From NCBI GenBank assembly GCA_027619975.1, contig JAQCGX010000004.1, forward strand, positions 25,508 to 89,507: a DNA stretch of 64,000 nucleotides, given 5' to 3'. Shown here piece by piece: positions 1-64,000 of the stretch (position 1 is the stretch's first letter; each line of letters begins with the position of its first letter). Position numbers and translations under genes: made by a program. The notes below the pieces were generated by a model. It saw only the letters and a program-made list of their open reading frames with translations. It was not told the DNA's origin and searched no databases. The stretch comes from Nitrospinota bacterium (GTDB taxonomy: Bacteria > Nitrospinota > Nitrospinia > Nitrospinales > VA-1).

Positions 1-276
1 CGGGTTGATGAACACCTCGCCGCCGGTGATGTAATAATCCTGAACGCCCAACTCTTTCGCTTCTTCTAGAGTTTTCTGCACCTGCTGAAGGGTCATCATC
101 TCGTGACTGTGATTCTGCGGACCGCAACTGATAAAGCAATGGGTGCATTGCAGGTTGCACAGCGTGCCCCCCACCTGCATCCACAACGTCTCAAGCCGGG
201 TGAGAGGGACTTCAGGAATTTTCTCAACGGGTGTTTTCACCGCCAAAGGGATTTCTTCATTGATTGATTTCATCAT
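1..276 (-). CDS. radical SAM protein, N-terminal part (gene continues past left edge)
   Basis: Own translation from ATG at 276: MMKSINEEIPLAVKTPVEKIPEVPLTRLETLWMQVGGTLCNLQCTHCFISCGPQNH...YYITGGEVFINP. It contains the CxxxCxxC cluster motif (CNLQCTHC). The ORF runs off the edge, so it is absent from the track. Confidence 0.75.
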   Translation of the reverse strand, partial: MMKSINEEIPLAVKTPVEKIPEVPLTRLETLWMQVGGTLCNLQCTHCFISCGPQNHSHEMMTLQQVQKTLEEAKELGVQDYYITGGEVFINP

Positions 277-536
277 TCAAGCCTAGCAAAGGATAATGCG
301 CATTGCAACCGATACCCAACCTTGGACCAGCGTGAATTTCTCAGTCGGATGAGCCTTATATTCCTAACAAAGAAGATTAGAGAAAAGCCCAATTTTCAGG
401 AGAAAACAAGGGTCCAGTGACGCTGACTAAGATGAGAAGAACACATTTCCGGCAAGAATGCGTTTAGATGAAAGACAGCTGGAACCTAACTAAGAAGCGT
501 TACACGGCGTGAACAAACTCGCCCTCCGCGTAGGAG

Positions 537-1706
537 CTACAGCCCCGCCGATTCATAAGAATCGCTGATGTTCTTGATGCGTAGTTTTCGGCGGAAGGCC
601 GCAAAGCCTTCCGAGGCTTTTTTGCCCAGTCGGGACCGATAAATGGGTTTGGTCGCCAATTGCGCGGACTTAGGCGCCTCCGTGAAATATTGCGTGTCCA
701 GTGGGCTCACACAGCGGCAATTGGGATACAACCATTTCAAATTCAACCGGTCGCGCTCCGCCGCTTCCCGCAAATGCCGCGCCACTTCCTTCACCCGCCA
801 GTAATCCTTGCTGGTATGAATGCTGGTGGTGAGCAATTTCAACTGCGGAACAATGCCCCGCTCTGTCAAATGGTCGATTTTTTTCTTGATCAGATCCAGA
901 GGTTCCGCCCCCAATATCAATTCCGTCCACACCGTTCCCTGAGGAAAAATTCCCACTGCATATTCCAGCGCGTCATGCACCTGATGCGCCGGTATCAGTT
1001 CTTCCTGCGATTCAGCCCCGGCAAACCCATCCAAAGGGAAATCCAAAAGATCGAACCCTGCGGCATACATCAGGTCGATCGTTCGTTTTTCCTGGGGAGG
1101 AAAACCTTTTAGAGCCACAAAAGTCTTGAATTGCTTTTTGATCGCATCCACGACAGGAGCCAGCAGTTGAAACCCCCGGTCCTTGTCGTCGCAATAATCC
1201 ATGTTGAGTTGAACCAGGTCCGCGGCCCCTTCCTCAAAGGCAGACTGAACAATGGAAATGATATAGTCCTTCGACATGTTCAAACTTTTTCCCTTATCAA
1301 CAGCGCGTAGGAAAATGTTCAGACAATATCCGTCCAGGCAAATGTTCTCGGACAGCGGCGTTCTCTGTTTCATCAAATCTTTGAGAAACGTCGGTAAGGG
1401 AATGATCCCCACCTCCTCTTCGCCCCCGTCTCCAGAGTTCAGAAACAAACCGCCATCCCGAACTTTCATTTTTATCTGCGCCTGATCTTCCGTTTTCAGG
1501 AACGTTTTAACGATAAAATTTTCCGCCAGAGCCAACGCCACTTCCTCACCCGGCGCACCGGGACACACCCCACAAGCCACATCGGGCGATTTCAAAACTT
1601 CGGGTGGAATGAACAGTCCATTCTGGATCAGCTCCAGCTTGAGCTGGCCGTAGGTTTTAACCCGCTGATCGGTTGGCACTCCCTGAGATGAGCTCAAGAC
1701 ATTCAC
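537..1706 (-). CDS. hypothetical protein, radical-SAM-like barrel without canonical CxxxCxxC
   Basis: 389-aa ORF with a GTG start, on the same strand and immediately upstream of the radical SAM gene. The alternating beta/alpha pattern resembles radical SAM cores, but only scattered Cys are present (CGVCPG, CLDGYC, CRC). Family not recognised. Confidence 0.55.
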   Translation of the reverse strand: MNVLSSSQGVPTDQRVKTYGQLKLELIQNGLFIPPEVLKSPDVACGVCPGAPGEEVALALAENFIVKTFLKTEDQAQIKMKVRDGGLFLNSGDGGEEEVGIIPLPTFLKDLMKQRTPLSENICLDGYCLNIFLRAVDKGKSLNMSKDYIISIVQSAFEEGAADLVQLNMDYCDDKDRGFQLLAPVVDAIKKQFKTFVALKGFPPQEKRTIDLMYAAGFDLLDFPLDGFAGAESQEELIPAHQVHDALEYAVGIFPQGTVWTELILGAEPLDLIKKKIDHLTERGIVPQLKLLTTSIHTSKDYWRVKEVARHLREAAERDRLNLKWLYPNCRCVSPLDTQYFTEAPKSAQLATKPIYRSRLGKKASEGFAAFRRKLRIKNISDSYESAGL

Positions 1707-1761
1707 AATCTTTAAAAGAATCTCAAATAATTAAAATTGATTTTTGGGATGCTCCCAAATT

Positions 1762-3165
1762 TCACAAACGGTCCAACAGTTTCTGATGAATTCCGTAAAA
1801 CCCGCCGGATGACATGATGAGCACCACATCCCTCGACTGATTATTTTTTGCTATGTAGTCAACAATATCCTCAACGTCCGGGATGAAATGCGCCGCAACA
1901 CCTGCCCGCTCAATATCCTGAACCAGCCGGTCCGGGTCCAACCGCTCGTTCGGCGGAATTTTATCGGTCGCGTACGGTCGGGCGATGATGACTGCATCCG
2001 CCTTCGCAAAACTCGGCGGAAAAATTTCCTGGAAGGTATTTCTGCGTGAGGTCGCCGAGCGCGGCTCAAAAACCGCCCAAATACGCAACCCCGGATACGC
2101 CTCTTTCACCCCTTCGAGGGTCAATCCGATGGCGGTGGGATGGTGAGCAAAATCATCGATCACCACCACACCGTTTTTTTCTCCGACCACTTCCTGCCGC
2201 CTTTTGATTCCCTTAAAAGTCGAAAACGACTTGCAAACGTCATCGGCGGGAAGGCCCAACTTTACGGCCATCGCGGCTACTGCCACGGCGTTTTCCACAT
2301 TGTGGCGCCCGACCATAGGCAAGCGAATCTCGCCAACACCTTCGCCCTTGTGACGAAGCCTGAAACAACCGACGCCAGCTTCAAAATGGTAGTCGACTGC
2401 GCACCAGTCCGCTCCAGCGGTCAACCCGTAGGTTTCCACCGGGCAGGAAGCCTGTTGCAATACATCGGTCACATTTTCATCTGCAAATCTTACCAGTAAA
2501 AAGCCCGCAGGGTCGATTATTTCTACAAATTTTCGGAATGCAGACTTGAAATGATCCAGGTCGTCGTAAATATCGGCATGGTCAAACTCGATTCCCGTGA
2601 GGATGGCGGCCAACGGACGGTAATGCAGAAACTTGGGTCCCTTGTCAAAAAAGGCGGTGTCGTACTCGTCGCCCTCGGTGACAAAATAGTCGCCCTCCGG
2701 GACCCGGTAATTGCGATCGAAGTTTTTCAGCCAGCCGCCGACCATGAATCCCGGTTTTTTCCCGCAGGCATGCAATACCCAGCTGAGTAATGACGTGGTC
2801 GTGGTTTTGCCATGCGTCCCGGTCACTACCAGTGACTTGCGACCTTCCAGATAAAACTGCGCCAGGGCATCGGGAAACGACGTGTAAGGAATGCCCAATT
2901 CCAAAACCGCCTGCACTTCTTCATTGGTTTTGGAAACCGCATTGCCGACGATGACAAGATCAATGTCTTTGCTGATATTTTCGTGCTTGAAACCCGGCAT
3001 GACAGGAATGTTGAGGTCAGCCAGTAGCGTGCTCATGGGTGGGTAGATATTGGCATCGGAGCCTGTCACATCATACCCCGACTCCTTTAAGAGCCCGGCG
3101 AGCGAGGCCATGCCCGTGCCACAAATCGCGATAATGTATATTTTTTTAATATCTTGAGGATTCAT
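1762..3165 (-). CDS. mpl: UDP-N-acetylmuramate:L-alanyl-gamma-D-glutamyl-meso-diaminopimelate ligase (Mpl)
   Basis: 467 aa. N-terminal IAICGTGMASLAGLL, Mur-ligase P-loop TGTHGKTTTTS, and overall Mpl-like length and sequence. Confidence 0.88.
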   Translation of the reverse strand: MNPQDIKKIYIIAICGTGMASLAGLLKESGYDVTGSDANIYPPMSTLLADLNIPVMPGFKHENISKDIDLVIVGNAVSKTNEEVQAVLELGIPYTSFPDALAQFYLEGRKSLVVTGTHGKTTTTSLLSWVLHACGKKPGFMVGGWLKNFDRNYRVPEGDYFVTEGDEYDTAFFDKGPKFLHYRPLAAILTGIEFDHADIYDDLDHFKSAFRKFVEIIDPAGFLLVRFADENVTDVLQQASCPVETYGLTAGADWCAVDYHFEAGVGCFRLRHKGEGVGEIRLPMVGRHNVENAVAVAAMAVKLGLPADDVCKSFSTFKGIKRRQEVVGEKNGVVVIDDFAHHPTAIGLTLEGVKEAYPGLRIWAVFEPRSATSRRNTFQEIFPPSFAKADAVIIARPYATDKIPPNERLDPDRLVQDIERAGVAAHFIPDVEDIVDYIAKNNQSRDVVLIMSSGGFYGIHQKLLDRL

Positions 3166-3268
3166 TCGGATGGACGATTTTAGAGGCAGACGGCCCCAAA
3201 GTCAAGTTTTGCCACAAGTGGGACGGGAAGTTGGCAGAATAACTTGATAGAATAAGAAAAAAATTTTC

Positions 3269-3294
3269 ACCGCAAAGACGCAAAGGTCGCAAAG
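3269..3294. repeat. left arm of 26-bp inverted repeat (3 x CGCAAAG) abutting the GxxExxY start codon
   Basis: ACCGCAAAGACGCAAAGGTCGCAAAG ends at 3294 and the ATG is at 3295. The reverse complement of 3675..3700 matches at 24/26 positions. Confidence 0.85.
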
Positions 3295-3672
3295 ATGGAC
3301 GAAAATGAATGGTCAAACAAAATAATTGGCGCGTGTATTGAAGTTCATAAATCCTTGGGGCCGGGATTATTGGAAAATGTTTACCAGAATTGCCTGGCAC
3401 GAGAATTTTCTTTGCAAAATATTCCTTTTCAAAAGGAAGTGTCCAAGCCAGTTGAGTATAAAGGTGTGTTAATGGATTGCGATCTTCGTCTCGATTTCCT
3501 GATAGATAATAAGGTCGTCGTTGAACTAAAAGCGGTTGAAAAGATTTTACCCGTCCACAAAGCTCAGGTATTGACCTATTTAAAACTAACAGGTTGTAAA
3601 CTTGGACTGCTGGTAAATTTCAATGTCTCGGCTCTTAAAGATGGCGTTGAAAGAATTGTTCTTGGCCTTTAA
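3295..3672 (+). CDS. GxxExxY family protein (PD-(D/E)XK-like)
   Basis: 125 aa. Begins ...IIGACIEVHKSLGPGLLENVYQNCL (the G-x-x-E-x-x-Y signature) and ends ...GLLVNFN; typical size for the family. Confidence 0.85.
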   Translation: MDENEWSNKIIGACIEVHKSLGPGLLENVYQNCLAREFSLQNIPFQKEVSKPVEYKGVLMDCDLRLDFLIDNKVVVELKAVEKILPVHKAQVLTYLKLTGCKLGLLVNFNVSALKDGVERIVLGL

Positions 3673-3674
3673 CC

Positions 3675-3700
3675 CTTTGCGTTCTTTGCGTCTTTGCGGT
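3675..3700. repeat. right arm of 26-bp inverted repeat (3 x CTTTGCG)
   Basis: CTTTGCGTTCTTTGCGTCTTTGCGGT starts 2 nt after the TAA stop of the GxxExxY gene. Confidence 0.85.
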
Positions 3701-3767
3701 AGAAATAGGGTTTAGTCTTCATATTTGCCCATAAACACTTCTTCATTAAAAGAAGAAAACATTCAAA

Positions 3768-4166
3768 ATGGTCATTTTTAGAACATCTAAAGAGACACTT
3801 TCAAAAGTTGTGGCGAATTGTAAACATGCTCTTGAAGTGAGGCCTGCAAAATTAAATTTTGGAGATATTATTCTAATTGCCCAGACGATAGACTCCTTGG
3901 ACTGTGGCAAGAAGCCAATTCGCTACCGAATGGAGTTTGTAAATTGTTATGAAGATAGAGAAGGGTTGAGTGAGAGAATTTGGGGAAGGCGTTGGAAGTA
4001 TATCATTGAAGGGAAAAACTGTTGCGAACTAAACAAACCATTTGATATTAGAAAAATCCCACATCTCAATACAAAAAAATATGAACGGGGTGGACCCATC
4101 GTTTATGTTGACCCTGATGATATAAAAAAATTAGAAGACTTGGGCTACTTGGAAGTTAAAAGCTAG
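3768..4166 (+). CDS. hypothetical protein (visibly AT-rich orphan)
   Basis: 132-aa ORF with an ATG start in a stretch much more AT-rich than its neighbours. No motif recognised. Confidence 0.45.
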   Translation: MVIFRTSKETLSKVVANCKHALEVRPAKLNFGDIILIAQTIDSLDCGKKPIRYRMEFVNCYEDREGLSERIWGRRWKYIIEGKNCCELNKPFDIRKIPHLNTKKYERGGPIVYVDPDDIKKLEDLGYLEVKS

Positions 4167-4185
4167 CACAAAGATATATAAAAAA

Positions 4186-4725
4186 TCACTCCCCAGGCAG
4201 GATGTTGGTGAACTGGTACTCTTCCACAGGAAAACCGATGGTCATGTCGAATTTGGTTTCACCCCATTGCTCGATGGATAAAAACTTCGTACTTTTTTCA
4301 TCGCTGAAGTCCCACACCACAAAAGGCATTCCCTCCTCCGCATCGCCCTTAAAATACTCGCCGATATCGTCCGTCTCGACATAAAACGTTTCCCCCTCGA
4401 ACACCACTTCCTCCGGCGGGTCTTCATGTTCGACGATGTGCCCGGCAATGTCGCCATCCAACTTGAAGATGGGCTTTTTCTGGCTCAGAGACCATGCGAC
4501 CTCGCCGTCTTCTTCCCCGCGTTCGAGGAACCAGGATTCGGACCCCAGCTGCAATTCCCACTCATCGGTCACTCCGCCCTCTTCCCACTCGTAGTGATTA
4601 CAGGCTGTGACCCGATACGTTTTCATATCGTAGTCCACCAGGAAACCGGGCTTGAGTTTGGAGAGCACCAGGTCCTCCAGCTGAGGTTGCTCCTCTTTTT
4701 TCTTTTTAAAAAAGTCGAATGCCAT
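4186..4725 (-). CDS. DUF4178 domain protein (YjfK-position gene of the PspA operon)
   Basis: 179 aa. The pattern LKPGFLVDYDMKTYRVTACNHYEWEEGGVTDEWELQLGSESWFLERGEEDG fits DUF4178 as I remember it. The start lies 1 nt after the pspA stop. Confidence 0.65.
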   Translation of the reverse strand: MAFDFFKKKKEEQPQLEDLVLSKLKPGFLVDYDMKTYRVTACNHYEWEEGGVTDEWELQLGSESWFLERGEEDGEVAWSLSQKKPIFKLDGDIAGHIVEHEDPPEEVVFEGETFYVETDDIGEYFKGDAEEGMPFVVWDFSDEKSTKFLSIEQWGETKFDMTIGFPVEEYQFTNILPGE

Positions 4726-4726
4726 G

Positions 4727-5437
4727 TCAGGAGATATTCATTTTGGCTTTCAAAGCGGCCAGACTGTCGGACACCGCCGGCAGTTTTGACCCCGAATCGA
4801 GCGCCTTGTTAATTTCATCATCGATGCTGGTGCTGGTGTCCGCAATTTCTCCGTAGGCCTTGGCCAGGGATTCATCCTCTTCCACCCGGGAACGCATTTT
4901 TTCCAGCATGGCAATGGTTCCACCCGCATCGACCTGGGCGATTTGCGCGTTCAGCTTTTTAGTGGCGGCGGCGGTTTTGGCACGGGCTCTCAGGGTGATC
5001 AGATCGTTTTCATAACGCTGGATGGTGGACCGCAATTTATCCACATTTTTCTGCAGTTGGTTCGACATCCCTTCCTGCGCCGTCATTTCCGTGTGCAACC
5101 GGACGGCTTCTTTGGAGGCGGTTTCTTTTCTCGACAACGCTTCCGTGGCCAGACGTTCGGCCTCGGCGGAATCCAGAGAACCGCCCTGCCCTTGCTGTAA
5201 CAATGCCATCGCTTTATGCTCGTAATCCGCCGCAAGTTTTTTCTTGTTCTCGGCGTCGTTGCGCATACGGATGACGATGCCTTTGACTTGCGCCAGGCTC
5301 TGCATGGATATGGTCAGATCTTTTTTCAGATCGCGGATGCCCTGCTCGGTCATTTTGATAGGATCTTCAATCTGATCCACCAGCGAATGAGCTTCGGCTT
5401 TGCCCATCCGGAAAATTCTGGAAAGTAATCCTGCCAT
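4727..5437 (-). CDS. pspA: PspA/IM30 family protein
   Basis: 236 aa. N-terminus MAGLLSRIFRMGKAEAHSLVDQIEDPIKMTEQGIRDLKKDL and a long coiled coil are typical of PspA/IM30/Vipp1. Confidence 0.9.
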   Translation of the reverse strand: MAGLLSRIFRMGKAEAHSLVDQIEDPIKMTEQGIRDLKKDLTISMQSLAQVKGIVIRMRNDAENKKKLAADYEHKAMALLQQGQGGSLDSAEAERLATEALSRKETASKEAVRLHTEMTAQEGMSNQLQKNVDKLRSTIQRYENDLITLRARAKTAAATKKLNAQIAQVDAGGTIAMLEKMRSRVEEDESLAKAYGEIADTSTSIDDEINKALDSGSKLPAVSDSLAALKAKMNIS

Positions 5438-5482
5438 GTTGAATCTCTCCTTTTATATCAATTTATATCGATGAATTCGGTT

Positions 5483-5878
5483 TTATTTGGATGCGGCAAA
5501 CGCAAGCAACTCTCCGCCATATTCTCCCAGCGCCAGACTCAAAGCATCAATGCTACCTTCCAGCTCGTTGCGGTCGAGGTTTTCCAGTTGCAGGGTGTCG
5601 CGAAACAGGAGGGTGTTGCCGCTGTCATCCAGAACAAAAGCGCCGTGGACCAGAGTGCGGTTGATTTGCAATAAGCGTTTGTAGATTTCAGCGGTTCCGT
5701 TCGGTAACGGCAGAATCACCTGTTCTAAAATCACGATCGGATCTTCGCAATCGATGACCAGATGCTTGACGCCTCGATCTTCATCATTCACGACCACCAG
5801 TTCTTCGGCGGCATCTTCCTGGTCAATGGTGAACCCCATGTCCAGCAAATACTCTTTAACGTTTTCAAAATTGGCCAT
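5483..5878 (-). CDS. YbjN/DUF2170-like PspA-associated protein
   Basis: The track ORF starts at GTG 5896, but the ATG at 5878 is preceded by GAGGAG. The acidic ~131-aa protein sits at the position of E. coli yjfI, directly upstream of the PspA paralogue. Family assignment is from memory. Confidence 0.55.
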   Translation of the reverse strand: MANFENVKEYLLDMGFTIDQEDAAEELVVVNDEDRGVKHLVIDCEDPIVILEQVILPLPNGTAEIYKRLLQINRTLVHGAFVLDDSGNTLLFRDTLQLENLDRNELEGSIDALSLALGEYGGELLAFAASK

Positions 5879-5888
5879 TCTTAACTCC

Positions 5889-6245
5889 TCATCCACGTTT
5901 TGACAGTTCTTTGTCTAATAGTCGGTAACTTTCGGTCAACCGCAGGGTCAATTCTCCGGCGACTTTTCTTTTCTCAGGATCGGCATCGTGCAGATCCGGA
6001 TGATATTTTTTCAGCAATCGTTTCCAGGCGGACTTTACCGCTGTACGGTTAGAACCCGGCTGGATTTCCAGATTCGCGTAATATTGGATGAACGGGTCTG
6101 AGGTCACAGGTGCTGACTCAAACGCTTCCCGCGTATCAAAATTAAAAGGCGTTTCGTTCGGATTGTAGACAGTTTTTTCCTCTGTCCGCTTTCCCATGAA
6201 ATCGTTCAAATTGGCACGGGCGATATCGACCAGTCGTTTCATCAT
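5889..6245 (-). CDS. J-domain (DnaJ-like) protein
   Basis: 118 aa. C-terminal YYANLEIQPGSNRTAVKSAWKRLLKKYHPDLHDADPEKRKVAGELTLRLTESYRLL is a J-domain with an HPD motif. There is a 4-nt overlap with the upstream gene, and the stop overlaps the next gene. Confidence 0.8.
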   Translation of the reverse strand: MMKRLVDIARANLNDFMGKRTEEKTVYNPNETPFNFDTREAFESAPVTSDPFIQYYANLEIQPGSNRTAVKSAWKRLLKKYHPDLHDADPEKRKVAGELTLRLTESYRLLDKELSKRG

Positions 6246-6778
6246 GATAGCGTTGCCCCGGCGTGAACATACAGATTGGTTTTACTGATGATGGACAACC
6301 CATCTTCCGGGTAGGTGTGAATGGTAACAAACCCGTTCGCGGCCAGATCGACCGCCACCCCGGTGAAAGGTTGCGCCGAGTTTGAGAGTTTTGCGGCCTC
6401 AAAACGGTGCGTCAATATTTCCATGGGTGGAATCTCTCCCAGCGAGGAGAGAAAACCCTCCATATCCTCGAACAACCGCGGGACCATTTCGATCGTCACC
6501 GCATACTGAATGTTTCCCACTTGATATTCTCTGCAATAATTTTCCCCGGCCTGCAAGGGGAAATGGTCCAAAGGCTTGTCCGTCGTTTCATCGGATGAAC
6601 AGGCGATGAATTCTGTCAGCGCCACGCCGCCCCCCCGGCTGATCACCCGGTGGCTCTTCCCTATAATACAGGTGTCGAGAACAACACGGTTGTCCAGGGT
6701 CCACTGGCCCTGATTGAAAATGGTGACCGGGCAATCCGGGACGCCTGCAAACAGGCTGAAATAAACGGGGTCAGACAT
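6242..6778 (-). CDS. hypothetical protein, first gene of the PspA operon
   Basis: 178-aa ORF with an ATGA overlap onto the J-domain gene. No motif recognised. Confidence 0.6.
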   Translation of the reverse strand: MSDPVYFSLFAGVPDCPVTIFNQGQWTLDNRVVLDTCIIGKSHRVISRGGGVALTEFIACSSDETTDKPLDHFPLQAGENYCREYQVGNIQYAVTIEMVPRLFEDMEGFLSSLGEIPPMEILTHRFEAAKLSNSAQPFTGVAVDLAANGFVTIHTYPEDGLSIISKTNLYVHAGATLS

Positions 6779-6841
6779 AAACGAGCAAACAATAGAAAAT
6801 CAATAGGGCTCCCAAGCGATAATGGGTGTATCAAGTTAAAA

Positions 6842-6870
6842 ATCCTACTTGTCGGGGATGGTTCTGTCAA
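6842..6870 (-). promoter_or_regulatory. candidate sigma70 promoter of the psp operon
   Basis: The minus strand reads TTGACA-17 nt-TAGGAT, about 64 nt upstream of the ATG at 6778. Confidence 0.35.
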
Positions 6871-6964
6871 CATCAATCCGTGCCCGATAAAATCCCGGCG
6901 CAGAGCCGAAAGCGGTACCCATGTCGATTTTGCTTGAATCGGTGGTAAACAAGCAACATCTTAA

Positions 6965-7185
6965 GGGCACCTCTAAAAATTATTTTATTACAGGAAATTG
7001 AACATTGTACAAGGATTTCATATATCAGTGGCACGGGCGACCTACCTTAAAGTTTATGCGGAAGTGCGGAATTTAATTCCGCCTTTCTAGCCCGTGCGGA
7101 CAGGCTGGAAAGCCTGTCCCACTAAAACAAAGCCATCTCCTTAAATTGACGATTAGGAGCATTTAGTCAATTTTTAGAGATGCCT
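6965..7185 (-). mobile_element. MITE copy A (221 bp, inverted orientation)
   Basis: Ends are GGGCACCTCTAAAAATT ... AATTTTTAGAGATGCCT. It is flanked by TTAA (6961-6964) and TTAA (7186-7189). It is about 90 percent identical to the reverse complement of copy D. Confidence 0.85.
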
Positions 7186-7231
7186 TTAAATTAAATCAGA
7201 CGTTCTCCCATCTGGCAGGAAATTAAAATTC

Positions 7232-8449
7232 ATGGAATACCGACGCTTTGGCCAAACCAATGAAATGCTTTCCGTCATCACCTTAGGTGGCATGCGCTTC
7301 ACTCATGGCTGGCTGCCTCCCCGCGACCGCCTGCCTCTGGAGTCTATCAAGAATTGTCTCGAAACCACACGCCAGGCATTGCAGTTGGGAATCAACCACA
7401 TCGAGACCGCGCATGGGTATGGCAAGAGCGAGCATCTCTACGGTGTAGCGCTCAAAGAATTAGCGGTTCCCCGCGACCAGTACAGGATGATGACCAAGGG
7501 AGCGCCGATGACCGCCGACGAGACCAAGGAACTTGTTGAGAGCCAGCTCACGGGCCTGCAACTGGACTTCGTGGATTTCTACGGATGGCATGGCATCAAT
7601 AATAAAGAACGATTACAAGCGGCTGTACGAACCGGAGGGCCAGTTGAAACGCTCCACCGGCTAAAGGAACAAGGACTGGTTCGTCATATCGGTTTTTCCA
7701 CCCACGGCCCACTGGATATCATTCTGCAAGCGCTGAATACCAACTTGTTCAGCTTCGTCAATTTACACTTTTATTACTTTTTTCAGCGCAATTTGCCAGC
7801 GGTCCAGTTGGCTGGCGAGAAGGATATTGGCGTTTTTATCATTTCTCCCAATGAAAAAGGCGGTCTCTTGTGGAAACCTTCGGAAAAGGTCAAGCAGGCG
7901 ACGCAACCGCTAACGGCCATCCAATTCAGCGGCCGGTTTTGCCTGAGCCACCCTGCAGTCACCACCCTGAGCATGGGCATGCACGAGCCGGAACATTTCC
8001 CTCAGAACCTGGCGATATTGAACGATGAAACGTATTTCTCCGAAGAAGATACAACAATTAAAACCACAATGGACGCCTCATTAAGCTCTGTTCCCGGCCT
8101 GTGCACCCTTTGCGACCAATGTCTGCCCTGCCCTGAAGACATCAATATTCCGGAAATTCTCCGCTTCAGAAATCTGCTGAAAGCCTATGACATGGTGGAT
8201 TACGGTAAATTCCGCTACAACATGCTGGAGGGCAAGGGCCACTGGTTTCCTGGCACCTTTGCTTTTAATTGCACCGAATGCGGCGACTGTCTGCCCCGAT
8301 GCCCGGAAAACCTGAAAATTCCGCAATTGTTGCTTCAAACCCATCATGAGCTGTTTGACCGCAAGGCCTATATCAAGAATAACATCATGGGTGTTGCACG
8401 CGTTGCCTATCAATTTCTGCGAAAAATTTTTAGCCCGGTTAGTTCTTGA
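7232..8449 (+). CDS. aldo/keto reductase with C-terminal 4Fe-4S dicluster domain
   Basis: 405 aa. N-terminal AKR pattern (INHIETAHGYGKSEHLYG). C-terminal CTLCDQCLPCP and CTECGDCLPRCP ferredoxin-type motifs. Confidence 0.85.
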   Translation: MEYRRFGQTNEMLSVITLGGMRFTHGWLPPRDRLPLESIKNCLETTRQALQLGINHIETAHGYGKSEHLYGVALKELAVPRDQYRMMTKGAPMTADETKELVESQLTGLQLDFVDFYGWHGINNKERLQAAVRTGGPVETLHRLKEQGLVRHIGFSTHGPLDIILQALNTNLFSFVNLHFYYFFQRNLPAVQLAGEKDIGVFIISPNEKGGLLWKPSEKVKQATQPLTAIQFSGRFCLSHPAVTTLSMGMHEPEHFPQNLAILNDETYFSEEDTTIKTTMDASLSSVPGLCTLCDQCLPCPEDINIPEILRFRNLLKAYDMVDYGKFRYNMLEGKGHWFPGTFAFNCTECGDCLPRCPENLKIPQLLLQTHHELFDRKAYIKNNIMGVARVAYQFLRKIFSPVSS

Positions 8450-8508
8450 AAAACTGGGATCTCTCCCTCCAAACCAATTAGATTTACCCATTGTGTGCAA
8501 AAAACCCA

Positions 8509-8537
8509 TTGACCCGCGCAAATTTTTAAGATAACAT
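8509..8537 (+). promoter_or_regulatory. candidate sigma70 promoter
   Basis: TTGACC-17 nt-TAACAT, about 95 nt upstream of the response-regulator start. Confidence 0.3.
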
Positions 8538-8632
8538 CCTATTCTCATGCAAGTTAATGTAAATTAAAAATTCACGTTAGCTTTTAAATCATTGATTGCT
8601 CCTTCACTCTCCCCTGGGAGGCAAAAGCCCTA

Positions 8633-9748
8633 ATGTTGAAAAGTAAAATCGAAGACGGAAAAATTCTCATAATCGATGATGAACCCGGCAACGTAAAGAT
8701 TTTTGAGCGCGTGCTGAAAGGAGCTGGCTTTAAAAATGTCACCAGCATCACCGATTCTCTCAAAGCGGTGGAAACGTACAAAAAAATCCGCCCGGACCTG
8801 ATTCTTCTGGATTTGAAAATGCCGAAGTTGGACGGGTTTGGAGTCATGCAAGCACTAAAAGAGGTGGAAACCGAAACTTATCTGCCCATTTTAGTTCTGA
8901 CAGCCCAGCGCGACGATGCCACCCGGCTTCTCGCTCTGGAGTCCGGGGCCAAGGATTTTATTTCCAAACCTTTTGAAATGACCGAGGCGCTCACCCGGGT
9001 CAGAAACATGTTGGAAGTGAGCCTGCTTCACAATGAAGCCCGTAAAAATAATATCGAATTGGAATATCGAGTCCGGGAACGTACCCGTGAACTTGAAGAA
9101 TCCCGAATGGATATCATTCATCGATTGGTCCGGGCCTGTGAATATCGAGATAACTCCACCAGCATGCATGGACTCCGCGTCAGTCATTTTTGCTCGATTG
9201 TGGCCGAGGAATTGGGTCTGCCTCAAGAGCAAATCAATCTCATCCATTTGGCCACTCCGTTACACGATATAGGACAAATAGGAATCCCGGATAACATATT
9301 GCGCAAGAAGAACGATGAGTTAAACGAAGGCGAATGGAAAGTCGTGAAACTGTCGCCGATCATTGGGGCGGAGATTTTATCGGGAAGTGATTCCAAGCTA
9401 TTGCGATTGGCGGAATCCATTTGCATCACCCACGAGGAAAATTGGGATGGATCGGGGTACCCTTATGGTTTGAAAGATGAAGAAATTCCCAGAGAAGGAA
9501 GGATCGTTGCGGTATGCGATAAATTCGACAAGATGGTCAACCCAAATTTTCAGAATCAATCTCCAGATTCAATAGACTCCATCGAAACGGCTATGGAAAA
9601 AATTGAAAAAATGAGCGGGACCGCTTTAGATCCTGAAGTGGTTGCGGCATTCAAGCGGGTGTTGCCGGAGATCAAGGAAGTGGCGGAACAATATCACGAA
9701 CAGGACCATGCGGCCACCCTCAATCAATTCCGGCCGACGCCAAATTGA
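8633..9748 (+). CDS. response regulator with HD-GYP domain (c-di-GMP phosphodiesterase, RpfG type)
   Basis: 371 aa. Receiver (ILIIDDEPGN...LILLDLKMPKLDG...KPF) followed by HD (LATPLHDIGQIGIPD) and HEENWDGSGYPYG (the GYP motif). Confidence 0.85.
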   Translation: MLKSKIEDGKILIIDDEPGNVKIFERVLKGAGFKNVTSITDSLKAVETYKKIRPDLILLDLKMPKLDGFGVMQALKEVETETYLPILVLTAQRDDATRLLALESGAKDFISKPFEMTEALTRVRNMLEVSLLHNEARKNNIELEYRVRERTRELEESRMDIIHRLVRACEYRDNSTSMHGLRVSHFCSIVAEELGLPQEQINLIHLATPLHDIGQIGIPDNILRKKNDELNEGEWKVVKLSPIIGAEILSGSDSKLLRLAESICITHEENWDGSGYPYGLKDEEIPREGRIVAVCDKFDKMVNPNFQNQSPDSIDSIETAMEKIEKMSGTALDPEVVAAFKRVLPEIKEVAEQYHEQDHAATLNQFRPTPN

Positions 9749-9972
9749 GCTGTATTTTCCGTTGTCACCAGAAAAAAAATATCTTTTTCACTTTTTCCCC
9801 TCATGAAGGCTTTGAACAGCCATATAAATCTCATCCAGCTTTTTCTCTAATTTTTTCACCCCAACGCTATTTCTATAAGTCATTATCATAAGCTTTGCAA
9901 AATGAGAAACACGGCGGATTCTATCAAGAGATCATGGGTAAACCCTGTGACGAAGAAAGACTTCCCAGTTTT

Positions 9973-10335
9973 TCAGGAAACCAGATCCCTGGTCGTTAAA
10001 ATCCCCACAATCTCTCCATGTTTAGTTACAACGAGATGCTTGATTCTTTTTCTCAGCATCAACTCATTGGCTTCGCTTCGGGGAATATAATAATCTTGTG
10101 TCAAAATGGGCTTTGTCATGATCGAGTAAACCCGGGTCGCTTGTGGGTCCAACCCCTCGGCCAATACCTTTTTGACCAAATCCGTCTTGGTCACAATTCC
10201 CAGATATTCGTCATTTTCTTTCACCAGAAGCGAGCTGATTACCTTTTCTCCCATTAATTTAGCGGCTTCCTGAGCGGTCGTTTGCGGGTCGACACTGATT
10301 ACCGGGGAGCGCATAAAATCACGAATTTCATCCAT
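9973..10335 (-). CDS. CBS domain pair protein
   Basis: 120 aa with two CBS-like units (...ISSLLVKENDEYLGIVTKTDL... and ...IKHLVVTKHGEIVGILTTRDL). Confidence 0.8.
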   Translation of the reverse strand: MDEIRDFMRSPVISVDPQTTAQEAAKLMGEKVISSLLVKENDEYLGIVTKTDLVKKVLAEGLDPQATRVYSIMTKPILTQDYYIPRSEANELMLRKRIKHLVVTKHGEIVGILTTRDLVS

Positions 10336-10527
10336 CTTCTCTTCTCCTTTTGATTACAGACTCTTATCAGGATAGCCGTTTTTATTGTCGGGAGCAATGC
10401 CAACTTACAGTTCCCTCCCAGGCTCCGGCGAAATCGGGCAAAAAAAGCGTTCACTGTCACGCCGGAGATTGTTGTAGCGATTAAAAACCGAGGGAAGACA
10501 AAAGTTCAAACGATTTTCCAATGCGCT

Positions 10528-11028
10528 TCACCGATAATTGGTAAACGTCATCGCGACCCCGAAATCCTTCTCCTTAAGCCTGGACATCGCCTCCTGAAGA
10601 TCGTCCTTATTCTTTCCCGTCACCCGCAACAGGTCGTCCATGATCTGGCTTTGCACCTTGAGTCCCATGCCTTTGATGGCCTTGGTGATTTCCTTGCCTT
10701 TATCCTGAGAAATGCCCTGCTGGACAAGGATGCTTTGCCGCACGCTATCGCCCGTGGCGGGTTCTACTTTGCCATAGTCAAGGCCCTTCAGAGATACTTT
10801 TCGTTTGACCAGCTTGCCCTGCAGCACATCGATCACGGAATTTAACTTGGAATCGTTGTCCGAGAGAATGGTGATCTTGTTTTCTTTTTTATCCAACGTG
10901 ATTTCGCTTTTACTGCCTTTAAAATCGAAACGCTGGCCGATTTCCGCCATCGCCTGATTCACCGCATTCTGGACTTCTTCCATGTCAATGACGGATACGA
11001 TATCGAACGAACTGTTCTTACTTGCCAT
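10528..11028 (-). CDS. yajQ: YajQ family nucleotide/c-di-GMP-binding protein (UPF0234)
   Basis: 166 aa. [34 protein letters not shown]... ending ...FTNYR is characteristic of YajQ. Confidence 0.85.
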
Positions 11029-11386
11029 TGAATTCCTATCCTCCTTTTATATATGAAATTTATCTGTCTAAAAAAGCCTTAAAAAATACTTTTGAACAAA
11101 AGGCTGGCTTACATTACCATAATCGCCAATCCATGCCAGCCGGATGTTTATTGGCAATAGATACGCGGGCGTTCCCTTCTCCGAATTTCTCCGGGTTGAA
11201 CAAAAATGCCATTCGAGGTATAATTTCATCATAGGTTCGGAGGTGGCAGTCCGAATGTAGAACATCGTTCAAAGCCCACACAACGTTGAACTCGCTCCAA
11301 TACGTTGCGGCGGGAGCCTTGGTCGGCGAGACAGTCCAAAGGCAAGCCGTTCACCTTCCCCATATCAACAAGCCCTTTCTCAAGCT

Positions 11387-12064
11387 TTAACACATCTGTT
11401 GCATATAATCGTAGAGACTTTTTCCTTTCTCATCCCGAAAACGCTCTTCCGTTATTTTCATATCCTGAATCCTGTCCAGACGAAAATTACGAAAATCATC
11501 CCGCATTTCACACCACCCGGAAATCAGCCATACCGGACTGAAAAAAGCCAAACAGAGAGGACGAACCCTCCGGGTTGAGGCCTCTCCATCTTCCCGTTTA
11601 TAGCTGAATTCTACTATGTTTTTGCCGCGAATGGCTCGACGAAGAGCTGTAAAGTCGATGTGAATTTTCACCTCATTCTTTGAGGCCATGGAAAACAAGA
11701 AAGTTTCCGCTATTTCTTTTCTCAGGCTTTCGGGTAGTACCGAAGTGATTTTGTCGAGGGCTTGATTGGCGGCTTTTGCCAGCTCTTTATCCCCCCAGCT
11801 CTGAACCATTTGTGCACCGAGCATGAGCGCATCCAATTCTTCAGTATCAAACATCAAGGGGCGCACCACGTAGTTCTTATGGAGCATATAGCCCACTCCC
11901 GCTTCCCCGATGATCGGCACACCGGAGGCTCCCAAATCCGCAATGTCGCGGTAGATGGTTCTGACGCTCACTCCCAGCTCTTCAGCAAGCGACCCTGCAG
12001 TCACGACCTGTCTGCGGGCTTTTAAATACTCTACAATACGGAACAATCGGTCCGCTCGGCGCAT
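11387..12064 (-). CDS. YafY-family HTH plus WYL domain transcriptional regulator
   Basis: 225 aa. N-terminal RADRLFRIVEYLKARRQVVTAGSLAEELGVSVRTIYRDIADL (DeoR-type HTH), with a WYL-like C-terminal half. Confidence 0.8.
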   Translation of the reverse strand: MRRADRLFRIVEYLKARRQVVTAGSLAEELGVSVRTIYRDIADLGASGVPIIGEAGVGYMLHKNYVVRPLMFDTEELDALMLGAQMVQSWGDKELAKAANQALDKITSVLPESLRKEIAETFLFSMASKNEVKIHIDFTALRRAIRGKNIVEFSYKREDGEASTRRVRPLCLAFFSPVWLISGWCEMRDDFRNFRLDRIQDMKITEERFRDEKGKSLYDYMQQMC

Positions 12065-12104
12065 GGTGATTTCCTGTTTTTGATTTTAGTTTTACCATAC
12101 TGCC

Positions 12105-12132
12105 ACCCTACTGACAATATGCTGTCAGTAGG
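12105..12132. promoter_or_regulatory. perfect 11-bp-arm palindrome, candidate operator in a divergent promoter region
   Basis: CCCTACTGACA-ATATGC-TGTCAGTAGGG lies between the divergently transcribed WYL regulator and VOC gene. Confidence 0.4.
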
Positions 12133-12203
12133 GTCGTGAATAATGGGAAACATCAGTGACAGGCAATTGAGTTTAACTTTTAATGAATGAATGGAGACTA
12201 TTT

Positions 12204-12656
12204 ATGAGCACGATTCCCGAAGGATTCACTTCCATAACCCCATATATCGTGATGGACGATGCGGCGGCGGCAATTGAGTTTTATAAAAAAGCGCTGGGAG
12301 CCGAAGAAATAATGCGTTTTCCTACACCGGATGGTGGGGTGATGTATGCTGAGATTCAAGTGGGCAATGCCCGCATGATGATGGGCCACCCTTGCCCGGA
12401 ATGGGGAGGAAAATCTGCAAAGAGTATGGGAGGCTCCCCGGTTTCTTTTTATCTTTACGTTGAGGATCTGGAAGCCACCTTCAGCAAAGCCAAATCTGCC
12501 GGCATGTCGGTCAAAAAAAAGGTTGAGGACATGTTCTGGGGAGACCGCATGGGAACACTCACCGACCCATTTAATATAGACTGGACCATCGCACAACATG
12601 TTCGTGATGTTTCACCGGAAGAAATGCAGGAAGCCATGAAGAAAATGGGTTGCTAA
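12204..12656 (+). CDS. VOC (glyoxalase/bleomycin-resistance, PhnB-like) family protein
   Basis: The ATG at 12204 is preceded by GGAG, whereas the track ORF starts at 12183. ITPYIVMDDAAAAIEFYKKALGAEE...FWGDRMGTLTDPFNIDWTI is typical of PhnB-like VOC proteins. Confidence 0.8.
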   Translation: MSTIPEGFTSITPYIVMDDAAAAIEFYKKALGAEEIMRFPTPDGGVMYAEIQVGNARMMMGHPCPEWGGKSAKSMGGSPVSFYLYVEDLEATFSKAKSAGMSVKKKVEDMFWGDRMGTLTDPFNIDWTIAQHVRDVSPEEMQEAMKKMGC

Positions 12657-12667
12657 TATTCTGTAAA

Positions 12668-12703
12668 GCAGTCGGTGAAAATACATGCCGACTGCTTTTT
12701 TTT
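12668..12703 (+). terminator. rho-independent terminator
   Basis: GCAGTCGG-12-nt loop-CCGACTGC followed by T8, located 12 nt after the VOC stop. Confidence 0.6.
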
Positions 12704-12732
12704 AAATGGCGCACACAAGGAAATTATTATGA

Positions 12733-12953
12733 GGGCATCTCTAAAAATAGACTAAATGTTCCTAATCGTTAATTTAAGGAGATGGCTTTGTTTTAGTGGG
12801 ACAGGCGACCTACCCTTAAAGGTTATACGGAAGTGCGGAATTTAATTCCGCCTTTCTAGCCTGTCCGCACGGGCTAGAAAGCCCGTGCCACCGATATAAG
12901 AAATCTTGTGCAATGTTCGATTTCCCGTAATAAACTAATTTTTAGAGGTGTCC
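12733..12953 (+). mobile_element. MITE copy B (221 bp)
   Basis: GGGCATCTCTAAAAATA ... AATTTTTAGAGGTGTCC. It is flanked by ATGA (12729-12732) and ATGA (12954-12957); the right duplicate supplies the start codon of the next gene. Confidence 0.85.
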
Positions 12954-13304
12954 ATGAGTAACAAAGACAATAGCATCAATTATATTGAATTGCCGATGGT
13001 CAAAAATGCAGAGACAAAAAAATTCTACCATCATGTATTTGGATGGGAATTTACAGATTTGGGGTCCAATTATATCAGTTTTTCCGGGGCAAATATTGAT
13101 GGTGGTTTTAATGGAGAAGGTGACGCCAAGGTGTCCAGTTCCGGTGTTCTTGTGGTTCTATACGCAAAAAACCTCAATCAAAAATTAGAAGAGGTGACAA
13201 AAGCCGGTGGAGAAATCACAAAACCCATCTTTGAGTTTCCGGGCGGAAAACGATTTCATTTCCGCGACCCCAACGGGAATGAACTGGCCGTGTGGTCGGA
13301 ATAA
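12954..13304 (+). CDS. VOC (glyoxalase) family protein
   Basis: 116 aa from the ATG at 12954; the track starts at GTG 12948, inside the MITE end. INYIELPMVKNAETKKFYHHVFGWEF...FRDPNGNELAVWSE. Confidence 0.75.
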   Translation: MSNKDNSINYIELPMVKNAETKKFYHHVFGWEFTDLGSNYISFSGANIDGGFNGEGDAKVSSSGVLVVLYAKNLNQKLEEVTKAGGEITKPIFEFPGGKRFHFRDPNGNELAVWSE

Positions 13305-13321
13305 TTTTTTGGAGATGACTC

Positions 13322-13933
13322 GTGAAAAAGAAAAGATGTGCGTGGCCGAGCTATTCAGGAAAAGAGACAGAACTGGACACAAAATACCACGATGAGGAAT
13401 GGGGGGTCCCTGTCCATGATGACAGACTGTTATTTGAGTTTTTGATTTTAGAGGGAGCCCAGGCCGGCCTCAGCTGGACGACGATTTTGAAAAAACGGGA
13501 TGATTACCGTAAGGCTTACGATAATTTTGAGCCTGCAAAAGTTGCAAAATATACAGAGGCGAAGCAACAGAAACTTTTGCAAAACGCAGGCATTGTCCGC
13601 AACCGCCTGAAAGTGGCGGCTTCCGTCACCAATGCAAAAGCGTTTTTAAAAGTGCAAAAAGAATTCGGCAGTTTCGATAAATATATCTGGGGCTTTGTTG
13701 GCAACAAACCCATACAAAATAGTTGGAAATCGATGCAGGAAGTCCCTGCTACCACGCAAGAATCTGACGCCATGAGCAAAGATTTAAAAAAGCGCGGATT
13801 TAAATTTGTCGGACCCACCATCTGCTATGCGTTTATGCAGGCCGTAGGCTTAGTCAACGATCACACGACTGATTGTTTTCGGTATAAAAAACCGAAATGG
13901 TTTAAAAATTCCATTACCTCAACTAGAATCTAA
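13322..13933 (+). CDS. tag: DNA-3-methyladenine glycosylase I
   Basis: 203 aa. YHDEEWGVPVHDDRLLFEFLILEGAQAGLSWTTILKKRDDYRKAYDNF is the Tag signature region. The GTG start follows GGAG. Confidence 0.85.
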   Translation: MKKKRCAWPSYSGKETELDTKYHDEEWGVPVHDDRLLFEFLILEGAQAGLSWTTILKKRDDYRKAYDNFEPAKVAKYTEAKQQKLLQNAGIVRNRLKVAASVTNAKAFLKVQKEFGSFDKYIWGFVGNKPIQNSWKSMQEVPATTQESDAMSKDLKKRGFKFVGPTICYAFMQAVGLVNDHTTDCFRYKKPKWFKNSITSTRI

Positions 13934-13934
13934 C

Positions 13935-16900
13935 TTACAGGATCGACGCTTCTTTCAGCAAGAGCATACGTTTGCAACCCTCCAGCAGTTGCTCGGTGTT
14001 CTGATAAGAATCATTTTTTTTGAGGACGGCCTGTAAATGCGGGATGGCTTTTTGGCACCGAAGGGTCTTGGCGTACATCTCGCCCAGAACATATTGAAGA
14101 TGCATATCTTCCCTATCCACCATACTGTAACGGGTCGCATAATCCAGCACGTTGCCCGGCTCCCCCAGAGCGCGGTAACTGAACACGATGCTTTGCAGAA
14201 CCGGAATATTCAAAGGATCCTTATCCAAAGCGACCAGTGAATATTCCAACGCTTTCAAATAATCCTTCTTCATGTTGTAATACTGGGCTGCTGAAAGAAT
14301 CAGGCTTGGGTTTTCCGGATCTTTTGCCAGTTTCTTCAAGAGTTCGATCAGTCCTATTTCCTGCATGACAGAACTCACTTGCCGAGGGTCTTTTTTGGCG
14401 ACGTTTTCAAAACTTTTCTTGGCTCGATCGATTTCGCCCAGCTCCAGCAGATTGTATCCCATATATAAATCCGCAAAGCTTCGGTTGGGAGCGCTCTGGG
14501 GAACTTTTTCTAAAATATCCATGCTGTTTTTGTGTTGACCCATCTGGTAATAGGCATGGCCAAGGTTCAGCAGGGCTTCGATATTTTCAGGATTTCTATC
14601 CACTTCCTGGGCCAGACGGGCGACCTGCCGTTTTCCCGCCTGCAGGTGATAGCGAACGAGGTTATTGTCATCCGCCAGGGAAAGGGCCTTCAAGAGTTGC
14701 CCGCGATTGCTGTACATAACCCCGCGCTGATACAGGTCCATCATCTCATAGTAGCGTTTCAGGGCCGCGCGGTCGCTCTCTGAAAGATGGGTGATTCGCC
14801 GGGCAATATCTTCAAAGGGGGTTCGGTTAAAAACATATTTCTCTTTGCCCGCCGTTCCAATGGTGGCGTCAAGGTCGAGGTAAAATTCAATGCTGGGACG
14901 GTTGTCGGTGATCTCGTCATAGCCTGCTGAAACGGCTTCGATCTGGTCTTCAAGGAACCAGATATTGCTCAGAAAAGAATACGCGTTTTCTATTTCGATG
15001 TCGGCGAGAGCTTCCCGGACAACGGGTTCCTGCAACCGTTGTTGCAATTTTTTAAAATCCAGGTTGATCGGCTGATCCGAGCCAATGATGAGCATTTCGT
15101 TGGCAACCGACATCCAGGCGATCGCATGCGGAAACACGTCATGAAAGGTTTTAAAATGCATCGCGACTTCTTTTTCTCCCTGACTGTGCAACGGAATCCA
15201 TTGCGCCACGATGCCCCCTGGTTTCAGCCGTTTTTGGGTCGCTTGATAATATTCCCTGGTGTACAGGTTGACTGTAAATGCCGTACGCGGCGGCGGCGGT
15301 TCCGAGGTGATGACGTCATACTTTTTGCCCGTGGTCAAAAGATGGTTCCTGCCATCCTGTAAAATAAATTTAACCTTCGGATTGTTGAGCACATCGTGGT
15401 TCTCCGAGGCGAATATCTTTCCGGCCCGAATCACGCCGGGGGACAAATCCACACTGTCCACGGAACGCACGCGGGGATGAATTCCGGCGGCGCCGGTCGT
15501 CTGCCCCGTGCCAAAACAAACCACCAGGACATCTTCCGGCGCATCGACCAGTAAAATCGGGACGTGGGCCAGGAGCTTCATATAGCGCGAGGCGATGAAG
15601 TTCGACGCCGACATGGAAATCCCGTTGGTGATCAATCGCTTGGCCTCCGGGTCCAGGATGCCGTAATTGTCTCTGAAAACGGCGACCGTATCCGTCAACC
15701 CCTCTTCGAAATACATGAGCGCCTTGGGGCTGCGCTGTCCCCCACTGTCCCGCATGAAGAACTTGTCCAGCAGATTGTCTGGAATCGCAAAGTTTAGAAA
15801 AAGAATGGTGACGGCAAAAACGACCGCAAGCCCCCGGCGTATCGCCGTTCCCAAATAGGAACCCTTAAGAAAAAGTAAAACTCCAAGAAGCAGGTTCAAC
15901 GAAGCGACGAGCATCAGACTTTTTTGACTTCCCAACTCGGGCAGAACCCAAAAACCCATAAATAACGAACCGAAAATTGCGCCGAGAGTATTGGAGGCGT
16001 AAATCTGCCCGGTGCCCTTGCCAACATGTTCATAGCCGCCGGAAACGATTTTAATCAGAATGGGCAAGCTCATGCCAAAACACAGAGTGGGGATCAGCAT
16101 CAGGCTTGCGGAATCTACAAAATAATGCCACAGGGTGACGGCAGGGTCGGTCAAGCGATAGCTGTCCCAAGGCGCAGAAAGCAGGCTTTCCATATTGTAG
16201 AGAGAACCGATCACGAACAAACCGATCACGACTTGCAGGCAAATCAGAACGGTTCTCAAGTTGGTGACACGGGAAACCACCGGAATGACCAGCAAGCTTC
16301 CCAGGACGATTCCCAACAGAAAGACCGCCAACATCATGCTGAAGGAATACACCGTGCTGGAAATGCTGAACACCAGAAGCCGGGTCCACACCACCTCGTA
16401 AGCCAGAGCGGTGAACCCGCAAATCAAGCTGACGCCCATCCAGTATTTTTGTTCGCAGTTTACGGAAATCGAGGGCAAAGAAAATTTTGGCAGCCTGACC
16501 TTGAACACACTCCCGCCTCCCGAGTCCTGGTAAACACGCAGGGCGCTGACTCCAATAAACAAATTCACCAAAGCCGCCAGCAGGACCGTCTGCAAAACAC
16601 CCAGGACACTGATCAATAAAAATCCCGTGAGCAGACATCCCACCGCCGCTCCGAGAGTATTGATGGCGTATAAAATTCCGATTTGGGTTCCTAACCGGGC
16701 GTTGTTCGTCACATAGTATTTACTGATGATTGGCAAGGTGGCGCCCATCAGGGTGGTCGGAATAAAAATCAGCAGGAAGGCCAGAACCGCTTTAATTGCA
16801 TTCTGAATAATTATGGAATCCGGGAGCCAGACGTGAATCCAGGCATAAAAAGAGGAAAAATTCGCCAAAAGCAAGGACAGAAGACCGCAGATAACGAATA

Positions 16901-17204
16901 GCGCAATCTCGACCCATCCATAGATCAGGAGCGGCGTATGAGCCGAGCCTTGAGACGGACGGATATCCATTTCACCCGCCTTTTCAACGGGTTCTTCCCA
17001 GGGGCCGGGCAGTCTGTCGATCGCCGCGCCAAACAGGTAACTGCCAAAACCCAGGCCCGCCATGAACGCCGCCAGCACCACGGACACGGAGAATACCGTA
17101 TGTCCGAACACCAGGGTGAGCATTCGGGTCCAGACAATCTCATAGATCAGGGCAGTAATACCGGAACAAAAGAAAAGAAAATAGATGACCGGGGAACGTT
17201 TCAT
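13935..17204 (-). CDS. fused polytopic membrane / spermidine synthase-like / TPR protein
   Basis: 1089 aa. Two similar multi-TM halves (...ALIYEIVWTRMLTLVFGHTVFS... and ...ALAYEVVWTRLLVFSISSTVYS...), a class I MTase/aminopropyltransferase core (VLVVCFGTGQTTG...DVITSEPPPP), and C-terminal TPR repeats. Confidence 0.8.
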   Translation of the reverse strand: MKRSPVIYFLFFCSGITALIYEIVWTRMLTLVFGHTVFSVSVVLAAFMAGLGFGSYLFGAAIDRLPGPWEEPVEKAGEMDIRPSQGSAHTPLLIYGWVEIALFVICGLLSLLLANFSSFYAWIHVWLPDSIIIQNAIKAVLAFLLIFIPTTLMGATLPIISKYYVTNNARLGTQIGILYAINTLGAAVGCLLTGFLLISVLGVLQTVLLAALVNLFIGVSALRVYQDSGGGSVFKVRLPKFSLPSISVNCEQKYWMGVSLICGFTALAYEVVWTRLLVFSISSTVYSFSMMLAVFLLGIVLGSLLVIPVVSRVTNLRTVLICLQVVIGLFVIGSLYNMESLLSAPWDSYRLTDPAVTLWHYFVDSASLMLIPTLCFGMSLPILIKIVSGGYEHVGKGTGQIYASNTLGAIFGSLFMGFWVLPELGSQKSLMLVASLNLLLGVLLFLKGSYLGTAIRRGLAVVFAVTILFLNFAIPDNLLDKFFMRDSGGQRSPKALMYFEEGLTDTVAVFRDNYGILDPEAKRLITNGISMSASNFIASRYMKLLAHVPILLVDAPEDVLVVCFGTGQTTGAAGIHPRVRSVDSVDLSPGVIRAGKIFASENHDVLNNPKVKFILQDGRNHLLTTGKKYDVITSEPPPPRTAFTVNLYTREYYQATQKRLKPGGIVAQWIPLHSQGEKEVAMHFKTFHDVFPHAIAWMSVANEMLIIGSDQPINLDFKKLQQRLQEPVVREALADIEIENAYSFLSNIWFLEDQIEAVSAGYDEITDNRPSIEFYLDLDATIGTAGKEKYVFNRTPFEDIARRITHLSESDRAALKRYYEMMDLYQRGVMYSNRGQLLKALSLADDNNLVRYHLQAGKRQVARLAQEVDRNPENIEALLNLGHAYYQMGQHKNSMDILEKVPQSAPNRSFADLYMGYNLLELGEIDRAKKSFENVAKKDPRQVSSVMQEIGLIELLKKLAKDPENPSLILSAAQYYNMKKDYLKALEYSLVALDKDPLNIPVLQSIVFSYRALGEPGNVLDYATRYSMVDREDMHLQYVLGEMYAKTLRCQKAIPHLQAVLKKNDSYQNTEQLLEGCKRMLLLKEASIL

Positions 17205-17344
17205 GAAATACTAATTTATACCTCTGGCTTTCGTTATTGGAAAACCCCCAAAATAATTGACAATGGAGGCGGTATCAAGTAATTTTTTAATAGTAGGAAC
17301 TCATTGAAAATCTTTTAATACCCCCCTGATAGGGGTTTAAATTC

Positions 17345-18169
17345 ATGGAAAAACCAAACATAGAAAAAATCGACCACCCCTACGCCAAAGAAAATGGCGT
17401 CGAATGGACCGAAGAAGCGTGGGAACGCGTCAAGCACGCTCCGGAATTTGTGCGTCCCGGTATCAAAAAGTTGATGGTACAAAGAACCGTCAAGCGCGGG
17501 TTCAAATATGTCACCTCTGATTTTCTGACCGAGATTCGCAACGAATCGATGATGCTGGTTTCCAAACGGGTCAAGCAGTTCGGATTTGAAGAACTGTCTA
17601 TGGGTGCTTTCGATCAGGCCAAAGAAAAAATGAAAGAAAGCCCCCGCAAGATCGAAGTGATCGAAGAGATTCAGGATTTTCTCGCCTTAAGAACCGAGAA
17701 AAAAGACGACATCATCGAAAAATTCAAAAACTATATGGACGTTGCCCCCACTTCAGGGATGCCCTGGAGCAAGGAAGCGTTGGCGAAAATGGAAAAAGTT
17801 CCGCCCTTCGTCCTCGGCATGGCCAAACAAACCATTGAAGGACGCGCCCGTGAACGCGGCGACAAAATGATCACCCCCGATATGATCGAAGAAGTGTTCA
17901 CCAGTATCATGCCTGCATCCGCTAAAGAAGCCATGGGCATGGAAGTGACGGAAGAAGACTTCAAACGCGACGCAGAAAAAGCCAATGAACCGGAACAACC
18001 CCCGGAGCTCACGCTGAACTGGGATGACGATGCGCTTGATAAAGTGAAACGCATTCCCATTGCCTTTATCCGTAATATGGCGATCAAGCGCATTGAGCAG
18101 GAAGTTGCCAAAGAAGGAAAAGAAGTCGTTACCGAAGAATTATTTCAGAAATATCGATTCACCTTTTAA
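17345..18169 (+). CDS. protein with three PCP_red (protochlorophyllide reductase B C-terminal-like) repeats
   Basis: 274 aa. Three modules are WTEEAWERVKHAPEFVRPGIKKLMVQRTVKRGFKYVTSDF, PWSKEALAKMEKVPPFVLGMAKQTIEGRARERGDKMITPDM and NWDDDALDKVKRIPIAFIRNMAIKRIEQEVAKEGKEVVTEE. Confidence 0.6.
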   Translation: MEKPNIEKIDHPYAKENGVEWTEEAWERVKHAPEFVRPGIKKLMVQRTVKRGFKYVTSDFLTEIRNESMMLVSKRVKQFGFEELSMGAFDQAKEKMKESPRKIEVIEEIQDFLALRTEKKDDIIEKFKNYMDVAPTSGMPWSKEALAKMEKVPPFVLGMAKQTIEGRARERGDKMITPDMIEEVFTSIMPASAKEAMGMEVTEEDFKRDAEKANEPEQPPELTLNWDDDALDKVKRIPIAFIRNMAIKRIEQEVAKEGKEVVTEELFQKYRFTF

Positions 18170-18182
18170 CTCCAAGGTTTTT

Positions 18183-18308
18183 ATGACTCTCACTACAGAT
18201 TGGATCGTTCCCATTGGTATGGGCATTTTAGCAAGTATTATCGTATTTTTGACGAAAAGCCCTAAACCGGTTCCCATCCGCATCAAGGCTGACCGCAAGC
18301 GAAAATAA
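18183..18308 (+). CDS. possible small membrane protein (41 aa)
   Basis: MTLTTDWIVPIGMGILASIIVFLTKSPKPVPIRIKADRKRK has one TM helix plus a basic tail and starts 14 nt after the PCP_red stop. The SD is weak. Confidence 0.25.
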   Translation: MTLTTDWIVPIGMGILASIIVFLTKSPKPVPIRIKADRKRK

Positions 18309-18327
18309 TTCGTTCGGCAGGTGTGCT

Positions 18328-19077
18328 TTACATTCCGGTGGGATAATCGAGGAATTCCGTTTGCAGATTGAATTTTTCTTCGAGGTGGCGGCCCACCGCC
18401 TTCACGCCTCCGGTTTCCGTGGCGTAATGGCCCGCCAGCATGAGAACACAGCCGCCCTCTATGGCCTCATGAAAGTGATGATTTTCGCCTTCCCCCGTTA
18501 TGTAGCAATCCAGCTTTTCCTCCTTGGCCTGACGCAGAATATCCGCCGCTCCGCCTGTCACCAACCCGACCGTTTGCACCTCGCCCTTGCCGATGACTTT
18601 GACAACAGCTCCTAATTGGGTTTCCAGCAGTTGCCCTAACGCATCGGCGGATTGCGGCGCGATGCGACCCTTCAAGCCGATTTTTTCGCCGTTGTATTCG
18701 CCAAAAGGTTCCAGATGCTTAAGCCCGATGAGGTCCGCGAGGGTGCGATTGTTGCCGAGCACCGGGTGCATGTCCAGAGGGAGATGCGCGGAATACAACC
18801 CCAGGTTGGCGCGGAATAGGGCCGCCAGTTTGTCGTATAAACTGCCGCGAATGGGCTGTACACCGGCCCAAAACATCCCATGATGAACGAACATCATGTT
18901 ACAATTTTTATCGACCGCTAAATCTATGGTCGCCTGGCACAGGTCAACGGCAAGCCCGATTTTTTTGATTTCCCCAATGTTTTGTACCTGGAGCCCGTTG
19001 ACGGCGTTGGGCGAGTCCTTTATGGACTTGATATCCAGTAAATCATCGAGATAATGGCTGAGTTGTAGAATGTCCAT
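18328..19077 (-). CDS. Nif3-like dinuclear metal center protein (GTP cyclohydrolase 1 type 2 homologue)
   Basis: 249 aa. ...NGLQVQN...MMFVHHGMFW...HLPLDMHP...AGHYATE pattern of the NIF3/YbgI family. Confidence 0.85.
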   Translation of the reverse strand: MDILQLSHYLDDLLDIKSIKDSPNAVNGLQVQNIGEIKKIGLAVDLCQATIDLAVDKNCNMMFVHHGMFWAGVQPIRGSLYDKLAALFRANLGLYSAHLPLDMHPVLGNNRTLADLIGLKHLEPFGEYNGEKIGLKGRIAPQSADALGQLLETQLGAVVKVIGKGEVQTVGLVTGGAADILRQAKEEKLDCYITGEGENHHFHEAIEGGCVLMLAGHYATETGGVKAVGRHLEEKFNLQTEFLDYPTGM

Positions 19078-19142
19078 AGCCGTGAGTATAGCGAAGAAAT
19101 TCTAAGAGGGAATCTAAAATTTTTCATAAAAAGTTTAAAAAC

Positions 19143-19464
19143 TGTCACCCTGAGCCTGTCGAAGGGTGGTAATAGTCGTAACCTGGGTTTTAGCATTTCT
19201 TTTTTCCAAAGAATAAATGATCCCCGCCCCAAGGGGCGGGGTATTTAAAGGTAGTTTTTTTTATAACCTCCCCTAACCCCTCCTTGCAAAGGAGGGGAAT
19301 GTGAAAGGAAACCCCGTAGCAGAGCTACGAGGAATTCTTTTGATTAAAGGATGGTCACGAAAGAAAAAGGAAGCCCTGATAAAGGAAAATTTTGATTTGC
19401 TATCAAAATTATCGAAAAATAAAACTGATAGTTTAGATCCCCCTTCGACAAGCTCAGGGTGACA
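19143..19464. repeat. hairpin-rich repeat block bounded by inverted GTCACCCTGAGC...TCGAAGGG arms
   Basis: TGTCACCCTGAGCCTGTCGAAGGG (19143-19166) pairs with CCCTTCGACAAGCTCAGGGTGACA (19441-19464). Internal perfect hairpins are CCCCGCCCC-AA-GGGGCGGGG (19222-19241), CCCCTCC-TTGCAAA-GGAGGGG (19277-19297) and CGTAGC-AGA-GCTACG (19315-19329). Confidence 0.7.
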
Positions 19465-19473
19465 ATAACGAAA

Positions 19474-20436
19474 ATGACCAACTTTATTTTAAGAAACACT
19501 TTCAAAAAATTCATATCGTTGATCCTTATTTCGATCATCTCCCACGCTATGGTGCATCTGGCGCCGGGCGAGCCCAGCCTGGTCGATCCCTCCAATCCGC
19601 GCATGAAGGCGGAAGACATCCAGCGCATCCGCGCGGCATTTCATCTGGACGAGCCTTTGCACATCCAGTACGTGTATTGGATCAAAGATCTTTTCACCGG
19701 CGAACTCAAATCGTTTAAAGACAACCAACCGGTGCTTGGGAAAATATGGGACCGGTTCCTCAATTCCCTGCCGTTGTTCATCCTGGCCACGTTGATCACC
19801 TGGTTGCTGGCCTTTCCCGTGGGCATTCAAGCCGCCATTCACCGCGGGTCGCTGTTTGATAAAACCAGCACTTTTCTGTCTTACGCGATGATTTCCATCC
19901 CCGGTTTTTTTCTTTCTTATATGGTCATCATTTTTATGGTCAAAACTTTTGATGTGCCGGTAATCGGCATGCGCACCTTTGGCCTGGAGAACTCTCCTTT
20001 GTTGCTTCAGTCGATGGACCGAATATGGCACCTGACCATTCCCGCATTAATGTCCGCAGTTGGCGGAATCGCCGTTCTTTCCCGCTATGCCCGTTCGCAA
20101 ATGCTGGAAGTCATCAATCAGGATTACATCCGCACCGCACGGTCGGTGGGCTGGTCCAACGATGTGGTCATTTACCGCCATGGATTAAGAAACGCTCTGC
20201 TACCATTTATCACTCTGTTTGGTTTGACGATTCCCGGTTTGATCGGCGGGTCGGTCATTTTTGAAACCATTTTTGCCTGGCCGGGTATGGGTCGGTTGGG
20301 CTACGATGCCATTTTGTCCCGCGATTTTCCGGTGATCTTAACCCTCACTTTTATTTCCGCCATCCTGGTGCAAGCTGGAAACTTTGTTGCAGACATTTTA
20401 TATGCGGTGGTCGATCCTCGCATAAAATTAGGATGA
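19474..20436 (+). CDS. ABC transporter permease (OppB/DppB type)
   Basis: The start is taken at ATG 19474 (MTNFILRN...); the track's GTG 19459 lies in the repeat arm. Typical peptide/nickel permease sequence, ...YIRTARSVGWSNDVVIYRHGLRNALLP... Confidence 0.85.
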   Translation: MTNFILRNTFKKFISLILISIISHAMVHLAPGEPSLVDPSNPRMKAEDIQRIRAAFHLDEPLHIQYVYWIKDLFTGELKSFKDNQPVLGKIWDRFLNSLPLFILATLITWLLAFPVGIQAAIHRGSLFDKTSTFLSYAMISIPGFFLSYMVIIFMVKTFDVPVIGMRTFGLENSPLLLQSMDRIWHLTIPALMSAVGGIAVLSRYARSQMLEVINQDYIRTARSVGWSNDVVIYRHGLRNALLPFITLFGLTIPGLIGGSVIFETIFAWPGMGRLGYDAILSRDFPVILTLTFISAILVQAGNFVADILYAVVDPRIKLG

Positions 20437-20443
20437 GTCCTTT

Positions 20444-21415
20444 ATGAATCAGCAAGCCCAAATCATAGAAGCCGATTTCATGCCTCCGCAGATGGGGCTT
20501 TTTCAGGAAAACTGGAAAATTTTCAAACGCAACCGCATGGCGCATTTGAGTTTCATTTTCCTGGCGGTGTTGCTGGTGTTTGCGATTCTTGGAAAAGTAT
20601 TGACCCATTATATTGTGGTATTCGATCCCCATGTGGTGCGGCTTTCGGAGAAATTTCTGCCTCCGTTCACGCCTTTCACCAGCGAAATCACTCCTAAGGA
20701 CGATGCCCCGGCTTTTAACATTTATTTGTTGGGAACAGATGAACTGGGCCGCGATGTGTTTGCCCGCATGCTGGAAGGGACTTCCGTGTCGCTGACCATT
20801 GGATTTGTGGCTGTCGGCATTTCCATTACGGTGGGCGTATTTTTTGGCGGTCTGGCAGGATATTATGGCCGCGTCAAGTTGGGCTTCATTACCGTCGACA
20901 CGCTCATTATGGAGTTTGTGGATATGATGCTCAGCTTCCCCACATTCTTCTTAATTTTAGCCGCTGTAGCGCTTTTACCGCCGAGTATTTACACTATCAT
21001 GATCATCATCGGACTGACCAGCTGGATGGGGACGGCACGCTTTGTACGGGCCGAATTTCTCTCGTTGCGGGAGCTGGACTACGTGGCGGCGGCCAAGAGC
21101 CAGGCGATTCCCGAATGGCGGATTATTTTCATCCACATGCTACCGAACGCCATGGCTCCGGTATTGGTTTCGGCAACCATCGGCGTGGCGTCCGCCATTC
21201 TCACTGAATCGTCCTTGAGCTTTCTCGGGTTCGGCGTGCAACCGCCGGACGCCACCTGGGGAAATATCATGGCAGATGCCAAGAATTTTATTTTTGATGC
21301 CCCCTGGCTGACGTTCATCCCTGGCATCAGTATCCTCATTGTGGTGCTGGCGTTTAACCTGTGCGGCGAAGGGTTGCGCGAAGCGTTCAACCCCAGACTG
21401 CGTGAAACCCGGTGA
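20444..21415 (+). CDS. ABC transporter permease (OppC/DppC type)
   Basis: 323 aa. LGTDELGRDVFARMLEGTSVSL and ...AAKSQAIPEWRIIFIHMLPNAMAPVLV are typical of OppC/DppC. Confidence 0.85.
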   Translation: MNQQAQIIEADFMPPQMGLFQENWKIFKRNRMAHLSFIFLAVLLVFAILGKVLTHYIVVFDPHVVRLSEKFLPPFTPFTSEITPKDDAPAFNIYLLGTDELGRDVFARMLEGTSVSLTIGFVAVGISITVGVFFGGLAGYYGRVKLGFITVDTLIMEFVDMMLSFPTFFLILAAVALLPPSIYTIMIIIGLTSWMGTARFVRAEFLSLRELDYVAAAKSQAIPEWRIIFIHMLPNAMAPVLVSATIGVASAILTESSLSFLGFGVQPPDATWGNIMADAKNFIFDAPWLTFIPGISILIVVLAFNLCGEGLREAFNPRLRETR

Positions 21416-21428
21416 CCATCCACTCCTC

Positions 21429-23384
21429 ATGATTTATCTGCAAAGCCTTAACAAACAGTACTGTAGAAAAATTCTCTTCAAGGATGTGAATTTCCATCTG
21501 CGCCCCAGCGAAAAAATTGGACTGGTGGGTGAAAACGGCATGGGCAAAACCACGCTATTTCGAATTTTCACGGGAACGGAATCTGCCGATTCAGGAAAAG
21601 TGGTGCTCAGAAAAAACGCACGCATCGCGCTGCTGGCCCAGGAAATCGTCAGCAGCGGTGAATCCATTCTGGAGCGCGTGGTGATGGGCGACGAACACTT
21701 TGCCCAGGTGCAACGCAATATGAATTCACTGGAAAACAACACCCACCTGCACGAGAACTCCCCTGATGAATGGGGCCGAAAATACGGGGCTCTTCAGCAC
21801 GAGTTTGAACGGTTGGGAGGCTACGAACGGGAGGCCAGGGCGAAGACGATTTTATCCGGGCTGGGATTCAAATCGGATCAATGGGAAAAACCCATGGAAG
21901 AATTTTCCGGCGGCTGGCGCATGCGGGTGGAACTTGCCAAGCTGTTGCTCCAAAACCCCGACGTTCTGCTGCTCGACGAACCCACCAACCACCTGGATCT
22001 CAGATCGGTCATCTGGCTGGAGTCGTTTTTAAAATCTTATGAAGGCAGCATGGTTCTCATCTCTCACGACCGGCGCTTTTTAAACAGCATCGTCGAAAAC
22101 ATCGCAGAACTCGACCAGGGAACGCTGACCCGCTATGCCGGCAATTACGACGCTTTTGAAGCGCAGAAAAAATCCCGCCTGGAACAACTGGAAGCGGCGG
22201 CGACGAACCAGCAGAAAAAAATCGCCGAAACCGAAAAATTTATTGAGCGTTTTCGCGCTAAAAACACCAAGGCCGCGCAGGTGCAAAGCCGCATCAAAAT
22301 ACTCAACAAGATGGAACGGGTAGAGACCGGAACACAAACCAAAACCATCCACTTCCGCTTTCCACAACCTGCCCGCACAGGCAGAATGGTGATCGAGCTA
22401 ACGGATATCGACAAGAGCTACGGTCCGATTCAGGTTTACAAAGATTTCTCCGCCCGCCTGGAACGGGGCTGGAAAGTGGCGCTGGTGGGCGAAAACGGAG
22501 CGGGAAAATCGACCCTGCTCAAACTCATGGCTGGAATCATCCAATGTGAAAAAGGCAAAATCAGCCTGGGCGCCAACGTCACTCAAGCTTACTATGCCCA
22601 GCACCATTCAGAAGCGCTGGACCCCAAGCACACCGTACTGGAGTCGTTGGAAGAGACCGCCGGGCATTTACTGCGCACGGAGAAACACAATATCCTGGGA
22701 GCCTTTTTATTTTCCGGCGACGATGTGGAAAAAAAAGTCGGGGTGCTGTCAGGCGGCGAACGCTCGCGCCTGGCCCTGGCGCGGATATTGTCCAACCCTG
22801 CCACTTTTCTTCTGTTGGACGAACCCACCAACCATCTTGACATGCGTTCCACCGAGTTTCTGGCGGCGGCTCTTGCCGAGTTCGAGGGCAGCTTGTGCAC
22901 GATTTCCCACGATCGCTATTTCCTCGATGGCATCATCAACCGGGTCTGGGAAATAGAGAATCAAACGGTCAAGGAATATGTCGGAAACTACAGCGACTAC
23001 GAATATTATAAATCCCAGGAAGTAGAAAGTGCTGCGGACGCGGCCCTTGCCAAGGGGGCAAAAGTAAATCATACCGTTTCCCAGCATGATAAGAATCGCA
23101 AACGCAAGGAAGCCTCAGAAAGAAACGAGCGGCACCGCCAAATCAAACCGCTTAAAGCCAAGTTGGAAAAGGTCGAAAAACGCCTGGAGCAAGTGATGGA
23201 AGAAAAAAGCATTGCCGAGCAGGAACTTTCCGATCCCGCAATTCATCAGGACGATCAGAAAGACCGTCTGTTGAAAACTTTGAAACTGCAAAGTGATCTG
23301 GCCCGTGAAGAGGACGGACTCATGAAGGAATGGGACCAACTTCATACCGCCGTTGAACAGGCATCTACGGAATCTATAATATAG
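21429..23384 (+). CDS. ABC-F family ATPase (two ABC domains, no TMD)
   Basis: The start is taken at ATG 21429 (MIYLQSLNK...); the track extension overlaps the permease. Two Walker A motifs (GENGMGKTT, GENGAGKST), two LSGG signatures, and a C-terminal coiled coil. Confidence 0.85.
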   Translation: MIYLQSLNKQYCRKILFKDVNFHLRPSEKIGLVGENGMGKTTLFRIFTGTESADSGKVVLRKNARIALLAQEIVSSGESILERVVMGDEHFAQVQRNMNSLENNTHLHENSPDEWGRKYGALQHEFERLGGYEREARAKTILSGLGFKSDQWEKPMEEFSGGWRMRVELAKLLLQNPDVLLLDEPTNHLDLRSVIWLESFLKSYEGSMVLISHDRRFLNSIVENIAELDQGTLTRYAGNYDAFEAQKKSRLEQLEAAATNQQKKIAETEKFIERFRAKNTKAAQVQSRIKILNKMERVETGTQTKTIHFRFPQPARTGRMVIELTDIDKSYGPIQVYKDFSARLERGWKVALVGENGAGKSTLLKLMAGIIQCEKGKISLGANVTQAYYAQHHSEALDPKHTVLESLEETAGHLLRTEKHNILGAFLFSGDDVEKKVGVLSGGERSRLALARILSNPATFLLLDEPTNHLDMRSTEFLAAALAEFEGSLCTISHDRYFLDGIINRVWEIENQTVKEYVGNYSDYEYYKSQEVESAADAALAKGAKVNHTVSQHDKNRKRKEASERNERHRQIKPLKAKLEKVEKRLEQVMEEKSIAEQELSDPAIHQDDQKDRLLKTLKLQSDLAREEDGLMKEWDQLHTAVEQASTESII

Positions 23385-23422
23385 TGGGTCGAACAGTAAC
23401 ATTCGTCAACTGATCTGGGATC

Positions 23423-23971
23423 ATGATCGCAACAATTCTTTCCACATTAGTGATAGGTTTTTTCCTGCTGCTATTCGCCATGGTGGTGTTTCCAGCATTT
23501 TTCGGGTCCCCTTGGCACCCATTGATGCCGGGCACAATCAAGGAAATCCTTGAGTTTTCGGCCATCCAGCCGGGAGAAAAAATCTACGATCTGGGATCAG
23601 GAGACGGGAGGGTGTTGATACAGGCGGCCCGTGATTATGAGGCGGTTGGGATGGGGTTGGAAATCGACCCTTTGAAAGTCTGGGTTGCCAGAAAATTGGC
23701 CCGCATGGCGGGGGTTTCCGACCGTGTTCAATTTCTTCGTAAAAACTTCAACGATTTTGATTTCCGCGATGCGGACATCCTTTACGTTTATTTAACCCAT
23801 CAAGCGCTGGACCGCTTGTTCCCCAGAATCCTGCCTTATTTGAAACCCTCCACCCGCATCGTGTCTTACCGGTTTTGCCTGCGCAACCTGCAACCCTGCA
23901 AAATTAATAAAAAACAAAATCTTTTTATGTACCGGCTGGATAAGGGGATGAAAGTGGATGGCTATTCATAA
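23423..23971 (+). CDS. class I SAM-dependent methyltransferase with N-terminal TM helix
   Basis: 182 aa with motif I IYDLGSGDGRVLIQAA. The TAA stop lies inside the MITE-C target-site duplication. Confidence 0.7.
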   Translation: MIATILSTLVIGFFLLLFAMVVFPAFFGSPWHPLMPGTIKEILEFSAIQPGEKIYDLGSGDGRVLIQAARDYEAVGMGLEIDPLKVWVARKLARMAGVSDRVQFLRKNFNDFDFRDADILYVYLTHQALDRLFPRILPYLKPSTRIVSYRFCLRNLQPCKINKKQNLFMYRLDKGMKVDGYS

Positions 23972-24340
23972 GGGCACTTCTAAAAATTGACAACGGCACC
24001 GAATCGCCAGCTCAAAGAAGCGTCTTTTGTTTTAGTAGGACAGGCTTTCCAGCCTGTCCGCACGGGCTGGAAAGCCCGTGCCACTGATTTAAGAAACTTT
24101 TGCACACGATTCTATTTTCTGTGAAAACTAATTTTTAGCAGGTTGCTGAAAAACTATTTTTTCTACTCGCAACTGTCACACTGAGCTTGTGATATTCGAC
24201 AATTGCCTTCATGCCCCAGAGGGGTATGTCGAAGTGTGAAAACAGCCCTTATTATTAAGGTCATACTTCGACAAGCTCAGTGTGACAACAGTGGAAACCC
24301 TCGTGGATGGGACTTTTTCAGCAACCTGTTAGAGATACCC
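23972..24340 (+). mobile_element. MITE copy C (175-bp element carrying a 190-bp nested element)
   Basis: GGGCACTTCTAAAAATT ... TTAGAGATACCC, flanked by ATAA (23968-23971) and ATAA (24341-24344). Arithmetic: 369 - 190 - 4 = 175 bp, identical to copy E. Confidence 0.85.
24139..24328. mobile_element. second, unrelated MITE nested in the right TIR of copy C
   Basis: 15-bp TIR CAGGTTGCTGAAAAA ... TTTTTCAGCAACCTG, flanked by TTAG (24135-24138) and TTAG (24329-24332). Removing the element and one TTAG restores AATTTTTAGAGATACCC. There is an internal IR TGTCACACTGAGCTTGT / ACAAGCTCAGTGTGACA. Confidence 0.8.
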
Positions 24341-24438
24341 ATAAAAAAGAATTCAGAAGATGAGAGCGAGAAAAAATTTCAATATAAAATTTTACTCTTC
24401 CTTAAAAGTATTCTCGATTCTAACTTCTTCTTTCTTCT

Positions 24439-26463
24439 TTATTCTACTTTAACCAATCCTTCCCAGACATAGGCCAACTGATCCCCTGATTTCACAACCA
24501 ACCACGGTTTATCATTAAAAAGCACTTTGGTTCGCCTGACCAGGGCTAACCGATCGCCTTTATTGGCTTTTCCCATTTCCGGGAAAACCGCGCCGGGGCC
24601 TTGTTTCAAGGAAACTCCGTCGATCAACACGCGGACAAATCCCCCTCCGGCTGTCGGTTGCGGAGGACTTTGCACTATTGGGGCCTGAGGCGCCGCAATT
24701 TCAGCCGGGGGAGTGGGAACAGGAACAGTCACCGGGGCTGGAGTCACCACCGGAGCCGGGGGGGGCAAGTCGGCGACTTTCGGAGTCACCGGGGGTTCCA
24801 AGCTCGCCACTTGCGGGTTCTCAATAATTTCAGGTTGGGTGATTTTTGGAACTTCCGGAGTCACCGTCTGCGGTTGCGCCGGCTTTTCAAGAGCAGGTGG
24901 ATTCGTTTCAGGGGAAGTCACCACCGATGCAACGGAGGCTGTTTTGCCGAATTTCACAAAAACGGGATTCGAAACAAGATGATCTACCGGGCTGACGATG
25001 ACATTCAACCGATAATAAGCCGGCCCGCTCATATCCACCTGGGAATCAATCATTTTAAGTTCATAGGGGAGAACAACACTTTCCCGCTTGATCACCGTTC
25101 CATTACGGATGAGAAACACTTTGGCTCTTTTTTCATTCCCATCCGTAGAATGAATTTTCACAGAAATCTCGGGGAATGCGGTAGCGACCAGTTGCTCACC
25201 TAAAGTGGCTATTTTCCCGGAATCAACATCCTTGACAACAAATTCGTCCAGGGAGAGGCGATGCGGACCCGGTTGACGCACCGCGTACATTCGGCCAGTA
25301 CGCATCGCATCCAGCACCGCATCCTGTTGTTTTTCGCGAACCAGGAAAATGGTTCGCACCGCTCCCAAAATAGGTCCGGATTCTCCTGCACATTGAAAAT
25401 CATTCGTTCCATATCCCCAAACCGGCTGTTGTCTCTCCCCGCGAACGTACTGCATCAACACATGATCCCAGACATTTCCAGGCTCGGTTAACGAGACGGG
25501 CCCATCTGCGACTGCCTGGAACCCCGTATAATTTTGAGACAACACAAGATCTTCAGGGTGCGGCTGTGTATCCAGTTGGATCGTTCCCCATTGTCTCTTG
25601 CCATTGACGGCCTCGACATCATTCCAAAACACCATCGCCCCTTTAGAAATGGCATAATCAATCACCTCCTGATAAGGGGCGACGCCCCGATCCTCATGAT
25701 ATTGATCAAATAACGAACTTCTAAAGGGATGATTATTGAATATCAATAATACAAAAAAAACAGCCAGCGGAAGGGTCGCTTTCCGGTAATAGCCCTTAAA
25801 AAACATCGACAAAGCGATGGCTAAAAGAAAACCATACCCGATGACAGAGTTTTGCAATTTGCCCGCATACTTCGTCGAAAAATTACTGTCGAGAACGGGA
25901 AGCTGCTCGAAGTCTTCCCCATACTTCAACCCGATAATGGAAAGGCGCTTGTCCCAGTTGTGGGCCACCAGATTTTTCTTAAAAACATTCCCTGTCCAGT
26001 AATAAAAAGGAGAAACATCGGTACCTGGAATCAGCAGAGTTTCACGAAATTGCTTGTTTTTATTTCTAATATTGGACAAGTAAACATTGGAACTGGTGCT
26101 GAGGATGGAGGGCCCCGCATTGGTCTTTTTAATAATGCGTTTTAAAGGGAAAATTCCGTATTGGATGGAATTTCTCACCTGGTCGTTGAAAATAACTATG
26201 TCCAGCCCCGCTTGTTCTGCCATCGTGGCGGTTTCCTGGAGGTTCGCGCATCCCGAGCTGTATTTGGTTTTTATATCCGCGACTCCATCCAGCTGAAGAT
26301 ATTTGCCAAAAGCCGGATTGGAAGCAAACAAGACCAACCCTATGACGAACAGACCCAAAGCATGGGTAGGACGGAGAATTAGGCTCACTCGGGTCAAAAG
26401 GCGTAAAGCATTCAGCCCGCTTTTTGAACCCTTCGATATTTGGGGACCGGTTTCATTCATCAT
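24439..26463 (-). CDS. membrane-anchored hypothetical protein with Pro-rich linker and C-terminal SH3-like domain
   Basis: 674 aa. N-terminal TM helix, large unrecognised domain, P/V/T-rich segment (…PPAPVVTPAPVTVPVPTPPAE…), and a terminal ~65 aa resembling bacterial SH3 (…KGDRLALVRRTKVLFNDKPWLVVKSGDQLAYVWEGLV). Confidence 0.6.
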   Translation of the reverse strand: MMNETGPQISKGSKSGLNALRLLTRVSLILRPTHALGLFVIGLVLFASNPAFGKYLQLDGVADIKTKYSSGCANLQETATMAEQAGLDIVIFNDQVRNSIQYGIFPLKRIIKKTNAGPSILSTSSNVYLSNIRNKNKQFRETLLIPGTDVSPFYYWTGNVFKKNLVAHNWDKRLSIIGLKYGEDFEQLPVLDSNFSTKYAGKLQNSVIGYGFLLAIALSMFFKGYYRKATLPLAVFFVLLIFNNHPFRSSLFDQYHEDRGVAPYQEVIDYAISKGAMVFWNDVEAVNGKRQWGTIQLDTQPHPEDLVLSQNYTGFQAVADGPVSLTEPGNVWDHVLMQYVRGERQQPVWGYGTNDFQCAGESGPILGAVRTIFLVREKQQDAVLDAMRTGRMYAVRQPGPHRLSLDEFVVKDVDSGKIATLGEQLVATAFPEISVKIHSTDGNEKRAKVFLIRNGTVIKRESVVLPYELKMIDSQVDMSGPAYYRLNVIVSPVDHLVSNPVFVKFGKTASVASVVTSPETNPPALEKPAQPQTVTPEVPKITQPEIIENPQVASLEPPVTPKVADLPPPAPVVTPAPVTVPVPTPPAEIAAPQAPIVQSPPQPTAGGGFVRVLIDGVSLKQGPGAVFPEMGKANKGDRLALVRRTKVLFNDKPWLVVKSGDQLAYVWEGLVKVE

Positions 26464-26787
26464 TTCGAAAATAAAACAGATTATTACATAATTTCAGCAT
26501 AGGGATATTTTAGGTTTATAGTAGCATTAAATAAATCAAAGCCAAAGAGAGCTTTCTAAAATTAGTTTGGCAATCCTGAGTTTTGCGCTTCAGACGCGCT
26601 TAAGATTCACTGTTTCAAATATTGAGAGGTCATTTTTGATTGTGACTTGATACTACTCAAACTGTGATATAATATAAAACTATTATAAAGAATAAGTTAT
26701 CCTTCCAATAAAAATCCAGAGCAAGCAATTACAGGACCGGATACCTTTCCTCGGGCTCGTTCGTGATTGCTTATAAGGAAAATCTAG

Positions 26788-28278
26788 ATGACTTCCAGAA
26801 TTTTGGTCGTGGACGATAGCATAATGATCCAGAAAATCGTGGCCATGGCTTTTGAAAAGGAAGATGCAACCGTGGAAGGCATTGGTAACGGTAGCGAGGC
26901 ATTGGTAAGACTTAAAAAGTTCAAGCCGGATATTGTGTTGGCGGATGTGAATATGCCTGGACTCAACGGATTTGAACTGAGTAAAAAAATTAAAGAATCC
27001 AGCGAATTCGATTCCGTATCAGTTCTATTACTGACCAGCGACTTTGAAGATTTTGATGAGGACCTTTTTCACGACTCTCTGGCAGATGATCATATCACCA
27101 AACCTTTCAAATCTGAGGACATTGTACGCCGGGTCATGGAATTGCTGAACGGAACCGGTGGCTCAGACACCATTGAAGACGATGAAGATGTGATCACACT
27201 GGCGCCAACAGATCGGATGGAAGAGGAGTCCTTTGTGGAACTGGGGAAAAGTCATCTCGTGAGCCCTCCCGAGGAAATCTCTCTTGATCTTGATGAAGAT
27301 GAGATGCAATTGGAACTTTCAGACGAAGACATGCTGGTCACTTTGGAAAACCCGGAAAACGAAGAGCTGGTGGTGGATTTGGAAGAGGATATTGTCGACA
27401 CGGTCGATGACCCTGCCGATGTGGCTGAATCCCCTTGTGCAGACTCTCAGGAACGTGTTGAGGCCCCCTCAGTAAAACAGGTTCCGGAAGAATCCCTGGA
27501 CGAGTTGGTCCGAAGGGTCACAGAACTTTCCCGGAAATCGGAAGCTATTCGAGAGCAGAGATCCGCTGAAGAAGTGCGTCCTCTCGAAGCCCTGGATGAA
27601 ATGATAAGGGAAGTCAACGCTCTTAAAAGGGTTTCAACCGCTGTGAGCGGGGAAGGCAACGGTATTCCTAAAAACTCCGCACCTCCTGACACCACTGAGG
27701 TTAATACATTGATCGCCGAACTGAATTATTTCAGCGAAGAAAATGCTGAGGAGCTGGAGGCGGCTTTTAACGAAATTCTCCGAGGGAATAAAAATTTTGC
27801 TCCCCCTTCAACATCCGACCCGGCAGATGAAATCGCCGCCGCCGATGAGGGCAATGAGGATGAGAATAACGAAACCGTTTTTGAACCCGATACGGTTCAT
27901 GAAGACCTGATAATTTCCCCAGTGAAGATCTCACCCGCTAACTCCGTGGAGACTCAAGAGATCGAGACACTTCCTGAAACTTCAGAGGAGGTTGATGCGT
28001 CTCTGGAAGAAAACAATGTAGAGGTCGAGGAGGAAATTTTTGCAGATATCAGCGCCTTCCAGAGTTCTCAGGAGGATCTATACGCCCGGTTGATGGGAGA
28101 AGAATTCAGAGAAGTTCTCGAGCAGTCACTGGCCGCTTCCATGGAAAAGGAAATCTCCGGAATTTCTGAGAAGATCATTACATCTGTAGAAGAAGCCATC
28201 AAAGCAATTGTTCCTGGTTTGGTGCAAGAGATGATTGCCAAGGAAATAGAACAACATAAAAACGAGAATAATAGCTAA
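26788..28278 (+). CDS. response regulator receiver protein with long acidic C-terminal extension
   Basis: 496 aa. CheY-like receiver (ILVVDDSIMI...IVLADVNMPGLNG...HITKPF) followed by ~370 aa very rich in D/E with no recognisable output domain. The TAA stop lies inside the MITE-D TSD. Confidence 0.8.
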   Translation: MTSRILVVDDSIMIQKIVAMAFEKEDATVEGIGNGSEALVRLKKFKPDIVLADVNMPGLNGFELSKKIKESSEFDSVSVLLLTSDFEDFDEDLFHDSLADDHITKPFKSEDIVRRVMELLNGTGGSDTIEDDEDVITLAPTDRMEEESFVELGKSHLVSPPEEISLDLDEDEMQLELSDEDMLVTLENPENEELVVDLEEDIVDTVDDPADVAESPCADSQERVEAPSVKQVPEESLDELVRRVTELSRKSEAIREQRSAEEVRPLEALDEMIREVNALKRVSTAVSGEGNGIPKNSAPPDTTEVNTLIAELNYFSEENAEELEAAFNEILRGNKNFAPPSTSDPADEIAAADEGNEDENNETVFEPDTVHEDLIISPVKISPANSVETQEIETLPETSEEVDASLEENNVEVEEEIFADISAFQSSQEDLYARLMGEEFREVLEQSLAASMEKEISGISEKIITSVEEAIKAIVPGLVQEMIAKEIEQHKNENNS

Positions 28279-28279
28279 A

Positions 28280-28500
28280 GGGTATCTCTAAAAATTGACT
28301 AAATGCTCCTAATCGTCAACTTAAGGAGATGGCTTTGTTTTAGTGGAACAGGCTTTCCAGCCTGTTCGCACGGGCTAGAAAGGCGGAATTAAATTCCGCA
28401 CTTCCGCATAAACTTTAAGGTAGGTCGCCCGTGCCACCAATATAAGAAATCCTTGTACAGTGTTCGATTTCCTGTAATAAACTAATTTTTAGAGATGCCC
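28280..28500 (+). mobile_element. MITE copy D (221 bp)
   Basis: GGGTATCTCTAAAAATT ... AATTTTTAGAGATGCCC, flanked by TAAA (28276-28279) and TAAA (28501-28504). Confidence 0.88.
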
Positions 28501-28739
28501 TAAAGAATAACTCAAGCCGGATTTTGCTTTTTCTAAAGTGACAACTCCCTTCATAAGCATAGAAAAATTAAAACGCGGGTAGGGTTCCCTTTCCCGATCG
28601 TTTTTAATCAACCCTATTTAGTTAATGATGCCTGGAGAATAGTTTAGGTGAGGCGGGAAACTGCCCGGAGGTTCTGAGCCTTCTGTTCGCAAATACTGGT
28701 TTCGCCCTTTTACATTATTACAATTGACGCAATTTGATT

Positions 28740-31391
28740 ATGATTCAACTCGATAAAAAATACGATCCCAAGCAAGTTGAAGAGCATTGGGGTGCTTTCT
28801 GGCTCGATAACAAGCTGTATCACGCCGATGAAACTCTGGACCGAGAAACCTATTCCATCGTGATTCCCCCGCCTAATATCACAGGGTCCCTGCACATCGG
28901 GCATGCTTTCAACAACACCCTGCAGGATATCCTCATCCGCTGGAAGCGCATGTCCGGGTTCAATACTCTATGGCAACCGGGAACGGACCATGCCGGCATC
29001 GCCACTCAAAACGTCGTGGAACGGCAACTGCACGCCGAAGGCACGCATCGGGAAGCATTGGGCCGTGAAGATTTCATCAAGCGCGTCTGGAGATGGCGCG
29101 ACGAGTCTGGAGGAACCATCGGCAACCAGCTCAGAAAACTGGGATGCTCCCTCGACTGGGAAAGAGATCGGTTCACGATGGATGAAGGCTTGTCGCGGGC
29201 TGTCCGGGAAGTGTTTGTCTCTTTGTATGAAGAAGGTTTGATTTACCAGGGTGACTACATCATCAACTGGTGCCCAAGATGTCATACTGCGCTTTCGGAT
29301 CTGGAAGTCGAGCATGAAGATACCAAGGGCCACCTGTACAACATCAAATACAAATTCAAGGATGAAGACCGGTTTCTCACCGTCGCCACCACGCGACCGG
29401 AAACCATGCTCGGCGATTCCGCCGTGGCGGTCAATGGCACGGACGAACGCTATCAGGGGTTAACAGGCAAAACCCTGCTCCTGCCTCTCGTGGGCCGGGA
29501 GATCCCTCTCATCGAAGATTCTTATGTGGACGCCTCGTTCGGTTCCGGCGCTCTCAAAGTCACCCCCGCTCATGATCCGAATGACTTCGAGATCGGGCAA
29601 CGTCATCAACTTGCCATACTGAACGTCATGAACCCGGATGGGACCATGAACGAACTGGCGGGTCCGGATTACCAGGGACTCGACCGTTACGATTGTCGGA
29701 AAAAACTGGTGGCGGACCTTGAAGCGAAAGGATTGCTCGCTGGCATCGAAGATCACATGCATTCGGTCGGTCACTGTTACCGGTGCCAGACAGTGGTCGA
29801 GCCCTATCTTTCCAAGCAATGGTTTGTGAAGGCCAAACCGCTGGCCGAACCGGCAATTGCGGCGGTGAGAAGCGGCGCGATACAAATCGTTCCTCAATTC
29901 TGGGAAAAAACTTATTTTGAATGGATGGAGAACATCCGCGACTGGTGCATCTCCAGGCAAATCTGGTGGGGACACCAGATCCCGGCCTGGCATTGTTCTG
30001 AGTGCAAGGGCATCACCGTCGTCCGAGTGACACCGGAAACGTGCAGTCAATGCGGATCGAAAGACATTGTTCAGGAAACCGATGTCCTCGATACCTGGTT
30101 CAGTTCGGCCCTGTGGCCGTTTTCGACGTTGGGATGGCCGGACCAGACGGAGACGCTTAAAAAGTTTTACCCCACATCCGTCCTGTGCACGGGCTTCGAC
30201 ATCCTGTTTTTCTGGGTCGCCCGCATGGCCATGATGGGCCTCAAAATGATGAAGGAGATTCCCTTCCAGCAGGTTTATATCCATGCCCTGATCCGCGACG
30301 CGGACGGCCAAAAGATGAGCAAGACCAAGGGCAATGTCATCGACCCGCTGGTGATGATGGAAAAATACGGGACCGATGCGCTCCGATTCACCCTCGCCGC
30401 CTTTGCCGCTCAAGGGCGGGATATCAAGCTTGCCGAGGAGCGGATTGAAGGCTACCGGAATTTTTGCAATAAATTATGGAACGCCTCACGCTTCGCTTTC
30501 ATGAACCTTGAGGGTTATCAGGGCACCTGTGAACTGAATAGTAACTTAACCCATTCCCGTGCGGATCGATGGATTTTAAGTCGCCTCAATTCCACCTGCC
30601 GGGACGTCAACACCGCTCTTGAAGAATTTAAATTCAACGAAGCCGCAGCTGCGGTTTATAAATTTATCTGGAACGAATTTTGTGACTGGTACATTGAATT
30701 ATCCAAATCCAGTTTATTCAAAGAAGGTCCGGAAAAACCAGCCGTGCAAAATGTTTTGGTTCACGTTCTGGAAACCAGTCTGAAACTTCTGCATCCGTTC
30801 ATGCCGTTCATTACGGAAGAGATCTGGCAAAAACTGCCTGCTGAGGGAACAAGCATCATGAACGCCCCGTTTCCGAAGTTCGATATAACCAAGGTGGATG
30901 AAAAAATTGAAGAGGAACAAGGACTGGTGATGGATATTGTGACCAGCGTCAGAAATATCCGTGGAGAGATGAACCTCAATCCGGGACTCACCCTTCCCCT
31001 GTTGATCAAAACCGAAGATGTTAAAAAAATAAACTCTATTCGATTCAGTATACGATCTATCAATGAGTTAGCGCGGGTTACGCTTGGCGACATCGGCGGC
31101 TCGGTGGTCAAACCCAAGGTCGCCGCTTCCTCTGTTTTAGATGGGATGGACCTCATCATTCCGCTCGATGGCATCATGGATTTTGCTGAAGAGCAAAGCC
31201 GTGTAGAAAAAGAGTTGAAAAAAATTGAAAAAGACCTCATATTTTTAGGCAAGAAGTTATCCAACCAGAGTTTCGTCGCGAAAGCGCCTCCCGATATAAT
31301 CGAAAAAGACAAACAAAGGAAGCTGGCCCTTTCTGAAAAGCAATCGAAGCTCAAGGCCCACTTGCAAACAATAGGACAAACAACTTCCTAG
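28740..31391 (+). CDS. valS: valine--tRNA ligase
   Basis: About 883 aa from ATG 28740. Class I HIGH motif (PNITGSLHIGH), KMSKT, and a C-terminal coiled coil; overall ValS sequence. Confidence 0.95.
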   Translation: MIQLDKKYDPKQVEEHWGAFWLDNKLYHADETLDRETYSIVIPPPNITGSLHIGHAFNNTLQDILIRWKRMSGFNTLWQPGTDHAGIATQNVVERQLHAEGTHREALGREDFIKRVWRWRDESGGTIGNQLRKLGCSLDWERDRFTMDEGLSRAVREVFVSLYEEGLIYQGDYIINWCPRCHTALSDLEVEHEDTKGHLYNIKYKFKDEDRFLTVATTRPETMLGDSAVAVNGTDERYQGLTGKTLLLPLVGREIPLIEDSYVDASFGSGALKVTPAHDPNDFEIGQRHQLAILNVMNPDGTMNELAGPDYQGLDRYDCRKKLVADLEAKGLLAGIEDHMHSVGHCYRCQTVVEPYLSKQWFVKAKPLAEPAIAAVRSGAIQIVPQFWEKTYFEWMENIRDWCISRQIWWGHQIPAWHCSECKGITVVRVTPETCSQCGSKDIVQETDVLDTWFSSALWPFSTLGWPDQTETLKKFYPTSVLCTGFDILFFWVARMAMMGLKMMKEIPFQQVYIHALIRDADGQKMSKTKGNVIDPLVMMEKYGTDALRFTLAAFAAQGRDIKLAEERIEGYRNFCNKLWNASRFAFMNLEGYQGTCELNSNLTHSRADRWILSRLNSTCRDVNTALEEFKFNEAAAAVYKFIWNEFCDWYIELSKSSLFKEGPEKPAVQNVLVHVLETSLKLLHPFMPFITEEIWQKLPAEGTSIMNAPFPKFDITKVDEKIEEEQGLVMDIVTSVRNIRGEMNLNPGLTLPLLIKTEDVKKINSIRFSIRSINELARVTLGDIGGSVVKPKVAASSVLDGMDLIIPLDGIMDFAEEQSRVEKELKKIEKDLIFLGKKLSNQSFVAKAPPDIIEKDKQRKLALSEKQSKLKAHLQTIGQTTS

Positions 31392-31437
31392 CAGGTTGCA
31401 TTACCTAAAAAAGATTCTCGCAGAGTCAAAATCATTT

Positions 31438-33246
31438 ATGGACGCTAAAGTAGAACTCGTGACACGAGAAGAAATTTCTGAAGATTCCACATGGGATCTT
31501 TCCGGCCTGTATTCCGCCAGTGAAGCGTGGCAGAAAGAATTCGCTACCCTGGAAATAGAATCTCAGGGTTATGCCGCGCATCAGGGCAAGCTGGGGGACT
31601 CGACAGCCGCTCTCAAAGCCTGCCTGGAATTTGATATGAGCATGTCCCGCACCCTTGAGAAACTGTACACGTTTGCTCATCTCAGAAATGATGAAGATAA
31701 GACCCACACCATTCATCAGCAAAATTTCGAGCGCGTGGTGCGTCTGTCCACGCAAATTTCCCAGGCCAGAAGTTTTATTGAATCTGAAATCATGTCCATT
31801 CCTGAAAGCCGGATCAATGACTTTCTTCAGGATGCGGAACTCGAATTTTTTAAATTGCATCTCGAACGGATGTTGCGTTATCGACAGCACACCCTGTCCG
31901 AAAAAGAAGAGGCTCTTCTGGCTTCCAGCGCAGAAATCGCCCGCGCGGCAAGAGAAGGTTTTGACATGCTGGACAACGCCGACTTGAAATTGGGCGTGAT
32001 CAAGAATGAAAATGGCGATGAAGTCACCATCACGCATGGAAATTTCCAGAGTTTGTTGCAAAGCTATGATCGTCGTGTCCGACGCGAAGCGTTTGCAACA
32101 CATTACTCCGCTTATGAGGACCACCAGTTCACTTACGCATCGCTCCTGTCCAGTAGCATAAAAAAAGATATGTTCTACGCCCGCACCCGGAAATTCCCTT
32201 CGGTTCGGGAGCAGGCCCTGTTTTCCGAAAATATTCCCGTTGCGGTTTACGACAATCTCATCGAGAGCGTTCATAAAAACCTTCCCGCTCTTTACAAATA
32301 TTTCGATTTACGCAAGCGTCTTTTGAACCTCGACGAACTGCATGCCTATGATTGCAGTGTGCCGCTGGTGAAAGACATCCACTGGCACATGAGTTACCAG
32401 GACGCTTCGGAGACCATCACTAAAGCTCTGCAGCCGTTAGGCGACGATTATACCGAAATGGTGCATAAAGGATTAATGGCCGACCGGTGGGTCGACCGAT
32501 ATGAAAATAAAGGGAAGCGTAGCGGCGCTTATTCTTCCGGGTGCTATGATTCCAATCCCTTTATCCTCATGAACTACCGTGAAGATAACATCAACAGTCT
32601 GTACACCCTGGCCCACGAAGCGGGTCACTCGATGCATTCTTATTATTCGAAAAAGAATCAACCGTACTTATATGCGGATTACACGATTTTCGTCGCCGAG
32701 GTGGCCTCCACTTTCAACGAAGCCCTCATCACCCGTTATCTTTTGGGACAGGAAATCAACCGCGACATGAAGATCTACCTTCTGTGTCGGGAGATTGATA
32801 ATTTCCGCGGCACGTTGTACAGGCAAACCATGTTTGCTGAATTTGAATATCTCATTTATAAGGAAGCGGAAAGCGGTCAGCCAATGACGGGCGAAGCGTT
32901 CCAAAACAGTTATACCGACCTCCTTAAGCTGTATTTCGGAGAAAATGTGGTTTTGGACGATTGTCTCTCGTTGGAGTGTTTTCGTATTCCACATTTTTAC
33001 TTCAGTTTTTACGTTTATAAATATGCTACGGGAATCTCCGCCGCCTACGCTCTGGCAGACCGGGTATTTCAGGGGGGAGCGTCCGAACTCAACGCCTATC
33101 TGAACTTTTTGAAATCCGGCGGCTCCAAGTTTCCGATCGATCTACTGAAAGGCGCAGGAGTCGATATGACGTCTCCCGAGCCCGTAGACACCGCTCTGGA
33201 AAAATTCTCTGGACTGGTCGACGAATTAGAAACATTAACCGCCTGA
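31438..33246 (+). CDS. pepF: oligoendopeptidase F (M3B family)
   Basis: ATG 31438 (MDAKVELVTREEISEDSTWDLSGLY) is preferred over TTG 31396. Zinc motif HEAGHSMH; length ~600 aa. Confidence 0.9.
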   Translation: MDAKVELVTREEISEDSTWDLSGLYSASEAWQKEFATLEIESQGYAAHQGKLGDSTAALKACLEFDMSMSRTLEKLYTFAHLRNDEDKTHTIHQQNFERVVRLSTQISQARSFIESEIMSIPESRINDFLQDAELEFFKLHLERMLRYRQHTLSEKEEALLASSAEIARAAREGFDMLDNADLKLGVIKNENGDEVTITHGNFQSLLQSYDRRVRREAFATHYSAYEDHQFTYASLLSSSIKKDMFYARTRKFPSVREQALFSENIPVAVYDNLIESVHKNLPALYKYFDLRKRLLNLDELHAYDCSVPLVKDIHWHMSYQDASETITKALQPLGDDYTEMVHKGLMADRWVDRYENKGKRSGAYSSGCYDSNPFILMNYREDNINSLYTLAHEAGHSMHSYYSKKNQPYLYADYTIFVAEVASTFNEALITRYLLGQEINRDMKIYLLCREIDNFRGTLYRQTMFAEFEYLIYKEAESGQPMTGEAFQNSYTDLLKLYFGENVVLDDCLSLECFRIPHFYFSFYVYKYATGISAAYALADRVFQGGASELNAYLNFLKSGGSKFPIDLLKGAGVDMTSPEPVDTALEKFSGLVDELETLTA

Positions 33247-33356
33247 ATCATATTTTTGCAACCATTTATAATAAAGCATCGGCCGACTCCGCAGATCGTG
33301 TACGGAAGAATCATCAGGTCAATGAATTCAAACCTTCAAAGTAGAGGACCATCATT

Positions 33357-34166
33357 TTGAATAAATCAGGTTTTTCCCGTCGTCCTTCCTCCGGCAAGTC
33401 CGGTGGAAACCAAAACGCGACCCCCAACAGATCTTCCAAGGGAGCCACCAATAACCGGCGCCCCCAGTCCAACTCTCAAAGCCACAGAGCCAAAGCCGTG
33501 GAACAATGGATGACCGCCCCTTCGCAAACGCTTAGCTCTCACATTTCCATCATAAATAAGCGTAATGCGGATAATGCATCGAACAACCCCTTCGGCAAAA
33601 ATAGCACTGGGGGGTCTTCTACCAAAGGCAATGGTAAAAACAAAACCAATCGGGACCGATCCAGACAAAACGGACCTTCCGCTTCCCGCGATCAAAGGAA
33701 AAGTAATTACCCCAACAAAGCACAACGAAGTCATGAGACGCCAGCGGCAGGGCGCCCTCATCCCTCGGCAAGCAGGCCTTCCCCAGAACAAAAGGCGGGC
33801 GAACCAAAAAAAGTTGCCAATTTGGAGCCTTTTGAATTATTTTGCGCCTATCATCTCGGCATCGGACCCAACAAGCAATACAAGCCATCCAATATTAATG
33901 AAGTGGCCAATCGATTTCGGCAGGAACCTGGGATCATCCGTCAGGCCTTAAAAGAATATGGAATGGATTCTGCGTCTCTTTTGGACCGGGATTTTGACAT
34001 GGCGCTGGCTCAACTGGATATTCAAGTGGCTCCCGAAGGAGTGGACCGAATAGAGTTGGCTAAAAATATTTACAAGGAATATTTGGAAGCACCGTACCAG
34101 AAAAGGGATTGGAAAAAAATCCTTGATGATGATCGAAATGAAAACCGCAAAGTTTTCGGCGGCTGA
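33357..34166 (+). CDS. hypothetical protein with basic low-complexity N-terminal half
   Basis: 269 aa. A TTG start follows GAGGA. The first ~150 aa are S/N/R/K/G/P-rich; the C-terminal ~110 aa are ordered-looking and unrecognised. Confidence 0.5.
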   Translation: MNKSGFSRRPSSGKSGGNQNATPNRSSKGATNNRRPQSNSQSHRAKAVEQWMTAPSQTLSSHISIINKRNADNASNNPFGKNSTGGSSTKGNGKNKTNRDRSRQNGPSASRDQRKSNYPNKAQRSHETPAAGRPHPSASRPSPEQKAGEPKKVANLEPFELFCAYHLGIGPNKQYKPSNINEVANRFRQEPGIIRQALKEYGMDSASLLDRDFDMALAQLDIQVAPEGVDRIELAKNIYKEYLEAPYQKRDWKKILDDDRNENRKVFGG

Positions 34167-34181
34167 TGAGTTAAGAAATCT

Positions 34182-35660
34182 TCAGGGCTTTGCCTTGATT
34201 TCATCTCCACGGTTGAATCTCAACCCCTCACGGACAATCTTATCCTGAATTTTCAATGCCTGCCCGTTATGGCATTTTAAATCATTCATCAGAATGGAAA
34301 AGGCGAACCACTCTCCATCCATAGATTGAAAGTAGCCCGAAAGCGAACTGACGGCGTTCAACGTCCCGGTTTTCACCCTGGCTTTTTGAGACTCCTCCAC
34401 TCCGTTCATCCTTTTGCGAACGTTACCATCCACCCCCATCACCCCAAGAGCCGAGATGAACTCAGGAAATATACTCAAATCTTTTTTTACTTGCGCCAAT
34501 ACCCTGACAAATTGATTAGGAGTTAACCTGTTTTTCCGCGAGAGACCGGAACCATCCAAAATGGTGAACTGATCCGCAGCAAAACCCAGCGATTGCATGT
34601 ATTCGTGAATTACTTTCAGACCGTTTTCCGTGGTCCCTGGGGGACCGAATTTTTCCGCCGCCAGGGTTTTAACAATTTGTTCCGCCACAAAGTTGTTGCT
34701 GAATTTGTTCAGCCCCCGGAGCGCCAGAGCGAGCGGTTCGGATTTATGGTTGACCAGGAGCTTGGCCCCTTTTGAAACCTGTCCTCGAAGCGTTTCCCCA
34801 ACCACCTGAATGCCTACCCGTGCAAGATATTCCTTGAACACACTGACACTGTATTTCGTTGGATCGGTTATATTGACAAAGTACCTTGCACGCGGACGGC
34901 TTTGGGAAATCCCTCCCGTCAGGGAAATTTCGTCATAATCCCCCCGGTCGATTCGCTGCACTGTCAATTGCCCTCTTCTCCCCCGTGGCAAGGTTCGGGT
35001 CTGATTGTTTATTTTGAGGTATTTCGTATCGGGTTCGACAATGACACGCGGTTTGTCATCAGCATGTTCCCCCGGAGACACATAAACGGTGACCGTATTG
35101 AAATTGAACGACAGGGCTCCCAAGGGAGCGTTGTAAGCCTCCGAGCCGCCCGACTGCTCCCAGGTTTTGACGTGCAGCAGGGGATCGAAAAAAGAATCAT
35201 CCGCAATGATGTTGCCGACTATTTTCCGCAGGGGAAGGTTTTCCAACTCGTTGACCAGAAGCCACATTTGCTCCGTGACCAGTTTCGGGTCTCCGTAGCC
35301 CTTGATATACAAATCTCCGTACAGGGTGTCCCCTTGCAGTTTTCCAGACGTGTACAGGCGGGTGGGGAAGCGGTAATCAGGACCCAGGTTTTCCAGAGCC
35401 GTGGCAGTCGTGATCAGCTTCAGATTGGATGCCGGGATAAACAGCTGGTCTTTCCGGGTCTCATAAAGAATTTCATTCCTGTCCAGGGAATAAATTTCGA
35501 TCCCGTAGTTCTGCTTCTTCAGGCAGGAATGATCCAGTATTTTCTCGACCGCCTGATGGAACTCGCGAACTTTATTTTCGGTTGGCTCAGCTTGCGATGG
35601 GGAAACGAGAAAGAGAAGCGCCGTGATGATTAAAAGAGAAAGTGAAACCTTGTTTTTAAT
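34182..35660 (-). CDS. dacB: D-alanyl-D-alanine carboxypeptidase/endopeptidase (PBP4, S13 family); probable ATT start
   Basis: The track ORF (34182..35312) lacks the N-terminus. My translation of 35313-35660 in the same open frame gives the signal peptide KNKVSLSLLIITALLFLVSPSQA and the active site ASNLK. There is no ATG/GTG/TTG upstream of the motif, and ATT 35660 follows GGAAAGG by 7 nt. Confidence 0.7.
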   Translation of the reverse strand: MKNKVSLSLLIITALLFLVSPSQAEPTENKVREFHQAVEKILDHSCLKKQNYGIEIYSLDRNEILYETRKDQLFIPASNLKLITTATALENLGPDYRFPTRLYTSGKLQGDTLYGDLYIKGYGDPKLVTEQMWLLVNELENLPLRKIVGNIIADDSFFDPLLHVKTWEQSGGSEAYNAPLGALSFNFNTVTVYVSPGEHADDKPRVIVEPDTKYLKINNQTRTLPRGRRGQLTVQRIDRGDYDEISLTGGISQSRPRARYFVNITDPTKYSVSVFKEYLARVGIQVVGETLRGQVSKGAKLLVNHKSEPLALALRGLNKFSNNFVAEQIVKTLAAEKFGPPGTTENGLKVIHEYMQSLGFAADQFTILDGSGLSRKNRLTPNQFVRVLAQVKKDLSIFPEFISALGVMGVDGNVRKRMNGVEESQKARVKTGTLNAVSSLSGYFQSMDGEWFAFSILMNDLKCHNGQALKIQDKIVREGLRFNRGDEIKAKP

Positions 35661-35830
35661 ATCGTGACCTTTCCAAAAAAATGGCGGGAGGATAATAAAA
35701 TTTCATGCTCACACGACAGTATAAATGAGATCCGCATTATTTTCAGGAACTGTTTTAGAAAAATCCGCAAGGAAAAATCGGGTCCTTTTTATAAAGATGT
35801 TATAAAATCGTTTTTTTATGGGAGTTAATA

Positions 35831-36355
35831 ATGATGGACTTCACGCATGTAAAATATGGCATTTTCATTGCGATGGTTGCAATATTATTTGGCGGTTTTC
35901 TGGGGCTTTCGTTTGGATGTTGCGAGGATGATGTAAAAGGTTACTTGAACGCCGAAGCAGATGCCGTGTCCATTGAAAAATATGAAGGGAAACAGGACAA
36001 AAAAGATAAGGTAGTGAGTAAGTCCTGGGTCTATATGAAAAGGGCTCACCTGCATTCTCAAACCATGGGCGTGATCGCCATCGCCTTTTCCTTGCTGATG
36101 GCCTGGCTCAATTTCCATCCCAAGATTCAATTGGGTGTTTCCCTTCTCAGTGGGTTGGGAAGTCTGGGGTACGGTGCGTTCTGGTTATTGTCCGCCGCTT
36201 TGGCTCCGGGGATGGGTTCCACTCACGCGGCCAAAGAAGCGGTGGGGCTGATTGCTCAGGCTTCGGGGGGAGCATTTTTCGTGGCGGGAGTCACGTTGTT
36301 CGTCGTTTTGTCTTGTAGAATATTTGCCTGCAAACAGACGGACAACCCTCTCTAA
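35831..36355 (+). CDS. hypothetical integral membrane protein (about 4 TM)
   Basis: 174-aa ORF with hydrophobic segments FIAMVAILFGGFLGLSF, VIAIAFSLLMAWL, LLSGLGSLGYGAFWLLSAAL and GGAFFVAGVTLFVVL. Confidence 0.6.
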   Translation: MMDFTHVKYGIFIAMVAILFGGFLGLSFGCCEDDVKGYLNAEADAVSIEKYEGKQDKKDKVVSKSWVYMKRAHLHSQTMGVIAIAFSLLMAWLNFHPKIQLGVSLLSGLGSLGYGAFWLLSAALAPGMGSTHAAKEAVGLIAQASGGAFFVAGVTLFVVLSCRIFACKQTDNPL

Positions 36356-36389
36356 ATAAAATTTTAAACTTTTTCGGCAAATAAAATCT

Positions 36390-37406
36390 ATGAATTATGA
36401 CCTGGTAGGAATCGGCAATGCGTTGGTGGACATTGAAGTTCATGTAGAGGATGCCTTTATTGAAGAAAAATCCCTGATTAAAGGGGGAATGAAGTTATCC
36501 ACGGCTGAGGAACAAACCGAGATGTTAAACGCACTTTCAGAGAAACCGACAAAGATTGCCTCCGGCGGATCGGCGGCCAACACCGTTCACGGCATCAGCG
36601 TCCTGGGAAGCAGTGGTTACTATCTGGGTCGGGTCGCCAACGACAACTACGGCCAGAATTACACGGAGGACATGAGGATATGCGGGGTCGGCTTCCCCGG
36701 TATCGGTGCAGACACCCACGGAACCGGAACCTGTGTCGTCATGATCACTCCCGATACAGAGCGCACCATGCTCACGCACCTGGGAATTTCTTCGTCCCTG
36801 CATTCCGACAATGTGGATGAAACCATCGTCCGCAATGCCAAAATGGTATATATTGAGGGCTATTTATGGACAGGGGAAGAAACCCGAAACGCCGCCTTGA
36901 AAATGGCTGAAATCGCGAAGTCAGACGGTATCCCCGTAGCCTTTACCCTGAGCGATGCATTTGTGGTTAACACCTTTAAAGAAAGCTTGATCGACTTCAT
37001 CCGCTGGAACGTCAATATTCTTTTCTGTAACGAAGTGGAGGCGCTGGCCATGACAGGCGCCGCTAATCACGAATCCGCGTTCGAGACTCTCAGGGGAATG
37101 GCAGACACCGTATTCATGACGCTTGGGTCTAAGGGTTCCTGGGCTGGAAACAATCAAACGAAAGAAATTGTTGGGGTCTTCCCCACCACTCCTGTGGACA
37201 CAACCGGAGCCGGAGACTTGTATGCCGCCGGTGCGCTCCATGGAATAACCAAAGACTACAGCCTGAAAGAATCCGCTATTCTCGGCGCTTATTGCGCCGC
37301 TCAAGTGGTTTCGCATATGGGACCGCGCATGCCGGTACATTCCCACACAGATGCTACTAAAATCCTGAACGAATACTCAATTATCGAGAAAAAAAGTAAT
37401 GCCTGA
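36390..37406 (+). CDS. PfkB-family kinase, adenosine kinase-like
   Basis: 338 aa. N-terminal VGIGNALVDI and C-terminal DTTGAGDLYAAG PfkB signature. Confidence 0.8.
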   Translation: MNYDLVGIGNALVDIEVHVEDAFIEEKSLIKGGMKLSTAEEQTEMLNALSEKPTKIASGGSAANTVHGISVLGSSGYYLGRVANDNYGQNYTEDMRICGVGFPGIGADTHGTGTCVVMITPDTERTMLTHLGISSSLHSDNVDETIVRNAKMVYIEGYLWTGEETRNAALKMAEIAKSDGIPVAFTLSDAFVVNTFKESLIDFIRWNVNILFCNEVEALAMTGAANHESAFETLRGMADTVFMTLGSKGSWAGNNQTKEIVGVFPTTPVDTTGAGDLYAAGALHGITKDYSLKESAILGAYCAAQVVSHMGPRMPVHSHTDATKILNEYSIIEKKSNA

Positions 37407-37694
37407 CCATTGTCGGGCCTGTCAGTCCTTTGAAATACTATTTAACCTGGAAATTTCTGATAAGACTCATTATTGCAAGTTCTTCGGTCCTTAACAATCT
37501 CTCATCCAGCGGGTAAAAATTTTTAATTCAAAATATTAGAAACTGAAACTGGTATTTTTTGCAGTTCGAGTTATACTTTTTTCGGGAGGGTGGTAAACTG
37601 AGTTTCGCCAATCCAACGTATTGACCTGACCTCAATAACCCGCCCATATCACCTTGGTCATAAAAACCACCAAAGTCTTCAAAGGAGGAATAAT

Positions 37695-38006
37695 ATGAAA
37701 CAATCGTTACAAAATTTAGGGACCCTTCTGATATTTTTATTACTAGTCGGATGTGGAACTAATGGAAAAGATTTTTCCAGCGACAAGGTACAGAACATTC
37801 AAAACAACGTGACCACCCAGTCCGAAATTCTGGATTGGTTTGGGGTCCCGTTTAAAGAGGGCATCGAAAACACGCACACCATGTGGACCTACCAGTTGGA
37901 CAAGTGGTACGCATTGGCTGAGACCAAGTCCAAAGATCTGGTGATTTTGTTTGATGAAAAAAATATTGTCAAAGCTTACCGGTTTACATCCAGCATCGAC
38001 GAATAG
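37695..38006 (+). CDS. lipoprotein, BamE/SmpA_OmlA-like
   Basis: 103 aa. Lipobox LLLVGC, then KVQNIQNNVTTQSEILDWFGVPF, which resembles the SmpA/OmlA fold signature. Confidence 0.55.
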   Translation: MKQSLQNLGTLLIFLLLVGCGTNGKDFSSDKVQNIQNNVTTQSEILDWFGVPFKEGIENTHTMWTYQLDKWYALAETKSKDLVILFDEKNIVKAYRFTSSIDE

Positions 38007-38057
38007 CCAGGGACATCGGATGGAAGCCCCTCTTTATTTTCCCTTTGCTGGATACAA

Positions 38058-38702
38058 ATGAACCAAATCTCGCTCATCGTTTATGATTTCGACGGCACCC
38101 TGGTCGATACTCTGGACGACATCGCCCTTTCCGTCAATCTTGCCCTCACCGAACTGGGGCAACGCCCCCTGGAGCAGGAAGTTATCAGGACCTGCGTTGG
38201 CAGTGGGGTGTTCATGCTGATGACCCGTGCGCTGAGCGGCACGGGATGGGACGATATCGACAAGGCGGTTGCCGTTTTTCGTAAGCATTACGCCAACCAC
38301 CTGATGGATCACAGCGATTTTTATCCCAACAGTCGGGACATGATCGAGTATTTTTCCAACAGGAAACAAGCCATCTGTTCCAACAAGCCTGAAGATTTTG
38401 TAAGAAAAATTCTCGAAAATCTCAACTGTCTGCATCCCTTTGAATCCATCATCGGCGGGGACAGCTTCAAGACGCGCAAACCGGACCCTGAAGGCATCAA
38501 CCATCTATTGAAAAAGCACAACCTGTCTCCTCGGGAAGTGCTGATGGTGGGCGACAGCGCCCTGGATATTGAAGCCGGAAAAAACGCCAACGTGCGGACC
38601 TGCGCCGTCACCTATGGCATGGGTGATCTTAAAGCCCTGCACGCGCTTAAACCCGACTGGACCATCGATGACATTTCAGAATTGAAAAACCTGGTGGGTT
38701 AA
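38058..38702 (+). CDS. HAD-family hydrolase, phosphoglycolate phosphatase-like
   Basis: 214 aa. Motif I VYDFDGTLVDT, motif III/IV ...MVGDSALDIEAGKNAN. Confidence 0.8.
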   Translation: MNQISLIVYDFDGTLVDTLDDIALSVNLALTELGQRPLEQEVIRTCVGSGVFMLMTRALSGTGWDDIDKAVAVFRKHYANHLMDHSDFYPNSRDMIEYFSNRKQAICSNKPEDFVRKILENLNCLHPFESIIGGDSFKTRKPDPEGINHLLKKHNLSPREVLMVGDSALDIEAGKNANVRTCAVTYGMGDLKALHALKPDWTIDDISELKNLVG

Positions 38703-38739
38703 CCGCACACATCCTTCAGGCTGCACCTGATAACGTGGT

Positions 38740-40317
38740 TTAGTACATATCCCAATCGCCCTTACGGTAATATTTGAGAAGAATGTGGTTGAACTGGGTA
38801 TTTACCTCGACGCCCGCAGACCGTTCGAACAGACCTTTACCGAAATGGGTCATGGAAGTCATTGCCTCGCGGTTTAAAAACCGCGTCTCCAACCCGGAAA
38901 ATTCTAGGCGCAGTAAATTTTCCTTGAGCCGATCCGCGCTCATCGCCTCGTTCTTCACTCCCAGGTTCCAGCCCCACTCCCCCATCGTCGGGATAGCGTT
39001 TTGATAAGGAACCACCGAAAACCCCGCGGCTTCCATACTTTTTTTGATACATAAAAATGCTTCTGGAGAATACAGAGGGCTGGTGCTCTGGGTCACCAGC
39101 ACGCCAAAAGGTTTCAAATGCTTATTCGCAAGTTTATAGAATCCCAACGAGTACAAAAGAGAAAGGGAGACGGATTTCGGATCGGGCAGGTCCACAATGA
39201 TGGCGTCATAAAGTTTTACGGAATTATTAATGAACTGGTAGGCATCCTGATTGATAATTTCCACCCGAGGATCGTTGAACGACCCCTTGTTGACCTTAAG
39301 AAAAATCTCATTTGACTTTGCAAGCCGGGTCATGGCCGGGTCCAGATCGACAACCGTGATTTTTTCGACATCGGGGTATTTCAACAATTCCCGCGCCGCC
39401 AGCCCGTCCCCGCCTCCCAGAACCAGGATGTCTCTGCGCTCTTTCAGTAGACTGACCGCAGGATGAATCAACGGCTCATGGTAACGGTGTTCATCATAAG
39501 TGCTGAACTGGATACTGCCGTTCAAAAACAGCCAGTGGTCGTCCTTCCATTGAGTGACAACGATTTTCTGGTAACGGGTCTGTTCCTCATAAATAATTTT
39601 ATCTTTGTACTTGTGCTGTTCGCCATAAAGGATGATGGGTTTGGCGAAATAAGCCGCGCCGGCGATGACAACGAGCAGGGCTGAAAAAATGACCTGTAGA
39701 GTTTTAGCCCATTTGAGCAATCCAGAAAATTTCCACAGGATCATTCCCGCTACCAGCAGGTTGAGGCCTCCCAGAAGAACAGGCGTGTAGGTCAGCCCTA
39801 AAAACGGCAAAAGCACGAAGGCAAACAACGCCCCTCCCGCCAGCGACCCGTAATAGTCAAACTCCATCACCGAAGAAATGTTGACCCTGAGCGGTTCGTG
39901 TTTTTCATTGATCCTGGTGACCAATGGAATTTCAAGTCCGGTCAAAAACCCAATCAGACAGGCGACGCCATAAATCACCAGCCCATTGTGAACGGTGAAG
40001 GCGGCGATCCAGAAAGAAAAAATTGCCGAAAAGGTGCAAAATAATGACAGGCCAAATTCAGCGCAGACATAACGGTCCAGAAGATTTTCTGATAATTTTC
40101 GACTTTGGCGGCTCCCGAGTCCCATGGAAAACAGCATGAGGGAAATGACTGCGGTCCATTGAAAAATGGTGTTGCCAAGCAGGTAACTGGCCAGGGTGGC
40201 CAGTGTGTATTCCGTCACCATCGCCGCGCAACCGGTGGCGAACATACAAATTTTCAGAATCAGGCTCAGTTGCGAGCGAGAGGCCTCAGGAGAATGGTTG
40301 GTCGTCGTGGATTGCAT
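38740..40317 (-). CDS. membrane-bound polyamine aminopropyltransferase (spermidine synthase-like)
   Basis: 525 aa. About 7 N-terminal TM helices, then the SpeE core (VLGGGDGLAARELLKY...VDLDP...IIVDLPDP). Confidence 0.8.
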   Translation of the reverse strand: MQSTTTNHSPEASRSQLSLILKICMFATGCAAMVTEYTLATLASYLLGNTIFQWTAVISLMLFSMGLGSRQSRKLSENLLDRYVCAEFGLSLFCTFSAIFSFWIAAFTVHNGLVIYGVACLIGFLTGLEIPLVTRINEKHEPLRVNISSVMEFDYYGSLAGGALFAFVLLPFLGLTYTPVLLGGLNLLVAGMILWKFSGLLKWAKTLQVIFSALLVVIAGAAYFAKPIILYGEQHKYKDKIIYEEQTRYQKIVVTQWKDDHWLFLNGSIQFSTYDEHRYHEPLIHPAVSLLKERRDILVLGGGDGLAARELLKYPDVEKITVVDLDPAMTRLAKSNEIFLKVNKGSFNDPRVEIINQDAYQFINNSVKLYDAIIVDLPDPKSVSLSLLYSLGFYKLANKHLKPFGVLVTQSTSPLYSPEAFLCIKKSMEAAGFSVVPYQNAIPTMGEWGWNLGVKNEAMSADRLKENLLRLEFSGLETRFLNREAMTSMTHFGKGLFERSAGVEVNTQFNHILLKYYRKGDWDMY

Positions 40318-40348
40318 GCAAAACCGGGAGAATACTAAGGGGCGTGGG

Positions 40349-41194
40349 TTACAGACACCAGATAATCAAAAAAGAGGAACCGATGTAGGACACGGCTTCC
40401 AGGTAGGCGGCGCCCACATTGGGCTTTTCCTGATTCACCAGTTCATCCGCCAGCCTGCGACTGGGCAAAAGCACCCGGTCGGTGATCATCCTTGCGGCGG
40501 GTAAGAGCAGGAGGCCTAAAAAAACAAACCAGATAAAAGTCATGAGATTGCTTTCCCAGGAGACAAAATTTTCCGCCGAAGCGGCGCGCATCAGATTGCC
40601 GATGGCGATCAAGGCTCCGGCAAAACCCACACCCACCGCGACGTTATCCTTTTCTATATGTTCGTGGATATCGTAATGCGTGATCAGGTTGTAATAGTGG
40701 CCGATCAACACCAGGATGCCCTGACCCAACGCCCAGAAAACCAGGGCGGTGTAGATATTGCCCCCGGTCCCGTACACGGCTCCGAAAATATTCAATCCGG
40801 AAGCAACAAATATCGCAAACTCCACCACTCCGGTGCCGCAGTTTTGGTCATCCAGAATTTCTTTGCGAATGTTAAACTTGTAAAGAATGAAGCGATCGTT
40901 GATCCAGGCGGATATATTGAGCAGGAAAATGGCGAGCGGTCCGTAGACCAGTAAGTCGATCAGATCCTCAACCAAGCCCGCCGAAGGGCCTGCAATCACC
41001 CCGCCAATGGCCAGGATCAAGCCCAGGTAATAACCACCCATGACCAGGGCGAGCGCGGCGTTGTCCTCTTCAACTAACTCGTGCGGGATGTTGTACCCCA
41101 CCCGACACAGGCGGAATACGCCGTGCCCAATGGCTAAGAGCACCAGGCAGGCGAGCAAATAAATAACAGAGGTTAATAAATTATCCAGCCACAT
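40349..41194 (-). CDS. DUF350 (YjfL-like) membrane protein, duplicated domain
   Basis: 281 aa, polytopic, with two similar halves carrying Gly-rich helices (…LGLILAIGGVIAGP… and …VGVGFAGALIAIGNLM…). Family assignment is from memory. Confidence 0.55.
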   Translation of the reverse strand: MWLDNLLTSVIYLLACLVLLAIGHGVFRLCRVGYNIPHELVEEDNAALALVMGGYYLGLILAIGGVIAGPSAGLVEDLIDLLVYGPLAIFLLNISAWINDRFILYKFNIRKEILDDQNCGTGVVEFAIFVASGLNIFGAVYGTGGNIYTALVFWALGQGILVLIGHYYNLITHYDIHEHIEKDNVAVGVGFAGALIAIGNLMRAASAENFVSWESNLMTFIWFVFLGLLLLPAARMITDRVLLPSRRLADELVNQEKPNVGAAYLEAVSYIGSSFLIIWCL

Positions 41195-41244
41195 TGTTAT
41201 GCGGACCTATAAAAATTGATGTTTTTTGACTTCTGCAATCGCCC

Positions 41245-41958
41245 TCATTTCCCAAAACTCATTCCCCGGCTTCGAAAAGAACTTTTGCTTCTGCCCACCC
41301 TTTGGTTGATCTTGTTTTTGAATCGGCTTTGCGACTGACTCATTTTCGCCGACTTGCGTGCATAAAAATCCGGTTTTTGTGTTTTAGTCACCGACCCGTT
41401 GGTTCCATACTGATTATTACTACCGAAATAAGGTCGCCCCCCGGATAGGTTGGTGGCATAATTATTATAATGGTTGCGGTTCATCCCGAACCCCGCCCAG
41501 TTCATCACCTGAGACATAAGCATGTATTTTCCGTAAAACTCCCACATGCTGCCGCCGCTCTCATCTTGCCGCCAACGACCGTATTCAGGATTGCCCACGT
41601 ATTGATAGCCATTGGGAATGGGTGTGTTGGTCGCCTTACCGTCAGGGGTCTTCGTTGCCAGGGCCATCCCAAGATACGGCTCGTTTTTTTTGTAGAAGGG
41701 TTCCGTCACTTCCACAAAGGGACCGACTTCCTTAGTCTCGCCCTTATCGATGCGGTATTGATGATAATAGGACGGTACAAAATTTCCTTCTTCCCGCATA
41801 TCATTCAAAATAATGGCATACTCTTTTTCAGCCGCGAGTTCCTTTTGCAGTTTTTCCACCGGATTGCTGAACCCGCCGCAACCCGCAAAGGTCAGCGCCG
41901 CAAACAAGCATAGGATGAATGCTAAAAAGATCCGAGCTGGGAAATGATGAGTTCTCAT
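41245..41958 (-). CDS. lipoprotein, G/N/Y-rich with basic tail (YjfM/DUF1190-position)
   Basis: The start is taken at ATG 41958 (MRTHHFPARIFLAFILCLFAALTFAGCGG, with a lipobox). The 96-codon upstream extension in the track has no support. Confidence 0.55.
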   Translation of the reverse strand: MRTHHFPARIFLAFILCLFAALTFAGCGGFSNPVEKLQKELAAEKEYAIILNDMREEGNFVPSYYHQYRIDKGETKEVGPFVEVTEPFYKKNEPYLGMALATKTPDGKATNTPIPNGYQYVGNPEYGRWRQDESGGSMWEFYGKYMLMSQVMNWAGFGMNRNHYNNYATNLSGGRPYFGSNNQYGTNGSVTKTQKPDFYARKSAKMSQSQSRFKNKINQRVGRSKSSFRSRGMSFGK

Positions 41959-42201
41959 GGATGATAATGAATGGGTTGCAAATTGGTATAGGTAGGAAAT
42001 GCTACCACTAGTTACACTATATAAGAAGAAAAACCATGTCAACCTGGAATCAACGACCTCGCCGCAAGCAGACGGGGACTCCGACAATGTATCCAAGACA
42101 CTCCAAAAACAAATACTATGCTTTTTTTGCCAGGGGAACTCGTTATAATGAGCTGTTTCATTTTTAACATATCCCATAATAACCGATTTCTTTAATTCAG
42201 A

Positions 42202-43302
42202 ATGAATCCATTGATTTGGAAACGCATCAAGCGCTTGCTTCTCCACCGCGAGCTCCGATATCCCCTCACTCTTATATTAATACTTCTGGGAATGATCCTC
42301 ATCTTTGCGACGGTCTTTTCCCTGTTTGAAGAAGGCGCCAGCTTTACCGACGGGCTGTGGACCGCTTACATCACGGTGACCACCATCGGCTACGGTGATT
42401 TTTCCGCGCAAACCCCGCAAGGAAGAGTGATCACTGTACTCACATCTTTATTCGGAATCGGGTGCTTTGCGGTATTCACCGGTATCATTGTTGAGAAGGC
42501 TCTTCAAAGGAGGATGAAAAAAGTGAAAGGCGAAGGACAATACACGCGAGAAGGCCATCTGGTGATTGTGAATGTTCCGGCTTACGATGAAATCCTGGAG
42601 TTAATGAATGAACTGGACCTCAGCCCCGACTTGAAGGAAATTCCACGCGTGGTTTTGGCGGAATCTCTTCCTGGGGGCGACAAGGAAATTCCAGATTTTC
42701 TCTCCAGCAGGATCGACGGCTTCATCATGGGGCTTCCAGCGTCGGGAGAAACTTTGGGTCGAGTCAATATCGGAAAGGCAAAAGCCTGCCTGATCATGTC
42801 GTCTCCCCATGACCCGAAGCTGGACGACACCAACACGCTGACTGCTGGACTCATCGAAAAAATCTGTCCGCAGGTGATCACCATCATCGCCTGTAGCCGA
42901 CCGGAGACGATGAAAAACTTGAAGGCCTTCAATATCGATGGCGGCATCAATGCCACCGAATTGAACGTGGGATTGCTGGTTCAGGAACTGGAAGACCCCG
43001 GCGTGTTTGAGGTCTACAGTCAATTGTCATCCAACGCGGGAGGCAGCCAGATCTACATCAGCCGAACGCCGATGGGAAACTGGGACGGAGATATCAATCA
43101 GCTCACAATCCGGCAAATAAAAATCTCAGCGATTCATCTGGACCTGCCGACGGAGATTATCGGCATCAAGCGCGAATCCAATGAACAATTATTGCTCAAC
43201 CCTGCAAACGATGAGCGGATGCTGCCAACCGACCGGCTGGTTTATGTCGCAAAACAACGGTTTGACTGGCAGAAAAAAAGTGCGGAAATTTTAAACGCAT
43301 AA
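42202..43302 (+). CDS. potassium channel protein (2-TM pore plus cytoplasmic RCK-like domain)
   Basis: 366 aa with the selectivity filter TVTTIGYGD between two TM helices. Confidence 0.8.
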   Translation: MNPLIWKRIKRLLLHRELRYPLTLILILLGMILIFATVFSLFEEGASFTDGLWTAYITVTTIGYGDFSAQTPQGRVITVLTSLFGIGCFAVFTGIIVEKALQRRMKKVKGEGQYTREGHLVIVNVPAYDEILELMNELDLSPDLKEIPRVVLAESLPGGDKEIPDFLSSRIDGFIMGLPASGETLGRVNIGKAKACLIMSSPHDPKLDDTNTLTAGLIEKICPQVITIIACSRPETMKNLKAFNIDGGINATELNVGLLVQELEDPGVFEVYSQLSSNAGGSQIYISRTPMGNWDGDINQLTIRQIKISAIHLDLPTEIIGIKRESNEQLLLNPANDERMLPTDRLVYVAKQRFDWQKKSAEILNA

Positions 43303-43332
43303 ATTAACTGACGACCCCATTAATTCATCTCT

Positions 43333-44589
43333 ATGGATTCCTTTCGCTTCATTCATTGTTCCGACCTGCACATCGACAGCCCGTTCAAGGGCCTTTCCTC
43401 TGAAAAACCCGATCTGGCGAATAGGCTTCGGGCCTCCACCTCCCAAGCATTTCAGAACATCGTTGATCTTGCGATCCACGAAAAGGTCGATGCTGTGGTC
43501 ATCGCCGGCGATATTTACGACGGAGCCGATAAAAGCCTGCAGGCGCAATTTAAATTCCGTAAAGGGTTGCAGCAACTTTCCGATGCGGGAATCCCCTCTT
43601 TTCTGGCGCACGGCAATCATGATCCGCTGGACAGTCGCTTCGCCACGTTAAAATGGCCGGACCTTGTGACGGTCTTTTCCGGCAAAGCAGTGGAATGCCA
43701 CAACCTCCAACGGGATGGAAAACCCCTCGCCCAGATTCATGGCATCAGCTACCCCACCCGTGACGTTAAAAAAAATCTGGCGGTGCAATTTGCAAGGCAT
43801 TCCGACGCAGGATTCGCCATCGGCGTTTTGCACACCAATGTCGGCAGCAACCCCGATCACGGCGATTACGCCCCCTGCTCAATAGAAGACCTCGTTGCAG
43901 GAAACATGGATTATTGGGCCCTTGGCCATATCCATAGCTACCAAGTGCTTCGCGACAGCGATCCGGCCATCGTTTATTCGGGCAACACTCAGGCGCGGCA
44001 CAAAAACGAAACCGGAGTCAAAGGGTGTTGCCTGGTAACTCTGCACCCGAATTCATCGCCTGAGATTAAGTTCGTTCCCGTGGACAGTGTGCGTTTTATC
44101 TGCGAGTCTGTGGATTTGAGTGCGGCCCGGGATTTGGATGACGTGATTCAATGCGTTCAATCCCGGTGCGAGGAAATTTCAGCCAGGGCTGAGGGGCGCG
44201 ATACGCTGATCCACCTGACCTTGAACGGGCGCACCGAGGCCCACGAGGAACTCCAGCGAGGAAACAACGCCGAAGACCTGACCGAACAAATCCAATCGGG
44301 TTGTGAAGGCAAAACCCCTGCACTCTGGGTGACTCTCGCATTCCAGACCCAGGGAACCTACGATGTGGAGGCTCTGAGACAGGGCAACGATTTCATTGCC
44401 GACCTGCTCGCGCTTTATGACAAGGCGGACGAGGCGAAGGAAACCGAAGCGTTAAAACAAGCTCTCTCACCTCTTTATGAGAACTGGGCGGGAAGCAAAT
44501 ATCTGGAGGAAATTTCCCCCGAAGACCTTCAGAATCTGATACTCCGGGCGCGCAACCTCACTCTCGACCAACTGGTGGAGGAGAAATGA
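43333..44589 (+). CDS. metallophosphoesterase, SbcD/YhaO-like DNA repair exonuclease
   Basis: 418 aa. FIHCSDLHID, VVIAGDIYDG and AHGNHDP calcineurin-like motifs. Confidence 0.8.
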   Translation: MDSFRFIHCSDLHIDSPFKGLSSEKPDLANRLRASTSQAFQNIVDLAIHEKVDAVVIAGDIYDGADKSLQAQFKFRKGLQQLSDAGIPSFLAHGNHDPLDSRFATLKWPDLVTVFSGKAVECHNLQRDGKPLAQIHGISYPTRDVKKNLAVQFARHSDAGFAIGVLHTNVGSNPDHGDYAPCSIEDLVAGNMDYWALGHIHSYQVLRDSDPAIVYSGNTQARHKNETGVKGCCLVTLHPNSSPEIKFVPVDSVRFICESVDLSAARDLDDVIQCVQSRCEEISARAEGRDTLIHLTLNGRTEAHEELQRGNNAEDLTEQIQSGCEGKTPALWVTLAFQTQGTYDVEALRQGNDFIADLLALYDKADEAKETEALKQALSPLYENWAGSKYLEEISPEDLQNLILRARNLTLDQLVEEK

Positions 44590-44616
44590 TTCAACCGTAC
44601 AACGCATCCATACCGC

Positions 44617-47076
44617 ATGCAAATTCGTGAAATACATATCAACGGTTTCGGGATTTTCTCCAACAAGCAGGTGACCGGTCTGACATCCGGGCTCAATGTG
44701 ATTTACGGAGAAAACGAAGCGGGAAAAACCACGCTGATCGAATTCATCCGCAAGATGTTTTTTGGTCTCCCACGCAAAACAAAGGAAACCAACCTCTACC
44801 CTCCTGTAAATGGAGGTCAGCATGGAGGCAAACTGAAATGTCAATCGGCTGCGGGAGAAACTCTTTTTATTTCCCGAAACCTTTCCGGCAAGGACGACAT
44901 CACCCTTTCCATCCCTGGCAGGGAATTGGGAGGAGCGTCTGATCTCGAATCCCTCCTGGATCATGCCTCCATTAATATTTTTCAAAACATTTTTGCTTTC
45001 ACGCTCGATGAACTGCAAAACCTGGACTCCCTGCAAGCGGAGGAAATCAGAAACCGCATTTACGGAGCGGAACTGGGTCTTGGAACCGTGTCTCTGAAAC
45101 AGGTGGAAGATTCCGTCAATAAACGGGCGAAGGACATTTTTCTTCCCGGTGGAAAGAAAACTAAAACCAATCTCCTGTGGAACGAAATAAAAACCCTGGA
45201 ACAGGATATCCGCAACATCCAAAACGAAGCGGAAGAATACGATCAATTGATGGGGCGCTTGGAATTTTGCGAAAGCCAACAAAACGCCAGGCAAATACAA
45301 ATAGAATCCCTGGAATCCACAATACGACACCTTGAAACCCTGGCCGGTTTATACAAGATGATCGATGCTGAAGAGGCCGGTCTTAATGAGTTGATAATCG
45401 AAAAAAAGTCCTTGTCCGTCAATCACGATTTGCTGACTCACGAAGCCGATATTATTTTTCTGCAACAATCGACACAGGCCATCCAATCGTCCTTGAACGA
45501 CCAAGTGACCGTGCAACGGGAAAAAACCGAGCTGGAAAATCAAATTCAGACAGGTCTCCATGAAATCGGAGTCTCCTGGAACGAGGACACGGTAAAACGT
45601 TTTGAATTTGACCGCAGTAAAAGCGATCACATCAAATCCGCCCTCAAAGCCTTTGAGGATCTACGGCAGGAAGTGACCCGAGCGGAAGACCGGCTGACGC
45701 AGCATCAGGAGAAAAAGGCCGAAGAGCTGTCAAAAGGGACCAGCATCCCCCCCTGGTTAAAATTCATCGCCGGCTGTCTTGCCGCCCTGGGGCTTACGGG
45801 CACCGTCTGGAGCCTGATGGAACTAAATATCCCACTTTTAGCCGCCAGCATTCTTTTTCTGCTTTTCGGCATTTTTATTTTCTGGAAAGCGGTTGCCGGA
45901 AAAAAGGATTTCATCCGGGAGGATCTCCTGGAAAAAAATCTGGAGGAAAAATTGGATCAGGCGCAGTTGGCATATAACCGGAAAAAGTTAGCTTGGCGCA
46001 CCTGGTTGCAGGAAATTTCCTTCGATGAAAAACTGGAGCCCTTGAGCGCCCAGGAAATTGCAAATACCATTAAAGAGATCAAAGGAAAAATTTTTCACAA
46101 AGGCGAGATCGAAGCACGTCTTAAGGAAATGTTTCAATTTGAAGCGGATATAAAACACCGGATAGAGAAAATAAAATCTTCCATTCCCGAAAATTCGTTG
46201 CGGGAGCATCTTCCCACCAATATTAAAATCATTTGCGACTTATTCACCCAGGCGAAGGAAAACCAGACTGAAAAGAATCAGAACGAAAAACAAATCCAGC
46301 AACAGAATTTTAAAATCGAAAAACTTAAAAATCAATTAAAGGAAACAGAACAATCGCTCGAACAAATTATCGGAAGGGCCGGGGCCGCTGACGACTTCTC
46401 CCCAGAAAACCGAATCATTGGAAATAGAAATTCCCTGCCGCAAGAACTGAATCTGGTATCCAACCAATTAAAGAAACTTGATGAAGAAAAAAACCGCTTG
46501 CACGAAACCATCGGGGAAACGCGAAACAAGCGGGATCAACTGATGTCCAATGAAGATCTGTTAATCCAACAGGAAGCCCTGGAAATCAAAAAACAAAATC
46601 TCAAAGAGTGCGCCCAGGAATGGTGCAAAGCAAAAATCGCCCTTTTCATGCTGGATGCCGCCAAGAGCCAGTATGAAGAAACCCGCCAGCCGGGAGTGTT
46701 GAAAGCGGCAAAAAAAGTTTTTTCCGAAATCACTGAAGGAAGGTACCCGCAGATCATCAAACCCATCGACGATGACGAAATCCTCATTGAAAATAAAACC
46801 GGCGATCGAAAAAAAGTCACCGAGATGAGCCGGGGAACCCGCGAGCAACTTTACCTGAGCATGCGCCTGGGGTTGATTGAGGAATACGAATCCCGTTCGG
46901 AGCCGTTACCCATCGTCATGGACGACGTTCTGGTCAATTTCGACGATCCCAGAAAAGCTCGGGTGATCGAAATGCTCAAGCAATTTGCCCAGTCCCGGCA
47001 GATCATCGTCCTCACCTGCCACAAGTCCTCCCTGCAAGACTATATAAAATCTGGGGCAACACGAATCCTGATATAA
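44617..47076 (+). CDS. SbcC/YhaN-like AAA ATPase with central TM hairpin
   Basis: 819 aa. Walker A GENEAGKTT, long coiled coils, a hydrophobic hairpin (…WLKFIAGCLAALGLTGTVWSL…LLAASILFLLFGIFIFW…), and C-terminal PIVMDDVLVNFD. Confidence 0.8.
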   Translation: MQIREIHINGFGIFSNKQVTGLTSGLNVIYGENEAGKTTLIEFIRKMFFGLPRKTKETNLYPPVNGGQHGGKLKCQSAAGETLFISRNLSGKDDITLSIPGRELGGASDLESLLDHASINIFQNIFAFTLDELQNLDSLQAEEIRNRIYGAELGLGTVSLKQVEDSVNKRAKDIFLPGGKKTKTNLLWNEIKTLEQDIRNIQNEAEEYDQLMGRLEFCESQQNARQIQIESLESTIRHLETLAGLYKMIDAEEAGLNELIIEKKSLSVNHDLLTHEADIIFLQQSTQAIQSSLNDQVTVQREKTELENQIQTGLHEIGVSWNEDTVKRFEFDRSKSDHIKSALKAFEDLRQEVTRAEDRLTQHQEKKAEELSKGTSIPPWLKFIAGCLAALGLTGTVWSLMELNIPLLAASILFLLFGIFIFWKAVAGKKDFIREDLLEKNLEEKLDQAQLAYNRKKLAWRTWLQEISFDEKLEPLSAQEIANTIKEIKGKIFHKGEIEARLKEMFQFEADIKHRIEKIKSSIPENSLREHLPTNIKIICDLFTQAKENQTEKNQNEKQIQQQNFKIEKLKNQLKETEQSLEQIIGRAGAADDFSPENRIIGNRNSLPQELNLVSNQLKKLDEEKNRLHETIGETRNKRDQLMSNEDLLIQQEALEIKKQNLKECAQEWCKAKIALFMLDAAKSQYEETRQPGVLKAAKKVFSEITEGRYPQIIKPIDDDEILIENKTGDRKKVTEMSRGTREQLYLSMRLGLIEEYESRSEPLPIVMDDVLVNFDDPRKARVIEMLKQFAQSRQIIVLTCHKSSLQDYIKSGATRILI

Positions 47077-47168
47077 ATCGTACGAGAAAACCGGCTCTCC
47101 CAAAAAACATTTGACTGAATGAGGAAGACCCGCAACTGGAAGCGTTTGAGCGAATTCACGAAACCTCT

Positions 47169-47483
47169 ATGGACCTCGGAGCCCTTGTTGAGGTAATCTT
47201 TGATGAGCGGGGTAATGGCGCAACCACGCCCTTTGAAAACGATATCGCCCTGGCTTTGCGCCTCACCCTCAACGATCCGGAAAGCACAGAAATCCTTATG
47301 GGTTTGGTTCAGGATATGACTGACAATGCGCGTTCTCTATTTCTGGAAACCAGCAGACGGTTCGGCGATCACTGGAAATTAAGTGTTGAAATACGAGCTT
47401 CATTCAGTCAACCTGCCAGTAACCTCTTTTACGATCAACGGGCCGATGACTTGGCCCGGATGTCATTAAATTATTACTTTTGA
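47169..47483 (+). CDS. hypothetical protein; possibly a C-terminal remnant of an outer-membrane beta-barrel
   Basis: 104 aa ending ...ARMSLNYYF (aromatic-terminal, beta-signal-like). It is too short for a barrel, and the frame is open only from 47115. Confidence 0.3.
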   Translation: MDLGALVEVIFDERGNGATTPFENDIALALRLTLNDPESTEILMGLVQDMTDNARSLFLETSRRFGDHWKLSVEIRASFSQPASNLFYDQRADDLARMSLNYYF

Positions 47484-47498
47484 TAAAGTTTTTATACT

Positions 47499-48827
47499 AT
47501 GAATCGATTAAAAACCAACCTGCTGGCGGTAGCCGCCTTGACGCTTGTTTCTCTCCATAGCGGGTCAGGAACCGCCGCAGGGGCTGATGCAAGCGCTCTC
47601 AACCAATTGTTGCAGGACAAAGCAATCCTTGAGAAACAGCACGGAATAAAATCCCTCGAATGTTTTCCCTTTATCAAGGGCATCGGTTTTACCGAAGATC
47701 AAATCCCCTTGATTAAAAACTGCCGCGCGGGAACTCGCAACCTGAAAGAAGCTCTCACTCAGGCTCCAGATGCTGATATCCAAACTGTGGGGATCAGTAC
47801 GAGATTTTTGCGAACCGGAGGTTTTCACACCCTCCTTGTCCCCTGGGACGCTTCCACGGACAACATGGTGGAGTTTCTTAAGAAAAATAAAAATGAAGAA
47901 GAGAAAAAAGAATTTCTCGAAAAAATCCATGCGTTGAAACGCTCGATCGCTCAAAAAATAAAAATCGAAGATCTCTATTGCGGACTAGAAATATCCAACG
48001 AGCAATGCCTGACGGGCTATCAAAATCTGGCCGCAGTGAACCCCGAAAATTCTCTCAAGAAAATGCAATGGCGGGAGATTGTGATCTCTGCGGATCATGG
48101 CCCGAAAAAAGATCCTTATACTTTGGCTTTGGGTTTCAACAGTCCGCCTCAAGAAATGCTGGGGCTCCTGCAAAAAGATGTCAACCAGATATGGTCTGTA
48201 AAAAAACGGGGGTACGAGGAAATTCAAGCGCAGTTCAGCCCGTCTTTCAAGGAAAGGTTGCAGTTGGAGAATTTCTTCTGCGAACCAGATCTTGCCCCGG
48301 AAGAATGCCAGCAAGGCGCTTTGAACTTGTTTCAAGCCAGCGAAAAAGATGTCTTACAGGAAAAGTTTTGGGGGCGGGTAACGATTGACCGATTCAACAC
48401 TATTATAAAGGATGATTTTCATGTCACCCTCCGCTACGACTTACCTCCAGTTGAAGTCATAAAGCATTTTTCCCAAAAACCCTCGCGCAAGGATGCCACC
48501 AAAAATACCCTCATGGCGGAAAAACTGGAAGGAAGGTCCAAAAACAACAGTGCCGGCCTAAGAGGAGTCTGCGATCTGGAGGGCCTTCGCTCGGAACTTT
48601 GCGCCAGGGCGTTTCAAAATTTTATCGATTTTTTGAAAAAAAACCAGGACTACCATGTGGTTGAACCCTGGACGAATCTTATGTTCGTAGATGGCACACA
48701 GTTGTCGAGAGTCAACTTCGCTCTCAATTCGTCATCCAGAGACACTTATATCTATGTGGATGCGAATACAAACCTGAAAGAAATGGAAGACTACTTAATG
48801 CTTTTCAAAGCTAAGGAGGGGAAGTGA
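47499..48827 (+). CDS. secreted protein with four ~100-aa Cys-loop modules
   Basis: 442 aa. Signal peptide MNRLKTNLLAVAALTLVSLHSGSGTAAGA. There are four repeats of C-x(8-21)-C-x2-[GA]-x2-N-[LF] followed by a similar beta-strand pattern. Confidence 0.65.
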   Translation: MNRLKTNLLAVAALTLVSLHSGSGTAAGADASALNQLLQDKAILEKQHGIKSLECFPFIKGIGFTEDQIPLIKNCRAGTRNLKEALTQAPDADIQTVGISTRFLRTGGFHTLLVPWDASTDNMVEFLKKNKNEEEKKEFLEKIHALKRSIAQKIKIEDLYCGLEISNEQCLTGYQNLAAVNPENSLKKMQWREIVISADHGPKKDPYTLALGFNSPPQEMLGLLQKDVNQIWSVKKRGYEEIQAQFSPSFKERLQLENFFCEPDLAPEECQQGALNLFQASEKDVLQEKFWGRVTIDRFNTIIKDDFHVTLRYDLPPVEVIKHFSQKPSRKDATKNTLMAEKLEGRSKNNSAGLRGVCDLEGLRSELCARAFQNFIDFLKKNQDYHVVEPWTNLMFVDGTQLSRVNFALNSSSRDTYIYVDANTNLKEMEDYLMLFKAKEGK

Positions 48828-48837
48828 CCGGGAGTTC

Positions 48838-49299
48838 TTATTCAGAGCTTACTTTACCTTCCCTGACTTCCTGAGGGAGCAGGTAATGGCGCGTATCATA
48901 TTCCATGGACGTTAAAACAAATTGTCTGGCCAAGCCGGCATCCAGGTTGATGACAAGGGGAGCGACGAGGTTCGCCGTCATTTCAAAATAGTTTTCAGGA
49001 ACGGTGACAATCGCCCTTGTCATAATTGTATTTCCAGGCTCAAACCGGATTTGTTTTTTTTCATTTTCCGTCAATTTCACCGAATAACCAGGGACATAAA
49101 GAAACGGATCGGTGATTACAAAAGCCAGGCGCGGCGTTTGCAATGACTGTAGCCATTCCATGGGGCTTTCTATATTGGGATCGAAAGGCAAGCGGAGAAA
49201 ATCCCTTTCATTCTCGAACCCATAAAGACCGACCGGAAAATTAAGAATTTCGCTATCCTTTACTTCGAGACTGCCAAACCGTGTCGTTTTGTATATCAT
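48838..49299 (-). CDS. fliW: flagellar assembly factor FliW
   Basis: 153 aa. ...FGSLEVKDSEILNFPVGLYGFENERDF...AFVITDPF... is typical of FliW. There is a 4-nt overlap with csrA. Confidence 0.85.
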   Translation of the reverse strand: MIYKTTRFGSLEVKDSEILNFPVGLYGFENERDFLRLPFDPNIESPMEWLQSLQTPRLAFVITDPFLYVPGYSVKLTENEKKQIRFEPGNTIMTRAIVTVPENYFEMTANLVAPLVINLDAGLARQFVLTSMEYDTRHYLLPQEVREGKVSSE

Positions 49300-49535
49300 G
49301 TTTCCAGATTATCTCTTACAAGCTTAGAAATTTTACCAAAATCAACATCGACTGGGGTGGCGGCAGAACGATTTTCCTGCTTGATCCGTAAAAATACCTC
49401 TTCACGATAAATTTTCGTTTCCCTCGGTGCCTCAATCCCCAAACGAATATTTTTTCCTTTTACATCTATAACGGTTATTTTTACTTCTTCATTAATTTTA
49501 ATACTCTCGCCAATTCTTCTTGTGAGGACAAGCAT
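49296..49535 (-). CDS. csrA: carbon storage regulator CsrA
   Basis: 79 aa. MLVLTRRIGESIKINEEVKITVIDVKGKNIRLGIEAPRETKIYREEV. Confidence 0.92.
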   Translation of the reverse strand: MLVLTRRIGESIKINEEVKITVIDVKGKNIRLGIEAPRETKIYREEVFLRIKQENRSAATPVDVDFGKISKLVRDNLET

Positions 49536-49647
49536 CGGTGGATTCCATTCCGTAATATTGGCAAATTGATTATAAAACCGAAGTATAGCAGAATGGATAG
49601 CGAATTTTAATTATTTGTTGAGGCATTCATTATTCTGGGGTTATTCA

Positions 49648-49675
49648 TTGACAGAGGTAGGTTGTTTATGATAAT
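49648..49675 (+). promoter_or_regulatory. candidate sigma70 promoter for tRNA-Phe
   Basis: TTGACA-16 nt-GATAAT, with the -10 element ending 38 nt upstream of the mature tRNA 5' end. Confidence 0.45.
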
Positions 49676-49712
49676 TTCCGCTCTTTCCTCTGCAAAGTAA
49701 AGCATTTCCAAT

Positions 49713-50356
<644 letters not shown>

Positions 50357-50513
50357 TACGGCCAAAGACAATCAAAATGTTTTCAATAATTTGATTATAC
50401 CATGCAACATTAAAATCTCTTAACTTGACATATCAAGGCAAAATTCTAAAATAGACTCGAATTTAGCAGGCATCCACAGTCGACCATAGAATCTACTTTA
50501 CCGGGGAAATACG

Positions 50514-50756
50514 ATGAACATTCGGAAAAAATATTCAAATTCAGGATTCCGATTTTCCTTACCTATTGTGGGTTATATCATTTTTGTTTTTATTTGCCAG
50601 GCAGTATTTTTGCCCAACGCTTTCTCCAAGGTGCAAGGGAAAATCACCCGCGGGGAATTCATCAAGATAATGGCTCAACATCAACCCGAGAATCCCCTTT
50701 TTCCGAAAAATCCCGCCGGGCTTCCTGATAAAGAATTATACGCCCAAACGGTCTAG
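50514..50756 (+). CDS. signal-anchor N-terminal segment of a FecR-domain gene (ends at an in-frame TAG)
   Basis: 80 aa with a hydrophobic helix LPIVGYIIFVFICQAVFL. It is in the same frame as 50811..51695, with only one stop (50754-50756) between them. Confidence 0.5.
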   Translation: MNIRKKYSNSGFRFSLPIVGYIIFVFICQAVFLPNAFSKVQGKITRGEFIKIMAQHQPENPLFPKNPAGLPDKELYAQTV

Positions 50757-50810
50757 TCTCTAAAACAACAGGGCTTTAATACTTTAGAAGGCAAAGGCTC
50801 GGACGATCCA

Positions 50811-51695
50811 TTGAAGGATATTGAGTTTATAACCGTGACCTACGCTTTTACCGGAGCGCCTGCAGGGAAAAGCCTTCTCGATCAAAAACTTTATTTAAAA
50901 GAGGCCGGAATTGTTATTTCCGCCGATATCGGCCTGGCCACAGGTGTCGAGGGAAAAGTTTTTCAGTTTGCCGAAGGAGATAAGACAGGAAGACGTACCG
51001 AGCTGGCTTCCCCCGTATTCATGAATGATCGGATCAACACCGCCGTGAATTCCAAAGTTTCTTTTGCTTTCGATGATGCCAGCACACTCTCCCTTGGGGA
51101 AAATGCCAAGGTCAATATCACCAAACATATTTACGACCCGGATCAGGAATTACGGCAAACTGTCGTCCAGGTTTCCCTGGGAGCGGTTCGGTTTGTTGTG
51201 ACCAAGGCAAAATCCAAGGATTCCACTTTTGAAGTCATCACCCCTGCGGGCATTGCCGGAGTGCGGGGAACAGAGTTTGTTGTCTTCGTTGAGCCCAGCG
51301 GGAAAACCACCTTCGTTGGGCTCGAAGGCTCCATTGAAACCATTCCAATGTCTCCGACAGGACGCCCGGGAATGCCTCAGATTGTTTCCCGTGGGCAAAC
51401 TCTGGAAGTCTCGGAATATGGGAAGGCCGCATGGGTCACCAAGGCCCCTTCTAACCTGCTGCAAAAAGCCAAACAGGAAACCACTATCCAGCATACGATT
51501 TTCCCAAATCGGGGCATCACCGAAGCCCAGGCCGAAAAAGCGGCGGAAACCGCTAAAGTGGCTCGATTGGCCCATGATGCCGAAGAGAAAAACAACACTG
51601 TCCCTGGAGGTGGAGACCTCAAAACAAATCCTATGCCCAACGATAAAGAAAATTTTTCCAAGGCGCCTTTGAAATTGGAAAAGTTTTTGGGATAA
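50811..51695 (+). CDS. FecR domain-containing protein (segment downstream of the TAG)
   Basis: 294 aa; the track start is a TTG. FecR-type beta-sandwich pattern ...INTAVNSKVSFAFDDASTLSLGENAKVNI...LGAVRFVV...GIAGVRGTEFVV... Confidence 0.7.
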   Translation: MKDIEFITVTYAFTGAPAGKSLLDQKLYLKEAGIVISADIGLATGVEGKVFQFAEGDKTGRRTELASPVFMNDRINTAVNSKVSFAFDDASTLSLGENAKVNITKHIYDPDQELRQTVVQVSLGAVRFVVTKAKSKDSTFEVITPAGIAGVRGTEFVVFVEPSGKTTFVGLEGSIETIPMSPTGRPGMPQIVSRGQTLEVSEYGKAAWVTKAPSNLLQKAKQETTIQHTIFPNRGITEAQAEKAAETAKVARLAHDAEEKNNTVPGGGDLKTNPMPNDKENFSKAPLKLEKFLG

Positions 51696-52227
51696 TAGGA
51701 AAAATTTTTCAAATTCCCTTTCTCCGCCCTCTAATCTTGTTTGTTCTTTTTCCGTAAAGCCCCCACCAGCAATAGGCGCTATAAAAATCGAGCTGGATTT
51801 CAGATGTAAAATTGTGACCCCGGTCACTAGATTGTGTGACTCCTATCCTACCCCCACTTTCCATAACGCTATACGCTTATAACTGAGGTTAAATGCATTT
51901 CTAAATACCGGAAGTTCCTGAATTGAGGCTCGATATGGATTTTCCTTTTGGCATTCCATTAGTAAGAACTCAAAAGATCCCCCCGAAGCCCTGCCTTAAA
52001 GTATCCTTCCTGGCTGGTATCGGTGCATCTTACACAAGACAATTAAATCATTCACCAGCCCATCAAAAATCTCAGGAAGATCTTTTAGCAATAGGGAAGT
52101 AAACAAGGTCCGTTTGGCAAAGTTCGCCTCCTTTTCTTTGTCTCCGACCCTATGGCCGGGCACCCCCCAATTCCCTTCCAAAGGGTCGGAGGCGGACCTT
52201 TCCATTATCAAACCCGGACACCATTAA

Positions 52228-52402
52228 GGGCATCTCTAAAAATTGACAACGACGCCGAATCGCCAATTCAAAGAAGCGTCTTTTGTTTTAGTAGGACAGG
52301 CGACCTACCCTTAAATTTAAGGATAGGTCGCCCGTGCCACTGATTTAAGAAACTTTTGCACACGATTCTATTTTCTGTGAAAACTAATTTTTAGAGATGC
52401 CC
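52228..52402 (+). mobile_element. MITE copy E (175 bp, perfect 17-bp TIR)
   Basis: GGGCATCTCTAAAAATT ... AATTTTTAGAGATGCCC, flanked by TTAA (52224-52227) and TTAA (52403-52406). Confidence 0.88.
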
Positions 52403-52503
52403 TTAAATCTAAAATTTCAACTGGCAGGGTTTTGTTCGGATTTTCTTGAATCCTTTAGGAGGCTAAGAATATCTTATAGAAAGGTAGCATTGCTAATCCC
52501 TCT

Positions 52504-52548
52504 CTACCGCCTATCGGGAGCGTCACTGTTCCCGGTAGGTTTTTTTTT
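52504..52548 (+). terminator. possible intrinsic terminator with no upstream gene
   Basis: CTACCG...GGGA-loop-TCCC-CGGTAG imperfect hairpin followed by G and T9. Nothing is annotated on the + strand between MITE E and this site. Confidence 0.35.
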
Positions 52549-52591
52549 GCCGAAGTCATATCCCAAAAACCGTTTTCATTAAGAGTGGCCC

Positions 52592-52780
52592 ATGGAATTT
52601 TATGAGAAAATCAACGACTGTCTGAAGGAAATAAAAGCGGAAAATGAAAATTTCAACAAGGCTCAGGAACCTGAGGATCAGATCGAAGCCCTAAAAGAAA
52701 TGCTGGATGGATTCATGCAGGGCGCACAAAGCGTGCGCGAAAAAATTGACAGCTACAATGACCGCCGGTGGCAACGGTAG
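52592..52780 (+). CDS. small hypothetical helical protein
   Basis: 62-aa ORF, MEFYEKINDCLKEIKAENENFNKAQEPEDQIEALKEMLDGFMQGAQSVREKIDSYNDRRWQR. There is no clear SD and no homology is recognised. Confidence 0.3.
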   Translation: MEFYEKINDCLKEIKAENENFNKAQEPEDQIEALKEMLDGFMQGAQSVREKIDSYNDRRWQR

Positions 52781-52840
52781 ATAAAGAAAAGATAGGGGCT
52801 GGGGTCGCCCCTATCCTTACCTTAATTGAGCCGCTCCCGC

Positions 52841-53623
52841 CTAAAACATTTGCAGTGATTTCAGGCTGGGCAAGGTCGCGGTTTTTTCAAGATTCAAGGC
52901 GGTGTCCACATCCACACTATTCCGAACCAAAACCAAAGTTTCCAGTTGGGTCAGAAACTTGGACTGCACCAAAGCTTTAATACCTTCCGGTCCAATTTGG
53001 TTGTTGTACAAATCCAGACTTTTCAGATTGGACAAATGTGGCGAATTGGCAATCGCGATTGCCCCTTGATCGGTGATTTGATTCGCATCCAGATTGAGAA
53101 CCGTCAGGTGGCTGGCGTTGGCAGACTGGACCAGGGCGCTCACGCCTTCGTCTCCCAACTTGTTGCGGGTCAGTTTCAACTCCTTCAACTGTCCAAGATG
53201 CGGAGACTCCGCCAGCATCTTTCCTCCCGCGCCCGTGAGATCGTTGCCCCAAAGATTCAGCAGTTCCACATGCTTAAAGGTTTCCGATTGTGCGAGAATA
53301 CCTACTCCTTCATCTCCCAACTTGTTCCCCTGCAGGGCAAGAGAAACGACATTCGTAAGTTCCGGGGATGACGCCAGAACGGACATTCCCTTAACGCCGA
53401 TCTCCGAATTATTAAGGTTGATCCCTTTCCCATCGGGGCTGGTTCTTTCTTTAATATGAGCCGGAATATCCGCCGGCGGTCCTTTGTGCCTGCTGTAGCC
53501 GTGATGCCCTCCGCCTTTTTTGCCTTCTTTACCCGCGTGCTTACTCGGGTCATAGCCCCAACTTGATTGCGCGAGAAAAAGTATCGCAATTGCGGGGACA
53601 GCCCATTTTAAAAAATTGTGCAT
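52841..53623 (-). CDS. secreted leucine-rich repeat protein (ribonuclease-inhibitor-type LRR)
   Basis: 260 aa. Signal peptide, then a G/H/K-rich linker, then about seven 27-28-aa units such as LNLWGNDLTGAGGKMLAESPHLGQLKE and LKLTRNKLGDEGVSALVQSANASHLTV. Confidence 0.8.
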   Translation of the reverse strand: MHNFLKWAVPAIAILFLAQSSWGYDPSKHAGKEGKKGGGHHGYSRHKGPPADIPAHIKERTSPDGKGINLNNSEIGVKGMSVLASSPELTNVVSLALQGNKLGDEGVGILAQSETFKHVELLNLWGNDLTGAGGKMLAESPHLGQLKELKLTRNKLGDEGVSALVQSANASHLTVLNLDANQITDQGAIAIANSPHLSNLKSLDLYNNQIGPEGIKALVQSKFLTQLETLVLVRNSVDVDTALNLEKTATLPSLKSLQMF

Positions 53624-53638
53624 TACAAATTCTCCATT

Positions 53639-54451
53639 TTAAAGGTCGCGGACACAACGGAACCCGATATAGTTTTGGGGTTGATCGGGAATGGCTTTGC
53701 CGCGGATTGCCGAACGCGCAAGGTCCATATTCGACTGCCACGACCCCCCTTTTATGACTTTTAACAATTCTCCGTACATATCACTTTTCTGATTGTTTCC
53801 ATTATAAGGCTTATACCAGTCCGCCGTCCATTCCCAGACGTTCCCGGCCAGGTCTTGAATTCCGAAAGGACTCTTACTTTCTTCATAATCCCCCACCGGC
53901 GCCGTGTAGCGGTTACCATCTTCCATGCCCCGGACATTGGCCAGGGTTGGGTCCGGTTCATTGCCCCACGGATAATAACGGCCATCAGCGCCCCTGGCCG
54001 CTTTTTCCCATTCCGCTTCCGTAGGCAACCGCCCCTTGACCCATTGGCAATAATCCGCAGCATCCTGCCAGGAGACGCCCACAACAGGGTGGTTGGATTT
54101 ATTGAACTTCGGTTCAGCACTGTACTTGGATACGCTTCCCAGGACCTCTTTCCTGAATTTCTTAAATTCTTCGTTGGTCACCTCGTACTTATCCATATAA
54201 TATGCGTTCAGGTGCACCTGTCGCGCCGGAGTTTCATCCTGATACCAATCCAGAGATTCGGAAAAAAAAGTGGTCGCGACCCATTTGATATCCACCTCTG
54301 TGCTCCCCATCGTGAAGGGACCTGCGGGGATGAGAACCTGACCCGGTTTTTTAGGCGCATCCTCAAGCACGACACCACCCGCTGTGGATAAAAAAGAAAA
54401 AAAGATCCAACACAGGATCATCGCAACTCTGAGTGTCATTTTTTTGTTCAT
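53639..54451 (-). CDS. formylglycine-generating enzyme (SUMF1/FGE-sulfatase) family protein, secreted
   Basis: 270 aa. Signal peptide; ...VSWQDAADYCQWVKGRLPTEAEWEKAARG...GNVWEWTADWY...GGSWQS...IGFRCVRDL. Confidence 0.85.
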   Translation of the reverse strand: MNKKMTLRVAMILCWIFFSFLSTAGGVVLEDAPKKPGQVLIPAGPFTMGSTEVDIKWVATTFFSESLDWYQDETPARQVHLNAYYMDKYEVTNEEFKKFRKEVLGSVSKYSAEPKFNKSNHPVVGVSWQDAADYCQWVKGRLPTEAEWEKAARGADGRYYPWGNEPDPTLANVRGMEDGNRYTAPVGDYEESKSPFGIQDLAGNVWEWTADWYKPYNGNNQKSDMYGELLKVIKGGSWQSNMDLARSAIRGKAIPDQPQNYIGFRCVRDL

Positions 54452-54481
54452 AGAAAAAAACCCGATCTTCCTTCCTGTCAG

Positions 54482-55045
54482 CTATTTCGGAATCAATCCC
54501 GCCTTCTTAGCGTATTCAAAGATATTTCCCGCCCGAATTATTTCGATGACCTCTCCCAACGATTTTAACTGATAGGTCTTGTTGGAGGTTTTATTGGTCA
54601 ACGTTCCCGCGTCCACATCGATCGAGAGCATGTCGCCGGTTTTGATTTCATCCACCAGACGCACCTCGGATTCAAATGGAATGAAGAAACCGCCGTCCAC
54701 GGAATTGCGGTAGAAAATTCGAGCGAAGGACTCCGCCACCACGGCGTGGATACCGGCAATCTCCAGACACGCCGGGGCATGCTCCCTTGACGAACCACAG
54801 CCAAAATTTTTGCCACCAATGAGGATGGCATATTCCGACAGGTACTCGCCCTCCTTCACAAACGGGTGGTTGCCTTCGGGAAGACCCGCGCCCTCTTTCG
54901 GAACGCCCGAAAGGGAGAATTTCCCATAATTCTTTCTTTCTTCCGGCTCCGTCAAACTGTAAACCAGATGCTCGGCGGGAATGATTTGATCGGTGTCAAC
55001 ATCATTGCCCAGCACATAAGCCTTGCCTTCAATAAAGTGTTCCAT
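54482..55045 (-). CDS. leuD: 3-isopropylmalate dehydratase small subunit (type 2)
   Basis: 187 aa. ...GKNFGCGSSREHAPACLEIAGIHAVVAESFARIFYRN... Confidence 0.85.
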   Translation of the reverse strand: MEHFIEGKAYVLGNDVDTDQIIPAEHLVYSLTEPEERKNYGKFSLSGVPKEGAGLPEGNHPFVKEGEYLSEYAILIGGKNFGCGSSREHAPACLEIAGIHAVVAESFARIFYRNSVDGGFFIPFESEVRLVDEIKTGDMLSIDVDAGTLTNKTSNKTYQLKSLGEVIEIIRAGNIFEYAKKAGLIPK

Positions 55046-55064
55046 AAGTATTTTAAAACCAGTT

Positions 55065-56366
55065 TCAACTGTTGATAAATTCTCTTGGGTCGGTGATCCT
55101 GCCCGTCAGAGCTGACGCCGCCGCCGTGTAAGGGGACGCGAGATAAACCTGAGACTGCTTGGACCCCATTCGACCGGGGAAATTGCGGTTGGTGGTGGAA
55201 ATCACCACTTCCTCGGCATTGGCCCGGCCAAACGTATCCTTCGGCCCTCCCAGACACGCCGCACAGGAAGGCTCTCCTATCCTGGCTCCGGCATTTTTAA
55301 AAATGTCCATCAGGGTTTCCCCGTCCAGGGTTTCTTTATAAAGATCCTGCTCCACTTCCCGGGTGGCGGGAACGATGAAGGTTTCGATCGCCACTTTTTT
55401 GCCCTTGAGCAATTGCGCCGCCGCGATAAAGTCGGTCAGCTTGCCGCCGGTGCAGGAACCTATATAGGATCGGTCCAGCTTAACGTCCTGACATTCTCTG
55501 ACCAGGGCTTTGTTGTCCGGCGAATGAGGTTTCGCGACAACCGGCTCCATCTCGCCTGCCTTGTAGGTTTTTGTGAAATAATAATTGGCGTCCGCATCGG
55601 AATGATAAATTTTGTAAGGCTTGTCGGTCCTGGTTTTCAAATATTCCAAGGTCACATCGTCGGCCTCAATCACCGCATTTTTTCCGCCGGCTTCAATGGC
55701 CATGTTGCAAAGCGTCATCCGCTCTTCCATCGAAAATTTATAGACGGCATCCCCTGCCCATTCCATGGCACGGTAGGTCGCGCCATCGACGCCGATGTCG
55801 CCGATGACCTGCAGGAGGATGTCCTTGGCCATGATATACGGCGGGAAGGTTCCGGTGAATTCAAAGCGCATGGTTTCCGGAACCTTGAGCCAAATTTTTC
55901 CGGTTCCCAGAATAAACGCGGCGTCGGTGTTGCCGATTCCGGTGGAAAACATGCCAAACGCGCCGGAGGTACAGGTGTGCGAATCGGTTCCGAACAATAT
56001 CTCGCCGGGGCGATTGTGCCCTTCCTGCGCCAGGGCGATATGGCAGACGCCTTTATAATTTTCAGTGCCCACATCGTAATAGTAGGGAAGGTCCTGCTCT
56101 TTGACGAACTCGCGCAGGATGTCTATATTGCGGTTGGCGTGCTTGTCGGATGTAAAAATATAATGATCCGGGATGATGACCACTTTCTCCCGGTCCCAGA
56201 CCTTGGCGTTTTCGCCGAATTGCTTTTTAAAAATACCAATGGTCCCCGGACCACAAACGTCGTGGGTCATCAGCACATCCACGTCCACCCAGATGTTGTC
56301 CCCAGGTCGAACCGATTCTTTTCCCGCGTGCGCGGCAAGTATCTTTTCCGTCACTGTCATTCCCAT
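55065..56366 (-). CDS. leuC: 3-isopropylmalate dehydratase large subunit (type 2)
   Basis: 433 aa. MTVTEKILAAHAG...MTHDVCGP...GTDSHTCTSGAFG...GSCTGG... aconitase-family motifs. Confidence 0.9.
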   Translation of the reverse strand: MGMTVTEKILAAHAGKESVRPGDNIWVDVDVLMTHDVCGPGTIGIFKKQFGENAKVWDREKVVIIPDHYIFTSDKHANRNIDILREFVKEQDLPYYYDVGTENYKGVCHIALAQEGHNRPGEILFGTDSHTCTSGAFGMFSTGIGNTDAAFILGTGKIWLKVPETMRFEFTGTFPPYIMAKDILLQVIGDIGVDGATYRAMEWAGDAVYKFSMEERMTLCNMAIEAGGKNAVIEADDVTLEYLKTRTDKPYKIYHSDADANYYFTKTYKAGEMEPVVAKPHSPDNKALVRECQDVKLDRSYIGSCTGGKLTDFIAAAQLLKGKKVAIETFIVPATREVEQDLYKETLDGETLMDIFKNAGARIGEPSCAACLGGPKDTFGRANAEEVVISTTNRNFPGRMGSKQSQVYLASPYTAAASALTGRITDPREFINS

Positions 56367-56633
56367 GAAACAGTCTCCCTCCTGAACCCAGATTTACCTG
56401 GGCAGAATCCAGCATTCATCTTAAGCTTAAAAAAAACAATCAGTTCACATCGCCCTGTCAATAATGAGAGCAATGGCTATAGTTTTTTACTTCAGCGTCC
56501 GTTAAGAGTATAAAATACCATTTAAACCTGCTGGTACGAACAAATTTTTAAAAAATATTCTCTTATCATCCCGGCTTTCACCACAAAAGTCTTTGATAGT
56601 AAACGGTAAAAGCCCGATTCCCACTTGCACCCT

Positions 56634-57686
56634 ATGCTCAGTCTGGTTCTCGATACATTTAACCGATTGAAATATAAGATCCCCGCCAAGCCGCGCCATA
56701 TTCAGATTGAAGTCACCAATCGTTGCAATATGGACTGTTCCATGTGCCCCAGAGAAGATCTTGAGATCGAGCTGGAACACATGGACTGGGATAAATTCGC
56801 CGCCGTTGTCGAGCAATTGCAGGGCACAGAAGACATCACCCTCACCGGCTGGGGAGAACCCTTTCTTCACCCCAGAATATTCGATATGATCGCCTTCTGC
56901 AAGGACCGTGGGCACAAGGTCATGATCACCTCCAACGGCTTGTTCACCAAACCCGCCATTGCAGAACAGATCCTCCAGTCCGGCCTCGATACCCTCACGT
57001 TTTCCATCGACCGCGTGGAAGGAAGCGACAGCGCCGAGGAAGGTCACAACAACAACGGGGTGTACCAGAATATTGAAAAGGTGGCCCGGATGCGGAAAAA
57101 GGGGAGTCTCTCCCTGCGCCTGCAATCGACCTTGCATGCGGACTGTGAAAACGATCTTTATGACGTGATCCGCTATGCCGGAAAAATCGGCTGTGAAGTG
57201 GTGAATGTCGGACGCCTGGATCGGAAATACGCCCCCAACCTGAAACGCCCCAACTTGAAGGAAGAGGAGCGCATTTTCCAGAACGCAAACCGGGTCGCCA
57301 AGTCCCAGGGCGTGCAACTGGACTGGATTCAGTACTCCGTTTCCAAAGGCATCATGCGGTTTGCCTACAAGCTGTTGCGCAAAAAGCTGCACCGCTCCGG
57401 TAAATACTGCCTGAAAACTTTCGACAACGCCTATATCAGCCGCGAGGGCAACGTCACCCCCTGCTGTCTGTTGCCCGAAGCGAAGATGGGCAATATGCTC
57501 GATCAAAACCTGGAGGCTATCTGGCAGAGCGACGGATTCAACGATTTCCGGGAAAACTACAGGGATACCTGCGGGTCCTGCGATTTGTGGACCATCTCCC
57601 AGGTGGACATGGGGGAACAAAATTCGAGTCAACCAGATAGAAACTCGGATGCGTTGGCAGAGAATCCATCGCCCGTTAACGTTTGA
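56634..57686 (+). CDS. radical SAM/SPASM domain protein
   Basis: ATG 56634. Cluster motif CNMDCSMC; C-terminal auxiliary-cluster Cys pattern ...GNVTPCCLLPEAKMGN...RDTCGSCDLW. Confidence 0.8.
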   Translation: MLSLVLDTFNRLKYKIPAKPRHIQIEVTNRCNMDCSMCPREDLEIELEHMDWDKFAAVVEQLQGTEDITLTGWGEPFLHPRIFDMIAFCKDRGHKVMITSNGLFTKPAIAEQILQSGLDTLTFSIDRVEGSDSAEEGHNNNGVYQNIEKVARMRKKGSLSLRLQSTLHADCENDLYDVIRYAGKIGCEVVNVGRLDRKYAPNLKRPNLKEEERIFQNANRVAKSQGVQLDWIQYSVSKGIMRFAYKLLRKKLHRSGKYCLKTFDNAYISREGNVTPCCLLPEAKMGNMLDQNLEAIWQSDGFNDFRENYRDTCGSCDLWTISQVDMGEQNSSQPDRNSDALAENPSPVNV

Positions 57687-57939
57687 CCCACCCCCAGGCG
57701 GGCACGGCAATTAGCCAACCCCCTCTCCCCCCTAAACCGCTCTTACATTTCCAATAAAAGCCATTCGCGCTTCTCTGCAACCCATTGTTATTTATTGCAG
57801 GATTTTCATGTATATTGTAGGGTACGCATCGGCTGGAAGAGATTGTGTTTGTTGGGTTAATCAGATTAAACCCAAAAATACCCCCTCATCCGGCTCTGCT
57901 GGGCGCTGAAATCATACTGTAAAATTACATTGGACCCGG

Positions 57940-59391
57940 ATGCAAAACCGCGAAGATAACTCCCAGATCATTGTCGATCGCCGACCGTTGTGGATCGTCA
58001 TTCTCGATAGAATGCGGCGACCCATTCTGCTGACCTTGATCTTTGCGGTTTTTTTGATCCTGCTGAATCAGGAAGGCCCTCAGGATCTGTCCCCTGAGGG
58101 TTATAAGGTCCTCTGCGTGTTTTTTCTCTGCGTCAGCCTGTGGTCCACCAACCTCATCCCGCTATCCATCACCAGCCTCTTGGCAATCGCCCTGATTCCC
58201 CTGCTGGGAATTATGGAAGCCTCACAGGTCTATTCTTTTTTTGGCAACCGGGCGGTCTTCTTCATTCTGGGCGTTTTCATTTTATCGGCGGCGATGGTCG
58301 GGTCGGGCTTGAGTGTCCGCCTGTCGATGTGGGTGATGGAGCATTTTGGCGGCACTCCCAAAAAACTGATCACATCGATTTATTTTTTTGGCGCCATCAG
58401 TTCCTGTTTCATGTCCGAGCACGCGGTCGCGACCATGCTGTTTCCGATCCTGACGGAAATCGTCAGCGCTCTGAACCTGCAAAGGGGGACATCGGTTTTT
58501 GCCAAGGCTTTATTTTTTGCCATGGCCTGGGGGTGCATCATCGGCGGGGCCATGACGGTTCTGGGCGGCGGGCGGGTTCCTCTCGCCGTTGAGATTCTTG
58601 AAAAATCGACCGAGGGAACCAGCACCATCGGCATTCTGGAATACACGCAGTTGAGTTTTCCTCTGGTGGTGTTGCTCTTCCTCTGCGGCTGGGTGGTTCT
58701 GGTCACGATGTTTCCTCCTGATCTTGACGACATCAAACCCGCTCAGGATATTCTGGCGAAAAAACATCAAACTCTAGGAGCCATGACATTTCAGGAAAAA
58801 GGCATCGCCGTGGTGATGGGAGCTACCCTGTTCACCTGGTTTGGTTATGGAGATGCACTGGGAATCGCGAACATCGCCATCCTTTCTCTGGTCCTGTTAT
58901 TTTCGCTCAACCTCATCAATTGGAAAATGGTCGAACCGCATATCAACTGGGCCATCATTTTGATGTATGGGGGCGCCATCTGCCTGGGCGAAGTCATGGC
59001 CACGTCAGGAGCGGCTTTGTGGCTGTCGCAATCTCTTTTCGAGGGGACGGTGCAATCGGGGTTCCTGTTCTTGATTTCCATCGCCGGGCTTTCCCTGTTG
59101 TTCACCACCATCATGAGCAACTCGGCGGTGATCGCAATCCTTCTGCCGCCTGCCATCAGCATGTGTGAGGCTTATGGAATCAGTCCAGCGCTTGCAACCC
59201 TGACCGTTATTTTGCCCAGCAATTTCGCGTTCAGCCTGCCCATCGGCACGCCGGCCTCCGCACTCGCCTATTCTTCGAGATACATCACGCTTGGGGAAAT
59301 GATTCGGGCCGGGTCTCTGCTCAGCCTGCTGGGTATGGGGTGCTATCTTTTCCTGCTGTTTGTTTACTGGCCGATGATCGGGTTCAAATAA
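57940..59391 (+). CDS. SLC13/DASS-type anion:sodium symporter family permease
   Basis: 483 aa, polytopic, with duplicated hairpin-motif regions (…FMSEHAVATMLFPI… and …IMSNSAVIAILLPP…), typical of the DASS/ArsB-NhaD superfamily. Confidence 0.7.
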   Translation: MQNREDNSQIIVDRRPLWIVILDRMRRPILLTLIFAVFLILLNQEGPQDLSPEGYKVLCVFFLCVSLWSTNLIPLSITSLLAIALIPLLGIMEASQVYSFFGNRAVFFILGVFILSAAMVGSGLSVRLSMWVMEHFGGTPKKLITSIYFFGAISSCFMSEHAVATMLFPILTEIVSALNLQRGTSVFAKALFFAMAWGCIIGGAMTVLGGGRVPLAVEILEKSTEGTSTIGILEYTQLSFPLVVLLFLCGWVVLVTMFPPDLDDIKPAQDILAKKHQTLGAMTFQEKGIAVVMGATLFTWFGYGDALGIANIAILSLVLLFSLNLINWKMVEPHINWAIILMYGGAICLGEVMATSGAALWLSQSLFEGTVQSGFLFLISIAGLSLLFTTIMSNSAVIAILLPPAISMCEAYGISPALATLTVILPSNFAFSLPIGTPASALAYSSRYITLGEMIRAGSLLSLLGMGCYLFLLFVYWPMIGFK

Positions 59392-59700
59392 AATGAGGCA
59401 GGCTCAGGGAGATCCGAGAGGGAACGGACCCCCCTGAGTGCTCAGTGGACGGAAAAATTTGTCTTAAATTTTCCCGCACTACATTCTTACTTTGGATAAT
59501 TTTAATTGAGCAAAACCTATGCCATTAGCGGCACACCCCATACCCTTTCCACGCAATCGAGGGGATTTCAAAGCATACCCTGAATACGGTATTTTTGAGG
59601 CGTCACTGAACATCAAAACTCGATATCAATGTATGAAACACCTGTGTGGTATTGTTGACACAGCAACCACCCCACTCCAATAAGAGGCCTTTTTTCAATC

Positions 59701-60045
59701 ATGACAATTCCAAAAGTGCTGGAAATCCAACCTTTGGTTTTAAAGAAATGCATGGATGCCGGAGAAGATATTTGCCTGGTCGATGTCCGCGAAGCCTGGG
59801 AACACTCGCTGGCGGCGATTCCCGGCTCTGAACATATTCCCATAGGCGAACTGGTGGACCGTGTGCAGGAACTGCTTTACGAGGAGAACATCGTGGTGTA
59901 CTGCCATGTGGGAGAACGGTCTTACCGGGGAGCGATAATCTTAATGGAGTCGGGATTTAAAAACGTGCACAACCTGGTAGGCGGCATCGACGGCTGGTCG
60001 CAGGTGGTTGACGCTTCGGTGCCGAGGTATCGAGCTGGGGGTTAA
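59701..60045 (+). CDS. rhodanese-like domain protein
   Basis: 114 aa with the active-site loop CHVGERSYRG. Confidence 0.8.
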   Translation: MTIPKVLEIQPLVLKKCMDAGEDICLVDVREAWEHSLAAIPGSEHIPIGELVDRVQELLYEENIVVYCHVGERSYRGAIILMESGFKNVHNLVGGIDGWSQVVDASVPRYRAGG

Positions 60046-60060
60046 GAGCCTAAATCGTCC

Positions 60061-61530
60061 TCACTTCCCTTCAATCTTCTCCATCAACACGTCACGCATG
60101 GCCTGGGCGGGGGCTTTGTTTCTGGTCCACATTTCGAATTGACCGACCGCCTGGTTGATGAACAATTCCACGCCGGAGATGACCGTGCATCCGGCCTCCC
60201 TGGCTTCCTTGAGGAGACGGGTTTCAGGCGGATTGTAAACCGAATCAAACACCACCATCCCCGGTTTTAAATTGCGATTGGAGAACGGCGTTGTATCGAC
60301 ATTGGGGTTCATGCCCACAGGCGAACAGTTGATCACCACATCGTAATCGTGGTCGTCGATATCGCGGATGCTGGCCAGCCGGCAATCCAGCTCTTTTGCC
60401 AGCTGTACACCGCGCTCTTTATTTTTGTTGTAGGTCACCGTCAGATTAGCCCCCTTGGCGACCACGCCATAACCGATGGCCTTCGCCGTGCCGCCGGAGC
60501 CGATGATCAAAACATTTTTATCTTTTAAATCCAGATGCGTCTCCAACGCCTGAATGGCGCCGCTGCAATCGGTGTTATAACCTTTCCAGCCAGCGTCCTC
60601 CTTGACCACCGTATTCACAGCGCCAATTTTTTGCGCCGTTGCATCAACCGCATCGAGAAGAGGCATGATTTTCTCCTTGAACGGCATAGTCACGCTGAGC
60701 CCGGAGAAAAACTCTTTGAACTCGTTAAAAAACTTTTCCACATTTTTGACCAGAAACGACACGTAGATGTCGTTCGACCCGATTTCCTGAAAGGCGCGGT
60801 TGTGGATCAGATAGCCCATGCTTTTTGACACCGGGTTGCCGATGACTCCGTAAATTTTAAAGTTTTCCCTTGGACGATCGGCGCGATAAATATTTTTGAG
60901 GGTACTGGCGAGAATCTGTCCTGGGGCGCTTTCCTTGCCCGTCTCCAGGGAACCAAAAGTCAGGAACCCTCCAAACAGCGGAGACAGCACACGGCTGATT
61001 TCGCCGTTGTCTCCCATGCACAAGGCGATCAGTTTCCGGTTCTCAATTCGCGCCCGTTCGAGCAATTTAAACATTTTTAAATTGTCGTTGATATCTTGAG
61101 CGTAGGTCACTATCTTCAAAATATCTCCCGGTAAATCGCACATGATCTCGTAAAGCGGTTCGAGGTCTTCCAGGGTGTTGCTGAAATTATGGTAGGAGAG
61201 AATGACCTGGGTCTTGCTTTTATTTTCAAGAACCGATTGCAATAATTCTTTCGGCGTCGAAGTTTCGATGTCGATATAATCCACGCCCGCCACAATCGCC
61301 TGGCGCAAAATTTCGACGCGCTCCTCTTCCGAGCCTTTAAACTGACCGCCTTCCAGCTTTGTGCGGTTGGTGACGATCAGGGGAAGCTTTGTTGCCTGCA
61401 TGAGTGCTGGCAAATCGAATCGGGCGATCAAATCGAGACGCAGTTCAATAATATCCGCTATCTTTTCCGCGGCGGAAATATCTTCTAAAGCCTTCTGCAT
61501 GGAAGGGCCGACGATGGGGATGCAAATCAT
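60061..61530 (-). CDS. aroDE: bifunctional 3-dehydroquinate dehydratase (type I) / shikimate dehydrogenase
   Basis: 489 aa. The N-terminal half is AroD-like (MICIPIVGPS...IIELRLDL...YIDIE...ILSYHNF). The C-terminal half is AroE-like (YGVIGNPVSKSMGYLIHN...IIGSGGTAKAIGYG). Confidence 0.85.
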   Translation of the reverse strand: MICIPIVGPSMQKALEDISAAEKIADIIELRLDLIARFDLPALMQATKLPLIVTNRTKLEGGQFKGSEEERVEILRQAIVAGVDYIDIETSTPKELLQSVLENKSKTQVILSYHNFSNTLEDLEPLYEIMCDLPGDILKIVTYAQDINDNLKMFKLLERARIENRKLIALCMGDNGEISRVLSPLFGGFLTFGSLETGKESAPGQILASTLKNIYRADRPRENFKIYGVIGNPVSKSMGYLIHNRAFQEIGSNDIYVSFLVKNVEKFFNEFKEFFSGLSVTMPFKEKIMPLLDAVDATAQKIGAVNTVVKEDAGWKGYNTDCSGAIQALETHLDLKDKNVLIIGSGGTAKAIGYGVVAKGANLTVTYNKNKERGVQLAKELDCRLASIRDIDDHDYDVVINCSPVGMNPNVDTTPFSNRNLKPGMVVFDSVYNPPETRLLKEAREAGCTVISGVELFINQAVGQFEMWTRNKAPAQAMRDVLMEKIEGK

Positions 61531-61574
61531 AAGTTTGTTTTATCAAAAAGGGGTAATAGAAGTTGGGCCTGCAA

Positions 61575-61841
61575 CTAATCAGGCCCCATTCTTGAGAGAT
61601 TCCTTGGCGTTGTCAAGGGCTTTGGGTTTGCCCTCTTCAACCTCAGTTGGCTTTTGGGGACGGGTGCGGTTTGCGCGTCCTGATTCTCCTGCAACAGGCG
61701 CTCGGCGGTCGATGAAATAGAAACCCGGTCCACCTGACCTTGAGCGCTTTTGAACGGATACTTCTGGTTCAATTCGGCGATCCGGTTCTGGTTCTGGTAA
61801 ACCTTGGAAATTTGAGTGCTGCGAACAATTGAAAAGTCCAT
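61575..61841 (-). CDS. small hypothetical protein in the flagellar cluster (weak FlgM-like resemblance)
   Basis: 88 aa. The only cue is ...DRVSISSTAERL..., which resembles the FlgM V-x-L-S-x-x-A segment, plus genomic position. Confidence 0.35.
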   Translation of the reverse strand: MDFSIVRSTQISKVYQNQNRIAELNQKYPFKSAQGQVDRVSISSTAERLLQENQDAQTAPVPKSQLRLKRANPKPLTTPRNLSRMGPD

Positions 61842-61859
61842 AGTATTTTCTTTAAAAGG

Positions 61860-62306
61860 TTAAGCGTTTTTTGAAATTTTTGGTTTTATGCGTTGCGATA
61901 TTTTGTATCCCTTCAGCAGGGCTTTCCTATCCTTGAGATCGAGGATCTTGTCCTGAACCAGAAATTTTCTGGCGAGCAATTCCGCCTGGCAGTCATTTTC
62001 CAGCGCGATGATTTGCTCCAAAACAGCCGCCACCTCTTCTCTCAGGCTCGCCGCTGCCTTCTCGATTTGGATCGATGTTTCCCCGTTCCATCCTGTAAGT
62101 AGTTCTTCAATCCGGGCTTCATTTTTCCGCGTGACTTGCAGGATGTTGTCCTTTTCTTCCATGATGGCCTGCAATCGGGTTTCGTCTTCCTGTTGAATGC
62201 GACCCACCTGCTCTTTCACAAGCAGCAACAGCTGGTCGTAGCATTTTTTCTCTTCCTGCAAAAATTCCAGAACGGCTTTTGCCGGTTGGTTTTGTTTCAT
62301 ATTCAA
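61860..62306 (-). CDS. FlgN-like flagellar export chaperone
   Basis: 148 aa, helical. LEFLQEEKKCYDQLLLLVKEQVGRIQQEDETRLQAIMEEKDNIL fits the FlgN family pattern. There is a 4-nt overlap with fliD. Confidence 0.55.
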   Translation of the reverse strand: MNMKQNQPAKAVLEFLQEEKKCYDQLLLLVKEQVGRIQQEDETRLQAIMEEKDNILQVTRKNEARIEELLTGWNGETSIQIEKAAASLREEVAAVLEQIIALENDCQAELLARKFLVQDKILDLKDRKALLKGYKISQRIKPKISKNA

Positions 62307-64000
62307 GCCACCGCAATCAGGGTTTGTGTCGTGCGTTTCAAGGTAGAACTCTCCTCGAATTGACGCAATTTCGCCGTTATAAAATTAGGAATTTTAGAAC
62401 TCAGAGAGTTTGCCTGCCGATTGCTGGCACTATCTCCCGGCCCTGATTCCAGAATTCGGTTCAACTGTTTATCGAGTAGAGGGAGAATACCGTTTTCAGG
62501 ATTGTTTAACAAGTCCAACACTTCTTCGGAGTTGATATTCAATGCCCGGTCAAGTTTTTCCCGGTCGACGACGAAGGTGTCATCCTGCAAAGTTTTAATA
62601 CCGATCGAAGTCAGCCTTTGAATGAGGGTTCGTTCGGCACTCTGGATAGAAGGAGTCCCTCCGCTTTTAAGAGCGCTGATCACAGAGGACAGAGTCTGCT
62701 CCTGCACACGGTTTTTATCCGTATTTTGCACGTCGATGCCAATCAGCCCTGGATATTCTCTTTTGCCGCGCACGGCATCAATGTTGCCGTTCCGCTGGTT
62801 CAGTTGTCTGGTTTTTTCCTGAGGGGATTCCACAAGGTGCTCGCGGATTCTCTGAATTTGCTGGTCACTTTGAAAGGTTCGGGATTGCGCCAGAAGATCG
62901 TTCAGGGTGATGACGGCGGCATTGAACTGTCCAAATAAAGTTTGGATTTTAGAAACCACGTCCGAGGCGTCGATAAAAATACGGACCTCGGCTTGTCGTT
63001 CGGAAGTCTGCTTGACGGTCAGGGTGGTATCTTCAGCAACGTTTTGAAAGGTATTAGAAGCGCTGGTGACGGGTTGCCCATCCACCTCAATTTGTGCGCT
63101 TTCAGGGCTCTTGTTCAAATTAACCGGAGGGTTGCCGGAATCGTACTGGCGCTCCCTCAATACGGAGTTCCCTTTTCGGTCGCTTTCGAAAAACCCCAGC
63201 GCCAGAAGAACATCATCCTCATCACGCAAATCGATGCGTGTATCGCTCCCCGTAAGACTGGTAAACACCAGTCGATTTTCGCGAACGGAGGCAACCACTT
63301 TTGTTTCGGCGCTGCCGCCATCCAGCCGCTCGTTATTGTTGCTGTCTTCAGTTGGGTCTAAAGCTCCATCGCCATCTGTATCTTCATTGACATACACCCC
63401 CGGTCCAAATGTGGAGCCGGCCACGCTATACGTTTCCAGGACAGCATTGCCGTTTAAATCTTCCGCCCTGTCCAAAGCCCCGTTGTGATTCTGGTCTTCG
63501 CCAAAATTGATTTTATTTCTTATATCGAAAACGGAATCCGAGGATTCCACGGTGACCTTGGTTCCGTTGATGAAAAAACTTCCCGAAAGCCCTAAAGCGC
63601 CCGTTGTTTGCGCATCGGACACCAGAACATCGACCTGAGCCAACCGGTCCGCTCGAACCGAAAAATTGGTCACCGGGCTGTTCTTTCCCGTTGCCACCTG
63701 GACCACGCCGCGCTTGGAAGACTTGCCACTGCGAAAATTCAAGGCGTCCTCCCCCTGCAATCGGGACACCCGGCTCTGCAGATTTTGCAAAGTGCTCTTC
63801 AGATCGTTGAGCCGGTCCCGTTTCAATTCGAGAAACCGTGACGTTTGCTCCAGACCATCGGCAATCGGGAGGCGTTGAGAGCTGGAACTTTGCGACAAAA
63901 TTTTTACCGCATCCGCCGCCCGAAGTCTGGAGAAAGGCCCGGTCGCCTCCAGAGAATTGATTCCTGCCGAAGATTTATTGACGGAATCGAACAGAATATC
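62303..64000 (-). CDS. fliD: flagellar filament capping protein FliD (5' end outside the window)
   Basis: The frame stays open for all 34 codons upstream of the track's TTG to the window edge. ...VVQVATGKNSPVTNFSVRADRLAQVDVL...GLSGSFFINGTKVTVESSDSVFDIRNKIN is the typical FliD pattern. Confidence 0.75.
   Translation of the reverse strand, partial: DILFDSVNKSSAGINSLEATGPFSRLRAADAVKILSQSSSSQRLPIADGLEQTSRFLELKRDRLNDLKSTLQNLQSRVSRLQGEDALNFRSGKSSKRGVVQVATGKNSPVTNFSVRADRLAQVDVLVSDAQTTGALGLSGSFFINGTKVTVESSDSVFDIRNKINFGEDQNHNGALDRAEDLNGNAVLETYSVAGSTFGPGVYVNEDTDGDGALDPTEDSNNNERLDGGSAETKVVASVRENRLVFTSLTGSDTRIDLRDEDDVLLALGFFESDRKGNSVLRERQYDSGNPPVNLNKSPESAQIEVDGQPVTSASNTFQNVAEDTTLTVKQTSERQAEVRIFIDASDVVSKIQTLFGQFNAAVITLNDLLAQSRTFQSDQQIQRIREHLVESPQEKTRQLNQRNGNIDAVRGKREYPGLIGIDVQNTDKNRVQEQTLSSVISALKSGGTPSIQSAERTLIQRLTSIGIKTLQDDTFVVDREKLDRALNINSEEVLDLLNNPENGILPLLDKQLNRILESGPGDSASNRQANSLSSKIPNFITAKLRQFEESSTLKRTTQTLIAVA

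Follow-up and report, generated by a model that had tools for sequence, protein, structure and literature searches.

Small non-coding elements with probable IS5-type ends and recent insertion polymorphism in a Nitrospinota genome

Results

Five copies of a short repeat in the window

The host is an uncultured Nitrospinota bacterium; the ValRS encoded in the window is 100% identical to a MAG-derived valine--tRNA ligase assigned to a Nitrospinae bacterium. The window, i.e. the whole 64-kb stretch of Nitrospinota DNA that was analyzed, contains a 116-aa glyoxalase-family gene (ATG at 12954), a methyltransferase gene (23423-23971), a response-regulator gene (26788-28278), and five copies of a short repeat bounded by TIRs. 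The positions of these copies with their target-site duplications (TSDs), and of a further element nested in one of them, are as follows.

6961-7189, minus strand: putative MITE copy 1 with TSD (element 6965-7185, 221 bp, TTAA/TTAA, subfamily A)
12729-12957, plus strand: putative MITE copy 2 with TSD (element 12733-12953, 221 bp, ATGA/ATGA, subfamily A)
23968-24344, plus strand: putative MITE copy 3 with TSD (element 23972-24340, ATAA/ATAA, subfamily B)
24135-24332, plus strand: nested element with TSD (190 bp, 24139-24328, second TIR family, TTAG/TTAG)
28276-28504, plus strand: putative MITE copy 4 with TSD (element 28280-28500, 221 bp, TAAA/TAAA, subfamily A)
52224-52406, plus strand: putative MITE copy 5 with TSD (element 52228-52402, 175 bp, TTAA/TTAA, subfamily B)

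A profile HMM of the family returned exactly these five copies from the 64-kb window and no others (copy 1, nhmmer E=3e-54); the profile HMM and the sequence agree with the five positions, including the inverted orientation of copy 1, given in the initial annotation. The 17-bp TIR described there, GGGCATCTCTAAAAATT, was recovered at 10 of 10 ends with 0-2 mismatches. When ≤3 mismatches were allowed, it occurred at nine sites in the window, compared to 0.39 expected by chance; the nine comprise the two ends of each of four copies and the left end of copy 3. The right TIR of copy 3 is interrupted by the nested element and, when rejoined in silico, reads AATTTTTAGAGATACCC, one mismatch from the consensus. 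The 4-bp direct duplications, as read from the sequence, are perfect in all five copies (TTAA, ATGA, ATAA, TAAA, and TTAA).

The remaining structural claims of the initial annotation were also upheld. Sizes are quantised at 221, 221, 221, and 175 bp, and the 369-bp copy 3 is accounted for as 175 + 190 + 4, being 175 bp after removal of the nested element. No ORF is present (the longest stop-free stretch inside the copies is 37-46 codons), and the arms fall into two subfamilies, with left arms 92-95% identical within a subfamily and ~60% identical between them. The window was said to lack a transposase; tblastn for IS5-type transposases and Pfam analysis of the genes over ~2950-63600 were both negative.

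Internal architecture and the nested element

Between constant arms of 74 and ~73 nt lies a centre that varies. In its base form it measures 28 nt, to which a hairpin module of 45/46 nt may be added or for which a 28-nt hairpin may be substituted. The 175- and 221-bp size classes exist because the constant arms enclose a centre that gains, loses, or swaps hairpin modules. The centre consists of two GC-rich hairpins, GGACAGGC/GCCTGTCC and GCACGGGC/GCCCGTGC, and the GGACAGGC hairpin is confined, within the window, to the five copies. Module X adjoins hairpin b in copy 1 and hairpin a in copy 2. As the origin of the two 221-bp forms, a simple inversion of the central part was ruled out, since hairpins a' and b follow each other in the same order in both. 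In copy 5, which has two perfect TIRs, the centre is swapped for a 28-nt GACCTACC hairpin. Single-strand folding is strong (z = -6 as DNA and -9 as RNA), and hairpin a stays paired through a double change from GGACAGGC/GCCTGTCC to GAACAGGC/GCCTGTTC in copy 4 and in contig L147.

The nested element has the termini CAGGTTGCTGAAAAA... and ...TTTTTCAGCAACCTG and interrupts the right TIR of copy 3. Free copies of this second TIR family were located in contigs L129, L137 (TSD TTAG), and L153, and the junction between the nested element and copy 3 is also present in L132.

Empty sites in a sister strain

In a sister strain that is ~96-97% identical (Ga0335110_1400457 and Ga0335111_1580148), the element is missing at 5 of 5 orthologous positions. 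Four of these sites are base-exact, consisting of flank, one 4-mer, and flank: CATC-TTAA-ATCAAATC for copy 1 and ...CACAAGGAAATTATT-ATGA-GCAAC for copy 2 (both in L181), AATAGC-TAAA-GAATAAC for copy 4 (L156/L157), and GGACATCG-TTAA-ATCTAAAATTTC for copy 5 (L208). The presence of a single 4-mer at four base-exact empty sites proves insertion. At the fifth site, copy 3 and its nested element are both missing in L156 (intergenic gap of 41 bp vs. 468 bp in the window); the flank has diverged, and this site is not base-exact. No TIR was detected in the ~55 kb of homologous sister-strain DNA scanned (L156/L157 and L208).

The recovery of empty sites had been suggested as a check on the initial annotation, as had a search for further copies. 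The former supported a mobile element; the latter succeeded as well, with copies of the family on 17 contigs of a related Nitrospinota population in the Ga0114931 metagenome. The five insertions in 64 kb postdate the split from the ~96-97% identical strain, and transposition is very recent.

Gene boundaries

Comparison with the empty alleles corroborated the claim that the duplicated 4-mers contain the TAA stops of the methyltransferase and response-regulator genes and the ATG at 12954. The left ATAA of copy 3 holds the stop of the former gene, and the left TAAA of copy 4 holds that of the latter. Copy 2 splits the Shine-Dalgarno sequence (AAGGAA) of the glyoxalase-family gene from its ATG, and the empty allele (L181) displays the native RBS-ATG spacing. 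In the filled allele, GAGGTG of the mutated TIR ends 3 nt before the ATG (the GAGG core lies 5 nt before it). The neighbouring ORFs are intact because the duplication restores their stop codon or ATG. With its RBS parted from the start and its ORF intact, the gene at copy 2 offers a natural experiment on the ability of a MITE end to provide translation signals. A preference for TTAA/TAAA-like targets, combined with selection against gene disruption, would bring copies to lie on TAA stops and start codons.

A consensus scan of copies 3 and 4 revealed no promoter or terminator consensus inside them. An ORF of 674 aa next to copy 3 was considered as a novel transposase and rejected: it has no Pfam match and is present and syntenic in relatives that do not have the MITE.

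Relationship to IS5-family insertion sequences

A full-length IS sharing the TIR had been proposed as a search target; such elements were found, and they are members of the IS5 family. The TIR is exact over 17-19 nt at the termini of two full-length, ~1.3-kb IS, one from Roseobacteraceae and one from a Methylococcaceae MAG. The first spans the whole of a 1294-bp contig (L059) and also resides in plasmid NZ_CP086949.1 of Pseudosulfitobacter pseudonitzschiae (L127); it starts with GGGCATCTCTAAAAATTGC, is flanked by a CTTA/CTTA duplication, and its product is annotated as “IS5 family transposase” (WP_114276417.1). The second (L030, 1.35 kb) has the identical 17-mer at its end and the non-identical flanking 4-mers TTAA/TATA. 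The two transposases are 56% identical to each other and score 294 (L059) and 284 bits (L030) on NCBIfam NF033581 (transpos_IS5_4), for which the cutoff is 140. DDE_Tnp_1 (1e-22) and DUF772 (1e-20) were identified in the L059 transposase in a Pfam scan, and the same two domains are assigned to the L030 transposase by precomputed Pfam annotations of homologues. A third IS lineage (P0125) has GGGCACCTCTAAAAATTGC as its end and is flanked by an AGTG/AGTG duplication, making two well-delimited full-length IS copies with a 4-bp duplication (CTTA and AGTG).

The window elements resemble these IS5-family IS (IS5 subgroup) in the terminal 17-19 nt, the 4-bp TSD, and the A/T-rich 4-mer targets, but they are 175-221 bp long and non-coding, and both of their ends are like the IS left end. 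On its right, the Roseobacter IS ends in GGGCACCTCGATTTTTGAC, which is unlike the MITE ends; the window MITEs are effectively left-end/left-end elements. Between the MITE and IS interiors, no similarity was detectable using blastn and nhmmer, which matched the TIR region only; there is thus no evidence that the MITEs arose from these particular IS by simple internal deletion. The target preference of IS5 in E. coli is of the YTAR type. Compared to this sequence, the two TTAA duplications in the window fit, and ATGA, ATAA, and TAAA do not.

The source of transposase was sought in several ways. Neither the window nor the retrieved DNA of related Nitrospinota yielded an IS5-type transposase in tblastn searches, and over the 1.3 Mb of collected DNA the matches were restricted to L059, L127, L030, and L053. 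A profile search with both transposases yielded 8000 IS5-family homologues, mostly Roseobacter-like, none of which was tied to Nitrospinota. The L059 transposase gene had no blastn match in the E. coli genome collection.

Discussion

Identity and proposed mechanism

The window elements exhibit insertion polymorphism with an exact 4-bp duplication, TIR identity to the left end of IS5-family IS, and no coding capacity. Of the generic features of MITEs, the following are present: TIRs, TSDs, small non-coding bodies, and dispersed copies with insertion polymorphism. The five copies are very probably non-autonomous MITEs that carry the TIRs of an IS5-family IS clade and are moved in trans by a transposase encoded outside the window. 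The assignment to the IS5 type is made because the TIR is exact at the termini of IS5-family IS, the transposases of these IS pass NF033581, and the duplications are 4 bp long. Weighing against it are the negative tblastn searches for a transposase in the window and the related Nitrospinota DNA, the deviating right end of the Roseobacter IS, the three window duplications that depart from YTAR, and the unequal 4-mers around the L030 IS. The initial interpretation as MITEs was therefore supported, every refutation test that was run having favoured a mobile element; what is new beyond it is the IS5-type assignment, the hairpin-module basis of the sizes, and the finding that the TIR is common across phyla. 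The kind of element is ordinary, and knowledge of the MITE mechanism is unchanged.

Mechanistically, an IS5-family DDE transposase encoded elsewhere would bind the GGGCAyCTCTAAAAATt ends and would excise or copy the element. Integration into an A/T-rich 4-mer would involve cuts with a 4-bp stagger, and repair of these cuts would generate the 4-bp direct duplication. We infer that such a transposase acts in this genome.

The family had been called apparently undescribed. A full-text literature search for the TIR string on both strands over ~8 million papers, which is a weak test of that term, returned no match, and no matching sequence is contained in two MITE reviews (PMC3184786 and PMC10969869).

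Alternative explanations

Duplications of 4 bp are made by several IS families, and a non-IS5 DDE transposase that makes them (e.g. of IS701, IS1380, or ISAzo13) could have moved these MITEs, with the match to IS5 ends due to convergence or end capture. The failure of tblastn to find the cognate transposase in this lineage would suit such a mobilizer, as would window duplications that are A/T-rich and not strictly YTAR. However, exactly 17-19 nt are shared with the very terminus of three IS5-family lineages, two of them with a 4-bp TSD, and no other transposase type was seen beside ~120 occurrences of the TIR; we regard this explanation as unlikely. Less probable still is a REPIN-like origin, in which a RAYT, a tyrosine/HUH transposase like those of IS200/IS605, moved doublets of REP hairpins and the outer repeats are incidental. 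The inverted GC-rich hairpins do have GTAG/GTGG heads (GTAGGACAGGCTTTCCAGCCTGTCC and, on the opposite strand, GTGGCACGGGC...), REP-dimer-like repeats of unrelated soil contigs likewise have the 20-mer TTTGTTTTAGTRGRACAGGC at their head, and Anabaena variabilis has been reported to carry REP dimers within longer palindromes (PMC3733652). Yet the strain-variable unit is the entire TIR-bounded element with its 4-bp duplication, the window has no GGACAGGC hairpin outside the five MITEs, and no Y1/RAYT gene is among the Pfam-annotated genes of the window. To our knowledge, no 4-bp target duplication has been reported for REP/RAYT-type elements. This origin is disfavoured.

It is equally improbable that the repeats are structured non-coding or cis-regulatory RNAs (terminators or stabilisers) retained for their function and not mobile DNA. 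Their folds are very stable (z = -6 to -9), three of the five copies adjoin gene ends, and the paired double change from GGACAGGC/GCCTGTCC to GAACAGGC/GCCTGTTC preserves hairpin a, although paired changes in a palindrome can also come from hairpin-templated repair. On the other side, all five copies are missing in a ~96-97% identical strain, with a single 4-mer at the base-exact sites; their orientation relative to neighbouring genes is inconsistent; and the copies scanned (3 and 4) contain no terminator-like T-run or promoter consensus. In a search of the entire window with Rfam 15, tRNA-Phe alone reached its gathering score, and nothing was returned at E≤1 over 11000-13100, a region that takes in copy 2. 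An RNA gene had been named in the initial annotation as one of the outcomes that would speak against mobility; the repeats have no Rfam match and are not conserved at syntenic positions, which argues that they are not an RNA gene.

Comparison with known elements

The classical bacterial MITEs include Nezha and other cyanobacterial MITEs, Correia/NEMIS, RUP, ERIC, and Chunjie (PMC3184786, PMC10969869). The probable IS5-type MITEs of the window are like them in being small, non-coding, and TIR-bounded, with direct repeats and strong folds, and also in their A/T-rich intergenic targets, a TIR common to transposase-encoding IS, and filled/empty polymorphism. They differ in parent IS clade, in belonging to a Nitrospinota host, and, Nezha (/ISNpu3) aside, in sequence. 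The duplication of Correia and RUP is TA, in contrast to the 4 bp observed here. Chunjie has a 9-bp duplication (PMC3184786). REP/REPIN elements with GTAG heads (Di Nocera et al. 2013, PMC3733652) resemble the MITE centre in their inverted GC-rich hairpins with GTAG/GTGG heads. The mobile unit in the window has TIRs and a 4-bp duplication, which are not known to be reported for REP/REPIN elements, and no RAYT gene is nearby. In eukaryotes, the transposase of Tourist MITEs/PIF-Harbinger is related to that of IS5, and the duplication is 3 bp (TWA). Apart from the eukaryotic hosts and this 3-bp duplication, the arrangement may be viewed as analogous, with heterogeneous MITE families sharing common ends for an IS5-like DDE transposase and short A/T targets; the likeness is one of logic.

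Occurrence of the TIR across phyla

The same TIR ends ~80 unrelated small elements of 36-334 bp from at least 10 phyla. For the 78 that could be scored, a perfect 4-bp duplication was present in 48 and one with a single mismatch in 16, while a displaced 4-mer control gave 0/78. Across phyla, the duplications have the consensus T-T-A-A and vary widely among A/T-rich 4-mers. The shortest elements are bare 36-bp dimers of the ends, joined end to end (Treponema and other gut MAGs).

Candidate autonomous elements were sought among 120 genome TIR hits. TIR pairs spaced by 0.6-3.5 kb (L025 5785-6580, L114, L072, and L021) were rejected, as they enclose ordinary host genes or adjacent mini-elements and no transposases. 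Eight hits in viral contigs were also set aside; they were judged to be due to chance because they have no partner TIRs and two of them (L191 and L198) represent the same phage coding region.

We tentatively propose that GGGCAyCTCTAAAAATt defines a pan-bacterial MITE superfamily that is served by one IS5-family clade, unrelated bodies, from the bare 36-bp dimers up to elements of 250 bp, having been built repeatedly between the ends. The window family illustrates how such bodies might grow, with hairpin modules added and lost around a REP-like double hairpin and a second MITE nesting in a TIR. If this proposal is true, the unit of inheritance would be the ends, spreading across phyla, and not whole elements, and an IS5-type transposase would have 36 bp as its natural minimal substrate. 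For biochemical work on such transposases, the 36-bp dimer offers a defined minimal substrate.

The shared 17-bp end also provides a simple search handle for the annotation of MITEs in MAGs. Contigs of the window species often break within MITE copies, and these copies explain the metagenomic contig breaks at those points.

The five copies and their empty sites

The short elements of the window are a MITE family of the IS5 type that was recently active in a Nitrospinota lineage. The window was searched with the 17-bp terminal inverted repeat (TIR; GGGCATCTCTAAAAATT, up to three mismatches), and nine sites were found vs. 0.39 expected: the inverted pairs 6965/7185, 12733/12953, 28280/28500 and 52228/52402, and a lone left end at 23972. 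The copies and the direct 4-mers that bracket them on reading the sequence were as follows.

6965-7185 (-), MITE, subfamily A; TTAA
12733-12953, MITE, subfamily A; ATGA
23972-24340, MITE with nested element, subfamily B; ATAA
28280-28500, MITE, subfamily A; TAAA
52228-52402, MITE, subfamily B; TTAA

A profile HMM of the family (window copies and metagenomic relatives) had no matches in the window beyond these five copies, and the longest stop-free run in any copy was 37–46 codons. The initial annotation had described five TIR-bounded copies with direct 4-mers and no ORF, and had interpreted them as MITEs; all of this was borne out, and the IS5 type is added here from the TIR shared with IS5-family insertion sequences (ISs). 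The elements belong to a well-known kind, of which this sequence family is a new member; the TIR string was not found in open-access full texts. The less ordinary features, which we regard as leads, are the near-invariant 17-bp end across phyla, the minimal elements of 36 bp and the REP-like center with its modular build.

A protein 100% identical to the valyl-tRNA synthetase of the window is named “MAG: valine--tRNA ligase [Nitrospinae bacterium]” by NCBI, and the next-closest homologs are all from Nitrospinaceae or Nitrospinota. The window DNA is also present on about 20 metagenomic contigs. Some of these (L167, L169, L170, L164/L165 and L172) terminate within a MITE copy, as expected of a dispersed repeat.

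Contigs of a sister strain (Ga0335110_1400457, Ga0335111_1580148 and SRR28106091_1051) are collinear with the window at a nucleotide identity of about 94–98% per aligned block (mostly 96–97%). All five MITE copies are absent from this strain.

Table. Filled and empty alleles at four insertion sites
Site 28280: window, AATAGC-TAAA-(MITE)-TAAA-GAATAAC; sister strain, AATAGC-TAAA-GAATAAC
Site 6965: window, CATC-TTAA-(MITE)-TTAA-ATTAAATC; sister strain, CATC-TTAA-ATCAAATC
Site 12733: window, ATTATT-ATGA-(MITE)-ATGA-GTAAC; sister strain, ATTATT-ATGA-GCAAC
Site 52228: window, ACCA-TTAA-(MITE)-TTAA-ATCTAAAA; sister strain, ATCG-TTAA-ATCTAAAA

At site 23972, both the MITE and its nested element are missing (the intergenic gap is 41 bp vs. 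468 bp in the window), and the empty allele is not base-exact, the downstream spacer having diverged. Both MITE sites covered by the sister-strain contig L181 are simply empty, and the TIR (up to three mismatches) had no match in the ca. 55 kb of sister-strain DNA scanned (L156/L157 and L208). The insertions thus took place recently and in the window lineage alone. With five empty loci, four of them base-exact (flank, single 4-mer, flank), the mobility proposed initially is favored.

Anatomy and size classes

The window copies were compared with 11 complete relatives from Ga0114931, a metagenome with a related Nitrospinota population. The left arm is constant at 74 nt. The right arm mostly measures 73–75 nt, two truncated copies having 58 and 61 nt; variation is confined to the center, which ranges from 3 to 103 nt. 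Together with the arm ends, the base center (28 nt, TTTCCAGCCTGTCCGCACGGGCTGGAAA) makes up a pair of GC-rich hairpins, a (GGACAGGC/GCCTGTCC) and b (GCACGGGC/GCCCGTGC). In the 221-bp copies there is an additional 45/46-nt hairpin module (GACCTACC...GCGGAATTTAATTCCGCC), which in 12733 follows the 5' arm of hairpin a and in 6965 and 28280 is inverted and precedes the 3' arm of hairpin b. In 52228, a 28-nt hairpin made of both ends of this module replaces the base center; because 28 nt are thus exchanged for 28 nt, two different elements are both 175 bp long. Other AT-rich hairpin modules (ATTGCT...AGCAAT) occupy the same two positions in the Ga0114931 population, and GTAG/GTGG heads each central hairpin. 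The quantized sizes (221 and 175 bp) noticed at the outset are thus real, with constant arms around a modular center.

Single-strand folding was strong (z = -6.0 as DNA, -9.0 as RNA). The elements matched no Rfam family, and no promoter or terminator consensus was found within the MITE copies scanned. We read the center as a REP-like double hairpin that may be unstable or itself the target of tiny insertions; the transposing unit is the whole TIR-bounded element, not the hairpin center.

A paired change in hairpin a, from GGACAGGC/GCCTGTCC to GAACAGGC/GCCTGTTC, was observed in copy 28280 (window 28343-28366, subfamily A) and independently in contig L147 (subfamily B); either selection on the stem or hairpin-templated repair would account for it. 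The 20-mer TTTGTTTTAGTRGRACAGGC (MITE left arm plus hairpin), used as a metagenome scan query, also heads REP-dimer-like repeats (GTAGGACAGGCTTCAGCCTGTC ... inverted partner) that lack IS5-type TIRs, in unrelated organisms (L133, L140, L141, L143, L144, L151 and L154, contigs from soil and other metagenomes). REP dimers within longer palindromes are described for Anabaena variabilis in PMC3733652.

The nested element and a second TIR family

In the 23972 copy, a 190-bp insert splits the right end (...AATTTTTAG / CAGGTTGCTG...CAGCAACCTG / TTAGAGATACCC); the insert has a 15-bp TIR of its own and is accompanied by a duplication of TTAG. Removal of this insert and one TTAG restores a 175-bp element, so the composition proposed for the 369-bp copy (175 + 190 + 4) holds. 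The insert belongs to a second TIR family (CAGGTTGCTGAAAAA... / ...TTTTTCAGCAACCTG; 120–190 bp, variable bodies, TTAG duplication in two cases), with these members:

Window 24139-24328, nested in the right TIR of 23972
L129:3248-3398
L137:10281-10429
L153:10670-10791
L132:3595-, at the same AATTTTTAG / CAGGTTGCTG junction, within a MITE whose arms are of the other type

The recurrence of an identical junction in L132 hints that the second family inserts preferentially at the TTAG within the TIR of the first.

The IS5-family link

An exact-match TIR scan over one genome per species gave at least 120 loci. The window MITE body was in none of the matches listed, the likeness being limited to the terminal ca. 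17–26 nt; among these matches, L012, L053 and L059 (Sulfitobacter, Chachezhania) run on identically to one another for more than 50 nt. L059, a 1294-bp contig, is one whole IS (GGGCATCTCTAAAAATTGCCC to ...GTCAAAAATCGAGGTGCCC) with a single 364-codon ORF. It also occurs on Pseudosulfitobacter plasmids, bracketed by CTTA/CTTA, where RefSeq labels the ORF “IS5 family transposase” (WP_114276417.1). When all fetched DNA was searched by tblastn with the L059-type transposase, a second full-length IS (ca. 1.35 kb) was found in L030, a Methylococcaceae MAG; its end is the same 17-mer as the MITE TIR, and its transposase is 56% identical to that of L059 (55% in the tblastn alignment). In a third IS lineage, P0125, the end is GGGCACCTCTAAAAATTGC and the duplication AGTG/AGTG. 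The L059 transposase matched Pfam DDE_Tnp_1 (1e-22) and DUF772 (1e-20), and those of L059 and L030 scored 294 and 284 bits against NCBIfam NF033581 (transpos_IS5_4; cutoff 140).

Two well-delimited IS copies have 4-bp duplications like those of the MITEs. The window elements thus bear the ends of an IS5-family clade, their TIR being held in common with ISs whose transposases were verified as IS5-type; shared ends with 4-bp duplications are the classical signature of MITEs mobilized in trans. The full-length IS with this TIR that the initial annotation suggested looking for thus exists in L059/plasmid and L030 forms, both of the IS5 family. In line with the absence of a transposase noted initially, tblastn found no IS5-type transposase in the window or in the fetched related Nitrospinota DNA. 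We infer that the transposase acting in the window lineage is IS5-type.

The same TIR across phyla

Among the matches listed, 80 had a partner TIR no more than 420 bp away and formed complete small elements of 36–334 bp, with size clusters near 140, 180 and 235–247 bp and with lineage-specific bodies. The 4-bp duplication (consensus T-T-A-A) was perfect in 48 of 78 scorable elements and had a one-base mismatch in 16 more, vs. 0/78 for control 4-mers offset by 4 bp. Positions 1–3 and 7–16 of the partner ends were about 88–99% conserved and positions 4–6 variable, and conservation fell past position 17. A 17-mer is calculated to occur about 70 times by chance in 596 Gb; despite this, most of the listed matches are real elements, as is shown by the statistics on partner TIRs and duplications. 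Matches on viral contigs were judged to be chance. Hosts with intact elements include Beta-, Gamma- and Alphaproteobacteria (Nitrosomonas, Gallionellaceae, Nitrotoga, Rickettsiales), Planctomycetota, Nitrospinota, Spirochaetota, Bacteroidota, Ignavibacteria, Fibrobacterota, Lentisphaerae/Victivallales, Bdellovibrionales, “Deltaproteobacteria” and Lachnospiraceae.

The 36-bp elements (L021, L028, L038, L048, L062, L068, L075, L114, L117 and L118) are bare dimers of two TIRs, e.g. GGGCATCTCTAAAAATTGCAATTTTTAGAGGCTCCC (Treponema and other gut MAGs), and six of the ten have perfect 4-bp duplications. Such a dimer may be the smallest unit that this IS5 clade can transpose.

Effects on neighboring genes

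The insertions had been placed at gene boundaries, and the empty alleles agree. Two copies sit on TAA stop codons, because the target is TTAA/TAAA-like; the duplication keeps the stop, and the empty allele ends with the same one. Copy 12733 was inserted at the ATG of a gene for a 116-aa protein of the glyoxalase family. The empty allele has AAGGAA 7 nt 5' of the ATG; in the filled allele, this Shine-Dalgarno sequence is 225 bp away, and the ATG is preceded by a mutated TIR (...TTTTTAGAGGTGTCC) that contains GAGGTG, with its GAGG core 5 nt before the start codon. The reading frame is undamaged, and at least 23 contigs encode an identical product. The TIR may now supply the ribosome-binding site.

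A 674-aa ORF without a Pfam domain (24439-26463 (-)) adjoins copy 23972. It was rejected as a transposase and regarded as a host gene, being conserved and syntenic in relatives that lack the MITE and whose valyl-tRNA synthetase is only ca. 85% identical to that of the window.

Other small repeats and strain differences

Window 19094-19473 is a 381-bp segment vs. only 36 bp in the ca. 97%-identical strain L156. It holds three GC-rich hairpins and an inverted pair, TGTCACCCTGAGCCTGTCGAAGGG / CCCTTCGACAAGCTCAGGGTGACA; the nested element 24139-24328 has a related motif. This segment, too, is probably a small repeat of mobile or palindromic nature. L181 lacks a 207-bp stretch (11178-11384) that lies between the genes for YajQ and a WYL regulator, has a near-perfect promoter-like site (TTGAAC-17-TATAAT) and matches no Rfam family; because its junctions share CCCT(T)TCTC microhomology, the sister strain may have lost it by deletion. 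In place of 49820-49833 (ca. 12 bp), L208 has ca. 2.8 kb with, among others, a complete CHASE2-guanylate cyclase and a regulator of the Crp family; in the window strain, a CHASE2 remnant of 210 aa adjoins tRNA-Phe (49713-49787). In place of 43296-43339 (ca. 40 bp), the sister strain has ca. 3.1 kb with CorA and a Na/H exchanger. Both are strain-level gene losses or gains unconnected with the MITEs. Finally, a 125-aa PDDEXK_3 (PF13366) ORF at 3295-3672 is bracketed exactly by 32-nt GCAAAG-rich inverted repeats (3263-3294 and 3675-3706) that are 88% complementary.
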